64,000 nucleotides of DNA. Source: a virus (Duplodnaviria; Caudoviricetes). Position 1 is the first letter of the stretch, and each line of letters starts with the position of its first letter. The notes beneath the pieces are model-generated. The model was not told where the DNA came from, did not search any database, and saw nothing but the letters and a program-made list of their open reading frames with translations. Made by a program: the position numbers and the translations under genes. The stretch is from positions 32,001 to 96,000 of the IMG/VR virus record IMGVR_UViG_2599185230_000001. One strand, 5' to 3'. Shown piece after piece: positions 1 to 64,000 of this stretch.

Positions 1-305
1 GCAGACTGGTTTTTTAAAACACCATCTTGCCATATGGCATCCAGTTCCCTGTGAAAATCAGGAGTTTGGCGGCTGAAGTAGTGGGGGAAATATGCTTTCC
101 CGAAATACTCCAGATCGATAGCCCCAAGCTTTTTTCTTATCCCGTGTTTGCCGGTCAGGGGCTTTCCATCCCGGTAGTCTTGCAAAAGCTTCAAACGCTC
201 GGGCGAAGAGTCCCTCTGCAGGTATTTCTCCATGAGCATTTTTAGCTCTTCCACCCCCTGGTGCACTTCCAGGTTTCGTTCCCTGATGTCTTTTAAAATG
301 CTCAC
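1..305 (-). CDS. Large terminase subunit, N-terminal part (not in ORF track; runs off the window)
   Basis: GGAGGTGG RBS then GTG at 305; open frame MSILKDIRERNLE...LGAIDLEYFGKAYFPHYF...FHRELDAIW; position downstream of DUF3486. Confidence 0.75.
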   Translation of the reverse strand, partial: MSILKDIRERNLEVHQGVEELKMLMEKYLQRDSSPERLKLLQDYRDGKPLTGKHGIRKKLGAIDLEYFGKAYFPHYFSRQTPDFHRELDAIWQDGVLKNQS

Positions 306-423
306 TTGACCACCTCCATCCCCGGGCATAGCTTCGCCATCCAACACTTTCCTTCAAAGTGCAGCACTTTACTTCGTTTGTTCTCGTAGCGCCACGTCAC
401 CGCCGAAACAGGTGCCGCTTTAC

Positions 424-918
424 TTACGATGCCTGAATAAACTCAATCCCGAGGTTAACCTCCATTTCTTTCTGAAAGAGCGTTAACCTGACCTTTGCTC
501 TTCTTTTGCGCTTATCAATCTTTACAATATAGCCTTCCATGCCCGTAAGCGGGCCGTTAATAACTTTAATTGATTCGCCGATTTCCAGGGTGGACAATCC
601 AACCAATTCATCATCCTTACACAACCACAAAACATTAGCCATTTGATCATCAGGCACTGGAATGGGTCTGTGGTGAGCTAAAAAATTGATGACACCTGCT
701 ATTCGCCTGGCCGCATAATAATTCTTTTCATCCAGATCCATTTGCACAAAAACATACGATGGGAAAAGAATTCTGACGACTTCCCTAAAAGTACCCTTGT
801 GTCGTTCAATAACTTTTTGCCTGGGCGCCAGGGCATTTATGCCGGGTAGATCCAGAAGCAGCTTCTCCTTGATAGTGGTTTCTTCCCCAGTCATGACGTG
901 GAGCACATACCATTTCAT
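424..918 (-). CDS. NusG-paralogue antiterminator (LoaP-like; NGN + KOW)
   Basis: WYVLHVMTGEE, LFPSYVFV, KOW GESIKVINGPLTGMEG, basic IDKRKRRAKV. Confidence 0.9.
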   Translation of the reverse strand: MKWYVLHVMTGEETTIKEKLLLDLPGINALAPRQKVIERHKGTFREVVRILFPSYVFVQMDLDEKNYYAARRIAGVINFLAHHRPIPVPDDQMANVLWLCKDDELVGLSTLEIGESIKVINGPLTGMEGYIVKIDKRKRRAKVRLTLFQKEMEVNLGIEFIQAS

Positions 919-1484
919 GATTCTTCAGCTTCCAATCTTTCAGCCACTCTGTTGGCTACCTGGATCAGCCTTTCACACAATTCAGGCTCCACTCCTTCAA
1001 GCTCTGCATAAACTTCCTTCTTAAATTCCGCCAGGGCAATTTTAGCTTCCTGAGCCAGGTCGGCCCTAATTCTATCCTTATAAACCTTAGTCCTCGACAG
1101 AGCCACCATTACCCGGGCCGCCTTATCCAGGGGCATCTCATCCCATTCCTCTTGGGCCTGGGCCAACTTCTTGGTTAGCTCACCGCTCATGATCTGCAGC
1201 GCCCCTTCGGTATAGTCGGCATCGGGATTTTTCTTAATTGCCTCAATCAACATCCTGGTTTGTTCCTGGGCCTCCAGCAGCCTTTGGGTAGCGTGATTGG
1301 TTCGCAGCGCATATCTGCCGATAGCGCTTTTGGAGATGTCATACCCTTCGGACTTTAGGTGCTCGGATATATCATTGTACGTATTATTGGTATCCAGAAG
1401 CATAGCCTCAACTTTTAATTTCAGCTCTTCCGGCAGCTCATCCACTTTAGACCTTGTTCTTGTCCGTTGCCTTTGCTCACCCAC
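915..1484 (-). CDS. DUF3486 / Mu gp27-like protein (putative small terminase)
   Basis: RSKVDELPEEL...GYDISKSAIGRY signature; position. Confidence 0.85.
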   Translation of the reverse strand: MGEQRQRTRTRSKVDELPEELKLKVEAMLLDTNNTYNDISEHLKSEGYDISKSAIGRYALRTNHATQRLLEAQEQTRMLIEAIKKNPDADYTEGALQIMSGELTKKLAQAQEEWDEMPLDKAARVMVALSRTKVYKDRIRADLAQEAKIALAEFKKEVYAELEGVEPELCERLIQVANRVAERLEAEES

Positions 1485-1816
1485 TAGATGTCAACTCCCG
1501 GATCATCTTTGTGGCCCTCAACCAGTAATTCTCCCTCCGGGGTTAGCCTGATCATGGCATCGTTTAAATAAGCAGTGTAAGAGGTCACCTTATCGTTGGT
1601 GTACTCAATATAGCCCCTTTTCTCCAGATAGTTTAAATACACAGAAATGTCGGGGGAGATAATTATTCCATCCCTTAGCATGACATTTACCAATTGGCGA
1701 CATAGCAGGCTATTGTTATGTCCTTTTACAAGTGACCGGATAATATAGCCTCTAACTGCGGCGTTCTTAGCAGCCATCTGCTGTCCGCCTTCAATCACGC
1801 CTACCACCCCTTTCAA
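1484..1816 (-). CDS. Winged-helix phage protein (Mu gp26-like); real start probably near 1777
   Basis: RGYIIRSL...LNYLEKRGYI...LTPEG...DPGV. Confidence 0.65.
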   Translation of the reverse strand: MKGVVGVIEGGQQMAAKNAAVRGYIIRSLVKGHNNSLLCRQLVNVMLRDGIIISPDISVYLNYLEKRGYIEYTNDKVTSYTAYLNDAMIRLTPEGELLVEGHKDDPGVDI

Positions 1817-2087
1817 TTGTTAGATATTCCAGCAGCTTATCCAGCTTTTTATCCATACCGGTTATTTTCCGGTCAACCGCATTCATGGCAGCTGCATGAT
1901 CTTCCCTGGTGGTATAGATAAAAGGCAGGTCACTTTTTAGGTTATTTAATTTATCCTCCACATCCTGAACCCGATTCTCGTTCTCCTTCATTCTGATTTT
2001 CAGGTCATTCATAGTGGTTTTTAAAAAATAACCAATTATGCCTATTCCAATCATTGTGGCCGTTTGCATCATCCAGCCAAAGTCCAT
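1791..2087 (-). CDS. Membrane-anchored coiled-coil phage protein (lysis-region type)
   Basis: N-terminal TM helix, coiled coil, LPFIYTTRED. Confidence 0.6.
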   Translation of the reverse strand: MDFGWMMQTATMIGIGIIGYFLKTTMNDLKIRMKENENRVQDVEDKLNNLKSDLPFIYTTREDHAAAMNAVDRKITGMDKKLDKLLEYLTIERGGRRD

Positions 2088-2513
2088 TTAGATAGCACCT
2101 TCCTTGATTTCCAGCACCTTGGCTTCAATGGTGTTCCTAATGTATGCGTCAACGTCGCCCAGGGTAGCTTTCAAAGCATTTACATACTCAGGCTCCATAG
2201 TCTTCTTAATTTCATTAAATGCAACTTTTGATAGTTCGATCAAATCTTCCTTACTCTTGACGCCGTCTTTAACAGCCTGCCGCATCTCCTTAGCCACGGT
2301 TTGTTCAATTTTCTTAACAGTCTTTTCAGCTACATCATCCAGTCTAAAAATAGCATCATGGATGAGCCCGCGCTCTTCTTCGCTATCGATTTTGTTGGTC
2401 TCGGCAACCAATTTATCTGTCATTTTTTTAATGCCATAGATAGCGATCGAAGCAAGTAAAGTTAATACTGCCAAAGACAAATTGTACAAAAAATCCTGCA
2501 CTAACCCTTCCAC
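2088..2513 (-). CDS. Holin-like membrane protein, first late gene
   Basis: Single N-terminal TM helix; strong RBS AAAGGAGGTG. Confidence 0.5.
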   Translation of the reverse strand: MEGLVQDFLYNLSLAVLTLLASIAIYGIKKMTDKLVAETNKIDSEEERGLIHDAIFRLDDVAEKTVKKIEQTVAKEMRQAVKDGVKSKEDLIELSKVAFNEIKKTMEPEYVNALKATLGDVDAYIRNTIEAKVLEIKEGAI

Positions 2514-2541
2514 TATGGTCCACCTCCTTTCTTTATAAAAT

Positions 2542-2579
2542 AAAAAAATACCGGCAAGGCTTTTGCCTATACCGGTATT
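2542..2579 (-). terminator. Intrinsic terminator after mor
   Basis: AATACCGG..GGCAAAAGCC..CCGGTATT followed by a T-run on the minus strand. Confidence 0.65.
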
Positions 2580-2631
2580 CTACTAATTTTGGCCGTAAGT
2601 TTATATTCCAAGCACTTCTAAGAATTAACTC

Positions 2632-2973
2632 TTATGAAGCATCTTGTTCATCTAAACCAAACCCGAAATCCAAGAGAGTTAATTGACCGTCATTAGCTGG
2701 ACCACATATTTCAACTATCCAGCGCTCACTTAAATTATATTTTTTGGCAAGTTCGGCATGATTATAACCATTAAACTCCTTTTTAATGTTAATATCCCTG
2801 GCCGGCCTTAAAAATGTATCTGCTTTTGGTATATAAATCGTTTTACCACCTAATATCTTAGCCAGCTTAATAAAATTCTCAATTCCGATTATCTCAGCCA
2901 GCTCTCTATAAGAATCAGGAATCATATCCAGAGTCAGATCATTTATCCAACTTTCTAGCACCAACAGGATCAC
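2632..2973 (-). CDS. mor: Mor/C-family transcription activator
   Basis: LGGKTIYIPK...RDINIKKEFNGYNHAELAKKYNLSERWI. Confidence 0.9.
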   Translation of the reverse strand: MILLVLESWINDLTLDMIPDSYRELAEIIGIENFIKLAKILGGKTIYIPKADTFLRPARDINIKKEFNGYNHAELAKKYNLSERWIVEICGPANDGQLTLLDFGFGLDEQDAS

Positions 2974-3027
2974 CCCCTATTATATGCCGAAAAAGGTTTA
3001 AAGGAAATGCCTTGTTTTTAATTGACA

Positions 3028-3840
3028 CTATTTCTGCGTACTAACCCCAACTTTATTCAGCACATACTCAATGGTACGTCGCATAAATACTGCACTTTCC
3101 GCTCTTGTAGTTGGCTTATCAGGATAAAATTTATTATCTTTATAACCTGAAACAAGTCCTTCTTTAGCTAACCACTCAATGTCACCAGCGGCATAGTGTC
3201 CTATAATATCCTTGAACATTGACAAAATCTCCTCCTTAAATTTTGTGTTCCACCATCCTTCATTTCCGTAAGACTCGTTAAAATCCACATTAATTCCCGC
3301 TAAAGCTTGATCGTTTTTATATTGATATATGTTTACATATTGGCTTTTTTTGCCCTGTGACCAAGCGTAAGTTTGCCAAAAGTTATTAACTACACCACGT
3401 CTGGCCATCTCCTCAACCACGTTAAATGAGCCATAAACACCAATATTATAATCAACTAAAACGCTGGCAGCTGCACCTAGATATTGTTCAATTACTGAAT
3501 AGTCTTTTGGTTGAGCATCATAATCCACTGCAAAATAAATAACTGTGCCTTTGGGCTGACCAATCTCCAAGGCCTCTTTGAGTGCTAGTGCCCCGTCAGC
3601 TTTTCCAGCGGCTGCACCACCAGTAGACCGGTTTGCTGATGTTTCAAACACGCTTATTATATTTAATCCGGCAGTGGTAATAGCTTCAGCCTCCTGTTTA
3701 GTAAGACGCTTCCATGCCATTGACGGAGTATTAGGCACTAAATAACGGCAAATAAACTTCATCCCGGTGGCTGCTATTGTCTTTGCTGTTTCAACAGTTA
3801 GCGGCGTGGCGCAATCAATACCTTTCATATTATTATTCAC
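3028..3840 (-). CDS. DUF1906 (GH25-like) glycoside hydrolase with C-terminal SLH domain; probable endolysin
   Basis: GIDCATPL, FICRYL, IYFAVDYD, WQTYAWS; SLH FKDIIGHYA...GY.D.KFYPDKPTTRAE. Confidence 0.85.
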   Translation of the reverse strand: MNNNMKGIDCATPLTVETAKTIAATGMKFICRYLVPNTPSMAWKRLTKQEAEAITTAGLNIISVFETSANRSTGGAAAGKADGALALKEALEIGQPKGTVIYFAVDYDAQPKDYSVIEQYLGAAASVLVDYNIGVYGSFNVVEEMARRGVVNNFWQTYAWSQGKKSQYVNIYQYKNDQALAGINVDFNESYGNEGWWNTKFKEEILSMFKDIIGHYAAGDIEWLAKEGLVSGYKDNKFYPDKPTTRAESAVFMRRTIEYVLNKVGVSTQK

Positions 3841-4246
3841 CGTCCTTTTTCTCTCTTATTAATTCAATGGAGCTATTGTTCTTGATTAAATGGCTTTTTA
3901 ATGACCTAAACGATGACCAATATGGTAGATAGTAAGTATATTTAGCTTCAGGATCTTGAAGACCGCGCAAACGCTTTGATATTTTTTTCATTGCAGCCTT
4001 ATGTTTTTGATTATAAACTGATTTTTTCACTGGGCAACAAAAGCGCCGCCTCTCTTCGCAATCATCCAATAACCATTTATACTCAAATATACCATTTACA
4101 TATACTATTATCCCATTCTTCATTTGACTGAGTCTTTTCAAAACAAGTGCAACCTTATACCCATCACATTTCAGCTCAACGTGACTAAATATAGATTGCA
4201 ATTGTTGTTCAACTTCTTTCCAATCTTCATTAGTCAATTTAACCAC
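3833..4246 (-). CDS. Hypothetical Mu-like phage protein
   Basis: 137 aa, overlapping start/stop with neighbours. Confidence 0.7.
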   Translation of the reverse strand: MVKLTNEDWKEVEQQLQSIFSHVELKCDGYKVALVLKRLSQMKNGIIVYVNGIFEYKWLLDDCEERRRFCCPVKKSVYNQKHKAAMKKISKRLRGLQDPEAKYTYYLPYWSSFRSLKSHLIKNNSSIELIREKKDGE

Positions 4247-4254
4247 ATCCTTAT

Positions 4255-4671
4255 TTACTTGAACTGGTTAATTCCAATCAACTCTCTTACGGGAACTCCT
4301 GCTTTCTTCAGAGGAAACCACACATCATAGTAAAACATGTGTCTAAAGTATCCCCTGGCATAACGTATACTTCCGTCGCCATAGTCACTAAAATTTTCCG
4401 GCCTTCTAATGTCTAACGGGTTACCCTGGAACAGAGCAAGTTTTATGCAAAAAGCAAAAGTGTGACCGGTTCCGCGCCCCTCGATGTAACATTTTCCGTC
4501 ATGGTTATGACTCAACCTGGCACCCTCAAAATTTCCACTACCGAAAACTACACACGGGCATATATATAATGGATAATCCTTTCCATGAAAAATGAAGTCA
4601 ACTTGCCATGGATAGAGTTTCACACCAAGGGCACGTTCTATTAATTCCAGCGGTACCATTTGTTCGCGCAT
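4255..4671 (-). CDS. Hypothetical phage protein
   Basis: 138 aa in operon. Confidence 0.65.
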   Translation of the reverse strand: MREQMVPLELIERALGVKLYPWQVDFIFHGKDYPLYICPCVVFGSGNFEGARLSHNHDGKCYIEGRGTGHTFAFCIKLALFQGNPLDIRRPENFSDYGDGSIRYARGYFRHMFYYDVWFPLKKAGVPVRELIGINQFK

Positions 4672-4713
4672 AATTCACGTCCCTTTTTTAAATGTTTTTG
4701 GTTGAAATGTTCA

Positions 4714-5241
4714 CTAAGCCGCTTCCTTCTGCAATTCCTCCCGCAACACATCTGCCAACCTGGGCAGTAACTTTTGCCCAAACGCCTTGATGTCGGAAGG
4801 ATAATCGTAGCAGGCAAATTCGTGGGCTTCATCAATTTTCGTCTCGTCGTGCCAGCGAGTGAAATCTATTACCGATATAAAATTATGTTCATATTCCTTT
4901 ATCAGGTCCCATTCTTCTCTGGCAAATTCCTTTGAGTAAGAACCGTCGCGGCGGTAGTACAGGATATGTTCTTTAATTGACTTAATGGTGTTTTCTCCAT
5001 CAAACTCCTTTTCTTGTCCTTGAAAAAGCTTTTTAATGTAATACTCGTTATCTGAACCATGTTTAATGTCGATGAAAAATTCCCGGAAGTCCTTACAGCC
5101 GTGATGTGTCCACTTAAAGGCATAATTGCCATAATCGGTTACTGCCGCAAACATCCCAGTGGAGTCTAGGAGGAATATTCCCCAACCTTCGATGCTGTCA
5201 ATAGGTGGCAGTGAATATCGCCAGAACTTAATATCGCTCAA
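4714..5241 (-). CDS. Hypothetical phage protein
   Basis: 175 aa, RBS AAAGGAGG. Confidence 0.7.
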   Translation of the reverse strand: MSDIKFWRYSLPPIDSIEGWGIFLLDSTGMFAAVTDYGNYAFKWTHHGCKDFREFFIDIKHGSDNEYYIKKLFQGQEKEFDGENTIKSIKEHILYYRRDGSYSKEFAREEWDLIKEYEHNFISVIDFTRWHDETKIDEAHEFACYDYPSDIKAFGQKLLPRLADVLREELQKEAA

Positions 5242-5302
5242 ATCTTAATCCTCCTTTGTTTCACACTTTTTAGCTCCTGCCGTTCCCTGGTTGTACTGTG
5301 AA

Positions 5303-5539
5303 CTAAGCTTCCTGTATATCTTCAATCTCTGTCAAAAGTATGTTAGTAATATTGCCATCCTCATCCGCAATAACAATTTTATCGTCAAGTATTTCATAAA
5401 TCTCTGCCGCATGACAACTGCCATCTTTTGTCCAAATGTCTGCCGAATCATAGGGACCTAATTCAAAATTATCATCCATTTCGTCGCCCTGATTGGTGTC
5501 TTTTTCAACAAAAAGCTTTTTGACAACGTCTAATTTCAT
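5303..5539 (-). CDS. Small acidic hypothetical protein
   Basis: RBS AAGGAGG. Confidence 0.6.
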   Translation of the reverse strand: MKLDVVKKLFVEKDTNQGDEMDDNFELGPYDSADIWTKDGSCHAAEIYEILDDKIVIADEDGNITNILLTEIEDIQEA

Positions 5540-5581
5540 ACATTTTCCTCCTTCGCATTCTTTTAGCTACTACGCAGAGCA

Positions 5582-5821
5582 TCAATTGTGTCGTTTTCCA
5601 CGCTTCTTTTGCCACTTATTTTGAGAAAGGAACTTTTTAAAAACCTTCTTATCAGCATCACTACTCAGCACCAGCACATGACATTTTAAGTCCTGGTTAT
5701 ATCGAATTTGCCTTCGGTCTTTACCTAAAGCCTCGCAGATCCAAAATATCTGACGCCTTACTTCACCGGCTATGTAGACCGTACCATTGTTGTCATTGTA
5801 AATATCAATTGCAGCGCTCAT
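5582..5821 (-). CDS. Hypothetical protein
   Basis: TAATG coupling to the upstream ATPase. Confidence 0.6.
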   Translation of the reverse strand: MSAAIDIYNDNNGTVYIAGEVRRQIFWICEALGKDRRQIRYNQDLKCHVLVLSSDADKKVFKKFLSQNKWQKKRGKRHN

Positions 5822-6678
5822 TACAATATCCCCTTAAACCGGTAATCCAGGGCCAGTGGGTCTTCATCCTCACGGAGGAGCATTTTGCCCAGGTACATCT
5901 TGCCCGTATGCTGATTCCTGGTCTTTTCAAAGAGCCTGCCAGCCGTAGCCTTGGAGAGAAAACCAATCAATTGGTGAAAGTATTCGCTGGTGTAGATGAT
6001 AGGGAGCTGCTTCCGGTACCGGTAATCTACAATCCCGTAAAACTCTTTAATCCATGTATCTTTCTGGCTTTCCTTGCACACATCATCAATAATTAAAAGA
6101 TCGCAAGTATAAAGCTTTTGCCTGATTTCGTCTACCTTGTATGCTTCGTCTGGCTTATTGTAATAGGACAGCCATTCAGAAAAACTTTGGACCCAGTTAA
6201 AGAACATCGGGCAAATTCCCAACTCAATAAGGGGAAGGACGGCAGCAGTGGCCAGGTGAGTCTTACCGCAACCAGAGGTGCCCAATAGTCCCATCCAAGG
6301 GGACCCTTGCAGGCTTTCGCCACGTTTCACCCTGGCTACTAATCCCTTTGAATACTCCCTGGCGATGCTATACGCATTAACCACTCGGCGATCCGTATCA
6401 TTAATGTCGAAGTTGTCAAAATTCTTGTGGATGAATTCATCGCTGATATTGCAGGATTTTAGAAGCTTTTGCAGTTTTCTTCGCTCCATACACTTGCAGG
6501 GATAGGCTACATTCAGGCCTGGGTCGTCGATTACACCATTATCCTGGCACAGGTCGCACTCATATTCCGGAGAGTCTCCGTTTAAAGGCTTCTTCGGCTC
6601 TTGAGTCACGCTTACCGGACGGCTTTGCCGCTTCAGCAGTTTTTCTTGAATCGTGATCCCCTCCATGGACTGAACCAC
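5821..6678 (-). CDS. DnaC/IstB-like helicase-loader ATPase
   Basis: CDLC...CKC Zn motif, Walker A GTSGCGKT, Walker B LLIIDD. Confidence 0.88.
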   Translation of the reverse strand: MVQSMEGITIQEKLLKRQSRPVSVTQEPKKPLNGDSPEYECDLCQDNGVIDDPGLNVAYPCKCMERRKLQKLLKSCNISDEFIHKNFDNFDINDTDRRVVNAYSIAREYSKGLVARVKRGESLQGSPWMGLLGTSGCGKTHLATAAVLPLIELGICPMFFNWVQSFSEWLSYYNKPDEAYKVDEIRQKLYTCDLLIIDDVCKESQKDTWIKEFYGIVDYRYRKQLPIIYTSEYFHQLIGFLSKATAGRLFEKTRNQHTGKMYLGKMLLREDEDPLALDYRFKGIL

Positions 6679-6916
6679 CTCTCAGATTTCTCAAAATGCC
6701 ACGAGTGTAATTCTCTCTTATATGGGGGTATTTCTCAATGTGAATTTTTAAGGCTTTAATCACTACTTCCGGGTCAAACTTAGCCCAGTATTCCAGCTCC
6801 TTTTGCTTGATACCAACGGATACTCTATTGCTCCTTCTGGTGAAGCGGATAGTATCCCAATAATCAGCGATAGTTTTCTGCTGATCTGGCGTATATCTTT
6901 CAAGGAGTTTTTCCAC
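6560..6916 (-). CDS. DnaD-like replication initiator domain protein
   Basis: EVVIKALKI...ENYTRGILRN (YxxGIL motif); directly upstream of the DnaC-like gene. Confidence 0.6.
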   Translation of the reverse strand: MEKLLERYTPDQQKTIADYWDTIRFTRRSNRVSVGIKQKELEYWAKFDPEVVIKALKIHIEKYPHIRENYTRGILRNLRGGSVHGGDHDSRKTAEAAKPSGKRDSRAEEAFKRRLSGI

Positions 6917-7310
6917 TGCCGGCTGCCTCCCTTTGCATGCGCTTTTTCATAGCCTTTAAAGCTTCAATTACATCACTGGCCTGACTAAATTTTAAATATC
7001 TTGGATGACTGACCCCCTGCCTGTTCTCCAAAAAACCGCGCAGCCGCCTGGGGTTATCTTTCCAGCCCAACTCCTCAGCCAGCTTATTAATTTGCCACAC
7101 TTGCTTACCGGTTGCTCTGTCAGCGGTAGTGGTGTGGCCAAGTATCTGATTTAGCCGGTCAATCACCCTGATGCCCTGTCTCTTAGTTAGGGCCTTAATG
7201 CTTTCAGAGCCGGTCACCGCAGTGACCAGCTCATGAAGCACCTCATTATCAAGACCGGCTTCTCTTGCCAGGGCAAATATCTTCTTAATTTGATCATAGC
7301 TTATTTTCAT
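6900..7310 (-). CDS. gemA: GemA / DUF1018 regulator
   Basis: QIKKIFALAREAGLD...ASDVIEALKAM. Confidence 0.8.
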   Translation of the reverse strand: MKISYDQIKKIFALAREAGLDNEVLHELVTAVTGSESIKALTKRQGIRVIDRLNQILGHTTTADRATGKQVWQINKLAEELGWKDNPRRLRGFLENRQGVSHPRYLKFSQASDVIEALKAMKKRMQREAAGSGKTP

Positions 7311-7316
7311 GGGGCA

Positions 7317-7949
7317 TCACCTTCGTCCTTCGTATTCCAATCCGACACTGATACCAGCTTCGATGAAAACAGCTTTTTTAATTTGCGCTATTTGTTCGTC
7401 AGTAAGCTCTCCGAAGAACCGATCCACCAGCTCAAAGTTTTTATATAACCTGATATAGTGCAACTCTTCTTCACAATCTCCCAACACACCAACACTTTCA
7501 AGCACCTTTTTGTCTCTTAAGTAATCGCCTTTCAACTTCTTTTTGACTGCCTTAATTGCTTTATCATCCAATTCTAGGACTTCCAGTACTTGTTCGATAG
7601 ATATTTCATCGCTGTAATCATCATTGCAAAGGGCAATTAAAGCTTCTTTAAATCTTGATTCCGTTTCATATTTGATTTCTTCTTTACGTGTGATCTTAGC
7701 TTTTGCGATTTCCCCTAACACTTCGACCAGCCGATTAAAGTTATCAATATCAAGCTTTTCCTTATGAACCACGTTAAAACTACCATATAGCCCGAAAATT
7801 TGCATAAACTTCAGGTTTTTATTATCCATTTCCTCATAAGCCGCATTGGTAAGTTTGGCTTTTAACTGATCTAAGGTCTTTTTATCCTTTTTCATTTTCT
7901 TTTCCAAGGAAATGGCCTCATCAACCAAGCTGAATAATTCCTCTTGCAT
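7317..7949 (-). CDS. Conserved Mu-like phage protein (gam position); start reset to ATG 7949
   Basis: RBS GGGAGGG; helical protein. Confidence 0.6.
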   Translation of the reverse strand: MQEELFSLVDEAISLEKKMKKDKKTLDQLKAKLTNAAYEEMDNKNLKFMQIFGLYGSFNVVHKEKLDIDNFNRLVEVLGEIAKAKITRKEEIKYETESRFKEALIALCNDDYSDEISIEQVLEVLELDDKAIKAVKKKLKGDYLRDKKVLESVGVLGDCEEELHYIRLYKNFELVDRFFGELTDEQIAQIKKAVFIEAGISVGLEYEGRR

Positions 7950-7951
7950 GT

Positions 7952-8206
7952 CTAACCCTCCCTGGTTTTCTCGTTCATCATCCGCAAGCAGCCCGAGCAA
8001 ACAAACCGTCCTGCGTGAGCGATAAGATCAACATCAGACTTACAGAAAACACATTCACCTTGAATACGCTTTAAAACAATACTTCCCTCGTTGTTGACGC
8101 TAATACGAAACCGTTCTCCGCTATCAATACCAAAACTGCTGCGGCGCATGGCTGCTGGTAGCGTGATAGAGCCGCTTTTACTAAGCTTTTTGTTAAACTG
8201 CTCCAA
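7952..8206 (-). CDS. AbrB-family DNA-binding protein with C-terminal Zn ribbon
   Basis: KLSKSGSITLPAAMRR; CVFC...CSGC; TTG after GAGGAGG. Confidence 0.85.
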   Translation of the reverse strand: MEQFNKKLSKSGSITLPAAMRRSSFGIDSGERFRISVNNEGSIVLKRIQGECVFCKSDVDLIAHAGRFVCSGCLRMMNEKTREG

Positions 8207-8210
8207 TCGC

Positions 8211-8345
8211 TTACTCCTCCTCTTTAAAAGTTTTAACTGCATGACCATCCTCGCACAGCATCACCAGACCAGCTTCCCGGTAAAGACTGTCCAACTCACA
8301 AATGCTAATATTGTCCAAGACACACTCCACTGCTGCCATTGCCAT
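8211..8345 (-). CDS. 44-aa hypothetical protein (not in ORF track)
   Basis: RBS GGAAGGTGG; MAMAAVECVLDNISICELDSLYREAGLVMLCEDGHAVKTFKEEE fills the operon gap. Confidence 0.55.
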   Translation of the reverse strand: MAMAAVECVLDNISICELDSLYREAGLVMLCEDGHAVKTFKEEE

Positions 8346-8368
8346 AAATAGCACCACCTTCCGTATTT

Positions 8369-8578
8369 TTAATAAGCAAATGCAATCATCTTAATGCATC
8401 CGGCCGCCGGTACAAAATGAATCTCACCGTCATCCAATTTAACTATCACCGTACCGGCCACGCCGCGCTCTACCTGGTACCCCTCAGCCGTCTTTTCCCG
8501 GGCCAAATCATTTAATTCCCGGGGCATCGTGATCACATCGTTAACCGCCTTACAGATCGATTCATGGACTTTCTTCAT
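8369..8578 (-). CDS. Hypothetical protein
   Basis: 69 aa in operon. Confidence 0.65.
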   Translation of the reverse strand: MKKVHESICKAVNDVITMPRELNDLAREKTAEGYQVERGVAGTVIVKLDDGEIHFVPAAGCIKMIAFAY

Positions 8579-8589
8579 AACCGTGCCCC

Positions 8590-9552
8590 CTAAAGCATCA
8601 TCATATTGCTTGCTTTGGCGATAGTATCCAGGGTGATCTCCGTTATACCTTCACCGTCCTGGCCATCCATCAGCCGGATGATATTATTCAGTGTCCTGTC
8701 CATCAGCCTGAAACAACCGGTTTGGCTGTTGGTCGCCCTTTTGATCATTTCCTGCAACGCCTCATCCGTAAACGGGAAGGGCTCCAGGTACTCCATAACT
8801 TCTTTTTTGGTCAGCCCTTGTAGGGAGTAATAGTTGTCCACCCGGTTGGCAAACCGTGCCAAGTACCCTTTAACTTGTGACTCCAGCTTTGGCTCACCGG
8901 CTACGACCAAGCCTACATCCGACTGATCAAATATAGAGCGCAATATTTCCATTTTCTTTTGGGTGTACTTGCTGATTAGCTTATCCGCCTCATCTATAAT
9001 CAACAAATAGCCTTTATTAAAGTTAAAAAACTCCTTAATACCGTTTACCCGCTTCCAAATGGTGCCGTACCCGGAAGGGATGCCCAATGCCTTCTCAATT
9101 GCCTCTACCATATCGCGACAACTCATAATATCGTCACATTCCACATAGGCAACTCGAGGCATCTTAGTGTAATATTCCAGAGTGCGGCTCTTGCCGTAGC
9201 CAGATTTTCCAACCACAACACCAAGTCCGGTAAAGTCCTGGCAGGTGCTACATACAGCGATGATGCCGGAGGCATCCCGGCTTTCAAAAAACTCTGGTTT
9301 TTGCAACTTTGGCGCTTGGGTTATAGGTGTAACGACCTTACCGCGCTCCCGAAGAAACTGAGTAAGTTTTGCCTGAATATCGGTGGTATCGCTTTCATAC
9401 TTGCCATTTAAGTACCTTGAAAGTGCTGTTCTATGGTAATTTATTTCTCTGGCCACTTCCGTAATGGTCAATCCGCTTTTCTCCATAAAATCCTTAGCCA
9501 TTCTGGCCACATCCTGCGGCGCAATGGAATAAATCTTTGCAGCAGCTTCCAT
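8590..9552 (-). CDS. MuB-like transposition AAA ATPase with N-terminal HTH
   Basis: GKSGYGKS, LLIIDEAD; follows the transposase. Confidence 0.92.
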   Translation of the reverse strand: MEAAAKIYSIAPQDVARMAKDFMEKSGLTITEVAREINYHRTALSRYLNGKYESDTTDIQAKLTQFLRERGKVVTPITQAPKLQKPEFFESRDASGIIAVCSTCQDFTGLGVVVGKSGYGKSRTLEYYTKMPRVAYVECDDIMSCRDMVEAIEKALGIPSGYGTIWKRVNGIKEFFNFNKGYLLIIDEADKLISKYTQKKMEILRSIFDQSDVGLVVAGEPKLESQVKGYLARFANRVDNYYSLQGLTKKEVMEYLEPFPFTDEALQEMIKRATNSQTGCFRLMDRTLNNIIRLMDGQDGEGITEITLDTIAKASNMMML

Positions 9553-9570
9553 TTATTTATCCCTCCGTTT

Positions 9571-11646
9571 TTATCCCAGTTTACGGAGCACAGCCAATGC
9601 TTTCTCCGCTTTTTTTCGATAAAATTCATTGTCTAACTGGTCATTATGCTTCTTATTCCTAACCTCATCCTTAAACTGCTTATCTTCCGGCAGGGCAACC
9701 ACATTGTCAACCGGTTTTTTGCCTTGCTTCTTAATGACAAAACCGCCCACCGTATCACTTGGCCCGTTGACATGCTGGTTGATGCGCTGTTCAAATGGGG
9801 TAGTGTATTCCTTGATGCGTTCTCTGTCCCGCTTAAGCTGCCTGTGCTGGGCCTTCATGTGCTCTTCCAAAGCCTTTTGAGGTACCTTTGGAGCAATTAA
9901 GAGCAGATCCTGACTTAAAGCCTCGCAGATTTTTTTGCCGTCTAAGGTGTAAACATACAACCTAGTCACATCTTCCTGGTCCCAACGAATATCTACTTTG
10001 TCGCCGATGTAGTCACATAACTCGTCCGCCCGGTACTCATAACCAAACTTATGGATTCCGGTGTTATAAACATGGACCCGGTCGGCCCTCATCATCAACA
10101 TACTGGCGTATGACCTAGGCGGCGCCGGCTTATAATAGCGCTCTTCGGCATTAGCGAACAACTCGGCAGGCTTTCTCCATTGTTCTTTTGCCTTTTTTAA
10201 GCCTTTGTGGTCCTTCTGGTGATACTTCTCATTGAGCCACTTCTGCCACAGTTCATAAAATTCTTCCAGTGTTAGCAGCTCATCCCGCTCCAGCATTCCC
10301 TTAATATCTTTTCTGACTTTACCCGCGGTGCGCGAGCCGGTTAGCGTTCCGGTGTAACTGGCCAACCATTTACTAAACTCACTGCACACTATGCCGAAAA
10401 AACGTTCGATATATGCCTTGCTCCATGGCTGATAAGGCAGGCTTCGAATATCATCCTGGATGCCAACGCTTTTGTAAAAGCCTACCGTCTCACTATCGAA
10501 GCTGACCCGATATTTGCGTTTGCGGCCCGTTAGGGTTTCGGCGGTGTATTCCTTCCCGTTGTCGATGTTGATCCATTGAGGAACCCCGCACGGTTTACCG
10601 CCAATTTCGTTGTAGATCATCTTTAGAATGGACTGCTTCATGATTTCAGCGTTGGCGTGTAAGCACATTACACTGCTGGGAATGGCCCTGCTTCTAATAT
10701 CTACCCAGGCCACCAGGTTGGGCTTGATGGCTGTTACCTTCCCATTAGGGTGTGTATACTTCACCCAATCGTCAAAGGTATGAACATCGCCTTGGACAAG
10801 CCCCATCACCGGCAGGGATTTAGAATCACGGGAAGCCTTGACCATAACTTTATTCCGGTATTCCCTGGCGCCTCTAGCCGCTAAGAAATGGGCATTTTTG
10901 CCCCGTTTTTCCTCCATCAGATAGTTTACATACCTGGCCACCGTCTGGTAGGAGGGGTAAGGCCAACCATTCTTTCCAGCGACTTCCTCCATCTTTTCGT
11001 AAAGCATCTCAACAGTGCTGTTATTGGCAGCAAATTCCTTATCAAACCACAGATTTTCAATGAAAGCCCTTGCTCTATCAGTCAGTGAAGGAAAGGTGAA
11101 TCGCTGTTTAGGCTTCCGGCACAAGGCTAAAACCTTGAAAAAATCATAATTTTTACCGTCTTCCTTGTTTAACTTCACGGCCCAGGCGCTTGCCTCCAGG
11201 TAGTTTTCCGCCTGCCGGTATAAGGTTCGTAGGCTTATCCCTTTTAAATCAGCGAACTCCTGGGCAAACTCGGTGCGGTTATCACCGGCGTAATTCAGAA
11301 ACTCCTGAACGGTCTTGGTGAATTCCACCGCCTTGTAATACTGGCCGCCATGGTTTTCGACGTACCAGTTTAATTCCACATCGACATACCATGGCATGCT
11401 GTTCGTTATCCGTTTATCAACCACAACATCCCCCCCTTCAATGCTTTGGGCTTCCTTATGCGCCCTTCGCGCTTTTTTCGAAAGGGAGGATACGGCAACC
11501 AGAACCCGCTCTTTGCCGCCGTTTACGGCTGGCTCTGTTTTGGTCTTAAAGGCTTCGGGATTGCGCTTCATGCGTTGAATTAGGGTGTTATACTTGATAC
11601 CCTCGTATTCCGCAGCCTCTTCCAGCGTGATATAAGCATCTGCCAA
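9571..11646 (-). CDS. MuA-like DDE transposase
   Basis: GDVHTFD / DNGKEY / KAYIERFF triad; C-terminal Mu-transposase domain. Confidence 0.95.
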   Translation of the reverse strand: MADAYITLEEAAEYEGIKYNTLIQRMKRNPEAFKTKTEPAVNGGKERVLVAVSSLSKKARRAHKEAQSIEGGDVVVDKRITNSMPWYVDVELNWYVENHGGQYYKAVEFTKTVQEFLNYAGDNRTEFAQEFADLKGISLRTLYRQAENYLEASAWAVKLNKEDGKNYDFFKVLALCRKPKQRFTFPSLTDRARAFIENLWFDKEFAANNSTVEMLYEKMEEVAGKNGWPYPSYQTVARYVNYLMEEKRGKNAHFLAARGAREYRNKVMVKASRDSKSLPVMGLVQGDVHTFDDWVKYTHPNGKVTAIKPNLVAWVDIRSRAIPSSVMCLHANAEIMKQSILKMIYNEIGGKPCGVPQWINIDNGKEYTAETLTGRKRKYRVSFDSETVGFYKSVGIQDDIRSLPYQPWSKAYIERFFGIVCSEFSKWLASYTGTLTGSRTAGKVRKDIKGMLERDELLTLEEFYELWQKWLNEKYHQKDHKGLKKAKEQWRKPAELFANAEERYYKPAPPRSYASMLMMRADRVHVYNTGIHKFGYEYRADELCDYIGDKVDIRWDQEDVTRLYVYTLDGKKICEALSQDLLLIAPKVPQKALEEHMKAQHRQLKRDRERIKEYTTPFEQRINQHVNGPSDTVGGFVIKKQGKKPVDNVVALPEDKQFKDEVRNKKHNDQLDNEFYRKKAEKALAVLRKLG

Positions 11647-11829
11647 AATCCTCCGTCTCCTTTACGCAAGGAGGGTATCCGTAGTACAATGTAACCGAAC
11701 AGGTTCCCTGTTCTGCGCCTGCGGGGTGCCTTCGGCTAAAAGGGAGGCGAAGGCACTCCGTTTTTATTGCCAACTTTTTTGATAATACCGGCGCACAAAT
11801 CACGAATACACTCCTTCAATTTTGTATCA

Positions 11830-12153
11830 CTACACCTTTTCAGTCTGGCTAAGCTTTTGTTGGACAATCTCCGGACCACCGTTTATAAGATCTTCCATTC
11901 TGGAAATCTCCAGGCGCAAATATTCACGCATGCTATTCAAAGCTTCGATACCAGCCTTCTTCATGTTCGCCCAGGCGAAGAAATCATCAATTTCGCGCTT
12001 TATATCATTTTGGATTAGCTTTTCCTTTTGACGGTATTCGGATAGCTGCTTCTTTAAAAAGTTAGCTTTATCTTCCGCTGATAAGTTACTTTCATCACGG
12101 CCGAGTTTCTGATTCATAGCCGTCAATTCACTTAGAAATACTTCAGTGTTCAC
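11830..12153 (-). CDS. Coiled-coil hypothetical protein
   Basis: 107 aa, RBS GAGGGGAG. Confidence 0.6.
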   Translation of the reverse strand: MNTEVFLSELTAMNQKLGRDESNLSAEDKANFLKKQLSEYRQKEKLIQNDIKREIDDFFAWANMKKAGIEALNSMREYLRLEISRMEDLINGGPEIVQQKLSQTEKV

Positions 12154-12169
12154 TTACTTATCGCTCCCC

Positions 12170-12379
12170 TCATGCTATTTTTTGGATTAACTCCTCGTCG
12201 AGACCAAGGGCTCTAATAATGTCAGGGAGATACTTTTTGCCCGATCTTTCGCCGTATAGCACCAGGTGCAGGTATTTCACGTTCATTCCTACTATTTCAG
12301 CCAGCCATACCTGGCTCTTGTTAATGTCGATCAGGCGCTTCTTTATGACTTTGCCCAAAGGTGATAGCTCTCGTCCCAC
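12170..12379 (-). CDS. Ner/Cro-like HTH regulator
   Basis: GTG after AAAGGAGG; IKKRLIDINKSQVWLAEIVGMNVKYLHLVLYGER. Confidence 0.85.
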   Translation of the reverse strand: MGRELSPLGKVIKKRLIDINKSQVWLAEIVGMNVKYLHLVLYGERSGKKYLPDIIRALGLDEELIQKIA

Positions 12380-12696
12380 CTTGATCCCTCCTTTCACCAT
12401 TGGTCTTGCAGAACCAGATAAAACCACCTCCCGTGAGTTAACGTTTCTTGTCTCTTTTTCTTCGGTTGCCCGAATCAGTAGTTTTCCTGGGTAAACCTTT
12501 ATTGCCGCCAAAATGGCAAATCTCACAACTATCTACCCGCTTGGGACACTTAAATCTGCACTCGTTATTAATATCTAAAGTGCGAAACATACATCTGCAT
12601 CCGGGGTATTGACCTAAAAACCCCACAAGCATCGCCATGGCCATACCCCCTCGTGTAATTTGATTAGTAACCAAATTTTCGGTGCAGTTTTTACTG

Positions 12697-12963
12697 CTAT
12701 ATCGCCAAACCTCCAACAAAAAACCTAGCATCCATGCCGGCATAAGCCGGCCACCCATCAATTGTCTTAACCTCAATATCAGACTCGCTTAGACGCTGCC
12801 ACTGGCCGTCATTACAAACTTCCAAAATTGCGCCTGGCGCGACCGGCATTAAATCGCCGCTATCCAGCTGAATAAAAACCCCGTCTTCAATTACCAAATT
12901 CCCAACCTGCCAACCGTCAAGAATATTAGCTGTTTTCCTGATGCTGTCTGCTAACAAAAACAC
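12697..12963 (-). CDS. First early gene (DUF5348-like)
   Basis: GAILEVCNDGQWQ...YAGMDARF; RBS AAGGAAGG. Confidence 0.55.
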   Translation of the reverse strand: MFLLADSIRKTANILDGWQVGNLVIEDGVFIQLDSGDLMPVAPGAILEVCNDGQWQRLSESDIEVKTIDGWPAYAGMDARFFVGGLAI

Positions 12964-13004
12964 GTCATCGCCATCCTTCCTTTGGGAAATCCGATTTAGG
13001 AATC

Positions 13005-13210
13005 ACCCACTTTTGTGGGTGCCTTGAAAATTTTTAATCACCTCCATAATTTTCTTTTTTTCGCACTGCCTACCTGATAGAATGTTGTTGTGGTATATGA
13101 ATCTATCATTTCAATTATACCACACGCTTGTGGGGTGTCAATAAAAATCCCCACGATTATGGGGTTAAATACCCAACAACCAAGGGGTTTAATACCATAC
13201 GTTTGTGGGA
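13005..13210. promoter_or_regulatory. Five 16-bp operator-like palindromes, consensus CCCCAC-N4-GTGGGG
   Basis: 13005 ACCCACTTTTGTGGGT; 13120 CCACACGCTTGTGGGG; 13149 CCCCACGATTATGGGG; 13172 CCCAACAACCAAGGGG; 13195 CCATACGTTTGTGGGA; between divergent early and repressor genes. Confidence 0.75.
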
Positions 13211-13222
13211 AGGGGGAGAGCT

Positions 13223-13927
13223 GTGTCTGAAAAATTTGGGAAGCGACTTAAAAAGGCTCTTAAACAAGCCGGATACACCCAGGCTAAGGCCACAGAAGAA
13301 CTTGGACTTTCTAAAAATGCTATAACTAATTATGTATCTGGTAGAATTCCTGATACTTTAATACTTTACAAACTTGCTAATTTATGTAATGTATCAATGG
13401 AATGGTTACTGTCCGGCAAAGAAACAAAAGCTGCTGGGAAAGCACATTTGGTTGAAGAAGCAGTTAGAAGATACGCGGTCGCCCAGCCTAAAATAATCGA
13501 AGTACCGGCAGGTGTAACAGTCCGTTATGCCGGTGAAACAGTGATGATCACCGATAAAGCAATGATGCTGGAAGACATTCGTGAAGCACTGGAAAAGGGT
13601 GTTGATGGTACGGGTTACCCCGAACTTACTAAAGAGCTGACCCATCTGGAATACCGGGAAAAAGAACAACTGGTTATTGTAGTAATTAAAGGTACTAAAA
13701 AGGGCCAGTTTATAACTAATAAGGAGGACGAAGAACTGCTGCCGTTATCGAGTGAAGAGCGGCAAATACTCTTAAAGTACCGATTGCTTGACGCCAGAGA
13801 TCAGTGTGATATCAAAGAAATTATTGACATGAAATATGAAAGAATGGTTAAAAGGGGAAGATCATACGGCTCCGGGAGTGGAGGAATAGGAAGCGGGGAA
13901 GAGGCGGCTGCTAAAGAATACGCCTAA
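13223..13927 (+). CDS. XRE-family prophage repressor
   Basis: GTG after AGGGGGAG; FGKRLKKALKQAGYTQAKATEELGLSKNAITNYVSG; divergent from early operon. Confidence 0.9.
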   Translation: MSEKFGKRLKKALKQAGYTQAKATEELGLSKNAITNYVSGRIPDTLILYKLANLCNVSMEWLLSGKETKAAGKAHLVEEAVRRYAVAQPKIIEVPAGVTVRYAGETVMITDKAMMLEDIREALEKGVDGTGYPELTKELTHLEYREKEQLVIVVIKGTKKGQFITNKEDEELLPLSSEERQILLKYRLLDARDQCDIKEIIDMKYERMVKRGRSYGSGSGGIGSGEEAAAKEYA

Positions 13928-14145
13928 TTTTTTAACCCTAAATGATATATTTTTATATCTTTTTCAATTTTTCACATTAATATCGGAAGTAACTCGCTAA
14001 ATGATGTCACTTTGCTACGGCCTTTTTTAAGCTGCTGAAGACTAGCCGAAACCAGCATGAATACTGCAATGTGACAGGTTTTTTTGAAAATCACTAAAAT
14101 GTCACTTTGCTTATAGCCTTTTGGGGCTATTTTTCTAGTGTTTTA

Positions 14146-14293
14146 ATCACGTTTTATTCACGCCGTTAACGCGCATTCACGCGACGGCGTTTTTTTATAA
14201 ACCCTGTAACCCCTGATTTTAAATGCTTTCAATTTCTCTTTAAGCTTTTCGCGTGATTCATTCACGGTCATTCACGCCAGCGTGATCACGCCC
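14146..14293. repeat. Cluster of about 8 TCACG(C) motifs in both orientations
   Basis: ATCACG, ATTCACGC (x3), ATTCACGG, GCGTGA (x2), ATCACGC within about 150 bp. Confidence 0.65.
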
Positions 14294-14400
14294 TGGCGGT
14301 TTTAATTGACCGGCACTCGTGGTAAACTAATGTAAGGGCAAACAAAAAAGCGCTTATCCCTAATGCAGCAAGGCTTCCAGCGCTTTTGCCTCTTTTTTTT

Positions 14401-14551
14401 AAAATTTACCTGACAATAAATGTATTCTCAAAATAATTGTTCGCCGTTTTTTAATAAATCCCACCTAATCCCTTGTCATCTCTGTGTTTCCCACCCTTTC
14501 CCGGTTCATCTTTTCTAGTAAACCTATTGTCAGTTATTTTGTTAATCTACA
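14401..14551 (-). repeat. Transposon end with candidate transposase-binding sites
   Basis: Terminal TGTAGATTAACAAAATAACTGACAATAG; inverted internal copy AAAATTTACCTGACAATAA at 14401. Confidence 0.7.
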
Positions 14552-15404
14552 CCCATGCCAACTTTTCCACCGCATGCTCCAAATCCTGAACCGACGGCCT
14601 GGTATACCTGGCCGTTGTATTAAGATCAGCATGCCCCATTAACGCGGCCACCCTGTCCAGGCTTTCCCCGGTATCCACGAGCATTTTCCCAAAGGTGTGT
14701 CGCAGCATATGCGGAGTGACATCCACCCCTGCTAACCGTGCGTATTTTGTTAGTACATTCTCGGCAGACCTAGTTGTGATATGTGCACCCCGGCGACCGG
14801 GAAATAACCACCCCGATTTCGCTTCATTTACGTACACATCCAATATTCTGCGCACTGTTACGTTTAGCGGTACCTCCCGATATTTATCTCCTTTGCCCTG
14901 ACGGATAATAACAAATCCGGAACGTTCACGAAGAGTTATGTCTTCAATTCGCAATGAAACAGCTTCAGATATTCGTAAACCGGTATGTAAAAGCAACATA
15001 ATCAGTGCAGTATCCCTCTCCTTACCATATTTTTGAACTGCTCTGATTAAAGCTCCAAGTTCCCTCCGGTCAAGCCATCGTGGGGCATTTTTTTGCTCCT
15101 GTACCCTTTTGATACCCGTAGCCGGGTTGGTTTTAACTAAATCCACAATACATGCCCAGGTGAAAAAGCTATTAATTACATCCAGGGCATGATTGACCGT
15201 GGCCGGTTTTTTCTTCTGATTGATAAGGTTGTTGCGATAATTGGCTATATCCAGGGCAGTTACGGAACGGGGATCGAACCGGCCATAGGTTTGGGCCAAC
15301 CACCCGGCAAACCGGTGTATCGTCTGCATATAAGAGCGCACGGTACGTTGGGATAGGCCCCGCCCCTGCAAGTTCGTTTTGAAATTACTTAAAAATTTTT
15401 CCAC
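14547..15404 (-). CDS. Tyrosine recombinase (XerD-like)
   Basis: TGLRISE, GKGDK, HMLRH, LMGH, RYT catalytic set intact. Confidence 0.93.
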   Translation of the reverse strand: MEKFLSNFKTNLQGRGLSQRTVRSYMQTIHRFAGWLAQTYGRFDPRSVTALDIANYRNNLINQKKKPATVNHALDVINSFFTWACIVDLVKTNPATGIKRVQEQKNAPRWLDRRELGALIRAVQKYGKERDTALIMLLLHTGLRISEAVSLRIEDITLRERSGFVIIRQGKGDKYREVPLNVTVRRILDVYVNEAKSGWLFPGRRGAHITTRSAENVLTKYARLAGVDVTPHMLRHTFGKMLVDTGESLDRVAALMGHADLNTTARYTRPSVQDLEHAVEKLAWV

Positions 15405-15483
15405 TTTTCACTCCTTTCCTTATTAACCGCATAAAGGTGATTGATCCTATAGGTGTTCCTCTTGAATTTGCATATCTGTTCTT

Positions 15484-17427
15484 TTAAACAGCCATCTGTT
15501 CAAGTAATTGTGCCATAGTCGTTATATTAACGGCCGTTGTCATCTCGGGAATATTCGCCCTCACTAGCGCGGTAGCAACAGGGGGACATACGGCGTTACC
15601 ACATCTAGCGACTTGGGCAGTCTTGCTGTACGCTTTGCCGAGATAGTCCCTGTCAATCATGTAATCCGGCGGAAAGCCTTGAGCGTTGTAAAGCTCGCGC
15701 GGAGTCAGCATCCGCATGCCGATATCCGCGATAAAATACGCAGTACCATTTATCCAGAGAAGGATTACTTCATCGTCGGCTAAAATATAGCTACAGTATT
15801 TATTTAACAATGCACGTATCTTCGGCCAGTTTTTAAGATCTGCTCCTGGCATGGCTTTTACAAGAGTCGTATATACCGTCCCGAACTCACCGCCACCAGC
15901 TGTTAATGTTTGCAATGGCTCATGCGGAATTTGCCCAATATTTGTTCCCTTGAATTTAATAATGTGTGAAGTAACAACAGCCGTATGACTGTTGCAGAGT
16001 TGGGTGTTTACCGGTTCTTCCACGCTTCGCGCAACACTCGCTTTGCCGTGGAATTCGGATAGCACTGCTGTTGTTAATGCCTCCCGATCTTTTGACGTTA
16101 TTGTGTGGCATGGGCTATCCATATCGTGACCATGCTTTTCAGTACCGAAATATTTAACTATCTGAGCAGCCGCCAACCCATAGCGGTTAGAACCATCAAT
16201 GGTCATAATAGGAATCGCAAGGTTTTGTCCTCTGACGTACTCCTGCTTTTTTTCGCTGTGATACTGGATCAGGGAGGGCATTATAAGCATTTGACTTCCG
16301 GAACTGGTTACCGTGTTCATCGGCACCCTCATGTCTGTTCCACTCGCGTTCTCATGATTATGCATGTAGAAGGGGGTTATCACCGGCGCTGCTACTCCGT
16401 ATCCATGCTTTGCCGTAACAGTCTGCATAACGTCGTCAATGCTGCCGCCCCTAAATCCACCCGAATGATTTGTAATTACAATAAAAGGTTTACCACTCCT
16501 GATCGTGAATTTATCCACACCACGCGCCACCCGCTTTAGTGTGTTATCCGCCAAGGGACGGACGGCATTGACACCGTACTGCTCCTTAATCTCTGCCTTG
16601 CTGGCGAAAATAGACGGGCAAGGGATTGACCAGTTAATGATCTCGGCGGCGCTGCGCCATTTTGGCAGGCTGTTTTTTCCGTCCCGCGAGTGTGTTGGTT
16701 TCGGCTTAACAATCGGTTGCCCGTCGCACCGAAACACACCGAAATATCGCTTGCGGATTGTAGGCGCTCCATAGTCCGCTGCTACAAGTTCCCAGCCGTC
16801 GTAATCGTAGCCAAGCCCCCTGATAAGGCGCTGTGCGTCTGGACTGAACGGCGCGATGTGCAGGAACTCGCAAGCTTCCATCAGCGCAGGGTGATCAGGC
16901 TCAATACCGGTCGTCAACATACCAATGAATGCCTTGAAAGTCTCTCCAACGTGATCCGGATCGGGATACCACTTACCATCCGACCGCTGGATCAGCGGTC
17001 CCCAGGTCTGGATCTCCTCGACGTTCTCCATGAACATAACACGAGGCCGAACGGCAAGTGCCCACCGAAGGATAACCCATGACAGGCCGCGAATTTTCTT
17101 TTCGACCGGTTTTCCACCCTTCGCCTTGGAAAAATGTCGGCAGTCCGGGGAGAACCAAGCAATGCCGACCGGCCGACCGGCGCACACCTTAACTGGATCG
17201 ACGTCAAATACGTCCTCCTGCAGGTGCTGTGTATAGGGATGATTTGTACGGTGCATTCTAATCGCGTCTGGATCGTGGTTGACGGCGATCGTCACCGGCG
17301 CGCCGGTCGCTATTGATATACCCGTGTCGGCTCCGCCTCCACCAGCAAAGTTTACGACGGTAATCTCATCAAAAAGGATCTCCTGTGCTTTCAAGCACGT
17401 ATTTATCATCATCTCGTCCTCCAGCAT
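15484..17427 (-). CDS. Phage-type C5 cytosine DNA methyltransferase
   Basis: FAGGGG, SPDC, ENVEE, RKR, GNAV motifs; long variable region. Confidence 0.92.
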   Translation of the reverse strand: MLEDEMMINTCLKAQEILFDEITVVNFAGGGGADTGISIATGAPVTIAVNHDPDAIRMHRTNHPYTQHLQEDVFDVDPVKVCAGRPVGIAWFSPDCRHFSKAKGGKPVEKKIRGLSWVILRWALAVRPRVMFMENVEEIQTWGPLIQRSDGKWYPDPDHVGETFKAFIGMLTTGIEPDHPALMEACEFLHIAPFSPDAQRLIRGLGYDYDGWELVAADYGAPTIRKRYFGVFRCDGQPIVKPKPTHSRDGKNSLPKWRSAAEIINWSIPCPSIFASKAEIKEQYGVNAVRPLADNTLKRVARGVDKFTIRSGKPFIVITNHSGGFRGGSIDDVMQTVTAKHGYGVAAPVITPFYMHNHENASGTDMRVPMNTVTSSGSQMLIMPSLIQYHSEKKQEYVRGQNLAIPIMTIDGSNRYGLAAAQIVKYFGTEKHGHDMDSPCHTITSKDREALTTAVLSEFHGKASVARSVEEPVNTQLCNSHTAVVTSHIIKFKGTNIGQIPHEPLQTLTAGGGEFGTVYTTLVKAMPGADLKNWPKIRALLNKYCSYILADDEVILLWINGTAYFIADIGMRMLTPRELYNAQGFPPDYMIDRDYLGKAYSKTAQVARCGNAVCPPVATALVRANIPEMTTAVNITTMAQLLEQMAV

Positions 17428-17484
17428 ATTTTTTAAACGCGCATTAATTTCTATTAATTTCTTTGTGGTTTTCTTATGCGAAGT

Positions 17485-17513
17485 AAAAAACCCCCGTTAA
17501 ACAGGGGGTTTTT
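17485..17513. terminator. Bidirectional terminator-like hairpin
   Basis: AAAAAACCCCC-GTTAAACA-GGGGGTTTTT. Confidence 0.6.
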
Positions 17514-17768
17514 ACAACTTATCCGAAGTTTTTAGCCTTATTTCTTCGTATAAGACCTCTTATTCAAATTTTTTGTTTTAGTGACTTTTTCCGACAAACT
17601 TTAATACTAGATTTGTGATAAAATTAAGGAAAGTTTTTATCAATGCAATATTTATCCAATTTTTTATATTTGTTCTAGGAACTAATACTACCCTATTATA
17701 TAAGACATCTCTTTTTTAATTATTTATAATTAAATCTTTAGTAATTTATTAGAATTAGTGGGGTAAAT

Positions 17769-18446
17769 ATGACATACATATTCAAGGTAATTTCAAGGAA
17801 ATACTATCCATTCATGATAATTACATGGCTTGTTGCTGGCTTCATAACAATGTCCATTTCACAACCTCTTATTGGCCACAACATAAACAATATTTTAGAA
17901 CAATTTACTCCCTTCAATATTCGAGTTATTCCTTTTGCCTATTTTTTACTTACAATTATAATGTCGTTTATCTCCTTAAATTACGGTCAAGAAATAAACG
18001 AGACTATTATTAAAAAACTAATACTATATCGTTTACAGATTAGAGAGAGTGATCACCTATCATCGGAATATTATGAAGATCTACTATCGTATTGGAAGCA
18101 TTACACAAAACAATTTCAAATGCAGGTTATAAATAACAATGAATTATCTGCAGAGCTATTAGATTTTGAAATTAAAAATCATATTTTAAAAACTTCAACT
18201 CTATGGAATTTTGCTAGGGCGTTTTTCTCTATCATTAGTCACATTTCCGTTTATTTATTATCTTTTTTAATTTTAATAGACATAAACTGGATTTTGATTT
18301 GTTGCTTTTCACTAATAACACCACTGCTACTATATATACATTTTTACTTTTCCGGTTTCTTTTCTCGGCAAAAAGTCGAAACAAGTTCATTCATAATTAA
18401 ACTCATAAGTCCTTGGGAGTTTCATGATACCATTAATACTTACTAA
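17769..18446 (+). CDS. AT-rich four-TM membrane protein
   Basis: Two pairs of hydrophobic helices flanking a soluble loop. Confidence 0.65.
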   Translation: MTYIFKVISRKYYPFMIITWLVAGFITMSISQPLIGHNINNILEQFTPFNIRVIPFAYFLLTIIMSFISLNYGQEINETIIKKLILYRLQIRESDHLSSEYYEDLLSYWKHYTKQFQMQVINNNELSAELLDFEIKNHILKTSTLWNFARAFFSIISHISVYLLSFLILIDINWILICCFSLITPLLLYIHFYFSGFFSRQKVETSSFIIKLISPWEFHDTINTY

Positions 18447-18671
18447 AACTGAATAAAAAGCAAAAATATATAGAAGAATTACCAAACTTATAATAAATGC
18501 AAACATTTTATTTCCATCCACGAACTATACCTCCTAAATTTCTTGCCAGTTCATAATCACTCTATCGGCACACTTTGTACAGTCTCCTATTTGCCCACCG
18601 AGCAAAGCGTTCAAGATAGGAAGCAGCATCTTTATAAAGAATTACAAATTATTAAATCAGAGTCTGATGCC

Positions 18672-18794
18672 CTAACCTCTATAAACGGTAGCACGAACCG
18701 TACCCGGTTTAAGTTTCTGGTTCCGAAGCACTGTTTTGCTGACCAGATTCTTCGGAACATCGCTCCAACTTCTATAGTGTGGAAGATTTGGCAC
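18672..18794 (-). pseudogene. Truncated gene start (40 aa)
   Basis: RBS AAAGGGATGG, GTG, MPNLPHYRSWSDVPKNLVSKTVLRNQKLKP..., then an early stop. Confidence 0.35.
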
Positions 18795-18864
18795 GTCGAC
18801 CATCCCTTTTATAATATCTTTTTATATCCTTGACACCGCCGCACTATAATGAACATAGCGTTAT

Positions 18865-19053
18865 TTATTTACTGCTTGCCTTTCCTCCTGGTACCAAGCG
18901 ATTTGGGTACCAAGTGATTTGTTCCTTATAGAAAGCCACAATATGCTCATCGAGTTCCTGGCTAGCGCTCACGACTTCGGAGCTTACTAAAGAACCTTTA
19001 GTAGCGTATAATTTTAGCCGTGCACTCTCAATTTTCTGGTCAATATTTTCCAA
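18865..19053 (-). CDS. Spo0E-like aspartyl-phosphate phosphatase
   Basis: TTG after GGGAGGTG; IESARLKL...EVVSASQELDEHI (SQELD motif). Confidence 0.8.
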   Translation of the reverse strand: MENIDQKIESARLKLYATKGSLVSSEVVSASQELDEHIVAFYKEQITWYPNRLVPGGKASSK

Positions 19054-19563
19054 ATAAGACACCTCCCTATAACAAAAATAGCCACAAACCTTCGAAAAGG
19101 TTGGTGGCATCCAATTTTTAACAACCACTTTTATTACGCTGTATTACGCCGCCCCTTCCGGGGCCTGGCTAAAACATTCGCATGTACCTTCTTCTTCTTC
19201 TGCCGGCTTGAGTGCCCTGGGTCTTAGCCTGCGGATGAGAATTCATTCTTCAATTTCACTTTGCTGGTAACTACATGCTTCAGGTGCTATGATTTTTAAT
19301 TAGGGACGTTAACAATTATACTTTATTTTTTTGAGCAACGTTGACCCAAATTTATTTTTTATCATTCGAAAGTTGAAACCGGTGTAGATTTATTTATACA
19401 CGTTGTTTATGGAATAGTTTCTGCTTATTTTGGTAAAAAATAAACTAATTTCAGATAAGGTAAACAGTATAATTATTTAGATTAGATGTAGTTTTTTTAT
19501 CATTTTTTTATTACTATTAAAGTTAATGCTACCATGCCTTAACAGCCGGGGGGATAACCAACT

Positions 19564-20016
19564 TTGGATAAAAAAAAGCTGGTCCATAAGCTTAAGGAGT
19601 TTTCAGCATTGGAAGCTTATCAGGTAAAACTTTACCAATCTCAAATACAAGCACTTGAAGATCCACATATCAAGCATGTATATGAAAGATTTGTTGTTCG
19701 GGAAAAAGAACACCGAGACTTTATAACACAACAGCTTGAAAACCTTGGCGTAGGTATCAATTTGGCGGGTCCGTCTTTTACGCTTGCCGGTATTGTTTCT
19801 GGAAAGACACTAGACCTCTTGAGCCTTAAAGATCGGTATAAGCTCGGTATAGCAGTCGAACATAAAGCCGTCCAGATGTATCATGAGTTTATTGAAATGA
19901 CACGCCATGATCCCGAATTGTCAGAGTTAAATAAGAAACTGGCATATTTTATGGTTGATGAAGAGCAACACGAATTCTGGTTTAAGGAACATCTTACAAG
20001 ATTGGAACATGTATAA
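19564..20016 (+). CDS. Ferritin-like (rubrerythrin-type) di-iron protein
   Basis: E...EKEH and E...EEQH pairs. Confidence 0.8.
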   Translation: MDKKKLVHKLKEFSALEAYQVKLYQSQIQALEDPHIKHVYERFVVREKEHRDFITQQLENLGVGINLAGPSFTLAGIVSGKTLDLLSLKDRYKLGIAVEHKAVQMYHEFIEMTRHDPELSELNKKLAYFMVDEEQHEFWFKEHLTRLEHV

Positions 20017-20255
20017 ACTACTTGTTTAAGAAGATTATAAATTATTAACGACAAATCTTTTTAAAATCAAAAAAGCTAATAAATCTATTTTAAAGATAAT
20101 ATTCTCTGAATCTATTGAGCCATAACCGTCGCCTCCGTGCTTAACCCTTTTTTAAATGCTTCTTTGAGCACATCCCATAATGTAAACATAAAAACACTCC
20201 AAAAGAACCAATAAGATATAACCCCTCATAAAAAAAAACCGGCGTTAACCGGTTC

Positions 20256-20420
20256 TCAAGTTTGTTTAGAAATTTTAACATCCAAATATACTCGTACATA
20301 CTCAGAATTTCTATTTTGATACTGGGTCGATTCAGATAGAATGCGATAACCTTTCTCACGAAGGCTCAGGATCATTCTTTCCACTTCTGCAGGGAGACCC
20401 TGAAGACGGATTTTTACCAT
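20256..20420 (-). CDS. Small DUF3970-like protein
   Basis: MVKIRLQGLPAEVE...NRNSEYVRVYLDV; RBS AGAGGAG. Confidence 0.6.
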   Translation of the reverse strand: MVKIRLQGLPAEVERMILSLREKGYRILSESTQYQNRNSEYVRVYLDVKISKQT

Positions 20421-20460
20421 TTCAAAAACTCCTCTATTTTCATTTAAAAAGTTAATAAAA

Positions 20461-20829
20461 CTATTGTCCATTAACAGCCTGCATAATTGCCCGGAGACCA
20501 GCATCCTGTAAGCCGCCGCCTTTGCCGCGCTTTCCTCCGCCAATCGAAACAGGTTCTTTTGCATATGTAACTTCCACGTTATATTCACGTAATTTGTTCT
20601 TCTGGCGGTTACGCCTTTGTCGGCGCTGGCATTTGCGCTTATTCAACCAACCTTCTATACCGCCAATTTCATATAACCTACTGTAACTCATGTCAAGTAC
20701 GTGAGCTAAAGCCCTTACTCCATCATGCCCACAGTTTTTCATCATGAATCTAACCATAATGGTTCTCATTTCAGGCTCAAATTTCCATGCTGTTTGAATT
20801 TCAGATTTAGTACCTAATATCTCAGTCAA
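20461..20829 (-). CDS. Hypothetical basic protein, possible HTH
   Basis: TTG after GGGAGGG; VRALAHVLDMSYSRLYE. Confidence 0.45.
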   Translation of the reverse strand: MTEILGTKSEIQTAWKFEPEMRTIMVRFMMKNCGHDGVRALAHVLDMSYSRLYEIGGIEGWLNKRKCQRRQRRNRQKNKLREYNVEVTYAKEPVSIGGGKRGKGGGLQDAGLRAIMQAVNGQ

Positions 20830-21259
20830 TACCATCCCTCCCGTATAATGCCTTTTTACTACGCACTCTCCAAGGGGCCGGCATGACAATCCGACCCCGT
20901 ACGACAGCGCATAATAACGCTGTTTTTTATGAATAAACATGATTGCGCTATAACAGCGGCGATATCCTTTGACCCTTTACGGGGAGCTCGTCAAGCCCCG
21001 TTGCCGATATACGGTGGGGGAGCTCTTAGCATCTATGCGCCTGGTTATTAATTCACGTGGTATTTGATAACACATAATTTAGATCCGCATAAATTTATCT
21101 ATTCTCAAACCTCCGCGAAAAATAAACCATTTGCTTCGCCGTTCATTCCCGGCTCTCTTTGCCGATATCTGCCAAAACTATTATTATCAATCATCTTCCC
21201 GCCAGGCAACGGTTTTTCAACCAGTAACGTGACGGGGTTCTAATGCAATTGTCAGGGAT

Positions 21260-21447
21260 CAAACCGGCTTGCGGCCACCGGTAAACTGCTCCCGGTTACC
21301 GGATGGGAGCTTCCTGTTTTTATTTATGTAAATTACACATGATGTTTACAGGCATAACATCGGACGGTTCACGCCCTACTGCCGATTTTGACGGCACGCC
21401 TTCGGGCAGTTTGTCGCTGCCCGGGGGCCTACTGTCAAGATAGGCTA
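21260..21447. other. Run of about 8 consecutive hairpins in non-coding DNA
   Basis: Stems include GCCTA/TAGGC, CGGGCAG/CTGCCCG, TGCCG/CGGCA, GATGTT/AACATC, GCTCCC/GGGAGC, ACCGG/CCGGT. Confidence 0.6.
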
Positions 21448-21515
21448 TTAATTTCCTCCCCCCTACCCCCCCCGCCAAGCATCAATAGACTATACCGCAT
21501 TTGATAAATTCAATA

Positions 21516-22060
21516 CTAATTCCCTGAGATCATGGAACGCTTTTTCCAACCTGCTACTGTAACCGGGTTCACTTCCAGTTCACTTGCTACTTGCCTTAGT
21601 GATTTCCCCTCCGCCCGCATTTCCAATGCCTTTTCCCTGATTTCTTCCCTGGCTTCTTCACGCTGTGCCTCCAGGTCTGATACCCAGTTTTGCACCGTCT
21701 GCCGGGTCACTCCCATAACATTCGCTATCTCTCTGTCACCGGCCTGGTCCCGTACCACCGCCTGACCAGTTCTCTCATCTCACCCCTAGTTAGTGGTTTG
21801 CCGTGATGCAGGTTCAATTCTACTGCCCGGGCAGCTGGGTCATCCGGATTTTCAATTATAACTTCTACGTCATCCGTACCTATTTGTATGCATGCTTCAA
21901 AACGGTGCCGTCCATCCAGGAGTCGGTTATCCCGGGTTATCACTATTGGCGGAAATTTTGCGCCAGCAGCCATGGCCTCGCGGTAGCGCTCGACTGTATC
22001 CGGATCGAAATTCGTTCTCGGGTATATGGTTTCGTCGATGGCGATATTATTTATTTTCAT
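21516..22060 (-). pseudogene. ParB-N + HTH protein split by a frameshift
   Basis: FPPIVI...LLDGRHR in ORF 1; HTHs in ORF 2; 2-nt excess in an AG repeat at about 21730. Confidence 0.8.
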
Positions 22061-22100
22061 ATGTATTCACTTCGCAATATAGGAAAATTAATGGCATCTT

Positions 22101-22343
22101 TTAGATAGGTGCTTGCTCTACACGAGAGTTAACCTCATGATCTTTCTTATCCCTGGTATTATTTAAAAGGGAAATATCACGAATAACAGCCTCTGCAATT
22201 AGTCGCTTCATCATCTGGTAACCCTGGTTTATGGCCAACTGATCTCGATCCTTAGGGGGTACTTGATAAGTTTTGATTTTTATTGATTCGCAACGCGATT
22301 TACGTGCCACAGGGCACCTCTCCTTATTGCGCATTTTAAACAA
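22101..22343 (-). CDS. Hypothetical protein
   Basis: Co-oriented ORF; start uncertain. Confidence 0.4.
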   Translation of the reverse strand: MFKMRNKERCPVARKSRCESIKIKTYQVPPKDRDQLAINQGYQMMKRLIAEAVIRDISLLNNTRDKKDHEVNSRVEQAPI

Positions 22344-22453
22344 ACATTTACCCCGGGTCCGACACGCATTTACATTAATTTTTAGGTCGCCGTGGTAAGA
22401 TATAATTACGCTTGTGATTCTTAAAAAGCTGGATATTTTACTTAGCTACTAAA

Positions 22454-22660
22454 CTAATCAATTGATTTGTTGATTTGCTTCATTATTATGGCCCTGGCTA
22501 ATCGACCTGCCCAAGGTACCGCACAATCGTCTCCTATCCACCAGCGGCACCTGCTTTGTTTACATGGCTGGTCTATTGGCATTAACCCAGCAGTGTTATC
22601 TTTAAGGTAAGCAGTTAATACCGGACAAATTTTGGCATGGCGATCTTTTTTAGGTTCCAT
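22454..22660 (-). CDS. Cys-rich small phage protein
   Basis: KICPVL...CKQSRCRWWIGDDCAV; RBS AAAAGGAG. Confidence 0.65.
   Translation of the reverse strand: MEPKKDRHAKICPVLTAYLKDNTAGLMPIDQPCKQSRCRWWIGDDCAVPWAGRLARAIIMKQINKSID
22573..22660. repeat. 88-bp direct repeat, copy 1
   Basis: 84/88 identical to 23674-23761 by manual alignment. Confidence 0.9.
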
Positions 22661-22677
22661 TGTTAAGCTCCTTTTAG

Positions 22678-22893
22678 TTAACTGGCTTGCTCTTCGAGAA
22701 GGTCGGTAAGCTTTACACCAAGAGTAGCTGCCAGTTTCACCGCTTCATTTATATCAGGCAATAGTTTACCAGTTTCCCAATCCGAAATAGTTGTTTGTGG
22801 CTTGTTAACTAACCGGCCTAATTCCAGTTGCGACAGCTTCTGTTTTTTACGAAAGTATCTGAGCTGAGCTCCAAACACTTCATCCACCTCCAT
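22678..22893 (-). CDS. Cro-like XRE regulator (switch 1)
   Basis: LSQLELGRLVNKPQTTISDWETG. Confidence 0.9.
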   Translation of the reverse strand: MEVDEVFGAQLRYFRKKQKLSQLELGRLVNKPQTTISDWETGKLLPDINEAVKLAATLGVKLTDLLEEQAS

Positions 22894-22904
22894 TTAACAT
22901 GTTA

Positions 22905-22990
22905 AACGATATTTCGTTATAGTCAACGAAAAACCGTTAACTGCACCTAAAAAAACTAATGTAAAATAGTTTAAATAACGATATTCCGTT
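22905..22990. promoter_or_regulatory. Three AACGA-N5-CGTT operators
   Basis: 22905 AACGATATTTCGTT; 22925 AACGAAAAACCGTT; 22977 AACGATATTCCGTT. Confidence 0.75.
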
Positions 22991-23006
22991 AAAAGGAAAA
23001 TTTGCC

Positions 23007-23348
23007 ATGGATATTAATGAACACATTATCAAGCTTCGGAAAGAAAAAGGTTATAGCACAACCAGACTTGCCAAACTGGCTGGCATCGCACAATCAACAT
23101 TACGTGAAATCGAACTTGGTAATACTTCACCAACGTTTGATACTATAAGAAAAATTAGTATTGCATTGGGGGTACCCCCGTTTGTTTTTGCTATAGATCC
23201 CGATTTTCAACCACCTGAGTTATCAGAGTTTTTGCTTGCGGGAACCTCTCTTGAGTTTCGTCGCATAGTATTGAAGTTAAAACAATTGCCACCAGACAAG
23301 CTTAAAATTCTCGAATCAGTTTTAGATACATGGGTTGAATCTAACTAA
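23007..23348 (+). CDS. cI-like XRE repressor (switch 1)
   Basis: YSTTRLAKLAGIAQSTLREIELGNTSPT. Confidence 0.9.
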   Translation: MDINEHIIKLRKEKGYSTTRLAKLAGIAQSTLREIELGNTSPTFDTIRKISIALGVPPFVFAIDPDFQPPELSEFLLAGTSLEFRRIVLKLKQLPPDKLKILESVLDTWVESN

Positions 23349-23383
23349 ATCCTCACCGCCACTAAACCGAAAGGAGAGCAACC

Positions 23384-23671
23384 ATGACTAATGAAGAATT
23401 CCAAACATTAGTACTCCAACACTTTCAAAAGGTTTATGAGAAATTAGATTCCGTTGATAAACGCCAAATTAAATTAGAAAATGTAGTTACTCGCATAGAA
23501 ACCGACCACGGCGAAAAACTTAGTATCCTTTTAGACGGCCATGAGCAAAAAACTCAAATACTTGACCGCCACACCGAGCAACTTGACCGCATTGAAAGTA
23601 AAATCGAAAGCCACGACATCCAAATTTCCGTGCTGGATAAAACCAAAGCTAATAAGCGTAAAGCAAAGTAA
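23384..23671 (+). CDS. Coiled-coil hypothetical protein
   Basis: RBS AAAGGAG; heptad pattern. Confidence 0.7.
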   Translation: MTNEEFQTLVLQHFQKVYEKLDSVDKRQIKLENVVTRIETDHGEKLSILLDGHEQKTQILDRHTEQLDRIESKIESHDIQISVLDKTKANKRKAK

Positions 23672-23673
23672 TC

Positions 23674-23761
23674 CTATTGGCATTAACCCGGCAGTGTTGT
23701 CTTTAAGATAAGCAGTTAATACCGGACAAATTTTGGCGTGGCGATCTTTTTTAGGTTCCAT
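23674..23761 (-). pseudogene. 88-bp repeat copy 2: truncated 5' end of the 22454-22660 gene
   Basis: Same first 29 aa (MEPKKDRHAKICPVL...GLMPI), then homology stops. Confidence 0.85.
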
Positions 23762-23764
23762 GGG

Positions 23765-24031
23765 TTAGCTTCCTTCAGTGCCTGTATGTCTTTTACCACC
23801 ACTACATACATGTAATGGTTTATCCAAAAAAATATATTCATTATAGTCAAGTCCATTTTTCTTGCAAAATTTCATAAACCTTCCTAGAAATTTAGGACCT
23901 GCTACACTTTTGGTATTCAATACCCTATGTAATTGAGCAACGTCAACTTCAAGCTGACGGGCAAACTCATGATAATTACCTTCAGCATGTATAGACATCA
24001 ATTTTTTCACTTTTTCTTTATTTAAAAACAT
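23765..24031 (-). CDS. Cro-like HTH regulator (switch 2)
   Basis: NYHEFARQLEVDVAQLHRVLN; RBS GGAGGTG. Confidence 0.8.
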   Translation of the reverse strand: MFLNKEKVKKLMSIHAEGNYHEFARQLEVDVAQLHRVLNTKSVAGPKFLGRFMKFCKKNGLDYNEYIFLDKPLHVCSGGKRHTGTEGS

Positions 24032-24047
24032 TATTACACCTCCAGGT

Positions 24048-24150
24048 ATTACATGTAATCAACATTGATTACATGTAATACTATAACACTGCCATTACAT
24101 GCAGTCAATGGATTTTTTAAAAAAAGTTGGTCATTGATTGCAATCAATGA
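24048..24150. promoter_or_regulatory. Operators of switch 2
   Basis: ATTACATGTAAT at 24048 and 24068, variant at 24094; perfect 20-bp palindrome TCATTGATTGCAATCAATGA at 24131. Confidence 0.75.
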
Positions 24151-24199
24151 TTTTGTTATATAATATGTACTATAGGTAAAAGGAGTAGGAGATATCTAT

Positions 24200-24589
24200 A
24201 TGTTTGATAAACAAAAATTTGCTCAATTATTAAACAGGGCACGAGGAGACAGATCAATTAATCAGTATGCTTTACATACCGGTGTTACATCAGCTCACAT
24301 ATCTAGATTATCAAGGGCTATACTAGATTCGCCACCATCTCCTCAAACAATAAAAAAATTAGCTGATAATGCATACAATGATGTCACATATAAAGATTTG
24401 ATGGCAGCTGCCGGGTACCTCGATCAAAAAGACCCTCCAAAACCAAAGGCACTTGAAGGGTTGGATATGTTTTTTTTACGAGCCGTTGGCAAACTATCTC
24501 CGGAAGGAAAAAAGAAAGTTTATGATTACGTTGAAATGGTTGATGCCTTAGAAAAACAAAAAATAAAAGAACAAAATAAGAAAAAATAA
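24200..24589 (+). CDS. ImmR/cI-like XRE repressor (switch 2)
   Basis: RSINQYALHTGVTSAHISRL...PSPQTIKKLA...LMAAAGYL. Confidence 0.88.
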   Translation: MFDKQKFAQLLNRARGDRSINQYALHTGVTSAHISRLSRAILDSPPSPQTIKKLADNAYNDVTYKDLMAAAGYLDQKDPPKPKALEGLDMFFLRAVGKLSPEGKKKVYDYVEMVDALEKQKIKEQNKKK

Positions 24590-24659
24590 ACCACCGCAAA
24601 AATAGCGGTGGTTTTGTTGCTTTTTAAACATTCGACATTATTCAACAGGAGATGACATT

Positions 24660-25400
24660 TTGACTGAATCAAATGCTACAATAGAGGCGAGATTATTAGT
24701 CAATGCGCTCAAACCTAAATATCCTTTAGAGGTTACCTGGTTAGCCAATCAAATACTTGATAAACCTGTTATACTTGATGAGCAAGATTTCCCCATGAAT
24801 ATATGTGCCATGATTTTGGACAAGCCCATATATACCTCTGTACATATTTGTGTAAACCTTAATAGGCCTCACACAAGCCGGCGTTTTGGCGTGATACATG
24901 AATTAGCGCACCTATACCTGGGCCACAAAGGGAATATTAGTTTTATTGAAGAAGAGGAAGACCCTGTCCTTCACACAGAAGCCGATGACTTTTCAACCGA
25001 AATGCTTACACCTAAACATAGTATACTTATGCTAGCCCATAGATACCATGAGCCAATGGTCCTAATTCATAAAATTTTACGCGGTTATGATGTTAGTCTG
25101 GAAATGACGTGCAGAAGAATTTTAGAACTTGAAATTTTTAATGGCACTTTTACTTGCTTTAATGAAAATGATACATTTTTTTCTTATAGCACTCATGGAT
25201 TTGAACTTAATACAGAAAATATTAATTACATACCCAAGATTAACAAAGGTTGCTTAATAACACGTAAAGAAACTATACACGGTGTTCCTGTCAATTGTTA
25301 TATCAAACGTTTCATTAGTGGAAATTTTTTAATAGCTTTGGTAGAAGAGAGTCCAAAACCGTTTATAGAAAAACGACCTATCTTCATCCTGCGTGCTTAG
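24660..25400 (+). CDS. ImmA/IrrE-family metallopeptidase (antirepressor)
   Basis: RRFGVIHELAHLYLGH (HExxH) and EADDFS. Confidence 0.88.
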   Translation: MTESNATIEARLLVNALKPKYPLEVTWLANQILDKPVILDEQDFPMNICAMILDKPIYTSVHICVNLNRPHTSRRFGVIHELAHLYLGHKGNISFIEEEEDPVLHTEADDFSTEMLTPKHSILMLAHRYHEPMVLIHKILRGYDVSLEMTCRRILELEIFNGTFTCFNENDTFFSYSTHGFELNTENINYIPKINKGCLITRKETIHGVPVNCYIKRFISGNFLIALVEESPKPFIEKRPIFILRA

Positions 25401-25484
25401 GTAATTAATTTTACCTTCGTAAATGGCCATAATGGCCATATTGTATTATAATTAATGTAAGAATAACATAGAGGTGATTTACCC

Positions 25485-25940
25485 ATGCCAAGCATTCCTA
25501 TTCATGAGGCGAAAAATAAACTAAGTGCTTTAAGACGTGAAGCCATAGCTGGTAGAGAATTTCTATTAGCTGATACAAAAAGAAAAGACGACCAACCAGC
25601 ATCACTCATTTCAACAGCTTTACTAGATGAACTATGTGAGAGTAAAACTTTTTCTTTCGGATGGCCTGATGAACCGGGAAAAGAAAGTGATAATTATTCG
25701 CTTTATAACCATGAAACCGGAGTATATGGTATCGGCCCCACAAAAAAGGAAGCTGTAGAAGATTTTATTGATAATATCGTGGATTATACTAATGTATATT
25801 TTAACGACCTTCCATTTTATTTAAGCATATCCGGTGGCCGTCGTGGACATTATTGGTATCTACGGCGTATTCTTCGCTGCGAAGGAAATAAAGAAAGAAT
25901 TTATCAGTTAATGGAACTAGATAAGGTGATGGTTGATTAA
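25485..25940 (+). CDS. Putative antitoxin (Phd/YefM-like N-terminus, HicB-like C-terminus)
   Basis: IHEAKNKLSALRREA; GVYGIGPTKKEAVEDFIDN; TAATG coupling to the next gene. Confidence 0.6.
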   Translation: MPSIPIHEAKNKLSALRREAIAGREFLLADTKRKDDQPASLISTALLDELCESKTFSFGWPDEPGKESDNYSLYNHETGVYGIGPTKKEAVEDFIDNIVDYTNVYFNDLPFYLSISGGRRGHYWYLRRILRCEGNKERIYQLMELDKVMVD

Positions 25941-26176
25941 TGGGGTATACCTTTACTTGGGATGACATCGAAAAAATTTGCCGCAAATTAGGGATGAAAA
26001 AACAAGGCAAAACCGCTGTTTGGAAAGGTGTAGGGCCAGATGGAATTAAGCGTACCTGTGTTATCCATGCCAAACATAAAGGTAATATAGGAAGTGGTTT
26101 AGCACAGAAGATCGCCACAAGAGAACTAGGTTTTTCCTCGGTAGAAGAAATGTATAATTTTTTAAAAGCTATCTAG
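25940..26176 (+). CDS. HicA-like toxin
   Basis: DIEKICRKLG...VIHAKHKGNIGSGLAQKI...LG dsRBD-like pattern. Confidence 0.6.
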   Translation: MGYTFTWDDIEKICRKLGMKKQGKTAVWKGVGPDGIKRTCVIHAKHKGNIGSGLAQKIATRELGFSSVEEMYNFLKAI

Positions 26177-26259
26177 AAAAATTTACATTTAAATCAAATG
26201 AGAACAAGTCCCGGTGATTAAAGATCATAAATTAAGCTAATTTTAACCGAGGTGTTAAT

Positions 26260-28051
26260 ATGACCCAGATATACAACTTCCGTAACACATACAAAGAAAA
26301 AAACAACTCTATCCGCTATGCCGTAGCCGTATTTCGAACATCAACCGAGGATCAATTCATAAGAGGTAATTCTATTACCGAGCAGAACAGCCGTATAGAT
26401 AAATGGGCTTTGAAAAACAACGTTATAATCATTGACAGGGAAGATATCGACCACTCTGCTTATCGAGGCCTGGATGAAGATCCCCGAATGTTACATTTAC
26501 TTGAAAAAGCAAAATCAGATCCACGAGTCAGTTTCTTTTTGGTTGATGAAAAAAGCAGATTTGCCAGACGTAAAGTTCTTCGCGTAATGTGGGCACATGA
26601 ACTCCGTCAGCATGGCGTTGAAGTTATTGGTGTCAGTGAACCTCACTATGACCGTAATTCCATTATGGGTGTATGGTGGGAGGGTATGAGCGAAACCAAG
26701 GACGAGGCTCGTTCCATGGAAACAGCTTACTGGACCATGCGTGGCATGTTACGCAATTTCCAGGAACGAGATCCCGAAACCGGTCATTGTTACCGTAACG
26801 GTGGACCGCCGGCATACGGCTATAAAAATGTCCATGTAACCAGAGGCAAAGACCCCAGAGGTAAAGATATCGTTAAACTTATCTGGGACATCAATGACGA
26901 GCATGCACCAATTGTCCGTTACGTTGTGCTAACTTGTTGGTTAGAAAAAAACATGACATTCAAGGCGATAAGAAACCATTTACAGTCTAATGAACCCAAA
27001 TGGGACGGACGACGTGAACCGGTTCTAAACGCTAAAAACAAACCTTGGAGTCTAACCTCTATTCGCGAGATGTGTGTTAAGGCGATGGAGGGGTATTACA
27101 ACGGGGTAGGTTACTTTAATCGCACCAGTAAGGATCTAGTTGGTACCGGCCAAAAGTGGAAAGATACAGAGGAATGGCTTCGACTAGAAAATGCCCACCC
27201 TAAAATTATTACAGATGAAGAATTTGTAAAGTTAGTTAAAGTGAAAGGTTTAAAAATGGAGCAAAGAAAAAAATCCGGGTTCATACCTCCTCGGGCAGAA
27301 AACAGTCGATATTTATTTACAGGAAAAAATCTAATCGGTGAGAATATGTTTACCTGCCTTCGCTGCGGCGGTCCGATGAAAGGTTCACCGTCAGGAGGTT
27401 ATTTGTACTATATATGTTCAAATAGGGATAATCAAGCTGTGATAATAATGCTCACTTAGCACAGGATGAAATCGAAAAAGTTGTTATTGATTACATTAAG
27501 GGAATGTTTTCGCCAGCAATGCTGGACGAAATAGTAAAAGAGGCAGAGAGAATTCTGGGACAGGAAAATAGCGACCAAGACGGGGCTATAAAACACTTGG
27601 AGAAATCTATTCAAGAAAAACAGCAGGCTATCAGTAACCTTCTTGAGCGTTAAAATTCGCCAAGGACCGTTCTATTATGCCTACACTAACAGCTGAACTT
27701 GACAAACTACAACAGGAAAAATCAGCTTTATTAAGCGATTTGGAAGAAATCAAATTGGACAAGCCAAAGTCTGTAATAATTGATTAGGCAGCTATAATTA
27801 AAAAAATAAATTATCTTGAAACGGTTTTGCGAAGTGATAAAGTCAGTAATCGCGATAAAAAAATAGCTGTTAAGGGCTTTGTAAAACAGCTTCAATATGA
27901 CCCAGTAGAAAATATGCTTCATATATATTTCTGGCCTTCACCGGTGGACCAGGCCAGCCCGATGGTTACCGAGGCGCTAAAAAGCAGAAAAGCCGGAGAT
28001 AACAGCTCTCCGACTTTCCCGGCTTTAGGTGGAGGCGACACCCGGATTTGA
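26260..28051 (+). pseudogene. Large serine recombinase with two frameshifts and an in-frame stop
   Basis: FRTSTEDQ, SRFAR, GGPPAYGY, HPKII, CLRCG; fourth Zn Cys in another frame near 27437; second shift near 27650; TAG near 27785. Confidence 0.88.
27988..28017 (-). terminator. Terminator downstream of the tRNA
   Basis: AAAGTCGGAGA-GCTGTTA-TCTCCGGCTTTT. Confidence 0.6.
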
Positions 28052-28104
28052 ACCGGGGGATGAAGGATTTGCAGTCCTCTGCCTTACCACTTGGCTATGT
28101 CGCC
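28030..28104 (-). tRNA. tRNA-Cys (GCA)
   Basis: GGCGACATAGCCAAGTGGTAAGGCAGAGGACTGCAAATCCTTCATCCCCCGGTTCAAATCCGGGTGTCGCCTCCA cloverleaf with encoded CCA. Confidence 0.97.
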
Positions 28105-28545
28105 TTGGGAAAGACCTCCCCAAAAACGCAACCCCGCATCTGGTGCGGCCTAAACCTTCTATCCAGATATTAACAAACTAATAATTTTATTAACTTTTGG
28201 CCTGAGTCCCCTGCCGCTATTTCGAAAATCCTCTGCCGCTGGCTAAAGTCCTCCGTCGTCATTATAACTCCATAATATTTCTAAAGCCACTCCTTATGGC
28301 AACTACTCCAAAAACTCCTTTGCCATGCAATGTTGGAAATGGTTCGAATATACGTTAATCTTTGGGAAACAGATTTGCAGGCAATGCATATGCAGTTTAA
28401 CCCGGTGGACAGGCTTTTAAACAATTAATTAAAACGGGGGTATTAAGCTCCCTTTTATTCCCCTCAGCTATCTTATTTTAATAAACACAATATTGTTAAA
28501 TACCCCGTTCCCTTTATACTTGTTATTTAAACATAACTAAACACA

Positions 28546-28582
28546 GAGAAGCGGTATACTTGTTCAGTACGCACCGCTTCTC
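28546..28582. terminator. Hairpin downstream of the ATPase gene
   Basis: GAGAAGCGGT...ACCGCTTCTC. Confidence 0.55.
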
Positions 28583-28616
28583 CCTCCGAACTGATTCCTT
28601 CTCTAATTTAATTTAA

Positions 28617-29894
28617 TTAACCCAATGGTAATCCAACTGCATCAAGCAAATCTTCCTTTTTTTGGTATTGTAGCCATAATATAAAGCCCCTATCTACGAC
28701 ATGAAGCCTTAGGTTAGATTCATCATAATCTAAAATTGTTGGCTTAACGCCCTTATTAATTTGTAACGATGCAGTAAATTTAAGTGCTTGCGTAATATTA
28801 CCAGAGTTCAATTCCTCACCACGGGGGTGCTTTTGCTCTAGCTTTTTTCTTATTTCAGAATATCTTAATCCTTTTTCTAATTCCTCCGTTGTTGCTGTCA
28901 GTATCGGATAAAGAAGCCACTTATACATTTGAAGAGTAGTATCTTGAAAACCATCCGCAAATTGAATTATAAATGAATTATACCTACCCGACTGTTGATT
29001 GACTATTTCTTTTATAATATCCTGGACTGATTTATCAACATTGACAACAATATTTTCTTCTTGAGTTTCTTCGATTCCTTTTAATTCACATGCTTTATAG
29101 CATGCCTCTTGAACTATATAAACACTTTCCTGGCAATTATTTATTAAATTATTCTTAAAATCATCCGTGAAGGTAATATATAGAAGTTGTTCCCCATTTT
29201 TTATAACCTCAAGAAGTTGAGGCTTAGTCCATTTATCGGCGTTAATAGCCATAACCCTACCAGTTAAATCGCCATTATAAACAATTAAGCGATTTTCCTC
29301 AAGCCATACTCCAACTATTACAAAACATAAGTTAGAATTTTCATGAAAAGCCTTGAGTTCAACTGCAAAATCCTTTTGTGTTTCAGGTTTAAGATAATGA
29401 AAATCTTCAAGTATTATTAGTTTACTAAACTTCATCTGGGCAAGAGCATTAATTATGTCGTTTACATCATCAATATCTAATTCAAGTTGAACACTTGTTA
29501 TTGCCGTCTCCTTTTCTTGCTGTTTTTCCCCTTGTAAAGATGAACCTATACCTAAAACTTTTGCCGTAAGCGAAGCAACAATCTTGTTTTTTCCCCTCTC
29601 GGTCTTAACGACAGATTGCTTAATTTCAAAACCTGCCCGTTTAAGAATATTTGCATTAATGTCTCCGATGTCCCATTGATTAGAACAATGGATAGTTATG
29701 TAATCTTCCTGCTTTAAGTTTTTTTTTCGAAGACTTGTTTTTCCTTGTTTTGAACTTCCGAATATAACTATATGCTTATCTCTTTTAAGCTCTTTAAACT
29801 TATCATCAATACCTTCTCTTGCCACATAGTTCTCTGGTACATTTCTTGAAATTCCAAATACATCTTGTGTTTTATAAACGGTTATTGTTGCCAT
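28617..29894 (-). CDS. P-loop ATPase (STAND/ORC-like) with probable C-terminal winged helix
   Basis: ATG after AAGGGAG; NYVAR, Walker A GSSKQGKTS, Walker B IILEDFH; AT-rich. Confidence 0.8.
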   Translation of the reverse strand: MATITVYKTQDVFGISRNVPENYVAREGIDDKFKELKRDKHIVIFGSSKQGKTSLRKKNLKQEDYITIHCSNQWDIGDINANILKRAGFEIKQSVVKTERGKNKIVASLTAKVLGIGSSLQGEKQQEKETAITSVQLELDIDDVNDIINALAQMKFSKLIILEDFHYLKPETQKDFAVELKAFHENSNLCFVIVGVWLEENRLIVYNGDLTGRVMAINADKWTKPQLLEVIKNGEQLLYITFTDDFKNNLINNCQESVYIVQEACYKACELKGIEETQEENIVVNVDKSVQDIIKEIVNQQSGRYNSFIIQFADGFQDTTLQMYKWLLYPILTATTEELEKGLRYSEIRKKLEQKHPRGEELNSGNITQALKFTASLQINKGVKPTILDYDESNLRLHVVDRGFILWLQYQKKEDLLDAVGLPLG

Positions 29895-30131
29895 ATGATT
29901 TCTCCCTTTATACATATTAGGAATGGGTATATTCGCCGCACCCGAATGACTTACATTATAACACATTTCACTTAATATATTAATATTTCCAGTAAAGGTT
30001 AAGGTTATTATATACACCATATTTACGCTACTTATTCATTATGATGGCTACAGTAAAATCGACATATATCTATTTAATTATACAAAGGTTTCTTAACAAA
30101 TAAGCAGAATATAAAAAATAATATCAGCTGG

Positions 30132-30569
30132 GTGGTGTTAATATTGAACGAACAAACTAAAATAAAATTAATACAATTGGGCTTTACTGAAGACGAGATC
30201 AACAAAATGGCAGATACATTTAAAAACACACTAAAACTTTCCCCCCAAAAAGTCGAATCGGCATTTAATGAACTTATTAATCAAGGGCTTGATGAACAAT
30301 CCGCACATGATTTCTTTGTCCATACTCCATCTATCTTTGGAAAAGCAGTTGAAACAACTAGAAAACAATTCGACCTTTATCGGCAAATATTTGGGGATAG
30401 GTATATTGAAGTCATTAGTGATAGTCCAAGACGATTAATCCAAGGGCCTGAAACAATAATAAATAGATTAAACTATTTTAAAAGCGAAAATATACCCTTA
30501 GCTGAGGTTCAAAAAAATATATTTATTGGAAAGAAACAATTCAAGAAGAAATATGGTGTTGAACTATAA
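30132..30569 (+). CDS. Helical repeat protein resembling mTERF repeats
   Basis: About 35-aa units LxxxG(F/L)xE...PxI(L/F)xxxxExxxxx(F/L). Confidence 0.6.
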   Translation: MVLILNEQTKIKLIQLGFTEDEINKMADTFKNTLKLSPQKVESAFNELINQGLDEQSAHDFFVHTPSIFGKAVETTRKQFDLYRQIFGDRYIEVISDSPRRLIQGPETIINRLNYFKSENIPLAEVQKNIFIGKKQFKKKYGVEL

Positions 30570-30766
30570 ACTTACACATTACAAACATACCCTGTTCTCT
30601 AATTAAATCTTGCGTAAAAAGCCCCTGCGTCGCTTTTGGTACGACCAAGGGCGTTCGATTTTTAATGTAACAAGATAGCAAAAAAGAAGCCGCAGATACG
30701 GCCCCTGTAAACAGGGTGGTAATTAAGTTTTTAAATCCACGCCACAACGTAATTACCCCCAGGTAA

Positions 30767-31876
30767 TTACGCCACTCGGCTTTTTGCTATTTCAAAGTAA
30801 TCAGGGTCTTTTTCAATCACAATAAAATTAAACCCTTCCCTTTTGGCTGCCACCGCCGTACTGCCACTCCCGCCGAAGGGATCTAACACGATACCTCCTG
30901 GAGGTGTTATTAGTCGGCAAAGCCACGCCATCAAGTCCCTTGGCTTTACCGTGGGATGGTTATTCCGGTATTTCGGAATTTTACCGCCAGTTAAACTTCC
31001 GTCAGCACTTCCGCACATACTACCGCCGCATTTTTCTTCAAGGCTGATCACGTTGCCCTGCCAGTCGGTGTTCCGGTCATTCTTGCTTGCCTTTTTGGAC
31101 AGTTCCCGTGATGTTACATTAAAATATGGGGCATACCATTGGTCAGGGTCAATTGTGACACAATTTGCCGGGAAGCGGCCCATCTCCCCAATTTTACAGC
31201 CGTCAATATTCAGCCCTCCAGTTCCATATGTTTCAACGTTATTGCACACAGTTTTCTCCAGGGGCTTCCTCGCTAAAAGTATCGGTTCATGGGCTGGTTT
31301 CAGGGCCGTCCCCCACCCGTCCCACTGTTTTGCCAGATCGGTGGTAGGTAACTTAATTGGCACCTCCTTTACTGCCTGGGAGTTTTCGTCTTGGAAGGCA
31401 TAAGTTTTACCGCTTCCAATACCGGCCTTTTGGGTGCCTATTACTTCCCGTTCGGCCCCAGCCTGCCTGTCAAATTGTTTGCTTACGTTCATGCTTTTGG
31501 GAAAGCCTTTCACGTACAGCCATTCTATTACGTCCCTAATCTCAAAGCCCGCCAGCCGAAGGGCCGTGGTCATAAGGTCTTGTGTCCGTGTCCCCGCAAA
31601 GCAAAGGATGTGTCCCCCAGGTTTTAGCACACGGTAAACTTCCCGCCAAAGGGAAGGGCTGGGCACAAAGCTGTCCCATTCCTTACCCATAAAGCCTTTA
31701 CCGGGGTGCCTGTATTCCTGGTCGTTCATCCAGTGGGTCAAGACTTCCCTAATGTCCGGTTCTTTGGAAAGGCCATAAGGCGGGTCAGTTACCACCGAGT
31801 CAATTGACAGTTCAGGCAGTTCCTTTAACACATCATAGCTGTCGCCCAGGGTAACTACGTTTATAAACTGCTGCAT
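30767..31876 (-). CDS. Beta-class N4/N6 DNA methyltransferase
   Basis: DPPY first; HPTVKP and LDPFGGSGST last. Confidence 0.92.
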   Translation of the reverse strand: MQQFINVVTLGDSYDVLKELPELSIDSVVTDPPYGLSKEPDIREVLTHWMNDQEYRHPGKGFMGKEWDSFVPSPSLWREVYRVLKPGGHILCFAGTRTQDLMTTALRLAGFEIRDVIEWLYVKGFPKSMNVSKQFDRQAGAEREVIGTQKAGIGSGKTYAFQDENSQAVKEVPIKLPTTDLAKQWDGWGTALKPAHEPILLARKPLEKTVCNNVETYGTGGLNIDGCKIGEMGRFPANCVTIDPDQWYAPYFNVTSRELSKKASKNDRNTDWQGNVISLEEKCGGSMCGSADGSLTGGKIPKYRNNHPTVKPRDLMAWLCRLITPPGGIVLDPFGGSGSTAVAAKREGFNFIVIEKDPDYFEIAKSRVA

Positions 31877-32244
31877 TTGTTATGCCTCCTGCGTTTATCT
31901 TTTTTAGGGAAGGTCTTGCAGTAGCTGTAATAAGAAAGGTCTGGCCTGGGAGTTTCCCTTTTATTTCGTACCTTCACCTGTCCATCAGATAAGAACGGAT
32001 ATTCTTGACGGGTCACTTTATCGGGGCACTTGTCGGCCAGATCATCTTTTAAAATGCAATTGGCCAGCCATTCCAGCGGTTTGGTGTCGGGTAATTCACC
32101 CGTCTGATTAACATAGGCTTCGCAAAGGTCGTCCACGGCTTTTATACGCCACGGCATGGGCATTTCTTTTGCCGTTAGTTCCTTTACAGCTTCCGTAAAG
32201 GCCGTTTTGTAATCGCTGTCTTTACTGAATTTACCGTCATACAA
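31861..32244 (-). CDS. Conserved phage hypothetical protein
   Basis: Overlaps both neighbours; PDKVTRQEYPFLS. Confidence 0.7.
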   Translation of the reverse strand: MYDGKFSKDSDYKTAFTEAVKELTAKEMPMPWRIKAVDDLCEAYVNQTGELPDTKPLEWLANCILKDDLADKCPDKVTRQEYPFLSDGQVKVRNKRETPRPDLSYYSYCKTFPKKDKRRRHNKCSSL

Positions 32245-32605
32245 TGTCTTGGGCCTCCTCCTTTGCCTTGTTGTTGGCGGCCACTTTCCGCACGACGTTA
32301 TTTACGTGGTCACTTACGGCTTGTTGTGAAATGGTAAGAATTCGGGCCACTTCGTATTGGGTCAAGTCCTTTATAAATACATGGTAAATAACTTCTTGTT
32401 GGCGTTCGGTTAACTTGGCCTCCTTTATGCTCTGATAAAAGTCCATCAACAAAATACAGGCGTCAAAGTCACCTTGAAGGTAGCGGACTTCCCTTATGCG
32501 GTGCATCTGTAACAGCAGGGCGTAAACACCTTTTACCTTATCCAGGGGGTAGGCGTCTTCCAGCCGCTTTTCTTTGGTAGCCAGGTCAATCTTTACGCTA
32601 CCCAG
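32237..32605 (-). CDS. Sigma-70 region-4 HTH protein; probable CTG start
   Basis: LTERQQEVI...LTQYEVARILTISQQAVSDH; AAGGAGGGG-N6-CTG. Confidence 0.8.
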   Translation of the reverse strand: MGSVKIDLATKEKRLEDAYPLDKVKGVYALLLQMHRIREVRYLQGDFDACILLMDFYQSIKEAKLTERQQEVIYHVFIKDLTQYEVARILTISQQAVSDHVNNVVRKVAANNKAKEEAQDIV

Positions 32606-33156
32606 GGCGTTCCCCTCCTTTGTAAAAATTCCAACATCTGTTCCGCCTGGATCTCCAGTTCTTCCACGGAGCCTTCGTTCCACAACTCAAAGTCCGTTAC
32701 GAAAGTGTTAATATGCCTTTCGGTTTCGTGGTCAAGGTCGGCGGGTTCGAATTCGTCACCGACGGCCCGCATGCGTTCCAGGCGGGTGGCGTGAGAGGCG
32801 TTTACCCGTACAATGGAAAAACCCTTATTACGTAAGGCTCTGTATTCGTTGGGCTGTCTCATGTCCGTAATAATGACACTTTTATTCCGGGCCGCTTCTA
32901 TTTCATTGAAAGTGTATTTAATCCATACTTCAGGGTCATACTTGCGTAAGTCTTGGCCTAAGCCCTGGTAAAGCTTTCTGGGCTTACGGCCCTGGGTCAG
33001 CATGCCGGGAAAGGCTAGGGCACATACTTTGCGTATTCCGTCGGCAAAGGCAAAGCTTTGAAAGTTATGAATGTCGGCTAAATATTGGGCCACCGTGTCC
33101 TTGCCGCTTCTCATTCTTCCGGTCAGGGCAATTTTTAATACGTCAATCCCTTCTAT
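32593..33156 (-). CDS. Deoxynucleoside monophosphate kinase; start is non-canonical
   Basis: KIALTGRMRSGKDT P-loop, FADGIR, QGLG, ITDMRQPNE, HETE. Confidence 0.85.
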   Translation of the reverse strand: MEGIDVLKIALTGRMRSGKDTVAQYLADIHNFQSFAFADGIRKVCALAFPGMLTQGRKPRKLYQGLGQDLRKYDPEVWIKYTFNEIEAARNKSVIITDMRQPNEYRALRNKGFSIVRVNASHATRLERMRAVGDEFEPADLDHETERHINTFVTDFELWNEGSVEELEIQAEQMLEFLQRRGTPWVA

Positions 33157-33441
33157 TTAAACCTCCCGCCCTTCTTCGACAGCCAGCCACTGTTCAAGCT
33201 GTTTAATTCGTTTGATTAGGTGTTCATAATAAGCCCGTTCAATAATGTCCAGCCGTTCCAGAATGTTTTGCATGGAAAGGGGCTTTTCAGGGTCGGCCAG
33301 TTCAATAATATCCGCCTCGAATTCTTCCAACTCGGTTTTCAGGTCAGCCAGTAATTCTTTGTAGCTTATTACGTTGTCATTTCTCAACTGTCGTTCTCCC
33401 TTCAAATTTAAGCCACTTAAATTCTTGGGCCTGAATTTCAT
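33157..33441 (-). CDS. Hypothetical protein (start probably TTG near 33387)
   Basis: Acidic helical ORF in operon. Confidence 0.55.
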   Translation of the reverse strand: MKFRPKNLSGLNLKGERQLRNDNVISYKELLADLKTELEEFEADIIELADPEKPLSMQNILERLDIIERAYYEHLIKRIKQLEQWLAVEEGREV

Positions 33442-33889
33442 AACACATTTTCCCGCCCCACAGCAGAAAGGCTACGGGTTTTCTAGTTTTGCGTATTCGT
33501 TCCAGGTCAACGGTCTTTAAGACGGTAAACACCGGGCTATCCGTTTCGTAGCCGTTCACCCAGATAACGGAGGCCCTTTGTTTTAAATAACTTTCTAACT
33601 GGTCAACTTTAAAATGAAATCTTAAAAGCCTTTTGTTATTAAATTTTACTTCCACGGGTTGCCCGTTTAGCTTAAAGTCCGCCAGGGTGTTCACTTCGCC
33701 CCGCTCCAACAGCTTGCCGGAGTTATCGCAGCCGTTGTCTTCAACCTCTAAAGCTATCTTGTATTTCATTTCGTAATAACGGACGTACCAGCTAATAATT
33801 TCCCGTTCAACTCTGGTTCCCTGGGCTATGTCTTCGGCAAACTGCTCCACGGTGCGGTTGTCCATTCGATAACGGTCAAAGGCGTACAT
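33377..33889 (-). CDS. PD-(D/E)xK nuclease-like protein
   Basis: E...ADF...VEVK. Confidence 0.6.
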   Translation of the reverse strand: MYAFDRYRMDNRTVEQFAEDIAQGTRVEREIISWYVRYYEMKYKIALEVEDNGCDNSGKLLERGEVNTLADFKLNGQPVEVKFNNKRLLRFHFKVDQLESYLKQRASVIWVNGYETDSPVFTVLKTVDLERIRKTRKPVAFLLWGGKMCYEIQAQEFKWLKFEGRTTVEK

Positions 33890-33915
33890 GGTGTCACTGT
33901 TTCCCCCTTTTCGCT

Positions 33916-33948
33916 AGCTATCTACCGGAAAAGGAAGGATTTGTGACA
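33916..33948 (-). promoter_or_regulatory. Phage promoter-like motif, copy 1
   Basis: TGTCACA-N13-CCGGTAGATAGCT upstream of 33889. Confidence 0.75.
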
Positions 33949-34038
33949 CTTTTAAATTCTCTTATCAATACCCCTTGTACTTGATTACGTACTTTGAAAC
34001 GTGCTATAATACTTACACTAGAAGGGAGGTCGCACACA

Positions 34039-34260
34039 TTGGCCTTAACGATACGTATTAAATTGAAGGAAGTTTTGGAAAAAAGGGGGTTAACCCAGAC
34101 GCAATTGGCTGAAATATCCGGTGTTCGCCGCCCCTCCATTTCCGAATTGGCCACAGGTGCCCGCACGACAATAAACAAACAACACTTGATTAAAATAATG
34201 GAAGCTTTAAATATAACAGATATTACAGAAATAATAGAAGTCGTTGAAACGAAAGGCTAG
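34039..34260 (+). CDS. XRE HTH regulator
   Basis: TTG after GGGAGG; LTQTQLAEISGVRRPSISEL; upstream TTGATT-N18-TATAAT. Confidence 0.85.
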   Translation: MALTIRIKLKEVLEKRGLTQTQLAEISGVRRPSISELATGARTTINKQHLIKIMEALNITDITEIIEVVETKG

Positions 34261-34901
34261 GCGGCCTTTTGGGAGTGTTTGCCGCAACGCCCGTGGCTTT
34301 CCGGGCAGTACCCCCGCTCGTCGCCCCTGCAGCCCAACCCGCTAAATATAACGGGCATTTGGTCTTTTAGGATCTCAGCCATCTCATAGGCCAGCCCTCT
34401 TATTTCCCATTCCGCCCGTAAACAAAGGCGAAGCTGTAAAAACTCGTAAAGTCCCTGGAAATTACCGCTTATTATTAAATCAGTGGTGGCACCAAGGGGT
34501 AGCAGCATCTTTGAAATTTCCCTGCTGTGTTCGGTGCTGTAACCCCTTTTGTCTTTGTTCCAGCGTTCGTAGATGGCGGCCAGTGTGTTCAAGTCCTTGC
34601 TGTAATCCAGCCGGTCTTCAGGCTTTACATAAGGAGGCACGATGTATAAGGTGTCTTCGAAACTGCAATACCGGCTTGATTTCACGGTTAGATTAATATG
34701 TGGGTGTCTTGACAATTGCCTTAAAAGGCTTTGGCTTACCCCTTCCACCAGAAAGGACGCCATGCCGTGACGGGCGATACTGCGGTGGCCGCTGTCCCAT
34801 ACCCGCCCTATAAGTTCTTCACTTTCAGGGCTTTGGTAGGGCATGGCCGCCGCTTTTTTAATAACGTCAAGGGGTGTGCAGTCTATTAATGACACTTTCA
34901 A
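34257..34901 (-). CDS. thyX: FAD-dependent thymidylate synthase
   Basis: GHRSIARH, QLSRHPH..VKSSRY, LRLCLRAEWEIR. Confidence 0.9.
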   Translation of the reverse strand: MKVSLIDCTPLDVIKKAAAMPYQSPESEELIGRVWDSGHRSIARHGMASFLVEGVSQSLLRQLSRHPHINLTVKSSRYCSFEDTLYIVPPYVKPEDRLDYSKDLNTLAAIYERWNKDKRGYSTEHSREISKMLLPLGATTDLIISGNFQGLYEFLQLRLCLRAEWEIRGLAYEMAEILKDQMPVIFSGLGCRGDERGYCPESHGRCGKHSQKAA

Positions 34902-34906
34902 AGTCC

Positions 34907-35062
34907 TCAGCCTCCTATGAATGTATTTGTTAGAATTGTCAAAGCCACTACCGCTTCTTCACGGCGAACTTCAAAGCCAAAAGAAACTACAAAACACAGG
35001 ATTAGGGCTATAACGATAAGCAAGCTTATTATTACAAGATCTTTACCGGCTTTAAGGTTCAT
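34907..35062 (-). CDS. 51-aa membrane protein (not in ORF track)
   Basis: ATG directly after the dut stop; one TM helix. Confidence 0.5.
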   Translation of the reverse strand: MNLKAGKDLVIISLLIVIALILCFVVSFGFEVRREEAVVALTILTNTFIGG

Positions 35063-35548
35063 TTACGCCACCCCCTTTCCCGTACTCCCAAAGCCGCCAC
35101 CACCACGTTCGCTTTCATCTATAAATGACACTTCCATTAATTCGGTTTCATGGTGGACAGGGGCGAATACAAGCTGGGCTATTCTGTCTCCCGCTCTAAT
35201 GCTATATTGCTTTTGGCCGTGGTTAATTAGAATTACACCCACGTCCCCAGTGTAATCAGCGTCAACGGTGCCGGGGCTGTTCAAAACGGTTATGCCGTGT
35301 TTAAGAGCCAGTCCGCTTCTCGGCCTTACCTGGGCTTCCATACCTTTGGTCACCTGAACGGCCAACCCCGTTCTAACAAGGGCTATTTGACCAGGCCACA
35401 TAATAAATAACGGTGCTTCAACGTCATAGGGCTTCTTTTCCCCAGGCCGTATAACGTCCAGTGCGTGCAGGTCGAAGCCGCTTGCCAGGGCTGTTTGCCG
35501 CCGGGGAATAATCGCGTTTTCATGCAACTTCTTAACGATTACATTCAC
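35063..35548 (-). CDS. dut: Trimeric dUTPase
   Basis: SGFDL, RSGLA, GTVDADYTG, RIAQL, RGGGGFGSTG. Confidence 0.95.
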   Translation of the reverse strand: MNVIVKKLHENAIIPRRQTALASGFDLHALDVIRPGEKKPYDVEAPLFIMWPGQIALVRTGLAVQVTKGMEAQVRPRSGLALKHGITVLNSPGTVDADYTGDVGVILINHGQKQYSIRAGDRIAQLVFAPVHHETELMEVSFIDESERGGGGFGSTGKGVA

Positions 35549-35624
35549 GGCGTATCCCCTCCCCCTGGTAATGACACTTTAATTATGAGTTTTAGCATTT
35601 ACCTTGCCTCCTTTCTTCTTCGTA

Positions 35625-35657
35625 AGCTATCTACCGGAAAACTGCAAAGATGTGACA
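35625..35657 (-). promoter_or_regulatory. Phage promoter-like motif, copy 2
   Basis: TGTCACA-N13-CCGGTAGATAGCT just after the nrdD terminator (35662-35686). Confidence 0.75.
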
Positions 35658-35690
35658 AGGCAAAAAAAGGAGGCCCGAAGGCCCCCGGAT

Positions 35691-37598
35691 TTAAGCCGCA
35701 TTTTTAAATTTTCTTTTTGGGTATTCGTAATTCTTACGGGTGTCGCCCCAACTGGAAACCTTGGTAAAATATCCGATTACACGGGTCATGTAGTCCGTTA
35801 TGGGTTCACCGCAGATAGGGCAGGACGCACCTGTGCCCACAACGGTTGTGTGCCCCTGGGTGCATACCCCAAAGCCGTAGTTTATCGCGAAGTGTTCCAC
35901 GCCTTCTTTTAAAGACAGTCTTAACAGCCTTTCCATTGTGGCGGCGTTTTCTATGCAGTTTTGGATATTTAAGTGCAAGATACCGCCGCCGGAAACGTGC
36001 TTCATAAAGCGGCCCGTCAGTTTGACACGTTCCACGGCGTCAATTTCGGCAATAAGCGGAATGTACTGGTTTGAATATAATTCAAAGGGTTGTTTCTCAA
36101 GGCCGTAAATTACCCGATCTTTGCGGGCCAGCGTAATGGACGTGCTTTCAGCCGGGATTTCTTCCGTATTGAAGCTGTGCCCCGTTGCTTTTGAGAAGTC
36201 CAGGGCGTAGCCGTCCGTCATTTTCAATACATTTTCCGTAAAGTCCTGGCCTGCGGCGGTTTCCATAGGTAGGCTCATAAAATGGGTCATTTCATAAAGG
36301 CCGTGAATTCCGATGGTGCTGAAAAACATATCCAAAGTAAACCACTTCAAAGGCTCAAAGAATTTCAAGAAACCCCGTTCCACACGGCGGCGGAGTATTT
36401 CTTCACGGTGTACCAGTAATAGATCACGGGCCATTTTTAGCCGCTTGTCTAACAGCTTGTAAAAGGTTCCTATGTCCCCGTTGGCGTCTAAAGCCAGCCG
36501 GGGGAAGTTTAAAGTAACAACACGGTGGGCACCGATATTTAAGCCCCCGTTGCCAAAGGAGTCCGCCCTGTATCCCATGCGTTCGGTGTCGTTAACAAAG
36601 CGGCAGCACATGGCGATTTTGCTTCCCTCATTGGCGTAAATATTAAACACGCCTTTGGAACTATTTGTGCGGGCCACGAATTCCGTAAAGTCTTTGTCCT
36701 GGGGTTCCCTGTTTTCGTCTACCGATAAGTTAGCGGTCATTACGGGAAAGCGGTAAGGCAGTCCCGTCGTTGGATCACCTTGAGCGTGAAATTCAGCTAT
36801 AATTTTTTGAACGTGCATGATATAGTCCACGTCTATAGCCGTACCGTCTGGGTAACGGTATTCAGCAAACAGTTCTTCTAAGTTCACACGGTCAAAAATG
36901 GAAATATTACTGAAAGGGCTTTGGCCCGACACCCTAAATTTATTGTTCATTACATGGGTAAATTTTTGCCACTGGTTACGAATGTATTTACGGTCGGCCA
37001 TTTGTTTGGGGTTTATACCTTCCCGTTTCAAATACCAGCAAAGGTTCACGATAAAGTCCCCAGGGGCTACAGCCCCGACGAATTCCTGTGACAAGTCCAT
37101 TGTGGTTTCGATTACCTGGGCCACAAAACTATCCGAACGGTTAGGAGGCGTGCTGTGTAGTTGCCCGTAGGGCCGTCCTTCTATCATCAATAGGGCCGTG
37201 CTATAGGCGAAGCAATAGGGCACTTGTATTCCGTAGCCGCTTGCGTCGTGAAAGTATAATTCGCCCCGCCATATAGCCGTCAGTAATTCATTGGCCCTGC
37301 GGGTATTAAAGCGTTTCTTGGCATACCGCCACAATAAATAATAGCCTTCCAGCTTTAAAATGCCTTTCGTTACCTCGGCTTGGTAGTTGTTGGCGGAGAG
37401 TTCCTCATTGGCGTTGGCGTTCATGTCCACACTACTATCCGCCAGCCTCATGGTGAAATAGTCGTGGGACATCTGGCCCGCATCAACTTTACGGGGGCTA
37501 ATACCTTCCAGCCTTAACAGCCTGCGGCCTACCGGGTCATTTACGAATTTACGGTATAAACGGTCAAAGCCGTCCTCAAATGTTACATTAATAATCAA
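35691..37598 (-). CDS. nrdD: Class III anaerobic ribonucleotide reductase
   Basis: YCFA, AMCCR, IPAES, CPICG, RVIGY glycyl-radical loop. Confidence 0.93.
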   Translation of the reverse strand: MIINVTFEDGFDRLYRKFVNDPVGRRLLRLEGISPRKVDAGQMSHDYFTMRLADSSVDMNANANEELSANNYQAEVTKGILKLEGYYLLWRYAKKRFNTRRANELLTAIWRGELYFHDASGYGIQVPYCFAYSTALLMIEGRPYGQLHSTPPNRSDSFVAQVIETTMDLSQEFVGAVAPGDFIVNLCWYLKREGINPKQMADRKYIRNQWQKFTHVMNNKFRVSGQSPFSNISIFDRVNLEELFAEYRYPDGTAIDVDYIMHVQKIIAEFHAQGDPTTGLPYRFPVMTANLSVDENREPQDKDFTEFVARTNSSKGVFNIYANEGSKIAMCCRFVNDTERMGYRADSFGNGGLNIGAHRVVTLNFPRLALDANGDIGTFYKLLDKRLKMARDLLLVHREEILRRRVERGFLKFFEPLKWFTLDMFFSTIGIHGLYEMTHFMSLPMETAAGQDFTENVLKMTDGYALDFSKATGHSFNTEEIPAESTSITLARKDRVIYGLEKQPFELYSNQYIPLIAEIDAVERVKLTGRFMKHVSGGGILHLNIQNCIENAATMERLLRLSLKEGVEHFAINYGFGVCTQGHTTVVGTGASCPICGEPITDYMTRVIGYFTKVSSWGDTRKNYEYPKRKFKNAA

Positions 37599-38050
37599 TC
37601 CTCATGCCTCCTTACAACTCTTTGATTACTGCTCGCCGGGAAGCCCTCTGCGTGAAGGTCCTGTCTGTACGGCCCCGCCACTATAACGTCCGCCAGTTCT
37701 TTAATTGTGGCCGGTATTTCGTCCGGTTCGTACCCCGTATAAAGCCAGCTTTCAATATTTGTTCCCCGTAGGAATTCCAAAAGGTCTTCCAAAGCTTCAG
37801 GCTGTTCCAGCGGCTCTCCGCCCGCCAGCACGACGGCTTCGTACCAGTCGCGGTTCCGCCATATGCGGTCTTTAATTTGCCGGATGTCCAGTTCCATGCC
37901 GCCGTCAAAAGGCTGTAGCTCTGGGTTATGACAGCCGGGACAGCGTTTTTTACATCCCTGGAAGAAGACCGTAAAGGCCAGTAAGTTACCCGCATCAATG
38001 GTAGATATGTCGGTAAAGCCGCCTACGGTAATTCTCATTTTTATAACCAC
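37595..38050 (-). CDS. nrdG: Radical-SAM activase of NrdD
   Basis: CKKRCPGC, GGEP, SSNQ. Confidence 0.92.
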   Translation of the reverse strand: MVIKMRITVGGFTDISTIDAGNLLAFTVFFQGCKKRCPGCHNPELQPFDGGMELDIRQIKDRIWRNRDWYEAVVLAGGEPLEQPEALEDLLEFLRGTNIESWLYTGYEPDEIPATIKELADVIVAGPYRQDLHAEGFPASSNQRVVRRHED

Positions 38051-38409
38051 CCCCGCAAAACAACTTCTGTGCTAAGGGTTTCCAATAAGGTTAAAATCTC
38101 GGTTAGTTTTACTTCCAAATCTAGTGATTTGGTTGTTAAATTATTGATTAACAAGTAATTCATTGATCCGTAGCTAATTTGAGTCTGGGCCATTACTTGA
38201 TTAACTCGTATTAGTTCTACCCGAACCCGTTCCCCCTGAAGGGTTAACGTATTCATCAGGCCAACAGCGGCGTACCTCAACAAGTCATGGTAGGATACAA
38301 AAACATTTATTTCAGGAAAGTACATGCCTTCCTCAGAAAGGGTCATTTCTTCGCCGCCGTCGTTGCCGTCTTCGCCATCCCAGTTGAAACCTATATCCTT
38401 ATATGCCAT
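38041..38409 (-). CDS. Hypothetical protein
   Basis: 122 aa in operon. Confidence 0.6.
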   Translation of the reverse strand: MAYKDIGFNWDGEDGNDGGEEMTLSEEGMYFPEINVFVSYHDLLRYAAVGLMNTLTLQGERVRVELIRVNQVMAQTQISYGSMNYLLINNLTTKSLDLEVKLTEILTLLETLSTEVVLRGWL

Positions 38410-38410
38410 A

Positions 38411-38767
38411 TTAAGAAGCCCCCTTTTCTTTTATGTCCTGGCCCGTTATGGCCCATTTTTTAAATCCTTGCCTGTCTACCCATACCCATAATTCGAAGTC
38501 TACATTGTCCAGACCGTATTCAAAAATGACACTTTGAATGGCGGTCACTTCCTTTTTATAGCCGGAGAAAGAAAGTTTTTTGGTGCGTTTGCTTTGTACC
38601 GCAATAATGCGGTCACGGCGTAGGCCCAGCACGTCAATTTTGCTGTGGCTGCCAGCGGAACGAAGGACTAAAAAGCCTTGTTCCGCCAGTTGCTCCATAA
38701 TCTTTCTTTCTACCTCGTAACCCCTCTGGTAATTAGTTCGGGCCATTACGAGGCCATCTCTTCGCAC
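38411..38767 (-). CDS. Hjc-type Holliday junction resolvase
   Basis: GYEVERK...RSAGS..KIDV...VQSK. Confidence 0.8.
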   Translation of the reverse strand: MRRDGLVMARTNYQRGYEVERKIMEQLAEQGFLVLRSAGSHSKIDVLGLRRDRIIAVQSKRTKKLSFSGYKKEVTAIQSVIFEYGLDNVDFELWVWVDRQGFKKWAITGQDIKEKGAS

Positions 38768-39651
38768 TGGGTTTTATAAGTGCAAAAAATACACTTGTCA
38801 AATTCAGCGGGGAGGATTTCGCCGTTATATCGAGCTTCCGCCACTTCTGCATATTTGTCCAACAGGGCTTCCCGTTGGTTGTCCGACACCTCTACGCAAA
38901 AGGCCCGGAGGTCGGGTTTGGCGTTTTCGTTTTTTGTCCAGCTGTCTTTGGCCAGGCTTTCGTAGACGATTAAAAACTCACGCAGGTTAAAAATCAGGGA
39001 ATAAGCTATGCACTGTTGTTTATGGCTTTCTTGGGCGTCCCTCATTTTGTAATCACCTATGCTTGATATGGTGGTGGATTTCGTTTTGAATTCCAAGCCC
39101 AGCTTTGTGGCGTCGGGAGTGTATTTAAGCACGCCGTCCATCATGCCGTATATTTGGAAACGGACGCCCCGGTGTTCAAACTGTTTTACCTGCCTGATGT
39201 TCTTTTCCCAGGCCGGGCGGCCAGCCTTTGTTCTTACCACTTCAAAATTTGGTTTTTCTAAGTATTTTTCTGCATAAAGCAAGTCTTTTTGGGTTGCGGC
39301 ATGTACAGCACTTCCGTTTCGCATTTGCCGCCGTTGGAACGGGTAAAAGGTTTTCGGGTCGCCTTGCAGCTGGCACGCCTTGTAAAACAGTTCCCGTTTA
39401 CATTTAGAGGCCCCTGATGGGGAGAAGGTCACAAGGCCGTTTGTGAATTTTAAGTGGGAAGTGTCATTTTCCAGGGCCAATCTTTCATCCTCCAACAATA
39501 GCCGTTCAATTTCCATATCAACGGGCGGGTTGATACTGTGAATGTCGTTTAAATGCCTGACTATATCCCTGGCCAAAACATCGCACCGTTCAGCGTTTTG
39601 TATCTGTTCACGAAGAAGGGCGGCCCCTTCTCGGTTGGTTAAGCGGCCCAT
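38746..39651 (-). CDS. Cas4/RecB-like PD-(D/E)xK exonuclease with Fe-S Cys motif
   Basis: SPS...CKRELFY, GMMDG, EFKT, CIFCTYKTQC. Confidence 0.8.
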   Translation of the reverse strand: MGRLTNREGAALLREQIQNAERCDVLARDIVRHLNDIHSINPPVDMEIERLLLEDERLALENDTSHLKFTNGLVTFSPSGASKCKRELFYKACQLQGDPKTFYPFQRRQMRNGSAVHAATQKDLLYAEKYLEKPNFEVVRTKAGRPAWEKNIRQVKQFEHRGVRFQIYGMMDGVLKYTPDATKLGLEFKTKSTTISSIGDYKMRDAQESHKQQCIAYSLIFNLREFLIVYESLAKDSWTKNENAKPDLRAFCVEVSDNQREALLDKYAEVAEARYNGEILPAEFDKCIFCTYKTQCEEMAS

Positions 39652-41906
39652 TTGTATTCCTCCTTTTTAATGCCGTCGCCCCAGCGGGTCATTACTTCGG
39701 TGTCCACTTTGACGGGCACGGTTAATTTCGTGGCCTGGATCATGCAGGCTTCCAGCTCGTTCACTTCGGCCAGTGTTACGGTGTTATCCACTAACAGCAG
39801 GGCTTCGTCGTGAACAGTGCCGTTGATGGCCCAGCCTTTGGCTTTACAATAGGTGTACAGGTTCAGCAAGGCTCGCTTCATAATGTCGGCGGCGGTTCCT
39901 TGAATTCGTGCGTTTACAGCCATGCGGCGAACACGTTCCACATCGCCTTTAACGGCTATAAAGCTGTGTTTTAAATCCCTGGGAATGTCTTTTCTTGTCC
40001 AATAGTCCAGTGGTACAGTTGCAGTCCCGGTAATGGCACATATTTGGGCGACCAGCTTATCGTAAATAACGGCCTGCTCACGGTGGCCGGGGAAGCGGCG
40101 TTTTCGCCCGTAAAGTGTCGTAACGTATTCCCGTTCTTTTACTTCCTGCCAGGTCGCTTTAATGAATTCGTACACCTGCGGGTATTCACGGTAAAAATCT
40201 TCAATGAATTGGTGGGCTTCTTCCACGGTAATGCCCAGTTGTTCGGCCAGTGTCCACATGGAAGTCCCGTACATTACCGCCAAAAGGCCCACTTTCATAG
40301 CCTTTCTGTATTTTGTGCCGTCACCACATTCGGCCAGCGGCACTTTAAACACACGGGCCGCCAGGGTGCTGTAAAGGTCTTCCCCGTTTAAATAAGGTTC
40401 CATGAAGTGAGGGTCGCCGCTCATGTGTGCCAGTACACGCGGTTCGATTTGGGAAAAGTCAATGCCCAGAATTAACTTGCCGTCGGGGGCTATGATTAGC
40501 CGTCTTGCCCTGGGCGGAAGGTTTTGGAGGTTGGGTTCACGGCTTGCGAAACGTCCTGTAACGGTCGCTACTTGATTAAAGGTGCCGTGCAGTAAGCCGT
40601 CCGCCTGTACGATATTGGGCAGAGCCTCAACGTAGGTGCCCAGTAATTTGGTGTATTCACGGTATTTCAGTAGGACTTCAATACCTGGATGCTCGTTTTT
40701 AAGAGCTTTAAGTGTCTTTACATCGGTGCTTCTATCTTTGCCCCGCTTCTTGCTGGGGGGCAGGCCCAGTTTGTCGTATAACACTTCGGCCAGCTGCACG
40801 GGAGAATTGAAGTTAATTTCCCCGAAGTGTCGTTTTAACTGATAGCCCAGGTCTTCAATTTCTGCCTTTAGTTCCGGGCCGTATTCTTGGGCAAAGTCCT
40901 GGTCAATTAGAAAGCCCGTTTGTTCCATATCAACGCAGACTTCTACCAGGGGGTTTTCTATTTCGTCATAAAGCTTTTCAAGGTCAGAAAGTTTGGCAAG
41001 GTGTTTTTTCTGCCAATTGTAAAGTTCCCAGGTTAAATGCGTGTCTTTGGCCGCGTATACCAGGGCCACGTCCAGAGGCACTTCATCAAAGGTTTGGCCT
41101 TTGAACAAGTCTTCGAAAGTGTCACTATCACCGTCGAAGCCAAAATATTTTCCGTATTTGGTGGCCAGTTTTTTCAATGCGTTGCTGGGTTCGTTTTCGT
41201 TTAAAATGGCCATGGCCACCATTGTGTCATGGGCCAGACCCTGTAGGCGTACCCCGTAGCGTATCAGCATATGAATGTCAAATTTGGCGTTATGCAGCAC
41301 TTTGCCCAGGGCTGGGTTCGTGAGGTGCCTCTTAAGACGGTTTAGCACGTAATTTGTGCGAAGCTGGGGGCCAGCCTCCATATGCTTTACGGGAATATAC
41401 ACGTGGTAATCAGCCTGGGGCAGGGTCAACGACAGGCCCACCAGTTCGTCTTTGTAGACATTAACGCCCGTGGTTTCAGTATCCAGGGCTACAATAGTTT
41501 CAAGGTCAAGGTCGTTGATTAATTGGTCAAGCTGTTCTTCCGTCCTGATTAAGTGATAATTGTCAGGCTTGGCGGTCAATAGCCTTTTTATTTTGTCGTC
41601 CCGCTGCAGCCGTTCCAGTTCCCTGTATTTAGCTTCAATTAAAACGCCGCTTATTTTTTCCGGTGGGGTTTCCATGCTAATGGTGCCAGCCTCACAGGCC
41701 GCCTTTACCTGTATAGCCCGTTCCCTTTTGGCTGCGTTGTTTTTAAACTGGGCTTGGCCGAATAACTGTGCCCAGCGGCCATCCCAGTCGGTGGCTTTTT
41801 GCCGGGCTTTCTTTTTGGTCTTGGCATCTTGCACACGGGCGGCGGCCTCCTTTTCCTTGAAAGCCGCCTTTTCCAATGCTTGGGTCATGTCCAGATTTAA
41901 TACCAT
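39639..41906 (-). CDS. polA: Family A DNA polymerase with 3'-5' exonuclease
   Basis: DTETTG, HNAKFD, YAAKD; DFSQIEPR, KVGLLAVMYG, VHDE. Confidence 0.96.
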   Translation of the reverse strand: MVLNLDMTQALEKAAFKEKEAAARVQDAKTKKKARQKATDWDGRWAQLFGQAQFKNNAAKRERAIQVKAACEAGTISMETPPEKISGVLIEAKYRELERLQRDDKIKRLLTAKPDNYHLIRTEEQLDQLINDLDLETIVALDTETTGVNVYKDELVGLSLTLPQADYHVYIPVKHMEAGPQLRTNYVLNRLKRHLTNPALGKVLHNAKFDIHMLIRYGVRLQGLAHDTMVAMAILNENEPSNALKKLATKYGKYFGFDGDSDTFEDLFKGQTFDEVPLDVALVYAAKDTHLTWELYNWQKKHLAKLSDLEKLYDEIENPLVEVCVDMEQTGFLIDQDFAQEYGPELKAEIEDLGYQLKRHFGEINFNSPVQLAEVLYDKLGLPPSKKRGKDRSTDVKTLKALKNEHPGIEVLLKYREYTKLLGTYVEALPNIVQADGLLHGTFNQVATVTGRFASREPNLQNLPPRARRLIIAPDGKLILGIDFSQIEPRVLAHMSGDPHFMEPYLNGEDLYSTLAARVFKVPLAECGDGTKYRKAMKVGLLAVMYGTSMWTLAEQLGITVEEAHQFIEDFYREYPQVYEFIKATWQEVKEREYVTTLYGRKRRFPGHREQAVIYDKLVAQICAITGTATVPLDYWTRKDIPRDLKHSFIAVKGDVERVRRMAVNARIQGTAADIMKRALLNLYTYCKAKGWAINGTVHDEALLLVDNTVTLAEVNELEACMIQATKLTVPVKVDTEVMTRWGDGIKKEEYKWAA

Positions 41907-41917
41907 GCGTTCGCCCC

Positions 41918-42307
41918 CTATGCTATTTTCTTATATTCCCAGCTAGGCAGGGCTTTAGGATCTTTCACGTCGTTCACATAGTCGTCCAGCCGAAGCCGAA
42001 TCACATTTCCATTCAGGTCTTCAACGGGAATGAAATAGAAAGTGTCATTTTGGGGGTCGGAAATGGCCACCACATCAATTTCTTCTTTGCTGTAGGGCCG
42101 GTTTGATTTGGCCACAATGGAACGGTTTTGATTTTCCACACTTCCGGTCTTTACTTGCACCCGTAGGACATGGGGCCATTTTACGGCAATAAAGTCGCAG
42201 CGTTCCACCGTTGTGGGATAGTACGTTGACCAGCCTTCTTTTAAAAATTCCAGTTCCGCTGCACGTTCGGTAATTACGCCAATGTGGTAAGTGTCACGCA
42301 CAGCCAT
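41918..42307 (-). CDS. Free-standing PD-(D/E)xK endonuclease (homing-type)
   Basis: CDFI...RVQVKT...YSKEEIDVV...FYFIP. Confidence 0.75.
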   Translation of the reverse strand: MAVRDTYHIGVITERAAELEFLKEGWSTYYPTTVERCDFIAVKWPHVLRVQVKTGSVENQNRSIVAKSNRPYSKEEIDVVAISDPQNDTFYFIPVEDLNGNVIRLRLDDYVNDVKDPKALPSWEYKKIA

Positions 42308-43040
42308 TTAAAATTCCCCCTTCCAACTTCTGTACGGTTTGTATAACGTCGTCGGCATGGTTTGAAAGCCATCCACGGTAATTAGTTTCAAGGCTATGGA
42401 AGGCAACCATAGGCATGTTTTTGAAGTGTTCCATATAAATTTCAAACGGGGTAAGGCCAGCCACCCGCCTTAATTTCCGGTTATCATTTTGGCGAAGGCT
42501 TCCCAGTGTTACCACTTTGCAGTCGTCATCACAGCGGGTGTAAGCGGTTTGCAGTTCTTCCAAGTCAAAGCTTTGGGCTTCGTCTAATATCACGTAAGCC
42601 CGCTTCCAGTTGAGGCCCCGAATAAAGGCGGTGCTTATGGCCTCCACCTTTGGGGGTTCCCTGCGTGTAAAGTCGGCTCGTGTCCACTTCTCAAACAGTC
42701 CAGGCTGTACTTGTTCCAAAGCCCCGATTAACGGGGTCATGTAAGGCAGTTCCTTGTCCCCAACCGTACCGGGCAGAAAGCCCATTTCACGCAAGGGGAT
42801 TGTGTTTCGAACATAAACTAGCTTGTCATAATGGCCCACTTCTACTTCATACGCCCCGCATAGTACGGCCAGAGTTGTTTTTCCGGTGCCTGCCCTTGCT
42901 TCGCAGAAGACGGCTTGTACTTCTTCAACAGACGCCCACAGGCTTTGCACAAAATTAAATTGGCTTTCGTTAGCTAGAACATTTACACCCCGTTCTTCAA
43001 GCCACTTGTATTTAATGTCGCCGCCTTTTCTTTTTGCCAC
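42294..43040 (-). CDS. phoH: PhoH-family ATPase
   Basis: AGTGKT, GFLPG, FIRG, ILDEAQ, LGSLRQND. Confidence 0.9.
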   Translation of the reverse strand: MAKRKGGDIKYKWLEERGVNVLANESQFNFVQSLWASVEEVQAVFCEARAGTGKTTLAVLCGAYEVEVGHYDKLVYVRNTIPLREMGFLPGTVGDKELPYMTPLIGALEQVQPGLFEKWTRADFTRREPPKVEAISTAFIRGLNWKRAYVILDEAQSFDLEELQTAYTRCDDDCKVVTLGSLRQNDNRKLRRVAGLTPFEIYMEHFKNMPMVAFHSLETNYRGWLSNHADDVIQTVQKLEGGILNGCA

Positions 43041-43104
43041 TTTTCGCCCTCCCGTCAATTAGAGAAAAAGAAAGGGGAAGTAGTCGGCCTTCCCCAGCGG
43101 TGCA

Positions 43105-43794
43105 TTAATTTTTAAAATACATTGTCAGGGTCATCATTAGTATTGGTTTTGCTTCTTCGGTCTCAAACGAAGGCACATCTTCCAGTTGATTGATTGGAAA
43201 GCCCGCCTTGGCTAGGTCTTCCAGTTGTTGTTCGCGGCTGCGAGGATTTAGCACTGTATCAAAAAATTCGTCATCCACTACTTGGCCGTCAAAGTTGGCC
43301 CATTTTTCTTTATCTTGAGCCTTTAGTTTTAAAATGGGATTCAGGCTATACACGGTGTCCATTTTGTTTCCGGTGCGTTTAAAGGTAAACGCCACTTCGC
43401 CCAGGTCGTCCTTATAGCTTTCAATAGTATCAATAAGGTTTGCAGCTTGGCCTTTGGTGGCGTCAAATATCCTAATTGTGCCATCGTCAATATCGGCCAT
43501 AGCAAACAGGTAGCGTTTGCGGGCGTATAGCTTTTCGAATTCTTCCAGGCCAGAGTTTGCAGCTTCGCACAGGGCACATTTTTTGCTAGCTGGGTCGGTA
43601 CAGGGCTGGGTGTAAATGCCCAGACCATAATCACCATGGGCTTTATATTCAACGTAATCAATGGGGCTTAATAATCTTACCCGTACACTGTCCCCGTCTT
43701 TCAAACGAATGTATACCTTTTTAAAGTCAACGCTTTGGGCTTTCTTTTTGGCACTTTCACCAGCGGCTTGGCCTCTTGCAGTAATTACTGACAT
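43105..43794 (-). CDS. Phage single-stranded DNA-binding protein
   Basis: RLKDGDSVRVRL, H...C...CALC Zn motif, FKRTG; acidic tail present in the -1 frame. Confidence 0.7.
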   Translation of the reverse strand: MSVITARGQAAGESAKKKAQSVDFKKVYIRLKDGDSVRVRLLSPIDYVEYKAHGDYGLGIYTQPCTDPASKKCALCEAANSGLEEFEKLYARKRYLFAMADIDDGTIRIFDATKGQAANLIDTIESYKDDLGEVAFTFKRTGNKMDTVYSLNPILKLKAQDKEKWANFDGQVVDDEFFDTVLNPRSREQQLEDLAKAGFPINQLEDVPSFETEEAKPILMMTLTMYFKN

Positions 43795-43860
43795 GATTAA
43801 ATCCCCTTTCCTTATTTGAAAAATATTTTGTGATGGTGTACTATAAAAGGGACAGGATAC

Positions 43861-44490
43861 CTAACTTGCTTTTAATAATTCCGCTTCACAATGCAGCCTA
43901 TATGTTTTTTTGGCCCGTGAAACGGTTTTTCTAATCTTGGGGCTGTAACGGTTGCTACCCAATACAGCCGCTATTTCTTCGTTAGTGTATCCGTCAATTA
44001 ATAACAGAATTATTTTGCTGTATTGCTTGTGGGCTTTCGCTACAAAGTCCGCAAGCAATTTTTTTGCGTCTAAACGGTCTATTATTTCATCTTCCAGGCT
44101 TTTTCTTATGAATTTACCACTTAGTCGAAGGTTTTCTAATCGGTCAAGCCCAGAGGTGTATATGGGCGGTAGTCCTTCTTTATATCTACGTTGGGCCTTT
44201 TTTCTGTTTATTTCTTTTATCAGTTCTCTATTGCATTTGGCTCTATAGTTTCTTATAAACAGCCCGCCTCCTTTGTGGATCAATGCTTCTTCATATAAAC
44301 ATTGTAAAAAAATGCTCTCTAGATCTTCGTACGCTATTCCGTAAATTCTTGTGTTAATATAATGTCTTTTGGCATCCCTCCTTACGATTGAATACATAAC
44401 ATGGTAAAGTTCATCAAAGGTATCGGTGTCACGGGTTGCGGCGTACCGGGTGGCCAGTTTATCCGCCAGATCAGCTTCAGCAAGTCCCAA
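43861..44490 (-). CDS. Phage sigma-70-like factor
   Basis: FDELY...EDLES region-2-like; GYTNEEIAAVLG...RKTVSRAKK region 4. Confidence 0.7.
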   Translation of the reverse strand: MGLAEADLADKLATRYAATRDTDTFDELYHVMYSIVRRDAKRHYINTRIYGIAYEDLESIFLQCLYEEALIHKGGGLFIRNYRAKCNRELIKEINRKKAQRRYKEGLPPIYTSGLDRLENLRLSGKFIRKSLEDEIIDRLDAKKLLADFVAKAHKQYSKIILLLIDGYTNEEIAAVLGSNRYSPKIRKTVSRAKKTYRLHCEAELLKAS

Positions 44491-44535
44491 GTTTTGTGCC
44501 TCCTTATTTGTGTTTTGGCTTGTTGCCCTTTCGGA

Positions 44536-44568
44536 AGCTATCTACCGGAAAATTTTTAAATTGTGACA
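44536..44568 (-). promoter_or_regulatory. Phage promoter-like motif, copy 3 (upstream of the sigma-like gene)
   Basis: TGTCACA-N13-CCGGTAGATAGCT. Confidence 0.75.
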
Positions 44569-44826
44569 CCTCATTTTAAAAAAATAAAAATACCTCCAGT
44601 TTAGTTGCTACACCTACGCAATCAGCTCATATATGAGCCGTACTCTGTACGCTGTTAGCGTATGTATTGTAATTATTAATGTGCAGGATGTCATTATGGA
44701 GTGTTTGGCTGCCGCACCAATAAGCCACATATTGGGGGTTTGTAATCTATTGCGTAAGTCTGTGCTTTGTTTGGGAATAATATATAGTTGACATAATTAA
44801 AAGAGAGTTTTCATGTTACGATTTTC

Positions 44827-45273
44827 TTGGGGTGGGTTTTTTATATGGCTATTTCCGCTAGAGATAAAGCCGAGCAATTATTACGACAAGCCGAAGCCGG
44901 TGAATTATTGCAGGAAAAGAGGGCTGAAAAAGGCTGTTCATTAGCACAGGTGGGGGAAATAGTTGGCTGTAGTCCCACCTATTTATCAGAAATTGAACGG
45001 GGCCTTAAATTACCGTCTGATATTTTAATTTCCAAGCTTGCTAGGTTTTATGAAATGGACGAAACGGAATTATTTCATAAATACCGAAAAATACCACTGC
45101 CCGCTATTGAAGAATTAGAGAAAAATACGGCTTTACAAAAGACACTATTGGAAATAAATAAAAATAAAAATTTGACAGAAGAACAGAAGCACAAGCTGTA
45201 CGACAAGCTATATGACATTTATAAGGATTTTGTCAATAAAGGGGGAGGAGGACAAGAAGAAGGAGGGAGTTAA
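44827..45273 (+). CDS. XRE repressor
   Basis: SLAQVGEIVGCSPTYLSEIERGLKLPS; divergent from the sigma-like gene. Confidence 0.88.
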   Translation: MGWVFYMAISARDKAEQLLRQAEAGELLQEKRAEKGCSLAQVGEIVGCSPTYLSEIERGLKLPSDILISKLARFYEMDETELFHKYRKIPLPAIEELEKNTALQKTLLEINKNKNLTEEQKHKLYDKLYDIYKDFVNKGGGGQEEGGS

Positions 45274-45762
45274 ATGCAAAGTATTTGGCAAGAATCTTTA
45301 GCGGTGGAAAAATGGCTGGTTGCAAAATTTGGGTGGCCTTTTGTTTTACGACTGGAAGACACCTTATTATTCATTGGTGGCGTGATAATTGGTGCTTCAA
45401 TAATGGCCTGGTCATTTGCCTATCTAATACTTCGGGTACGGGATAACTGGATTAAGTACCACGACAAGTTACAGGACTCAGATTTTGCAGCCCTCCGGGT
45501 TGTAGGAGAAAGTGAACACGCCCCCGTTAAGGGGCGGCCATCTATTTATATTGACGGGGGAACGGTAACTGATGTTTTGGACTCCTTTACCTCCTATTGG
45601 TTGTTGCTGTTGTTTCCTAAAAGATACACCGTCTTTAAAAGTCGCAGGCGTGCAAAATACCTTATTTGGCTGCTGTGGGGCCTGTCAATCATCTTTGCAA
45701 TTCTTTCCTTCGTTCTGGCCATGCACATATCGGTAATCGGGTATACAGCAACAGCAAAATAA
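45274..45762 (+). CDS. Two-TM membrane protein (possible superinfection exclusion)
   Basis: Co-transcribed with the repressor; hydrophobic N- and C-terminal helices. Confidence 0.55.
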   Translation: MQSIWQESLAVEKWLVAKFGWPFVLRLEDTLLFIGGVIIGASIMAWSFAYLILRVRDNWIKYHDKLQDSDFAALRVVGESEHAPVKGRPSIYIDGGTVTDVLDSFTSYWLLLLFPKRYTVFKSRRRAKYLIWLLWGLSIIFAILSFVLAMHISVIGYTATAK

Positions 45763-45778
45763 AAGCCCCCCGCCTTTA

Positions 45779-46723
45779 TCAATTAAAGTGGGGGATCACT
45801 GGTTGGATGGCGGCGGCCACGGTTAGAAGTTCATTGCTAGTCAGGTCGTTTACGTCTTTAACAGAGGTAGGTAACGCAACGGCCAGGACTGTTTTAAAGC
45901 CTACTAATTCGGTAGCTATGGTCTGGGCAATACGACGGCCCGCTTTGTCGTTGTCTGTGGCCAATATGAAAGTTTCTATAGGGCTTTGCAATAATAATTC
46001 CCGCTTTCTGGGAGTCAGGTTCGCCCCGCCCAGGGCCACAGCGGGGAAGCCTGCTTGCCAAAGTGTAATGGCATCAATTTCGCTTTCTACTATATAAGCC
46101 AGGTTCTTGCCCGCTTTGTAGATGAAGTTAAGGGCGTAAACATGGTTTTTAATTGGTTGGCCGTCGGCATAATACCAGAAGCGTTTATCCGTGACACTTC
46201 GGAATTTGATGTTTATTAGTTGGCCCATTCGGTCATACCAGGGAAAGGTTACGGCCTTATGTTTCCGGTCGTACCCGACGCGAAAGGCCCTTTGCCACTT
46301 TTCTTCAATGCCTCGCTGCTTATCAAGGTAGGGGTGGCGGTAATTGAATTCATCTAAAACGGCCATGTCCAGGGGCTTGTTTGCTTCTTCAGCCAGGGTC
46401 AGGTCGTAAGTTAATTTTAGCCTGTCCAGGTTGCCCAAGGTCGGGCAGTAAGTTTCCAGTAAATAGTCCTGGGTTTCTTCGTAAGTTTCGTTTCGAAGGT
46501 AGGCCAACAGCTTGACGAAGTTACCCTGCCGCCACTCGTCGCTGATGCTTCCGCTGTCTATAAAAACACCCGTTTCCAGATGAACGGCGAAAGAAGGGTG
46601 CCATTCGTCCCTAAAAGGGGAACAGGCTTGAAATTTCCTTTCCGTCCACCTGGGCCGCCGCCAATCGTATTTGTTGAGTTCGGCGGCTACGTCCACGGGG
46701 GTTGTATAGCCTTTAATCCGCAT
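45779..46723 (-). CDS. DNA primase (Zn finger + TOPRIM)
   Basis: CSPFRDEWHPSF, VESEIDA, DNDKAG, KDVND. Confidence 0.9.
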   Translation of the reverse strand: MRIKGYTTPVDVAAELNKYDWRRPRWTERKFQACSPFRDEWHPSFAVHLETGVFIDSGSISDEWRQGNFVKLLAYLRNETYEETQDYLLETYCPTLGNLDRLKLTYDLTLAEEANKPLDMAVLDEFNYRHPYLDKQRGIEEKWQRAFRVGYDRKHKAVTFPWYDRMGQLINIKFRSVTDKRFWYYADGQPIKNHVYALNFIYKAGKNLAYIVESEIDAITLWQAGFPAVALGGANLTPRKRELLLQSPIETFILATDNDKAGRRIAQTIATELVGFKTVLAVALPTSVKDVNDLTSNELLTVAAAIQPVIPHFN

Positions 46724-47342
46724 TAGAAATTACCTTTTTATACTCTCTTGCCACTTTATCGCCTTCTATTTCCAGCCATTTTATATACTTGTTACCGTCT
46801 GCATCTTTGACGGTGTAAACTTTTTTACCGGGGATTACGCCCCGCACGCCACCCCTTGGGTTCTCAACGTCGCCTTTGTAACGGGGTATCAAATGGACGT
46901 GACAATGGGGTACTGTTTGGCCAGCGTCCCTTAAAACATTAATTCCAATGTTGTACCCGTCGGGCCTGTAAATGTAGTTCAATAAGGACTTGACCACTTC
47001 AACCATGGCCCAAACGTCTTTCTTCTCGCCGAATTTTAGCTCAAAATAATCTTCAACATGCCGCCTAGGTATTATTAAGGCATGGCCTTCACTAACTGGG
47101 TAGTTATCATATATTGCAAATACACGTTCCGACGTGGCAATAATACTTCCGGTTTCTTCGGGGCTGCAGAATGGGCAAGTGTCATTTTTTTGGCCTTCCC
47201 AAAAGTCACAGGTTTTTTGCCCGTCCATGCCATAGATGCAATAAGTGTGACAGGTGATTTTGTTAACGGTGCCAGGAAGGGGAATGGGTTTCCAGTTACC
47301 ACCTTTTTTTGCTATCCAGCATTTATCCTGCGGTTTTGCCAT
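46713..47342 (-). CDS. HIT-family nucleotide hydrolase with Cys-rich N-terminal extension
   Basis: CPFC, GHALIIP, AGQTVPHCHVHLIPR. Confidence 0.9.
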   Translation of the reverse strand: MAKPQDKCWIAKKGGNWKPIPLPGTVNKITCHTYCIYGMDGQKTCDFWEGQKNDTCPFCSPEETGSIIATSERVFAIYDNYPVSEGHALIIPRRHVEDYFELKFGEKKDVWAMVEVVKSLLNYIYRPDGYNIGINVLRDAGQTVPHCHVHLIPRYKGDVENPRGGVRGVIPGKKVYTVKDADGNKYIKWLEIEGDKVAREYKKVISNAD

Positions 47343-47356
47343 CAGGCCCCCACCTT

Positions 47357-47518
47357 TCAATTTTCTTCAGTAAATAACGGGCACACGGTTTCGTCGTCTT
47401 CAATAAACATTGAACACTCGGTTATCATTTCGTCGTCACAATATGCACAGCAAGCGTCCGTATATACGCACACTTTGCAAATACAATTTTTACAAACGCA
47501 TATTTCACGTACAGACAT
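47357..47518 (-). CDS. 53-aa protein with 10 Cys (not in ORF track)
   Basis: RBS AAAGGTAGGA; MSVREICVCKNCICKVCVYTDACCAYCDDEMITECSMFIEDDETVCPLFTEEN. Confidence 0.6.
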   Translation of the reverse strand: MSVREICVCKNCICKVCVYTDACCAYCDDEMITECSMFIEDDETVCPLFTEEN

Positions 47519-47546
47519 AAACAGTCCTACCTTTCAAAGTGTTATT

Positions 47547-48800
47547 TTAAAATATGTCGGTCAGTTGGGTTTCCTTGATATAGCCCAGGTTAAAATCACA
47601 ACGGAGTTCAACCACAAGGCCCACACTTGGTTCCCTTGCTTTCTCTATAGCCAGCCGTCCCACGCCTTCAGCCTGATCGAACGTAAGGGCCGTAGCGGCG
47701 TCCTGTATTACGGCTATGGTTTCGCTGTAGTCCGTCAGCTTCGGTGGCTTTACAATTCGAGTGCCGTCTTCATCTTTGTTCTTTTCCTTTTCTGCGGCTC
47801 CAGGGGTTTGGTGTACCACCAGGCCCGCCACGTTATAACGGCCAAAGATTTGGCGGAGGCGGCGGCTTGTGTAAGTCATACCGTCCCGCATTTTTCCCCT
47901 GCCGTGTGCCATAAGGTTAAAGCCGTCTATTATCACCAGTTTTGTTTCCTTATGGGTCTGCAGGTCGCTTTCAACTGCTTCCAGAGTTAGCCCGTTCGGT
48001 AGGTCTTCCATTGTTTTAATAATGTAGCGTGCTTCGTGTTCGCCGTTAAATTGGCTTAAAAAGTCCATGTACTGGCGTTCGTTGTCCAGGTTGCCCCGCC
48101 TTAACTTCACATTGTCAAAATGGCCCGCCAAGGTGTCTAGGCGTAAAGCTTGCTGTCGTTTCGACAACTCTGGGCTGTAGTGCAAAACGTCGAAGCCATT
48201 ATTCCAAGCTGCCAGGCCGATGTGTGAAGCCAACCAGCTTTTACCTCTGTTCGTAAAGGCCATCAACAGCACGTAGTCCGAAAGTTCTAGACCGCCTCCC
48301 AGGGCGTCAGTCAAACTAGGATAAGGAGTCGGTATAAATTGCCGTGTCCTGTTTTGTTGGGCCTCTTTGTACCAGTCAGCCCGTTCCAGACCGTTAGCAG
48401 CGTAATCAGTGCCGTCCTGATCGCCCAAGGCCGCTGCCTGTTCAATCTTTTGGGCTTCTTCTCGCAACCATTCCACGAATTTGTCCCCCGGTAATTCTGA
48501 AAACTTCTTTGTGGCATGGTGCTGTAACAGTTCAAAGGCTTGCCGCTTGGCATACTGGGCTTTGATTTTGTGGCAAAGGTATTTAAAGTCGTCGGCTACT
48601 TCGGGTATATATTCAAAGTTCTCAAATTCGGCCACTACGGTTCTGTAGTCGGGCGTTATATGGTGTTCTCGCACGTAGTCCCGAATAAAGCCATATACAG
48701 GCCCCAGGGTGGGGAATTCATTTGCCGTTACGTTGTAGCGGCGTAATATGTTGAGGTCTTTTTCGTCCAGCACCTTACTTAAAAGCTGGGCTTCTATCAT
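47547..48800 (-). CDS. DnaB-family replicative helicase
   Basis: AFTNRGKS, YSPE, IIDG, HQ, EKAR. Confidence 0.9.
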   Translation of the reverse strand: MIEAQLLSKVLDEKDLNILRRYNVTANEFPTLGPVYGFIRDYVREHHITPDYRTVVAEFENFEYIPEVADDFKYLCHKIKAQYAKRQAFELLQHHATKKFSELPGDKFVEWLREEAQKIEQAAALGDQDGTDYAANGLERADWYKEAQQNRTRQFIPTPYPSLTDALGGGLELSDYVLLMAFTNRGKSWLASHIGLAAWNNGFDVLHYSPELSKRQQALRLDTLAGHFDNVKLRRGNLDNERQYMDFLSQFNGEHEARYIIKTMEDLPNGLTLEAVESDLQTHKETKLVIIDGFNLMAHGRGKMRDGMTYTSRRLRQIFGRYNVAGLVVHQTPGAAEKEKNKDEDGTRIVKPPKLTDYSETIAVIQDAATALTFDQAEGVGRLAIEKAREPSVGLVVELRCDFNLGYIKETQLTDIF

Positions 48801-49576
48801 TCAGTCCACCCCGCTTTCCGGTAGTCCTTACCGAAGAATTTTACGGGAACGGTAAAGCCCTCAATGCGGGAGGCCGTGCGTTCGTCATATATATTTGCAA
48901 TGGTGGCCAGGGGTTCGTTACTGGTCAGAATTGTGGCCCGTGCTTCTACAGCCCGTTCGTCAATAACCTCGTAAAACTCCCCGTTAAAAGCCGCCGTGCT
49001 TTCCCTAATTCCGGCGTCGTCCAGTACCAATAATTCAGCTTCCATCATTAATTCTTTCAGTTTGTAATACTTGAGGCTGGCTTCTTCATGTAGATCCCTG
49101 GGGCCACGGAATTGCTTATTAAACACATTCTGAAAACGAGGGACACTTATGAAAAGGGCAGGTACTTTTTTGATGAGCTTTTCCCTTTTGACATGTTGTA
49201 TTACGCGGGCCACCAGGAATTCATTTACCACAGCCACCGCTGCCGTTGTCTTTCCGGTTCCGCTGCCTTTTGGGTTATCTTTATTAGGTACTGAATACAG
49301 GTAAAGGCCCATATGCTGTTCCTGTACGAAATCCAGAACGTGTTTGCAATAACGGCATATAACTTCCCAGGCCGCTGGATTAGCTTTTCTGAATGGGAGT
49401 TGGTCAGCTATAATAAAACGGTACGTTTTCGGTATGTCCGCCAGCCCCCATAGCCCACCCGTGCCTGTTTCGCCCTGTAGTTTGGTGTAAGGAAAGCAAA
49501 GGCGGTTGCACTGTCCAGGTTCGCCCGCCTTTTTACATCGCTGGGCCAGCAAACATTTGTCATTTATTACGTCCAT
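48797..49576 (-). CDS. DnaC-like helicase loader
   Basis: GSGTGKT, LLVLDD, TSN. Confidence 0.85.
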   Translation of the reverse strand: MDVINDKCLLAQRCKKAGEPGQCNRLCFPYTKLQGETGTGGLWGLADIPKTYRFIIADQLPFRKANPAAWEVICRYCKHVLDFVQEQHMGLYLYSVPNKDNPKGSGTGKTTAAVAVVNEFLVARVIQHVKREKLIKKVPALFISVPRFQNVFNKQFRGPRDLHEEASLKYYKLKELMMEAELLVLDDAGIRESTAAFNGEFYEVIDERAVEARATILTSNEPLATIANIYDERTASRIEGFTVPVKFFGKDYRKAGWTE

Positions 49577-49578
49577 CC

Positions 49579-50391
49579 TTACACCTTCTTTCTGTTAAGG
49601 CGTGCCATGATTGCTTCAACGTCTTGGGGTTGTTCCTGTTCTGCCGCTTCCAGGCGTGCCTCCCGTTCTTTTACCTGTTCAACCAAAGCCATAGCTTCGT
49701 TACCCAGCCAGGATGCAATTTGGCCCAGGGTGGGCCGTGGGTATTTGCTATTTTTCCAGCGTTCTTCATATTCGCTAAGAACAACGTCAATAATGTCTTT
49801 TAATTGATCCGGGGTAAATATCCTTAAAAGCTTTTTGCCGTTCGCCCCGTCGCGGCCCCAGTTAATTGAATAATTGACATTGTAGGTTTCACGGTATTTA
49901 TGGGCAAAGTATGTGGCTACAGCCCTTCCGTCTTTTAGTAGTTCTTTATCATTACTTACCGTAGTATTAGATATAAGCTGTATATTGTTAGTGTTAGTTT
50001 CTTGCGACGTTTTACCGTTTAGATAGTTATATGGCTGTAACATTCCAGGGTTAGAAGTGTCATTATTAACTTGACCGTTGAATATTGCTATTAGGGCGTT
50101 GGGTAATATGGAATAAACATTGTTATTATTAAAACCGTTGCCGTGTTTTTCTACGGTTATAATGGGCTTACCGTTAAAGGTGAAGTCTTTTAATAATGCT
50201 ATTAGCCGTATTACCGTATAACGGCTTACCCCCATATCCTGGGCCAGTTGTTCCTGGGTAGGGTAGCATTTACCGCTTTCGTCCATATATGAGGCCAGAA
50301 CGGTTAGTAATAGCCAGCGTTCCTTCCCCAGTGCCCGCACGAGGCCGCTTCTAAACGCTTGGGTATAGACACGGAAATAAACTTCACTCAT
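49579..50391 (-). CDS. Replication initiator (N-terminal HTH)
   Basis: CYPTQEQLAQDMGVSRYTV; N/T-rich linker. Confidence 0.8.
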   Translation of the reverse strand: MSEVYFRVYTQAFRSGLVRALGKERWLLLTVLASYMDESGKCYPTQEQLAQDMGVSRYTVIRLIALLKDFTFNGKPIITVEKHGNGFNNNNVYSILPNALIAIFNGQVNNDTSNPGMLQPYNYLNGKTSQETNTNNIQLISNTTVSNDKELLKDGRAVATYFAHKYRETYNVNYSINWGRDGANGKKLLRIFTPDQLKDIIDVVLSEYEERWKNSKYPRPTLGQIASWLGNEAMALVEQVKEREARLEAAEQEQPQDVEAIMARLNRKKV

Positions 50392-50624
50392 TCACCCCCG
50401 CCCCTTCCCCTGGGTTTTACGCCAAAGCCCCAGGTTTTGTTAGCCGTCCTTACCCAGAAGTCATTGTCACACATGGTACATTCGGGGCATGATTTCGTCC
50501 CGTAAATATTCCTTTTAAATACCCGCCACTCGCCGCAATAGGGGCACCACATCGCGTTTTTGCGATGTCTTCTTTCGTAGTCCGGTTTCTTAAAAGGTGC
50601 CGTTGTAAATTTTTTGTGTGTCAT
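50388..50624 (-). CDS. Zn-ribbon small protein
   Basis: WCPYC...CPEC. Confidence 0.7.
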   Translation of the reverse strand: MTHKKFTTAPFKKPDYERRHRKNAMWCPYCGEWRVFKRNIYGTKSCPECTMCDNDFWVRTANKTWGFGVKPRGRGGGE

Positions 50625-50643
50625 GTTTTTAACCCCTTTCGTA

Positions 50644-50676
50644 ATGCTTCTACCGGGAAAGGCTTAAAACGTGACG
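50644..50676 (-). promoter_or_regulatory. Phage promoter-like motif, copy 4 (variant), at the head of the replication operon
   Basis: CGTCACG-N13-CCGGTAGAAGCAT, after the terminator at 50694-50726. Confidence 0.65.
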
Positions 50677-50739
50677 GAGTAAATTATGGTAACAAAAAAA
50701 ATCCCGCCAGCCCAAAGGCCAGCGGGTAGAGTGTAAATT

Positions 50740-51302
50740 CTATTGTTCAACTTTATTAATCCAAGTAATAACAACTTGATAAGCAGCGTCTTCCGGGTTG
50801 TCTTGATACCCAAAAGTGATCTCATCACCTTCTTTTAGTTGATCAGGGTTGGCGTCCAGTTCGGCTTTCAGTTTATCCGACAGGGCATAGGTGGAAGGAT
50901 ATTTGTTAACTTGAATTTCCACGGTGTTATCATCTGCACGGCCCATGTAGACACCCTGCCCCTGGTGCGTATCTTCATCAGTTGTCCCACTGGGTGGGAC
51001 CGGTGTGTCTTCGGGTGGGGTCGGCTGTTTAGGTTGTTGCTGTTCCGGTACTGGTTGCCGTTCCTGCTGAGTTGTTGAGGTTCCGGTGTAGCTTGCTGTT
51101 TTTCCGTCTTGGGTGCTTCTTGTTTTTGCTCTTGCTGCTGTAGTTGTTCCGCTTTCGGCTTTGACACTTCTTCCTGCGTCACCTTTGGCTTTTCGGTTTG
51201 AACCTGTTTCGCCGGTGCATTAAAATGGGTATGAGCCACGGCAAAAAGCAGGGCTATCGCCAAAGCAACAACTACCAGTAAAATGCCGTTCTTCTCTTGC
51301 AA
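50740..51302 (-). pseudogene. Membrane-anchored LytA-like protein split by a frameshift near 51075
   Basis: Signal anchor and Q/P linker continue in the other frame into GVYMGRADDNTVEI...GDEITFGY. Confidence 0.65.
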
Positions 51303-51328
51303 TTAATCTCCCCCTAAAGTGTCATTTT

Positions 51329-52009
51329 TTAGTTTTTTATTTGGGCAAAGTGCTGGGTGAACATTTTACCGTATGGGCCGCCGTCCACAATGCCTATCCC
51401 GATATGAGTAAAGTTAGGGTTTAATATATTGGCCCTATGACCTTGTGAATTCATAAGGGAGGTGTGTGCCCTATCTACACTTGCTGCCCCCGCCAAGTTT
51501 TCGCCAGCACGAGAATAGCTCACGCCCTGGGCGTGTATTAAATCCCACGGAGTTGTTCCTTTTGGTGAAGTATGTGCAAAATAATTACTATTAACGAGAT
51601 CAGAGGATTTTACACGGGCTGATTTAACGAGCCTCATGTCAACAGTTAGCTGTTTTAGACCAGCTTCGGCCCGTTCCTGATTGACCAGGCTTACCATTTG
51701 CTGCTCGTCAGCAGTCAACCCGCTTGCCGGTGCTGGTTGAGGTTTGGGCTTTGGTTGGGGCTTCGGCTGAGGTGCGGGTTGCGGTTGTTTCGATGCAGGG
51801 GTTTCTTCGTTGTTCTTATAGATTACGCGGAAGCCGCGTTCTTTAAGATACTGGTAAACAGTGAAATTAGTAGTGTAAAAAGCTACTTTATAAGCGTAAT
51901 ACTTTTGAACAGATTCGCCTGTGGCAGCTTCGGCTTTGGTCATATACATAAAAAGTCCAGCTAACAAAACGGCTAGAGCCAGTATTACCGCCATTGTTTT
52001 CTTATTCAT
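51329..52009 (-). CDS. Secreted CAP/SCP-domain protein (YkwD-like)
   Basis: LVNQER, YFAHTSP, AGENLA, MNSQGHRANIL. Confidence 0.92.
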   Translation of the reverse strand: MNKKTMAVILALAVLLAGLFMYMTKAEAATGESVQKYYAYKVAFYTTNFTVYQYLKERGFRVIYKNNEETPASKQPQPAPQPKPQPKPKPQPAPASGLTADEQQMVSLVNQERAEAGLKQLTVDMRLVKSARVKSSDLVNSNYFAHTSPKGTTPWDLIHAQGVSYSRAGENLAGAASVDRAHTSLMNSQGHRANILNPNFTHIGIGIVDGGPYGKMFTQHFAQIKN

Positions 52010-52085
52010 TAAAGGTCTTCCCCTTTCGCAAGTAAAAATTAGCCCGCCAGCGTTGGGCCAGCGGGCTTGTTATAACAGGTAATTA

Positions 52086-52319
52086 TTAAAGAGTCGTTTT
52101 GTGGAGCATCTTGGTAACGTCAAACATACCGTTGGCAGACAGAGCAATGATAACGCCATTCATAATGCCTTCCTGAATGTTCGCGGCGGGAAGGTAGACA
52201 ATACCAGCAACAATACCGAGTACCAGAGTTACAAGCGGGGCATATTTACCGGGAATGTAACCTTTGACAAATTGGGTCAGTGCCATGATAACTGCTACAA
52301 CAAAAGCGGCTTCGTACAT
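52086..52319 (-). CDS. Holin (three TM helices)
   Basis: ATG after GGGGGTG; GVIIALSANGMFD. Confidence 0.8.
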   Translation of the reverse strand: MYEAAFVVAVIMALTQFVKGYIPGKYAPLVTLVLGIVAGIVYLPAANIQEGIMNGVIIALSANGMFDVTKMLHKTTL

Positions 52320-52348
52320 TGTTTCACCCCCTTTCAACGAGCTTCGAA

Positions 52349-52381
52349 AGCTATCTACCGTAAAAGTTCCGGCTTGTGACA
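52349..52381 (-). promoter_or_regulatory. Phage promoter-like motif, copy 5
   Basis: TGTCACA-N13-ACGGTAGATAGCT. Confidence 0.72.
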
Positions 52382-52394
52382 CTAACTTTTTAAA

Positions 52395-53171
52395 TTATTT
52401 CAGGACTTCCAGCCTGTCCAGCAGAACGAGCAGGCGGTAAAAGGTAACGTCCCCCTGGGGTTCCGTGATATATCCCTTTTGATAAGCCTTTAAAACGGCA
52501 CCTCGTGCCCAGTCGGGCACGCCAACCAGCGGATCGGTGGCTGGGATCTGGGTAGAGGTCATGGGCATTAATACATTTAACCTAGTACCGACAGCTACAA
52601 TATCGGGATTTGAGACTTTGTTAAGTTTGATAAAGTCAGCCAGCCCAATATTAAAACGGCTTGCAATTTGGCCCAGGGTGTCCCCAGGCTTAACGGTGTA
52701 AATGCCTGCCACCGTGTCTATAAATTCGTCCCAGCGGGGTAGAATTTTTTCCGGGCAATACTTCCCGCTCCAGCGTCTGTGCGGTACGACGTTTTCCAGT
52801 GGAATGTTATACTGTTCCATCAGTTGGCGAATTAAAAAAACGGCGTTGGAAATAGCTTTTTCCAGGTCGCCGTCTTTGTTTTGGCAGATTTCTATTCCTA
52901 TGGAAGTAGTGTTACCGGGGCCGTCTTTGCCGTCGCCAGCATGGTAGACCACTTCGTTAGCCGGTATGTGTTGAATTATTTCTTTGTCGTCTATAGTAAA
53001 ATGCCAGCCCGTCGAGCCGCTGTTTCCACCTTGTAAATACCTGGAATGTCCTGCGGCGTTGGCCCCTGGATTGCTGTTTCCGGTGTTGTGGATGGTAATG
53101 TATTTCGGTTCCATTGGGCAGCCCGTGCGGGCTTTAAGTCCTTCGGGCAAAATTTCCTTCTTTATAATCAT
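52395..53171 (-). CDS. Endolysin: Amidase_2 + LysM
   Basis: ITIHNT, WHF, HAGDG, SIGIEIC, VPH..CP; YTVKPGDTL. Confidence 0.93.
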   Translation of the reverse strand: MIIKKEILPEGLKARTGCPMEPKYITIHNTGNSNPGANAAGHSRYLQGGNSGSTGWHFTIDDKEIIQHIPANEVVYHAGDGKDGPGNTTSIGIEICQNKDGDLEKAISNAVFLIRQLMEQYNIPLENVVPHRRWSGKYCPEKILPRWDEFIDTVAGIYTVKPGDTLGQIASRFNIGLADFIKLNKVSNPDIVAVGTRLNVLMPMTSTQIPATDPLVGVPDWARGAVLKAYQKGYITEPQGDVTFYRLLVLLDRLEVLK

Positions 53172-53173
53172 TG

Positions 53174-53428
53174 CTATGGGTTGCCCCCTTTTTTACTGCT
53201 GATTGATACCTTTATGTCGTTTACGTCGTCGGCAATTTTCCGGTATTGTTCGGTCAGTAATTCAAACTGCTTGGTAATGTCGTGGATAAATGCAGTAAGC
53301 TTGTCTTCCCGTTGTTTGGCTTCATCCTGCAGTCGGCGGCTTTCTCTCAGCTGGTAATAGTAAAGAGACACGAACAGAACAGCCCAAAGCCCTTCTTTAA
53401 AGGCGTAGTTGAAAATGGTTTCTTCTAC
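53174..53428 (-). CDS. BhlA/UviB-like holin; full length needs a GTA start
   Basis: (V)EETIFNYAFKEGLWAVLFVSLYYYQLRE...REDKL; RBS GGGGTGG. Confidence 0.75.
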   Translation of the reverse strand, partial: VEETIFNYAFKEGLWAVLFVSLYYYQLRESRRLQDEAKQREDKLTAFIHDITKQFELLTEQYRKIADDVNDIKVSISSKKGGNP

Positions 53429-53483
53429 TCAAGCCACCCCCTTTCCCAGTAAAGAAGGAAGGCCAAGCCCGAAGGCTAGGCTA

Positions 53484-54230
53484 CTAACGTGCAAAAATAT
53501 GGTTGCCTATTTGGGTTGTTATTTCCCTTGTCCATACCCAGTTGTAAGCTCCCACCAGGGAGGGGTTCCAGAAATACAAGGCCCCGTAAGTCGGGTCGTA
53601 GCCGCTCACGGCGTCCTGGGCAGCCTGCCTTGCGGTATCATTCGGGGTATTGTAAAAACTACCGTCATAAACAGGGGAGAAAGCCCACGGTTGGTAAAGC
53701 ACATCGGCAATGGTGTTGGGAAAGCGGCTGTCTTTAACGCGGTTTAAAATAACAGCCCCGACACCAACTTGTCCTTTATACGGTTCGCCTTTTGATTCGG
53801 CGTAGATCATACGGGCAAATAGATCCATTTCTTTAGGGGTGAATTCCGAGGCGGGTACTAATACAGGGGCAGGAATATATAGAATTTGGCCCACGTATAA
53901 GTAGTCGCTATTCAACCCGTTAGCTAGTTTAATAGCCTGAATGGGTATGCCCCCATAGTTCCGTGAGATTTTCCAAAGGCTGTCCCCTGCACGTACTCTG
54001 TAAGTGTCCGGTATCAATAGTTTTTGACCAGAGTAAATGATATTGCCTCCAGCCATACCGTTTACGGTTTGTAATGTATTAACAGGCACGCCGTTGACAT
54101 TGCTTATTCTCCAGAGGGTGTCCCCTGGTTTGACTTGGTGCAGGGTCGAGGCATCGGCGTTGACCACAAAAATAAAAGCCGCCATTATAACGGCAGCTAG
54201 CACCAGAACACGAATCCAGGTTTTAAACAC
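53484..54230 (-). CDS. Secreted SleB-like cell-wall hydrolase with two LysM domains
   Basis: ARMIYAESKGEPYKGQVGVGAVILNRV...FPNTI...IGNHIF. Confidence 0.92.
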   Translation of the reverse strand: MFKTWIRVLVLAAVIMAAFIFVVNADASTLHQVKPGDTLWRISNVNGVPVNTLQTVNGMAGGNIIYSGQKLLIPDTYRVRAGDSLWKISRNYGGIPIQAIKLANGLNSDYLYVGQILYIPAPVLVPASEFTPKEMDLFARMIYAESKGEPYKGQVGVGAVILNRVKDSRFPNTIADVLYQPWAFSPVYDGSFYNTPNDTARQAAQDAVSGYDPTYGALYFWNPSLVGAYNWVWTREITTQIGNHIFAR

Positions 54231-54248
54231 TAAATTTTGCTCCTTTCA

Positions 54249-54605
54249 TTAAGTATTAGGCCCCCCTTCCAACTTGGCCAGCTTGTCTTCCAGGGCTTGC
54301 AAGCGGTCTTCAAGGGCCTTCATGCGGTTAGCCTCTTTTTGGGCTTTGGGGATTTTCCGGGGTTTTTCGTCGTTTTTCATCCATTCGGGCTTCATAGCGT
54401 CGCCCTTTTTTATCTTGTCGGCCACGTAGCGGTCGTCAATAACAACAAAAGGATGTTTAATGTCCCTGATTTCCCCGAATTTGTGACGCACATTATTTCC
54501 ATCCACTTCCACTTCCCAAAGCCCATTTGTGGCCTGCAATACTTTTGGGCCGTCTTTATCATTTGAATAAATAATCAAATGGTATTGATTCCCCAGGTTA
54601 GGCAA
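54249..54605 (-). CDS. Hypothetical protein with C-terminal coiled coil
   Basis: RBS AGGAGG. Confidence 0.65.
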   Translation of the reverse strand: MPNLGNQYHLIIYSNDKDGPKVLQATNGLWEVEVDGNNVRHKFGEIRDIKHPFVVIDDRYVADKIKKGDAMKPEWMKNDEKPRKIPKAQKEANRMKALEDRLQALEDKLAKLEGGPNT

Positions 54606-54622
54606 TTATAATTACCTCCTAT

Positions 54623-57600
54623 TTAAAGTCCAAGGACTGCCTTATATGTAAGGTATTCCTTGTATTTGGCATAATGGTCGCCGTTCGGTGAATATAACGC
54701 AAAGCCTTTAGCGTTGCCGTTAATAATCTGGGTCAGCGTCCAGGTCGGCACTTCCACCCACCTTTCTTCTCCCCAAGCTAGCCCAGGCATTATTCCTATT
54801 GGGAATATTAACTGGGGTTCTCCTTGGTAAGGTATGTCGGTGTAGTTGTGCATATATAAGTAAAGGGGTTCTTCTTTCGGGTAGCCCCCTTCGGCATACC
54901 TTGTTAGCCGTAGAAAGCATTTAAGCACACTTTTAGGGTTAATTTCGTACCAGTTCTCTTTAATAAAGTCTACTGGTAGAAAATACAATGATTTGTGGTT
55001 TCCTGAATTATCCCAGGCCCCCTGTATAGCCCCTTTATAGTCCCCGTTCCAATTTTCGTATTCATTCCATACGGCCAGTTTTGTGGAATAATGTCCCATA
55101 ATACAGGTGTTACTTTCAAATTTAGTGTTTTCGTTGCCAGCTTCAGCGGTAAATACGCCTGTAATTTGGCCCCCATTTATAGTTTCCGTGTTGGCTGTGT
55201 CGCCCTGGGGTGCAGTTCCTCCTCCGGCTATGATAGAAGGCCCGTCTGCCCGTAAGCCCGTCGGTGCTGTGCCCGTACAATCGGTTATGTTTACGGTGCT
55301 TCCTTCACCGGCTTCGACAGCCACGTCTGCAGCCCCGTAAAATGAACATCGGTCTAAACTAATGTAACTAGAAGCCGCCAAAAGGCCCCATTGACAAAGG
55401 CTATTTGTGTTTACGTCTATACGAAGGGCTTGCAGTCGGCTGTCTGTAACATATACCGTGGCCGCTTGACCGTTTAGTTCCCCGGCCAGGGGCACATCAT
55501 TTATGATGCCGTCTTCTAAAAAAACATCCATACCATTTGAATGAATGGCTATATTACCGTTTAATACACTGCCCTGTAATTCTATTGCTAATTGACCACT
55601 TCCGTAATAGCCCTGAATGGCTATAGTTTCGTAAAAGGTTTGGCCAGCGGCACACTGAATGGTCACTACTCCAAAGTTGAAGCGAGGCACTTTGTCGATG
55701 GCCTTTTGAATAGTCCGTAAAGGCTGCGAGGGATCAAGGCCCGTGTTGTCGTCCCGCCCGTTTACGGCGTCTATATAGTAAATGTCGTTGTCATAATTAA
55801 CCTGTATTGTGTTACTGGTTAGCTTGCCAACATAAAGTTCACGGAAACCGCCTACCCGTGCGTCCAGGTCGGCTATAACGTCTCCGCCTTCGTTATAAAC
55901 TTGCAAGCGGCCATACCCGTTCCCTGGGCCGCCTAGTACTAAAGTTCCGCCACGGGCACGGTCAAAGGACATAGTTCCCGCTGTTATTAGGTCAGCGGTA
56001 AAACCGTCGGCGGTGCCAAAGGTCGTCCAGTTCCACTCCCCCGTCACGAGGTCTTTACTGTTCGCTATGGCTAAAACGCCGCCTAAAAGCCGCATGGCCT
56101 TTGTCGGGCTGTAGTCGTTGTCTGTAATTAAAATTCCGTTATGATGCGACAGCTTAACGGTTCCCTGTCCCGCCCGAACTTCGGCCCGCAAAGTGTCAAT
56201 ATAGCCGTTAGGCGTCCCCACTTTGCTATCCCATACTCCTTCTTTGTCATTGATCTTCTTTTCCACCCGTTCCAGGCGGGCCAGGGTGTCCGACACTTTC
56301 GGCAAAAAATTGCCCAGCTTAACTTCGGCCTTTTCAGGCTCATCCAGGTGACGGGCCAGTTCAATGACACGGGCCTCCACCGATAGGGGCGGGTTGAATT
56401 CATTATCAATACATACAACATTGTCCCCCAGGCGGACTTTTTCGGAGGCGTAGCCCGTTACTTTTTCCAGGTCAACAACGTCCATAACGTATTCCATCAG
56501 GGGCGTTTTGTTTTGTTGCAGGGCTTCCCAGGTTTCCCGCAAAAGGGCTTCAGGATCGGTTTGTTCTTCGTTTTCGTAGATACCGAAACGGTGGCGTAAG
56601 GTGCCGTCATAGTTAATGCGGCCAAAGGTCGCCAGGGCGTCGGGGTCGCCTACCCACTCCTGGCCCATTGGTTTGTCCACGGGGTATCCGTCGGCTTTTT
56701 CCCATATCACGTCGGCAAAGTTAATACGGCGTCCATAGCCGTCCCCGCTTTCTTCGCCCTTGCCCCGGCCATAAAGGGCCGTTTTTACCACTGTGCTATC
56801 CGCTGTGCGTGTTACCTTCTTCATGTCCCTGGTGTACTGAAAGCGGCGGCCTGTATTGGTGCCCCTGCTTTGCAACAGGTCAACGTAGCGGCCCGTGATT
56901 TTACCGCCCGCCAGTTTCACCCGGTAACGCACTTCACAATTAAAAGTGTCAATAATTTTGTGGATACCGGAAAGGACACTTTCGTAATAAAAATTTAGCT
57001 GGGACACGGTGCCCATTTCGCTTACAATACCCACTTCCCAGCGGGTGCCCGAAAGCATGATCGCCAGAAGGTTGCGAGCCGTTTCGTTTTCGGGCCGCCT
57101 GTCTTCCACGATTTCATCCACCAGTTCCAGGGCGGCGTGTTCGCAAAAAACCCTCTTATATACTGTGCTTTCGTGTGTTTCCTCCACTTCTTTGACTACG
57201 AATAACTGGTAAAATTCTTCGTCCAGGTCTTTAATAGCCACGAGGCTTTCTGTAGCGACATATTGGGTGTCTTCGTGCTGTGCGGGCATATAAAATTCCA
57301 GGGTATTTTCGCCGTTTATTTGTTCCTTATGCACGGCGTCGTAATAAGGGCATGCCGTAGGGCTTCCGTTAGTTAGAACCGCCCGTATGATTTCGCTTTT
57401 ATCAAATATGAATAAATGGCGGTCAGGGTTTATAACGGTGTCCCGCTGTTCCAGGTTCCTTACGAATTCGTCCCAGCGAGGCAGCAAAAGTTTGGGACAG
57501 TCGGCCCCCTGGTCAAAGTAACGGTGGGGCACCACATTCTTTGTGGGTATGGAATAAAGGGCCTGTAAATACCGGATTAACCACAGGGCGTTTTGCTCGG

Positions 57601-57919
57601 CTTGCCCACGGTTGCCTCCAGCGTTTCGGCAAATTGTGATACTTATAGAAGTGTCATTCCCTGGGTCGTCGGTGGCCGTCGAGGTATTAAGCGTCATTTC
57701 GTCGGTTGGCACGTGTTCAACTATACCCAGGGCATCTACGGTAAAATGCCAGGAATTTAAGGCAGTGTCGTCGGTGTTCAAAAGGTTGGCGTAAAAATTG
57801 GCGTCTGCGTAAGCCGCCAGGTTGTCGGCGTCATGTATAACAATGCAAGAAGGGTTGATATATAGTTTGGGTCTGTTTGGCCGCCCGCCAGGAATATGGT
57901 TTTTTGTTATGGACGCCAT
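54623..57919 (-). CDS. Tail spike / Tal protein with N-terminal amidase-like domain and C-terminal beta-helix
   Basis: TALYGRGKG, VRLGDNV, FTADLITAG, YYIDAVNGRDDNTG..PLRTIQKAI. Confidence 0.88.
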   Translation of the reverse strand: MASITKNHIPGGRPNRPKLYINPSCIVIHDADNLAAYADANFYANLLNTDDTALNSWHFTVDALGIVEHVPTDEMTLNTSTATDDPGNDTSISITICRNAGGNRGQAEQNALWLIRYLQALYSIPTKNVVPHRYFDQGADCPKLLLPRWDEFVRNLEQRDTVINPDRHLFIFDKSEIIRAVLTNGSPTACPYYDAVHKEQINGENTLEFYMPAQHEDTQYVATESLVAIKDLDEEFYQLFVVKEVEETHESTVYKRVFCEHAALELVDEIVEDRRPENETARNLLAIMLSGTRWEVGIVSEMGTVSQLNFYYESVLSGIHKIIDTFNCEVRYRVKLAGGKITGRYVDLLQSRGTNTGRRFQYTRDMKKVTRTADSTVVKTALYGRGKGEESGDGYGRRINFADVIWEKADGYPVDKPMGQEWVGDPDALATFGRINYDGTLRHRFGIYENEEQTDPEALLRETWEALQQNKTPLMEYVMDVVDLEKVTGYASEKVRLGDNVVCIDNEFNPPLSVEARVIELARHLDEPEKAEVKLGNFLPKVSDTLARLERVEKKINDKEGVWDSKVGTPNGYIDTLRAEVRAGQGTVKLSHHNGILITDNDYSPTKAMRLLGGVLAIANSKDLVTGEWNWTTFGTADGFTADLITAGTMSFDRARGGTLVLGGPGNGYGRLQVYNEGGDVIADLDARVGGFRELYVGKLTSNTIQVNYDNDIYYIDAVNGRDDNTGLDPSQPLRTIQKAIDKVPRFNFGVVTIQCAAGQTFYETIAIQGYYGSGQLAIELQGSVLNGNIAIHSNGMDVFLEDGIINDVPLAGELNGQAATVYVTDSRLQALRIDVNTNSLCQWGLLAASSYISLDRCSFYGAADVAVEAGEGSTVNITDCTGTAPTGLRADGPSIIAGGGTAPQGDTANTETINGGQITGVFTAEAGNENTKFESNTCIMGHYSTKLAVWNEYENWNGDYKGAIQGAWDNSGNHKSLYFLPVDFIKENWYEINPKSVLKCFLRLTRYAEGGYPKEEPLYLYMHNYTDIPYQGEPQLIFPIGIMPGLAWGEERWVEVPTWTLTQIINGNAKGFALYSPNGDHYAKYKEYLTYKAVLGL

Positions 57920-57970
57920 TTATCCACCCCCTTAAATTAAAAGGAAACGGCATCCCAAAGGACGCCGTTG

Positions 57971-60900
57971 TTACAGCCATTTTTCTTGATATTGTATGGT
58001 TACGTCACACTTTGCAGCTGGTTCCAAAGTAAATTCATTCAAGCCACGGTCTAACATAAAGAAGTCAGAAGACACGTCCAGGCAGTTCATGGCCCGCAGT
58101 CCGTTCACCTCTATAGTCGCCCTGTCATTGTCAATTACAAGTATGTCCCCGTGTTGGAAGTCATAAGTCACTAATACGTGCTTGCTTCCCTTCTGTAACT
58201 TGACGTAAGGGATCGGGGCTTTTACTTTCATGGTAAATAACGGGTAAGTCCTTGCGGTTCCGTTATACGTCAAGCAAGGGGATTCTACGGCCCCCACGCC
58301 CAGGTTGCCGTCAAAAGCCATTAGACAGGAGGTGTTTTCGTCCAGCGGCAGCGGGCCGCCTGTATCATTGGCCGCCAGTTCTGCGGTTGTGCGGACTATT
58401 TTAGAAGCCCTTACTTCATCAATGGTGTTGTTCCATTGTTCGGAAGTGTCAAAACTGCTTCCCAGGAATATGGTTCCCTTTTCGTCTATGTTGGCGGGGG
58501 TCGCCAGGGTCGCGGTGCCCCACTCCACGCCGTCAATCAAAAGCCACACCTGGCTCCCGTTCCAGCGGGCCGCAAAGACGTGGCTGCCCACCATGGCAAT
58601 GCCCGAAGTTTTAATGACCAGAGTATTGTTAAAATGCAATTCATAGGTTCCGTCAGTCAGCTTTTTAAATAGGAAGCGGCTTCCTTCGGCCCCGTGGCTG
58701 TCCCATAAAAAGGCGTTGCGGTCAGTCCGCCCGTCCTCAAAAGCCCTGACTTCGAAGGTGCCCTGGTCGCTTTCCAGGCCGCCGCCCATGTCCAGGGTCA
58801 GGGTTTCCGGTTCACGGGTGCCCACTGTCCAGGTCGTTTGATAGGGCTTTTCTTCAAGCTGCCATTTGGTCACGCCGCTGGGGGTTAGCTTTAATTCCGC
58901 CGTGGCCGGGGTCACGGTAATCAGGTTTCCGGTTTTGTGGTTTGACACTTTAAAGATCAGGCTGTGTAAGGTCGGTGGTTCAGGTGACGTTACTGTTTTA
59001 AGGGTAGCTCTAGTCATAACGGTTATACCTGAAAGACTTTGACCGGGGATTAGCCCGGAAATTGCCCCTCCGTTGGTCGCCGCCTGCCACGAAGTCCCGG
59101 CGTCCACGCTGGTTTCTACGGTAAGGGAAGCACCGGCGGGCACGGTGGCCGTCCATGAAATGACACTTGAAAAATAGGCTTCCACGTTGGAAATATCGTA
59201 GGCCGCAGAACTCCTTGTGCCGGTGTTGGCCTTGCTTATATTTATAGCTAGGTCTGTTAACTGAGGCGTTTGCTTTTGGTCGGCGGTCGGGGTTAGTGTC
59301 GCTCGGTATTGCAGCTTCGCTCCGCTTGCAATCACGGAACCGCTAGGCAAGCCGGGGACGGCCCCGCCTTTGGCTACAGTTTGCCAGCCCGCCCAGGTCG
59401 TCCCGTCTGGGGCGTAGTTGGTTTGCACGGTCAGGCCCGCCCCGGTGGGCACAACGCTGCCCCAGGTTATGGTTGAAGTCATAACGATGGACGGCGAAAG
59501 TGTCATAATGGGGGAGGTATAGGTGCCTGTTAATCTGTAAACGTCTTTAGCCGCGATTTCCACGGTAATATCAGACACTTTCGGGGTCTGCGTCGGATCG
59601 GACGTGGCTAGCGTTACCCTCCATTTAAGGCTTTTGCCCGCCACGTCAGTGTCGGGGGCTAGGCCAGGAATTTCCCCACCGTTGGTGCATTGTGCCCAGG
59701 TAGTCCCGCCGTCAAGCGTCACTTCTACCTTTACGGTTGTGCTGGCGGAAGGCGTTATTTCCGTCCATGCGATACGGCTTGTCGCCACGGTGCCCACGGT
59801 TGAAATGTTGTAAGCGGGGGACACGCGGCTGCCCGTGGATTTATACTGGTCTGTGGTCGTGGTTTCGTCCCACTGTACGGTAAAGTCGTCCACATAACAG
59901 CGGTAGCCGTGGCCGCCGTCTTCCCAGCTGACGTTATAGCTCCGCCCAGGGGTTAAGTTATAGCTTGTAAATGTCCAGTAATTGGCCGCCGATAATTTTC
60001 TGATCAGGGTGCCGTTCACGTAAATTTCCGTTATTCCGCTACTGGGATACGTGGGGAAATTCATTTTTGCGTTCTCAGCCCCCGCCGGAATGACAAAAAT
60101 AGTGTACCCGTAATAATTTGTAGTGTAAGAATAATCGCCACTCCAATGCTGATTTGAAGAATTGTCGAAGTAATACCATTGAAAGAAATTACCCACTGTT
60201 GTGCTTTCGTCATCTTCAAAGGTGGCCTTTTTAATTATGTGTTGCGTGCTTGTTACTTGCTCGGTGGCCAGCTTCAGTTCACCGTTTGCGTTGGCCGTAA
60301 CGTCTGTAAGCGTGCCCCCTAGAAAGTCGGCCTGAGTCGTTTCGGTTTTAGCGTAGTCGGTGCCCGAAGGTATTTTGGTTAATTCCACAAGGCCGCCCGC
60401 CGTGGCCTGGGTGTTGCTGTGGGTTCCGTTAAAGTCGCCCTGGATCGTGTCGGCGTTGCTGAAAGCTGGTTCAAGTGTCAATTTTAAATCTGTATCATCG
60501 GTATGAACTCCGCTTTGGGTGCCTGTGGCCAGGTCGTCCATAAAGACGTGTTCGAGTGTCACGGCCTGGTCTGTCCCTTCGGTTGAAAGGGTATAAATTG
60601 CCCCAGGTGTCAACGCGGTTAAGGTTTCTTCCGCCGGGGCTTCTGCAGTTTGCATATGGTTTGTGGTTCCTTCTTCAATAAAGACGGCCTCCCCGTACTG
60701 GCCCGCCTTATAGCGTGGCTGGTTTACAGAGTAGGATGTGCCGTCTTCCAGAAAGGCTGCCGAGGCCCTGGCAAACACCGGGTTAGGTTTGGCCACGGCC
60801 ACGGTTTGGTTAATCAATTGCCCGGCGGCAAAGGGTTCAGGGCATAAAAAAAGCAGGTTTCCCTGTCCGTTGTAAACGATTTCGTCAATATCCGTTTCAC

Positions 60901-61201
60901 CAGTTACCCGTGCCATGTATATTTTGTCGGGTTCGTCGCTAAAAACAAGCGGCTTCAAGTCGTCCTGGTATAACCAGTCGGCCAGTTGACGGGCCTTTAC
61001 GCGTAACTCTTCCCATGACGCCGCCTTTATGGTCACGGCCACCTCAATTTGTCTTACGCCCAGTTCCGTGCCAAAGTCTAAGGCCCCCGCCCGCTTTGGT
61101 ATGCTCACTGTTTTAGAGGCCACAGGAGGTAAAATGCTTTGCCTAACCACGTTTACTGTCACGTAGGTTTTACTATCTATTCCATTAAAAGAAAATGACA
61201 C
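57971..61201 (-). CDS. Evolved distal tail protein (Dit) with inserted repeats and a LamG domain
   Basis: Dit N-terminus (LVFSDEPDKIY...FLCPEPF) and C-terminus (SDFFMLDRGLN...YQEKWL) flank a large insert. Confidence 0.85.
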   Translation of the reverse strand: MSFSFNGIDSKTYVTVNVVRQSILPPVASKTVSIPKRAGALDFGTELGVRQIEVAVTIKAASWEELRVKARQLADWLYQDDLKPLVFSDEPDKIYMARVTGETDIDEIVYNGQGNLLFLCPEPFAAGQLINQTVAVAKPNPVFARASAAFLEDGTSYSVNQPRYKAGQYGEAVFIEEGTTNHMQTAEAPAEETLTALTPGAIYTLSTEGTDQAVTLEHVFMDDLATGTQSGVHTDDTDLKLTLEPAFSNADTIQGDFNGTHSNTQATAGGLVELTKIPSGTDYAKTETTQADFLGGTLTDVTANANGELKLATEQVTSTQHIIKKATFEDDESTTVGNFFQWYYFDNSSNQHWSGDYSYTTNYYGYTIFVIPAGAENAKMNFPTYPSSGITEIYVNGTLIRKLSAANYWTFTSYNLTPGRSYNVSWEDGGHGYRCYVDDFTVQWDETTTTDQYKSTGSRVSPAYNISTVGTVATSRIAWTEITPSASTTVKVEVTLDGGTTWAQCTNGGEIPGLAPDTDVAGKSLKWRVTLATSDPTQTPKVSDITVEIAAKDVYRLTGTYTSPIMTLSPSIVMTSTITWGSVVPTGAGLTVQTNYAPDGTTWAGWQTVAKGGAVPGLPSGSVIASGAKLQYRATLTPTADQKQTPQLTDLAINISKANTGTRSSAAYDISNVEAYFSSVISWTATVPAGASLTVETSVDAGTSWQAATNGGAISGLIPGQSLSGITVMTRATLKTVTSPEPPTLHSLIFKVSNHKTGNLITVTPATAELKLTPSGVTKWQLEEKPYQTTWTVGTREPETLTLDMGGGLESDQGTFEVRAFEDGRTDRNAFLWDSHGAEGSRFLFKKLTDGTYELHFNNTLVIKTSGIAMVGSHVFAARWNGSQVWLLIDGVEWGTATLATPANIDEKGTIFLGSSFDTSEQWNNTIDEVRASKIVRTTAELAANDTGGPLPLDENTSCLMAFDGNLGVGAVESPCLTYNGTARTYPLFTMKVKAPIPYVKLQKGSKHVLVTYDFQHGDILVIDNDRATIEVNGLRAMNCLDVSSDFFMLDRGLNEFTLEPAAKCDVTIQYQEKWL

Positions 61202-61202
61202 T

Positions 61203-63737
61203 TTATAGTACCCCCTTCGCACGTTGGCTCCGCTTGGTCAGTCTGTAAAGTTCTGCGGCTATGCGTTCTATGTCGGCTTCTTCACGTACTACCATTTGCT
61301 GCACGTTAATGTTGACGCCGCCACCTCCGCCAGCTTGTTGCATTTGGTTGGCGATTTCCGCAGCAAAAGGCCGCATACGGTTTCCCTGTAATGGTATGGC
61401 AGCTTCCGGGCCAGCCTCACCTATGATAATGTTTGAAGCACCTGTGAAAATACCGCCATTTGCGTACCCTGGGGGGTTGCCGTTATTTTTGCTACTTCCG
61501 CCGCTTACAGTACCTTTGGCGGCACTTGCCGAACTTCGGGCGGCGTCTGCGGCTTTGGATGCTGCCTTGCTTGCCAGGCTTTTAGCTTTGTCGTAGGCAT
61601 CCTGGGCTTTCTGTAACACATTTTTAATAGTATCCAGAACACTATTTAAGGCCGATTTCATACTATCAACGGCATTGGTAACGGTAGACTTGGCACTATT
61701 TATGGCATCGGAAATGGTGGTTTTAATGCTGTTCCACGCGTTTGAAACGTCTGTTTTAATAGCCGTCCAGGTGCTTGAAAGAAAAGACTTAACGCTATTC
61801 CACACACTGGTTGTATTGGACTGGATATTACTCCACGCCGTTTGTATAAGCTGTTTAATAGCGTCTATGGTCGTTTGGATGAGCTGTTTAATGCTGTTCC
61901 ATGTTGTTTGCAGGAAAGATTTAATAGTGTTGTAAACTTGTTCTGTATTGGACTTAATAGCGTTCCAGGCATTTTGGATCAATGCTTTTAGGTTGTTCAG
62001 GGTTGTGTCCGTTAACTGTTTAATGCTATTCCAGGTTGATTGCAAGAAGGACTTGATAGCGTTCCACACGGTTTCCGTTGTGGACTTAATCGCGTTCCAG
62101 GCTGTTTCCACCGTGCTTTTAGTCCAGTTCAGATCGTTTTGGAACATTTGTTTTATAAAGTCCCATATTGATTGCAACATGGTCTTAATACCGTTCCACA
62201 CGGTGTCCGTGACACTTTTGACAGCGTCCCAGCCGTTTTGCACTACATTTTTGACACTTTCAGCAGAAGTGTTGGTAACGTCCGATATCGCTTTCCATGC
62301 TGTTTGTATGGAGCTTTTTATAGCTTCCCAGCCGGTTTCAGTAAAAGCCTTCGTATCATCCCAGGCTTTTGAAACAGTATCCTTTATGGCGTCCCAGGTT
62401 TCGCCTGCTTTATTTTCAAGTTCAGCCCAGGATTTCTTTAAAAACGCGGCTATTTCGTCGGACTTTGCGTATAAGGTGCCCAGTACCATAATTAAGGCCG
62501 TTACCCCTGCAGCGATTCCCGCCATGGGCAAGGTCACGGCGGTAAAGGCCGTCACCAGAAGTCCCATAACTACCAAAACAGGGCCGATTGCGACGGCGAG
62601 TGCGGCCACTATAGCAATGACGGTTTTTACTTCCGGTGAAAAGCCGCTAAAAGTGCGGGTTAGTTTTAATACAAGTTCTGTAACGGTTTCTATAGCGGGC
62701 CTCATTACGTCGTAGAAGGAAAGCATTAACCCTTCCACGGCGGAGGATAGTTCAATAAAGCCGCCTTTGGTGTTGTTGGTTATGGTGTCGGCCATTTTCT
62801 TGGCCGCCCCGTCGGAGTTTTCCAGTTCCTTTGTAAATTGTTCCAGGCCGTCTCCACCTTGCTGAAGAAGTGCCAAAAGTCCAGGGCCAGCCTCAATACC
62901 CACCAGTTCCATAGCGGTGGCAGTATCTATGCCCGCCCCTTTCAGCGTGGTTAATATTTCGGCCAGGGAATGGGTCTGCGGGTTCACGTCGTCAAAGGTC
63001 AGGCCCATTTTAGCTAAGGCGTCAGTTGTCCTTGTGGTTGGGTTCAATAGCTGGGAGATGATACCCCGAAGGGCCGTGCCAGCTTTTTCACCCTTAATGC
63101 CCGCATTACTTAAAAGCCCGATTGCAGCGGACATTTCCTCCACAGACATTCCAGCAGCGGAAGCAATAGGTGCTATATATGAAAAGGCCAGCCCCAGCCC
63201 TTGAATGTCGGTGTTAGATGCGGCGGCGGACTTGGCCAGCACGTCGGCAACGTGGGCCGTTTTGTCGGCGGACATTCCAAAACCTGAAAGGATATTGGAA
63301 GCAATGTCAGCGGCGGTTCCCAGGTCAACGGCCCCTGCCGCCGCCATGCTTAAAAGTCCAGGCATAGCCTTCATAATGTCGTTTGTGGTGTAACCGGCTT
63401 GTCCTAAAAAGGTCATGGCTTCGGCGGCTTGCGTGGCACTAAATTGGGTTGTTGAGCCGAGGTCTTTTGCTTGGGCGGTTAGTTTATCCATTTCCCCGCC
63501 CGTGGCCCCCGTAACGGCTTGCACTTTTGACATGGTGGCGTCAAAGTTACTGCCTACGGCCACAACAGCCGTGCCCAGGGCTGTAAGGGGGGTCGTTACG
63601 GCCAGCGACAAGGTTTTACCTATACTTGTTAATTTGGTGCCCACGTCAGATACGCTTTGCTGAGCCGAGTTCAGTTGTCGCTGTAAGTCGCTGATGTCTG
63701 CGGTAAAACGTACTAATACACTGCTTAACGCACTCAA
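61203..63737 (-). CDS. Tail tape measure protein
   Basis: TP901-type core (FSATQAAEAM..LGQAG) and 11/22-aa Trp repeats. Confidence 0.95.
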   Translation of the reverse strand: MSALSSVLVRFTADISDLQRQLNSAQQSVSDVGTKLTSIGKTLSLAVTTPLTALGTAVVAVGSNFDATMSKVQAVTGATGGEMDKLTAQAKDLGSTTQFSATQAAEAMTFLGQAGYTTNDIMKAMPGLLSMAAAGAVDLGTAADIASNILSGFGMSADKTAHVADVLAKSAAASNTDIQGLGLAFSYIAPIASAAGMSVEEMSAAIGLLSNAGIKGEKAGTALRGIISQLLNPTTRTTDALAKMGLTFDDVNPQTHSLAEILTTLKGAGIDTATAMELVGIEAGPGLLALLQQGGDGLEQFTKELENSDGAAKKMADTITNNTKGGFIELSSAVEGLMLSFYDVMRPAIETVTELVLKLTRTFSGFSPEVKTVIAIVAALAVAIGPVLVVMGLLVTAFTAVTLPMAGIAAGVTALIMVLGTLYAKSDEIAAFLKKSWAELENKAGETWDAIKDTVSKAWDDTKAFTETGWEAIKSSIQTAWKAISDVTNTSAESVKNVVQNGWDAVKSVTDTVWNGIKTMLQSIWDFIKQMFQNDLNWTKSTVETAWNAIKSTTETVWNAIKSFLQSTWNSIKQLTDTTLNNLKALIQNAWNAIKSNTEQVYNTIKSFLQTTWNSIKQLIQTTIDAIKQLIQTAWSNIQSNTTSVWNSVKSFLSSTWTAIKTDVSNAWNSIKTTISDAINSAKSTVTNAVDSMKSALNSVLDTIKNVLQKAQDAYDKAKSLASKAASKAADAARSSASAAKGTVSGGSSKNNGNPPGYANGGIFTGASNIIIGEAGPEAAIPLQGNRMRPFAAEIANQMQQAGGGGGVNINVQQMVVREEADIERIAAELYRLTKRSQRAKGVL

Positions 63738-63763
63738 AAAACACCCACCTTTCTTGGGGCAAT

Positions 63764-63820
63764 AAAAAAAGGGCCGCCATTCGCTACCCACCATCGGAAT
63801 AGCAAATAGCGGCCCCTTTT
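63764..63820 (-). terminator. Long terminator-like hairpin upstream of the tape measure gene
   Basis: GGGCCGCTATTTGCTA...TAGCGAATGGCGGCCC followed by T7. Confidence 0.65.
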
Positions 63821-63824
63821 GCCT

Positions 63825-64000
63825 CTATGCTTTGTTGAATTTCTTCAACAGTTCTTGGAATTGTATGTCCCGTTCTTCACTGGTAATAGGTTTTGCGGCG
63901 GCGGTCTGTGTTTTGCCTAAAAGTTTTTCAGGCGTAATTAATGTTCTATAATTTCCGGTAGCGTTCATAAGGTTGGCCGCCAGCCATGCAGTTCGGTGAT
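63825..64000 (-). CDS. Tail assembly chaperone, C-terminal part
   Basis: HRTAWLAANLMNATGNY..ITPEKLLG..., stop TAG at 63825; position before the tape measure gene. Confidence 0.65.
   Translation of the reverse strand, partial: HRTAWLAANLMNATGNYRTLITPEKLLGKTQTAAAKPITSEERDIQFQELLKKFNKA

Follow-up and report, generated by a model that had tools for sequence, protein, structure and literature searches.

The 118-nt spacer between the gene of a NusG paralogue and the large terminase gene (terL) of a Mu-like prophage probably encodes an RNA element that acts in cis to recruit the LoaP of the phage itself; placed at the boundary between terS and terL, it would form a late-gene antitermination switch resembling that of lambda Q, a reading that we favour with some reserve. 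The window, i.e., the whole stretch of DNA that was analysed, comprises 64,000 nt, and the features given below with window coordinates all lie on its minus strand. The element is near-obligately linked to a LoaP-type gene and, judged by its sequence, the window's copy is a divergent relative of the Rfam family RAGATH-28. We consider the element significant because it is conserved and covarying in relatives, and not because of its thermodynamics or its match in Rfam.

Results

Genomic setting and protein family

The first-pass annotation had placed a NusG paralogue between a DUF3486 gene and terL in a Mu-like late operon, and both the gene order and the setting were confirmed. The paralogue, loaP, is an ORF at 424..918 that encodes 164 aa and closes with a TAA stop at 426-424. 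Directly upstream of it, with a 4-nt overlap, lies a Mu gp27-like or terS-like gene (915..1484), whose product matches Pfam PF11985 Phage_Mu_Gp27 with 110 bits and phrog_426 'terminase small subunit' with an E of 2e-36; the gp27/terS family was also found upstream of the LoaP-like gene in all ten related loci tested, one of these being truncated and weak. On the other side, the spacer (306-423) leads into terL, whose 5' part fills positions 1..305 and which runs on past the window to G000:C5:30566. Taken as the full 579-aa ORF (L252:167-1906), its product is a phrog_38 terminase large subunit (E 8.4e-110). Read from the sequence, its ribosome binding site GGAGGTG at 317-311 and its GTG start at 305-303 together span 303..317, and both are also kept in the closest relatives, L001 and L002. 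The Mu-like markers of the prophage are Mor, a Mu transposase C-terminal domain, a MuB-like AAA protein and gp27. The Mor-family activator gene is located at 2632..2973 (Pfam PF08765 Mor, 64.9 bits), and a terminator scan placed a terminator-like hairpin after it at 2567-2553. The order gp27, LoaP, element and terminase is maintained ahead of different terminase types.

The proposal that the paralogue is a LoaP-type antiterminator was borne out by its score of 163.3 bits against the NCBIfam LoaP model NF033641 (cut-off 125), and loaP is the sole match above this cut-off in the prophage's genome. The same protein stays below the cut-offs (in brackets) of other families, with 82.3 bits for nusG (135.7), 81.8 for UpxY (100) and 56.5 for RfaH TIGR01955 (144.5). 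It combines an NGN domain, covered by Pfam NusG over residues 1-96 with 72 bits, with a C-terminal KOW at residues 114-143, which at 17.5 bits falls under its cut-off of 22.3. The best relative in the PDB is 8f5g_A (E 2e-26), to which it aligns over residues 2-161, i.e., over its full length, with the IER and KIDKRKRRAKV stretches kept. A search of the GenBank phage collection matched 30 records, all below 60% identity and the 25 that were listed at 25-31%, and yielded no close relative; the protein as a single query against representative genomes likewise returned five distant loci and no close relative. Several of the GenBank phage matches resemble host NusG. PHROGs assigns the protein to phrog_6386 'transcription antiterminator' and, since such a phage family already exists there, the phage-borne protein alone is not new. 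Literature searches on LoaP with phage or prophage returned no paper whose title or abstract deals with a LoaP carried by a phage, and those on 'NusG paralog' with prophage and terminase found no paper.

Structure of the RNA element

The element in the window consists of a hairpin (P1), a linker motif, a second hairpin (P2) and a tail. P1, read from the sequence and aligned to RAGATH-28 P1, occupies 396..416. Its outer stem pairs 416-411 with 401-396 and includes one G·A mismatch, U410 is bulged, and the inner pairs G409-C402 and U408·G403 carry a UUCG loop at 407-404. The bulged UUCG hairpin that had been described from the sequence, CACC-U-GU-UUCG-GC-GGUG, is indeed found at 414-398, and the stem reaches further, to 416/396. 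Following P1, the linker motif GAGAACAAAC at 376..385 is the counterpart of GGACAUA of the family in the alignments, in which two linker columns are nearly invariant A. P2 was placed at 342..364 by the cmscan alignment to RAGATH-28, its 5' arm (364-357) pairing with its 3' arm (349-342) around a loop at 356-350.

The 3' arm of P2 overlaps the first G (342) of the tail GGAUGGCGAAGC, a 12-mer at 331..342 that is the most conserved part of the family and occurs only once in the prophage. Within it, the core GCGAAGC (337-331) is able to form a mini-hairpin of GC/GC with a GAA triloop, and the longer stretch GGAUGGCGAAGCUAUG extends over 342-327, ahead of the terL ribosome binding site. A CCC is located at 324..326, 4 nt past the tail, and a CC(C) 2-4 nt past the tail is conserved across the family. 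As a whole, the 135-nt stretch is no more stable than its shuffles (z +0.83), 159 of 200 shuffles folding at least as well.

The first-pass annotation had also read the AAAGTG/CACTTT repeats as mutually exclusive pairings. The repeats are present as AAAGUG at 370-365, CACUUU at 361-356 and AAAGUG at 350-345, and the upstream AAAGUG (365..370) could pair with CACUUU 361-356 instead of P2 forming. Support for a switch did not extend beyond this, as only the downstream pairing, i.e., P2, is conserved and covarying. The upstream AAAGUG is missing at the same place in L001 and L002 and in the wider family, and was therefore taken as chance. A pseudoknot in which the P1 loop (UUCGNC) would pair with the tail (GNCGAA) was likewise rejected, as GCGAAGC tails are retained where the loop is UACG or UGCG, UUCG loops are retained where the tail is GCGUAGC, and the change in the window itself would disrupt such pairing.

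Conservation and linkage to loaP

A lack of conservation of the spacer had been named beforehand as a finding that would refute the first-pass reading, but the spacer proved to be conserved far beyond close relatives, with covariation in both helices. We assembled a protein-first set of 80 viral loci that were chosen solely by a peptide pattern of the LoaP-type protein. Covariance model R1 found the element in 77 of these, always on the strand of the gene and downstream of it, with no other match at E <0.6 in 472 kb; the 77 include ten loci outside the seed in which the 12-mer is missing even when two mismatches are allowed. The remaining three comprise one locus without downstream sequence and two with a copy visible only by eye. 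The tail 12-mer was found within 600 nt downstream of the gene as an exact copy in 23 loci, with one base off in 33 and with two off in 11, and its core varies only as GCG-N-AGC (A/C/U/G); the other 768,770 nt of the 80 loci held no copy of the 12-mer with at most one mismatch. Searches that started from the RNA agree with this linkage. A pattern search of viral contigs gave 117 matches, of which those with a RAGATH-28-like hairpin (the hairpin being judged by eye) are the 23 that have a LoaP homologue upstream, and 151 genomes of the class gave three matches of at least 39 bits, the window's own included, all with loaP directly upstream.

Among relatives, eight of nine P1 pairs and all seven P2 pairs have changed on both sides. 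In a plain MAFFT alignment 74.0% of the cells are paired, compared with 55.4% in shuffles, and none of 500 shuffles reached the observed value; the covariation score in this alignment is 0.448, against 0.195 when shuffled and at most 0.214 with slid partners. The model-fitted alignment gave 77.7% and 0.490, respectively. A signal in the DNA between terS and terL, e.g., a pac-like site recognised by terminase or a site bound by some other protein, would suit the position between the small and large terminase genes and the invariance of the tail, which is as expected of a protein-binding site. However, compensatory changes in both helices speak for folding of a single strand, the orientation of the element is tied to that of the gene, and the 12-mer is unchanged although terminases of different families follow. 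Transposable Mu-type phages, moreover, package from a genome end, and we regard a DNA-level signal as highly improbable. P1 is the hairpin that the protein would bind if the spacer encodes a LoaP-recruiting RNA, and among 59 distinct copies its apical loop reads UNCG in 52 (UUCG in 40, UACG in eight and UGCG in four).

Relationship to RAGATH-28

RAGATH-28 is an orphan candidate RNA (Weinberg et al. 2017) to which Rfam gives no function. A cmscan of the spacer against this family (RF03052) scored 21.3 bits, below the gathering score of 45.3, and with other sites at 20.0 and 19.3 bits when the model was run genome-wide, this score alone is not significant. The alignment covers model positions 1-85, the tail is exactly AUGGCGAAGC and the setting is that of the above-threshold copies. 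The elements of relatives score 51-73 bits, and nine of the 14 submitted to Rfam pass the gathering score. When a covariance model was trained without the window's clade, the window scored 10.3 bits (E 0.45) and intermediates of its clade reached E values of 6.5e-7 to 0.02, L135 having 29.6 bits (E 6.5e-7). Given this low score of the window, its membership rests on the intermediates (L135) and on direct alignment.

The window shares with RAGATH-28 a P1 whose apical part combines a U-rich bulge with a (G-N)UUCG(N-C) module, a CAUA-like linker motif, P2 and the tail, but its P1 has a 1-nt bulge and GU/GC, not GA/UC, and its linker reads ACAAA where the family has ACAUA. The main text of Weinberg et al. 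2017 does not mention RAGATH-28 by name. Our literature search retrieved no paper under the name RAGATH-28 and none linking the family to NusG or LoaP, although the supplements of Weinberg et al. 2017, Goodson et al. 2017 or a structural LoaP-RNA paper could mention such a link.

The hairpin also has counterparts outside phages, since a hairpin with a 5' bulge and the identical apical octamer GUUUCGGC is found 35-96 nt past the gene in two chromosomal loaP loci. P2 and the tail were absent from all seven chromosomal loaP loci examined. In the available sections of PMC12691694, the determinant in the RNA that has been demonstrated for LoaP of Bacillus is a UNCG loop, and a hairpin of this type, the UUCG hairpin at 396-416, is present in the transcript of the adjacent putative target operon.

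These observations bear on a further explanation, in which the element is a cis-regulatory RNA for the terminase or late genes that works without LoaP, e.g., by translation control of the first packaging gene, RNA processing or mRNA stabilisation, and travels with loaP as one terS/terL-boundary module. Such a role is in keeping with a tail that ends only 14 nt ahead of the terL ribosome binding site in the window, with the class of RAGATH-28 in Rfam, which files it as an sRNA gene, and with the definition of RAGATH motifs by association with ribozyme-rich phage regions, hammerhead and twister ribozymes being found on the same contigs. The spacing in the window is not a family trait, however, as the distance to the next start varies among relatives from about 25 to >200 nt and what comes next is either a terL, belonging to one of three Pfam types, or a small HTH ORF. 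The upstream gene, by contrast, is LoaP-like in all copies of the protein-first and RNA-first sets, and the element displays the known LoaP determinant, with the same apical octamer beside chromosomal loaP genes. We therefore judge regulation independent of LoaP to be unlikely, and prefer recruitment of LoaP by the element.

Terminators

No terminator adjoins the window's element. The same holds for the window's clade, in which no terminator was found between element and terL, so that the element forms an inner part of a longer transcript. Along the late operon of the prophage, terminator-like sites are not enriched (20 found versus 20.3 expected), and only one weak intergenic terminator candidate was identified. 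Across the family, terminator-like sites were found within 200 nt downstream in 15 of 58 distinct elements compared with 33 of 771 control windows taken upstream. When these downstream regions were scanned as their reverse complement, 14 of 58 had such a site, and the enrichment after elements may in part reflect intergenic composition. In four relatives (L165, L155, L172 and L167) an intrinsic terminator abuts the tail, and the conserved CCC lies within its 5' arm.

A terminator behind the element, as in many relatives, could also indicate where the loaP transcript ends at its 3' side, and the element always lies directly 3' of loaP. Both would be expected if LoaP bound a hairpin in the 3' UTR of its own mRNA and thereby limited or stabilised its own expression, with no effect downstream. 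Such autoregulation seems distinctly unlikely to us, given the window's clade, with its uninterrupted passage from element to terL, and the known action of LoaP, in which a leader hairpin placed ahead of a terminator mediates antitermination (PMC12691694, available sections), an arrangement seen in the relatives.

Discussion

If the spacer recruits LoaP, the switch could operate as follows. Transcription through terS and loaP would yield LoaP and then the nascent P1, with its bulged U, 2-bp mini-stem and UNCG tetraloop. LoaP would bind P1 as Bacillus LoaP binds the dfn hairpin and join the elongating RNA polymerase. Loading would probably be aided by P2 and the invariant tail, RUGGCG-N-AGC-(N2-4)-CC, which would keep the polymerase in place or pausing, although the roles of P2 and tail are guesses. 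Like ops for RfaH, the tail may work through a small hairpin, formed in RNA or in non-template DNA. Once modified, the polymerase would override terminators and pauses along terL and the ~30-kb operon of head and tail genes. We infer LoaP binding, loading, pausing and read-through at the element, and with them antitermination of the phage morphogenesis operon, from the comparisons presented here.

By analogy, the proposed logic is that of lambda Q, qut and tR', i.e., a factor that loads just after its own gene is followed by read-through into late genes. Lambda Q is a phage factor that loads on RNA polymerase just past its own gene, at a promoter-proximal sigma-dependent pause on DNA, whereupon the polymerase passes a terminator into the late structural genes. 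The two protein families are unrelated, however, and the putative signal of the phage LoaP is a transcribed hairpin, with no promoter evident at the site.

A related system is the LoaP of the dfn and mln polyketide operons of Bacillus velezensis, which is likewise an NF033641 protein acting with a UNCG-capped hairpin ahead of the regulated genes. According to the available sections of PMC12691694, a pause site between hairpin and terminator in the dfn leader helps LoaP, and the order of hairpin, spacer and intrinsic terminator in that leader is also that of the phage relatives. The systems differ in that the phage loaP is found in a Mu-like prophage between terS and terL, upstream of the element in the same transcript, and that its putative target is a virion morphogenesis operon and not a biosynthetic cluster. 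Furthermore, P2 and the invariant tail make the phage RNA element the larger of the two, and the window's copy is without an adjacent terminator. How LoaP is recruited is still unclear according to this 2025 mBio paper (PMC12691694), as far as its available sections go.

RfaH offers a second comparison, being a NusG paralogue whose recruitment depends on a short conserved signal in front of a long operon gained by horizontal transfer. In the accessible part of PMC5995543, ops is described as forming a hairpin in the non-template DNA at a pause, with a C3:G8 stem and a G4-A7 loop, and the phage tail core GGCG-A-AGC resembles the ops sequence GGCG-GT-AGC given there. The resemblance is confined to these flanks (GGCG...AGC), as the ops consensus GGCGGTAGnnTG from the same part of that source is not matched by GGCGAAGCTATG of the window; ungapped and by eye, the tail and ops 12-mers agree at six of 12 positions. 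Unlike in ops, the loop of the phage tail is one base shorter and its middle base is freely variable, and the phage protein is not RfaH by its TIGR01955 score of 56.5 bits against a cut-off of 144.5.

A broader and more speculative reading, which we hold to be possible but doubtful, is that RAGATH-28 serves as the dedicated loading site of phage LoaP-type antiterminators, and thus as a widespread lambda Q-like late switch in Mu-like Firmicutes phages. The site would be bipartite, the UNCG RNA hairpin binding LoaP and P2 with the ops-like GC-GNA-GC mini-hairpin, in non-template DNA or RNA, then pausing the polymerase. If true, this would merge the RNA-based recruitment of LoaP and the DNA-hairpin or pause recruitment of RfaH in one element. 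Independently of this broader reading, the linkage described here provides the orphan family with a concrete partner and a testable putative function, and would extend LoaP from bacterial antibiotic and polysaccharide operons to phage late-gene control. Antitermination modules of small size could also be derived from it for use in synthetic operons of Gram-positive hosts.

The phage copies comprise dozens of naturally occurring variants of protein and RNA, which differ in the UNCG loop, in the GNA tail and in the presence of an abutting terminator and could be used to dissect LoaP recruitment. On the protein side, the classical RAGATH-28-linked proteins mostly fall under the LoaP cut-off (seven of ten tested, 53-119 bits). 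The RNA-binding residues of B. velezensis LoaP are E40, R41 and I143 in the available sections of PMC12691694. E38-R39 of the phage protein aligns with E43-R44 of 8f5g_A, in the numbering of 8f5g_A and not that of B. velezensis. No pattern was seen by eye between residue 38 (E or I/V) and the apical closing pair when the protein alignment was set beside the loci. E38 is conserved neither among the phage homologues nor in the classical RAGATH-28-linked proteins, whereas R39 is present in 13 of 14 phage homologues.

Gene setting and the LoaP-like protein

At the window's left end, all genes lie on the minus strand. They start with a Mor-family gene (2632–2973; Pfam Mor, 64.9 bits), after which the terminator scan placed a terminator-like hairpin (2567–2553), and continue with a holin (phrog_36209) and two small genes, a Mu gp27-like gene (915–1484; Pfam Phage_Mu_Gp27, 110 bits; phrog_426 ‘terminase small subunit’), a NusG paralogue of 164 aa (424–918), a 118-nt spacer (306–423) and terL, with its GTG at 305–303 (phrog_38; the complete 579-aa ORF, extracted from the genome, gave E 8.4e-110). 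Left of the window are genes for portal, capsid and tail sheath; deeper inside it are a transposase with a Mu-transposase C-terminal domain (9571–11646), a MuB-like AAA protein and an HTH repressor-like gene. Together, these genes bear out the Mu-like prophage setting described in the first-pass annotation. The window also encodes a glycoside-hydrolase-like endolysin (3028–3840, minus strand; Pfam Rv2525c_GlyHyd-like) whose S-layer homology domain points to a host with an S-layer. Past the Mu-like repressor region are a tyrosine integrase or recombinase (14547–15404) and a 647-aa protein with a C5 cytosine methylase domain (15484–17427), both on the minus strand.

The NusG paralogue passes the NCBI curated LoaP model NF033641 (163.3 bits, cut-off 125) and fails the nusG, UpxY and RfaH models. 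A search of its genome with the LoaP model found no other protein above the cut-off; the runner-up, at 93 bits, is presumably the housekeeping NusG. Among solved structures the closest is 8f5g_A (E 2e-26), a chain that aligns over the whole length and shares the IER and KIDKRKRRAKV stretches; its depositors named it NusG, and we take it to be part of a LoaP–RNA complex. PHROGs already holds a phage family for this protein (phrog_6386 ‘transcription antiterminator’), and a phage NusG-like antiterminator is therefore not new in itself.

The spacer is a divergent relative of RAGATH-28

All the spacer features listed in the first-pass annotation were found in place on the minus strand. The first hairpin, P1 (416–396), has a six-pair outer stem with one G·A mismatch, a bulged U410, inner pairs G409–C402 and U408·G403, and a UUCG loop. 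Next, CACUUU (361–356) has two possible partners, AAAGUG upstream (370–365) or downstream (350–345), and a 12-nt tail, GGAUGGCGAAGC (342–331), lies ahead of the terL RBS. Taken alone, none of these features exceeds chance. The 135-nt stretch that was folded is no more stable than its shuffles (z +0.83), and the one Rfam match, to the orphan RNA family RAGATH-28 (331–416), scored 21.3 bits where the gathering score is 45.3, with 20.0 and 19.3 bits for the same model elsewhere in the genome. This match drew attention because it aligned the spacer end to end and the 3′ tail of the model, AUGGCGAAGC, was matched exactly.

The spacer is not a RAGATH-28 member by the Rfam threshold. We therefore relied on intermediates, using a covariance model (R2) trained without the window's clade. 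In that clade R2 matched at the right place in L135 (29.6 bits, E 6.5e-7), L145, L142, L146 and L144 (20–24 bits), L147 (16.2 bits), L138 and L139 (approximately 15 bits) and L133 and L134 (13 bits). In the window its sole match was the spacer (10.3 bits, E 0.45). Direct alignment with L135-type spacers, whose LoaP is approximately 50% identical, left no ambiguity in P1, linker or tail. Given these scores and this alignment, the spacer is classed as a divergent RAGATH-28 relative, connected to the family via intermediates.

The element travels with the gene

Relatives of RAGATH-28 downstream of LoaP-like genes (hereafter the element) were sampled in two ways. In the RNA-first sample, a loop and tail pattern scanned in viral contigs gave at least 117 matching stretches; among the matches listed, most were chance occurrences within GC-rich coding DNA, and 23 had a LoaP homologue ending 18–335 nt upstream (tblastn E 5e-8 or better, 30–70% identity) together with a RAGATH-28-like P1, as judged by eye in the sequence. 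At a further hairpin-bearing locus, L128, which lies 352 nt from its contig end, no LoaP homologue was detected. When Rfam was run on 14 hairpin-bearing loci, nine exceeded the RAGATH-28 gathering score (51.1–72.8 bits), with L015, L090, L121, L128 and L120, a close relative of the window, falling under it.

The protein-first sample made no use of the RNA. Fourteen homologues were aligned to derive a peptide pattern; of the 178 stretches it found, 172 were confirmed as relatives, and the best 80 of the 172 were kept. Within 600 nt downstream of the gene in these 80 loci, the tail 12-mer was exact in 23, one base off in 33, two off in 11 and absent from 13; the remaining 768,770 nt of the same loci held no match with up to one mismatch on either strand. 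A covariance model (R1) was built from 41 sequences less than 90% similar pairwise, the window included. Of the 80 loci, 77 gave an R1 match to the element, always downstream and on the gene's strand; among them are 10 of the 13 that lacked the 12-mer. Over 472 kb R1 gave a single other match, a noise-level one in the window (E 0.65). The three misses were L157, which has just 1 nt of downstream sequence, and L158 and L159, where a divergent, unscored copy of the L161 type was seen by eye. Across 151 genomes of the class, R1 matched five, including the window's own; two of the others (39 bits or more) had loaP directly upstream, and two weak matches (26.2 and 24.7 bits) did not.

The surroundings are also conserved. 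Phage_Mu_Gp27 lay upstream of LoaP in 10 of 10 loci tested (one truncated and weak), and a large terminase subunit followed the element in seven of eight, spanning three Pfam types and at times behind a small HTH ORF; one 587-aa ORF gave no Pfam match.

Covariation and conserved signatures

The two helices, P1 and P2 (342–364 in the window), were written into a plain MAFFT alignment that was not fitted to any structure. Here 74.0% of cells were paired, against 55.4 ± 1.4% in shuffles (none of 500 reached it), 134 cells had changed on both sides against 65.5, and the covariation score was 0.448 against 0.195 in shuffles and at most 0.214 with partners slid by 1–3 columns. The structured leader first suggested from the window alone is conserved and covarying in relatives, in both helices. 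The model-fitted alignment (60 distinct rows), which is biased toward structure, gave 77.7% paired and a score of 0.490 against at most 0.205 when slid, with compensatory changes in 15 of 16 helix pairs. These compensatory changes point to an element that folds as a single strand.

Among 59 distinct copies the apical loop was UUCG in 40, UACG in eight, UGCG in four, CUCG in three, GUAA in two and other in two, therefore variation is nearly limited to the N of UNCG. Changes in the 2-bp mini-stem are compensatory (A–U 42, U·G 13, G–C 3). The tail core, GCG-A/C/U/G-AGC or rarely GCAACGC or GCAGCGC, is a triloop closed by GC/GC with a free middle base; d(GCGAAGC) is an unusually stable DNA mini-hairpin. 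A loop–tail pseudoknot was rejected, as the free bases of loop and tail showed no mutual covariation. A second match to the tail motif, at chance level, lies within the methylase gene (16651–16660).

Relationship to cellular LoaP

Eight of 401 genomes of the phylum, the window's included, encode a protein above the LoaP cut-off. None of the other seven loaP loci carried the full element (best R1 score 9 bits with filters off) or a gp27 homologue in its 1.5-kb flanks. Two chromosomal loci, L228 (2010–2045) and L229 (2070–2105), whose loaP scored 181 and 173 bits with NF033641, gave partial R1 matches to P1 only (model positions 14–37), 35–96 nt past the loaP stop on the same strand, with P2 and the tail missing. 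Their hairpins, GGC-U-GUUUCGGC-GCC and GGU-C-GUUUCGGC-GCC, share the apical octamer and the 5′ bulge with the window's CACC-U-GUUUCGGC-GGUG, and are probably ordinary LoaP target leaders. At three more of the seven, L223, L224 and L226, a UGCG-capped hairpin lies approximately 1.1 kb upstream on the opposite strand. Since L228 and L229 carry a matching hairpin, P1 is an ordinary LoaP hairpin; P2 and the tail are, in this sample, a phage-specific addition. In the classical RAGATH-28 set, LoaP was the best-scoring model for all 10 proteins tested, seven of which fell under its cut-off (53–119 bits), and both the window's protein and its P1 are nearer the cellular type than this set.

Literature searches found no paper on RAGATH-28 and none tying RAGATH to NusG; the name is absent from the main text of Weinberg et al. 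2017, and an earlier mention is possible in its supplements. Searches for LoaP with phage or prophage gave no title or abstract on a phage-borne LoaP, and Goodson et al. 2017 or the LoaP–RNA structure paper might note the RAGATH-28 link. The LoaP family is already known and annotated in phages; the apparent novelty lies in phage LoaP being paired with RAGATH-28, and in the extra P2–tail module.

Terminators and proposed action

According to one study (PMC12691694), the dfn leader of Bacillus velezensis contains a UNCG hairpin that is bound by LoaP and is required for antitermination in vivo and in vitro. LoaP is helped by a pause site between hairpin and terminator and antagonises NusA at the terminator; the authors of that study regard the recruitment step as unresolved. 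The dfn order described there, i.e., hairpin, spacer, terminator, is the same in the phage relatives. By analogy, LoaP made from the same transcript would bind P1, load on the polymerase and take it past terminators, on into the genes for packaging and structure, and we infer a switch resembling lambda Q. P2 and the tail might act as a module for pausing or loading. The tail core resembles RfaH ops GGCG-GT-AGC, a likeness that is conjectural as to role; PMC5995543 describes ops as a non-template-strand hairpin (stem C3:G8, loop G4–A7) with polymerase paused at U11.

The terminator scan took loops of up to 8 nt, which leaves the long-loop terminators of L066-type loci uncounted. Of 58 distinct copies of the element, 15 had a terminator-like site in the next 200 nt; among control windows taken upstream, 33 of 771 had one. 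The conserved CCC directly after the tail forms the terminator's 5′ arm in four copies. Part of this enrichment may reflect intergenic composition, because the reverse complement of the same regions gave 14 of 58. In the window's own clade no terminator was found between the element and terL, and terminator-like sites in the late operon of its prophage were no more frequent than expected (20 against 20.3). The best intergenic hairpin there, CCGGGAGAUUUCCGG then GGUUUUUCUC (L131:15190–15405 = G000:C5:27190–27405, minus strand), follows the 538-aa gene after the portal gene; it is the one intergenic candidate, a weak one, and an unannotated ORF of approximately 71 aa may end there. If LoaP acts in this clade, its targets would be unrecognised terminators or pauses, or the element would be used differently there.

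Other features of the loci

In L182-type phages (L022:7529–7705, L075:7039–7224 and L081:8056–8232), the LoaP-like gene and the element are separated by a conserved ORF of 58–61 aa, with the element approximately 300 nt past the gene. In L020, L022, L067, L072, L089, L090, L158 (3210–3245) and L159, the stretch that leads from the RAGATH-28 element, or from its terminator, to the first packaging gene contains two to three direct repeats of CGTTTAA(A/C) spaced by approximately 10–25 nt. In L158 and L159 these repeats come directly before the RBS; the window is without them, and they could be a protein-binding site. The RAGATH-28 contigs L066, L083, L089 and L090 also bear several type II hammerhead ribozymes, a type-P1 twister ribozyme and a GP20-b RNA, all above Rfam gathering scores.
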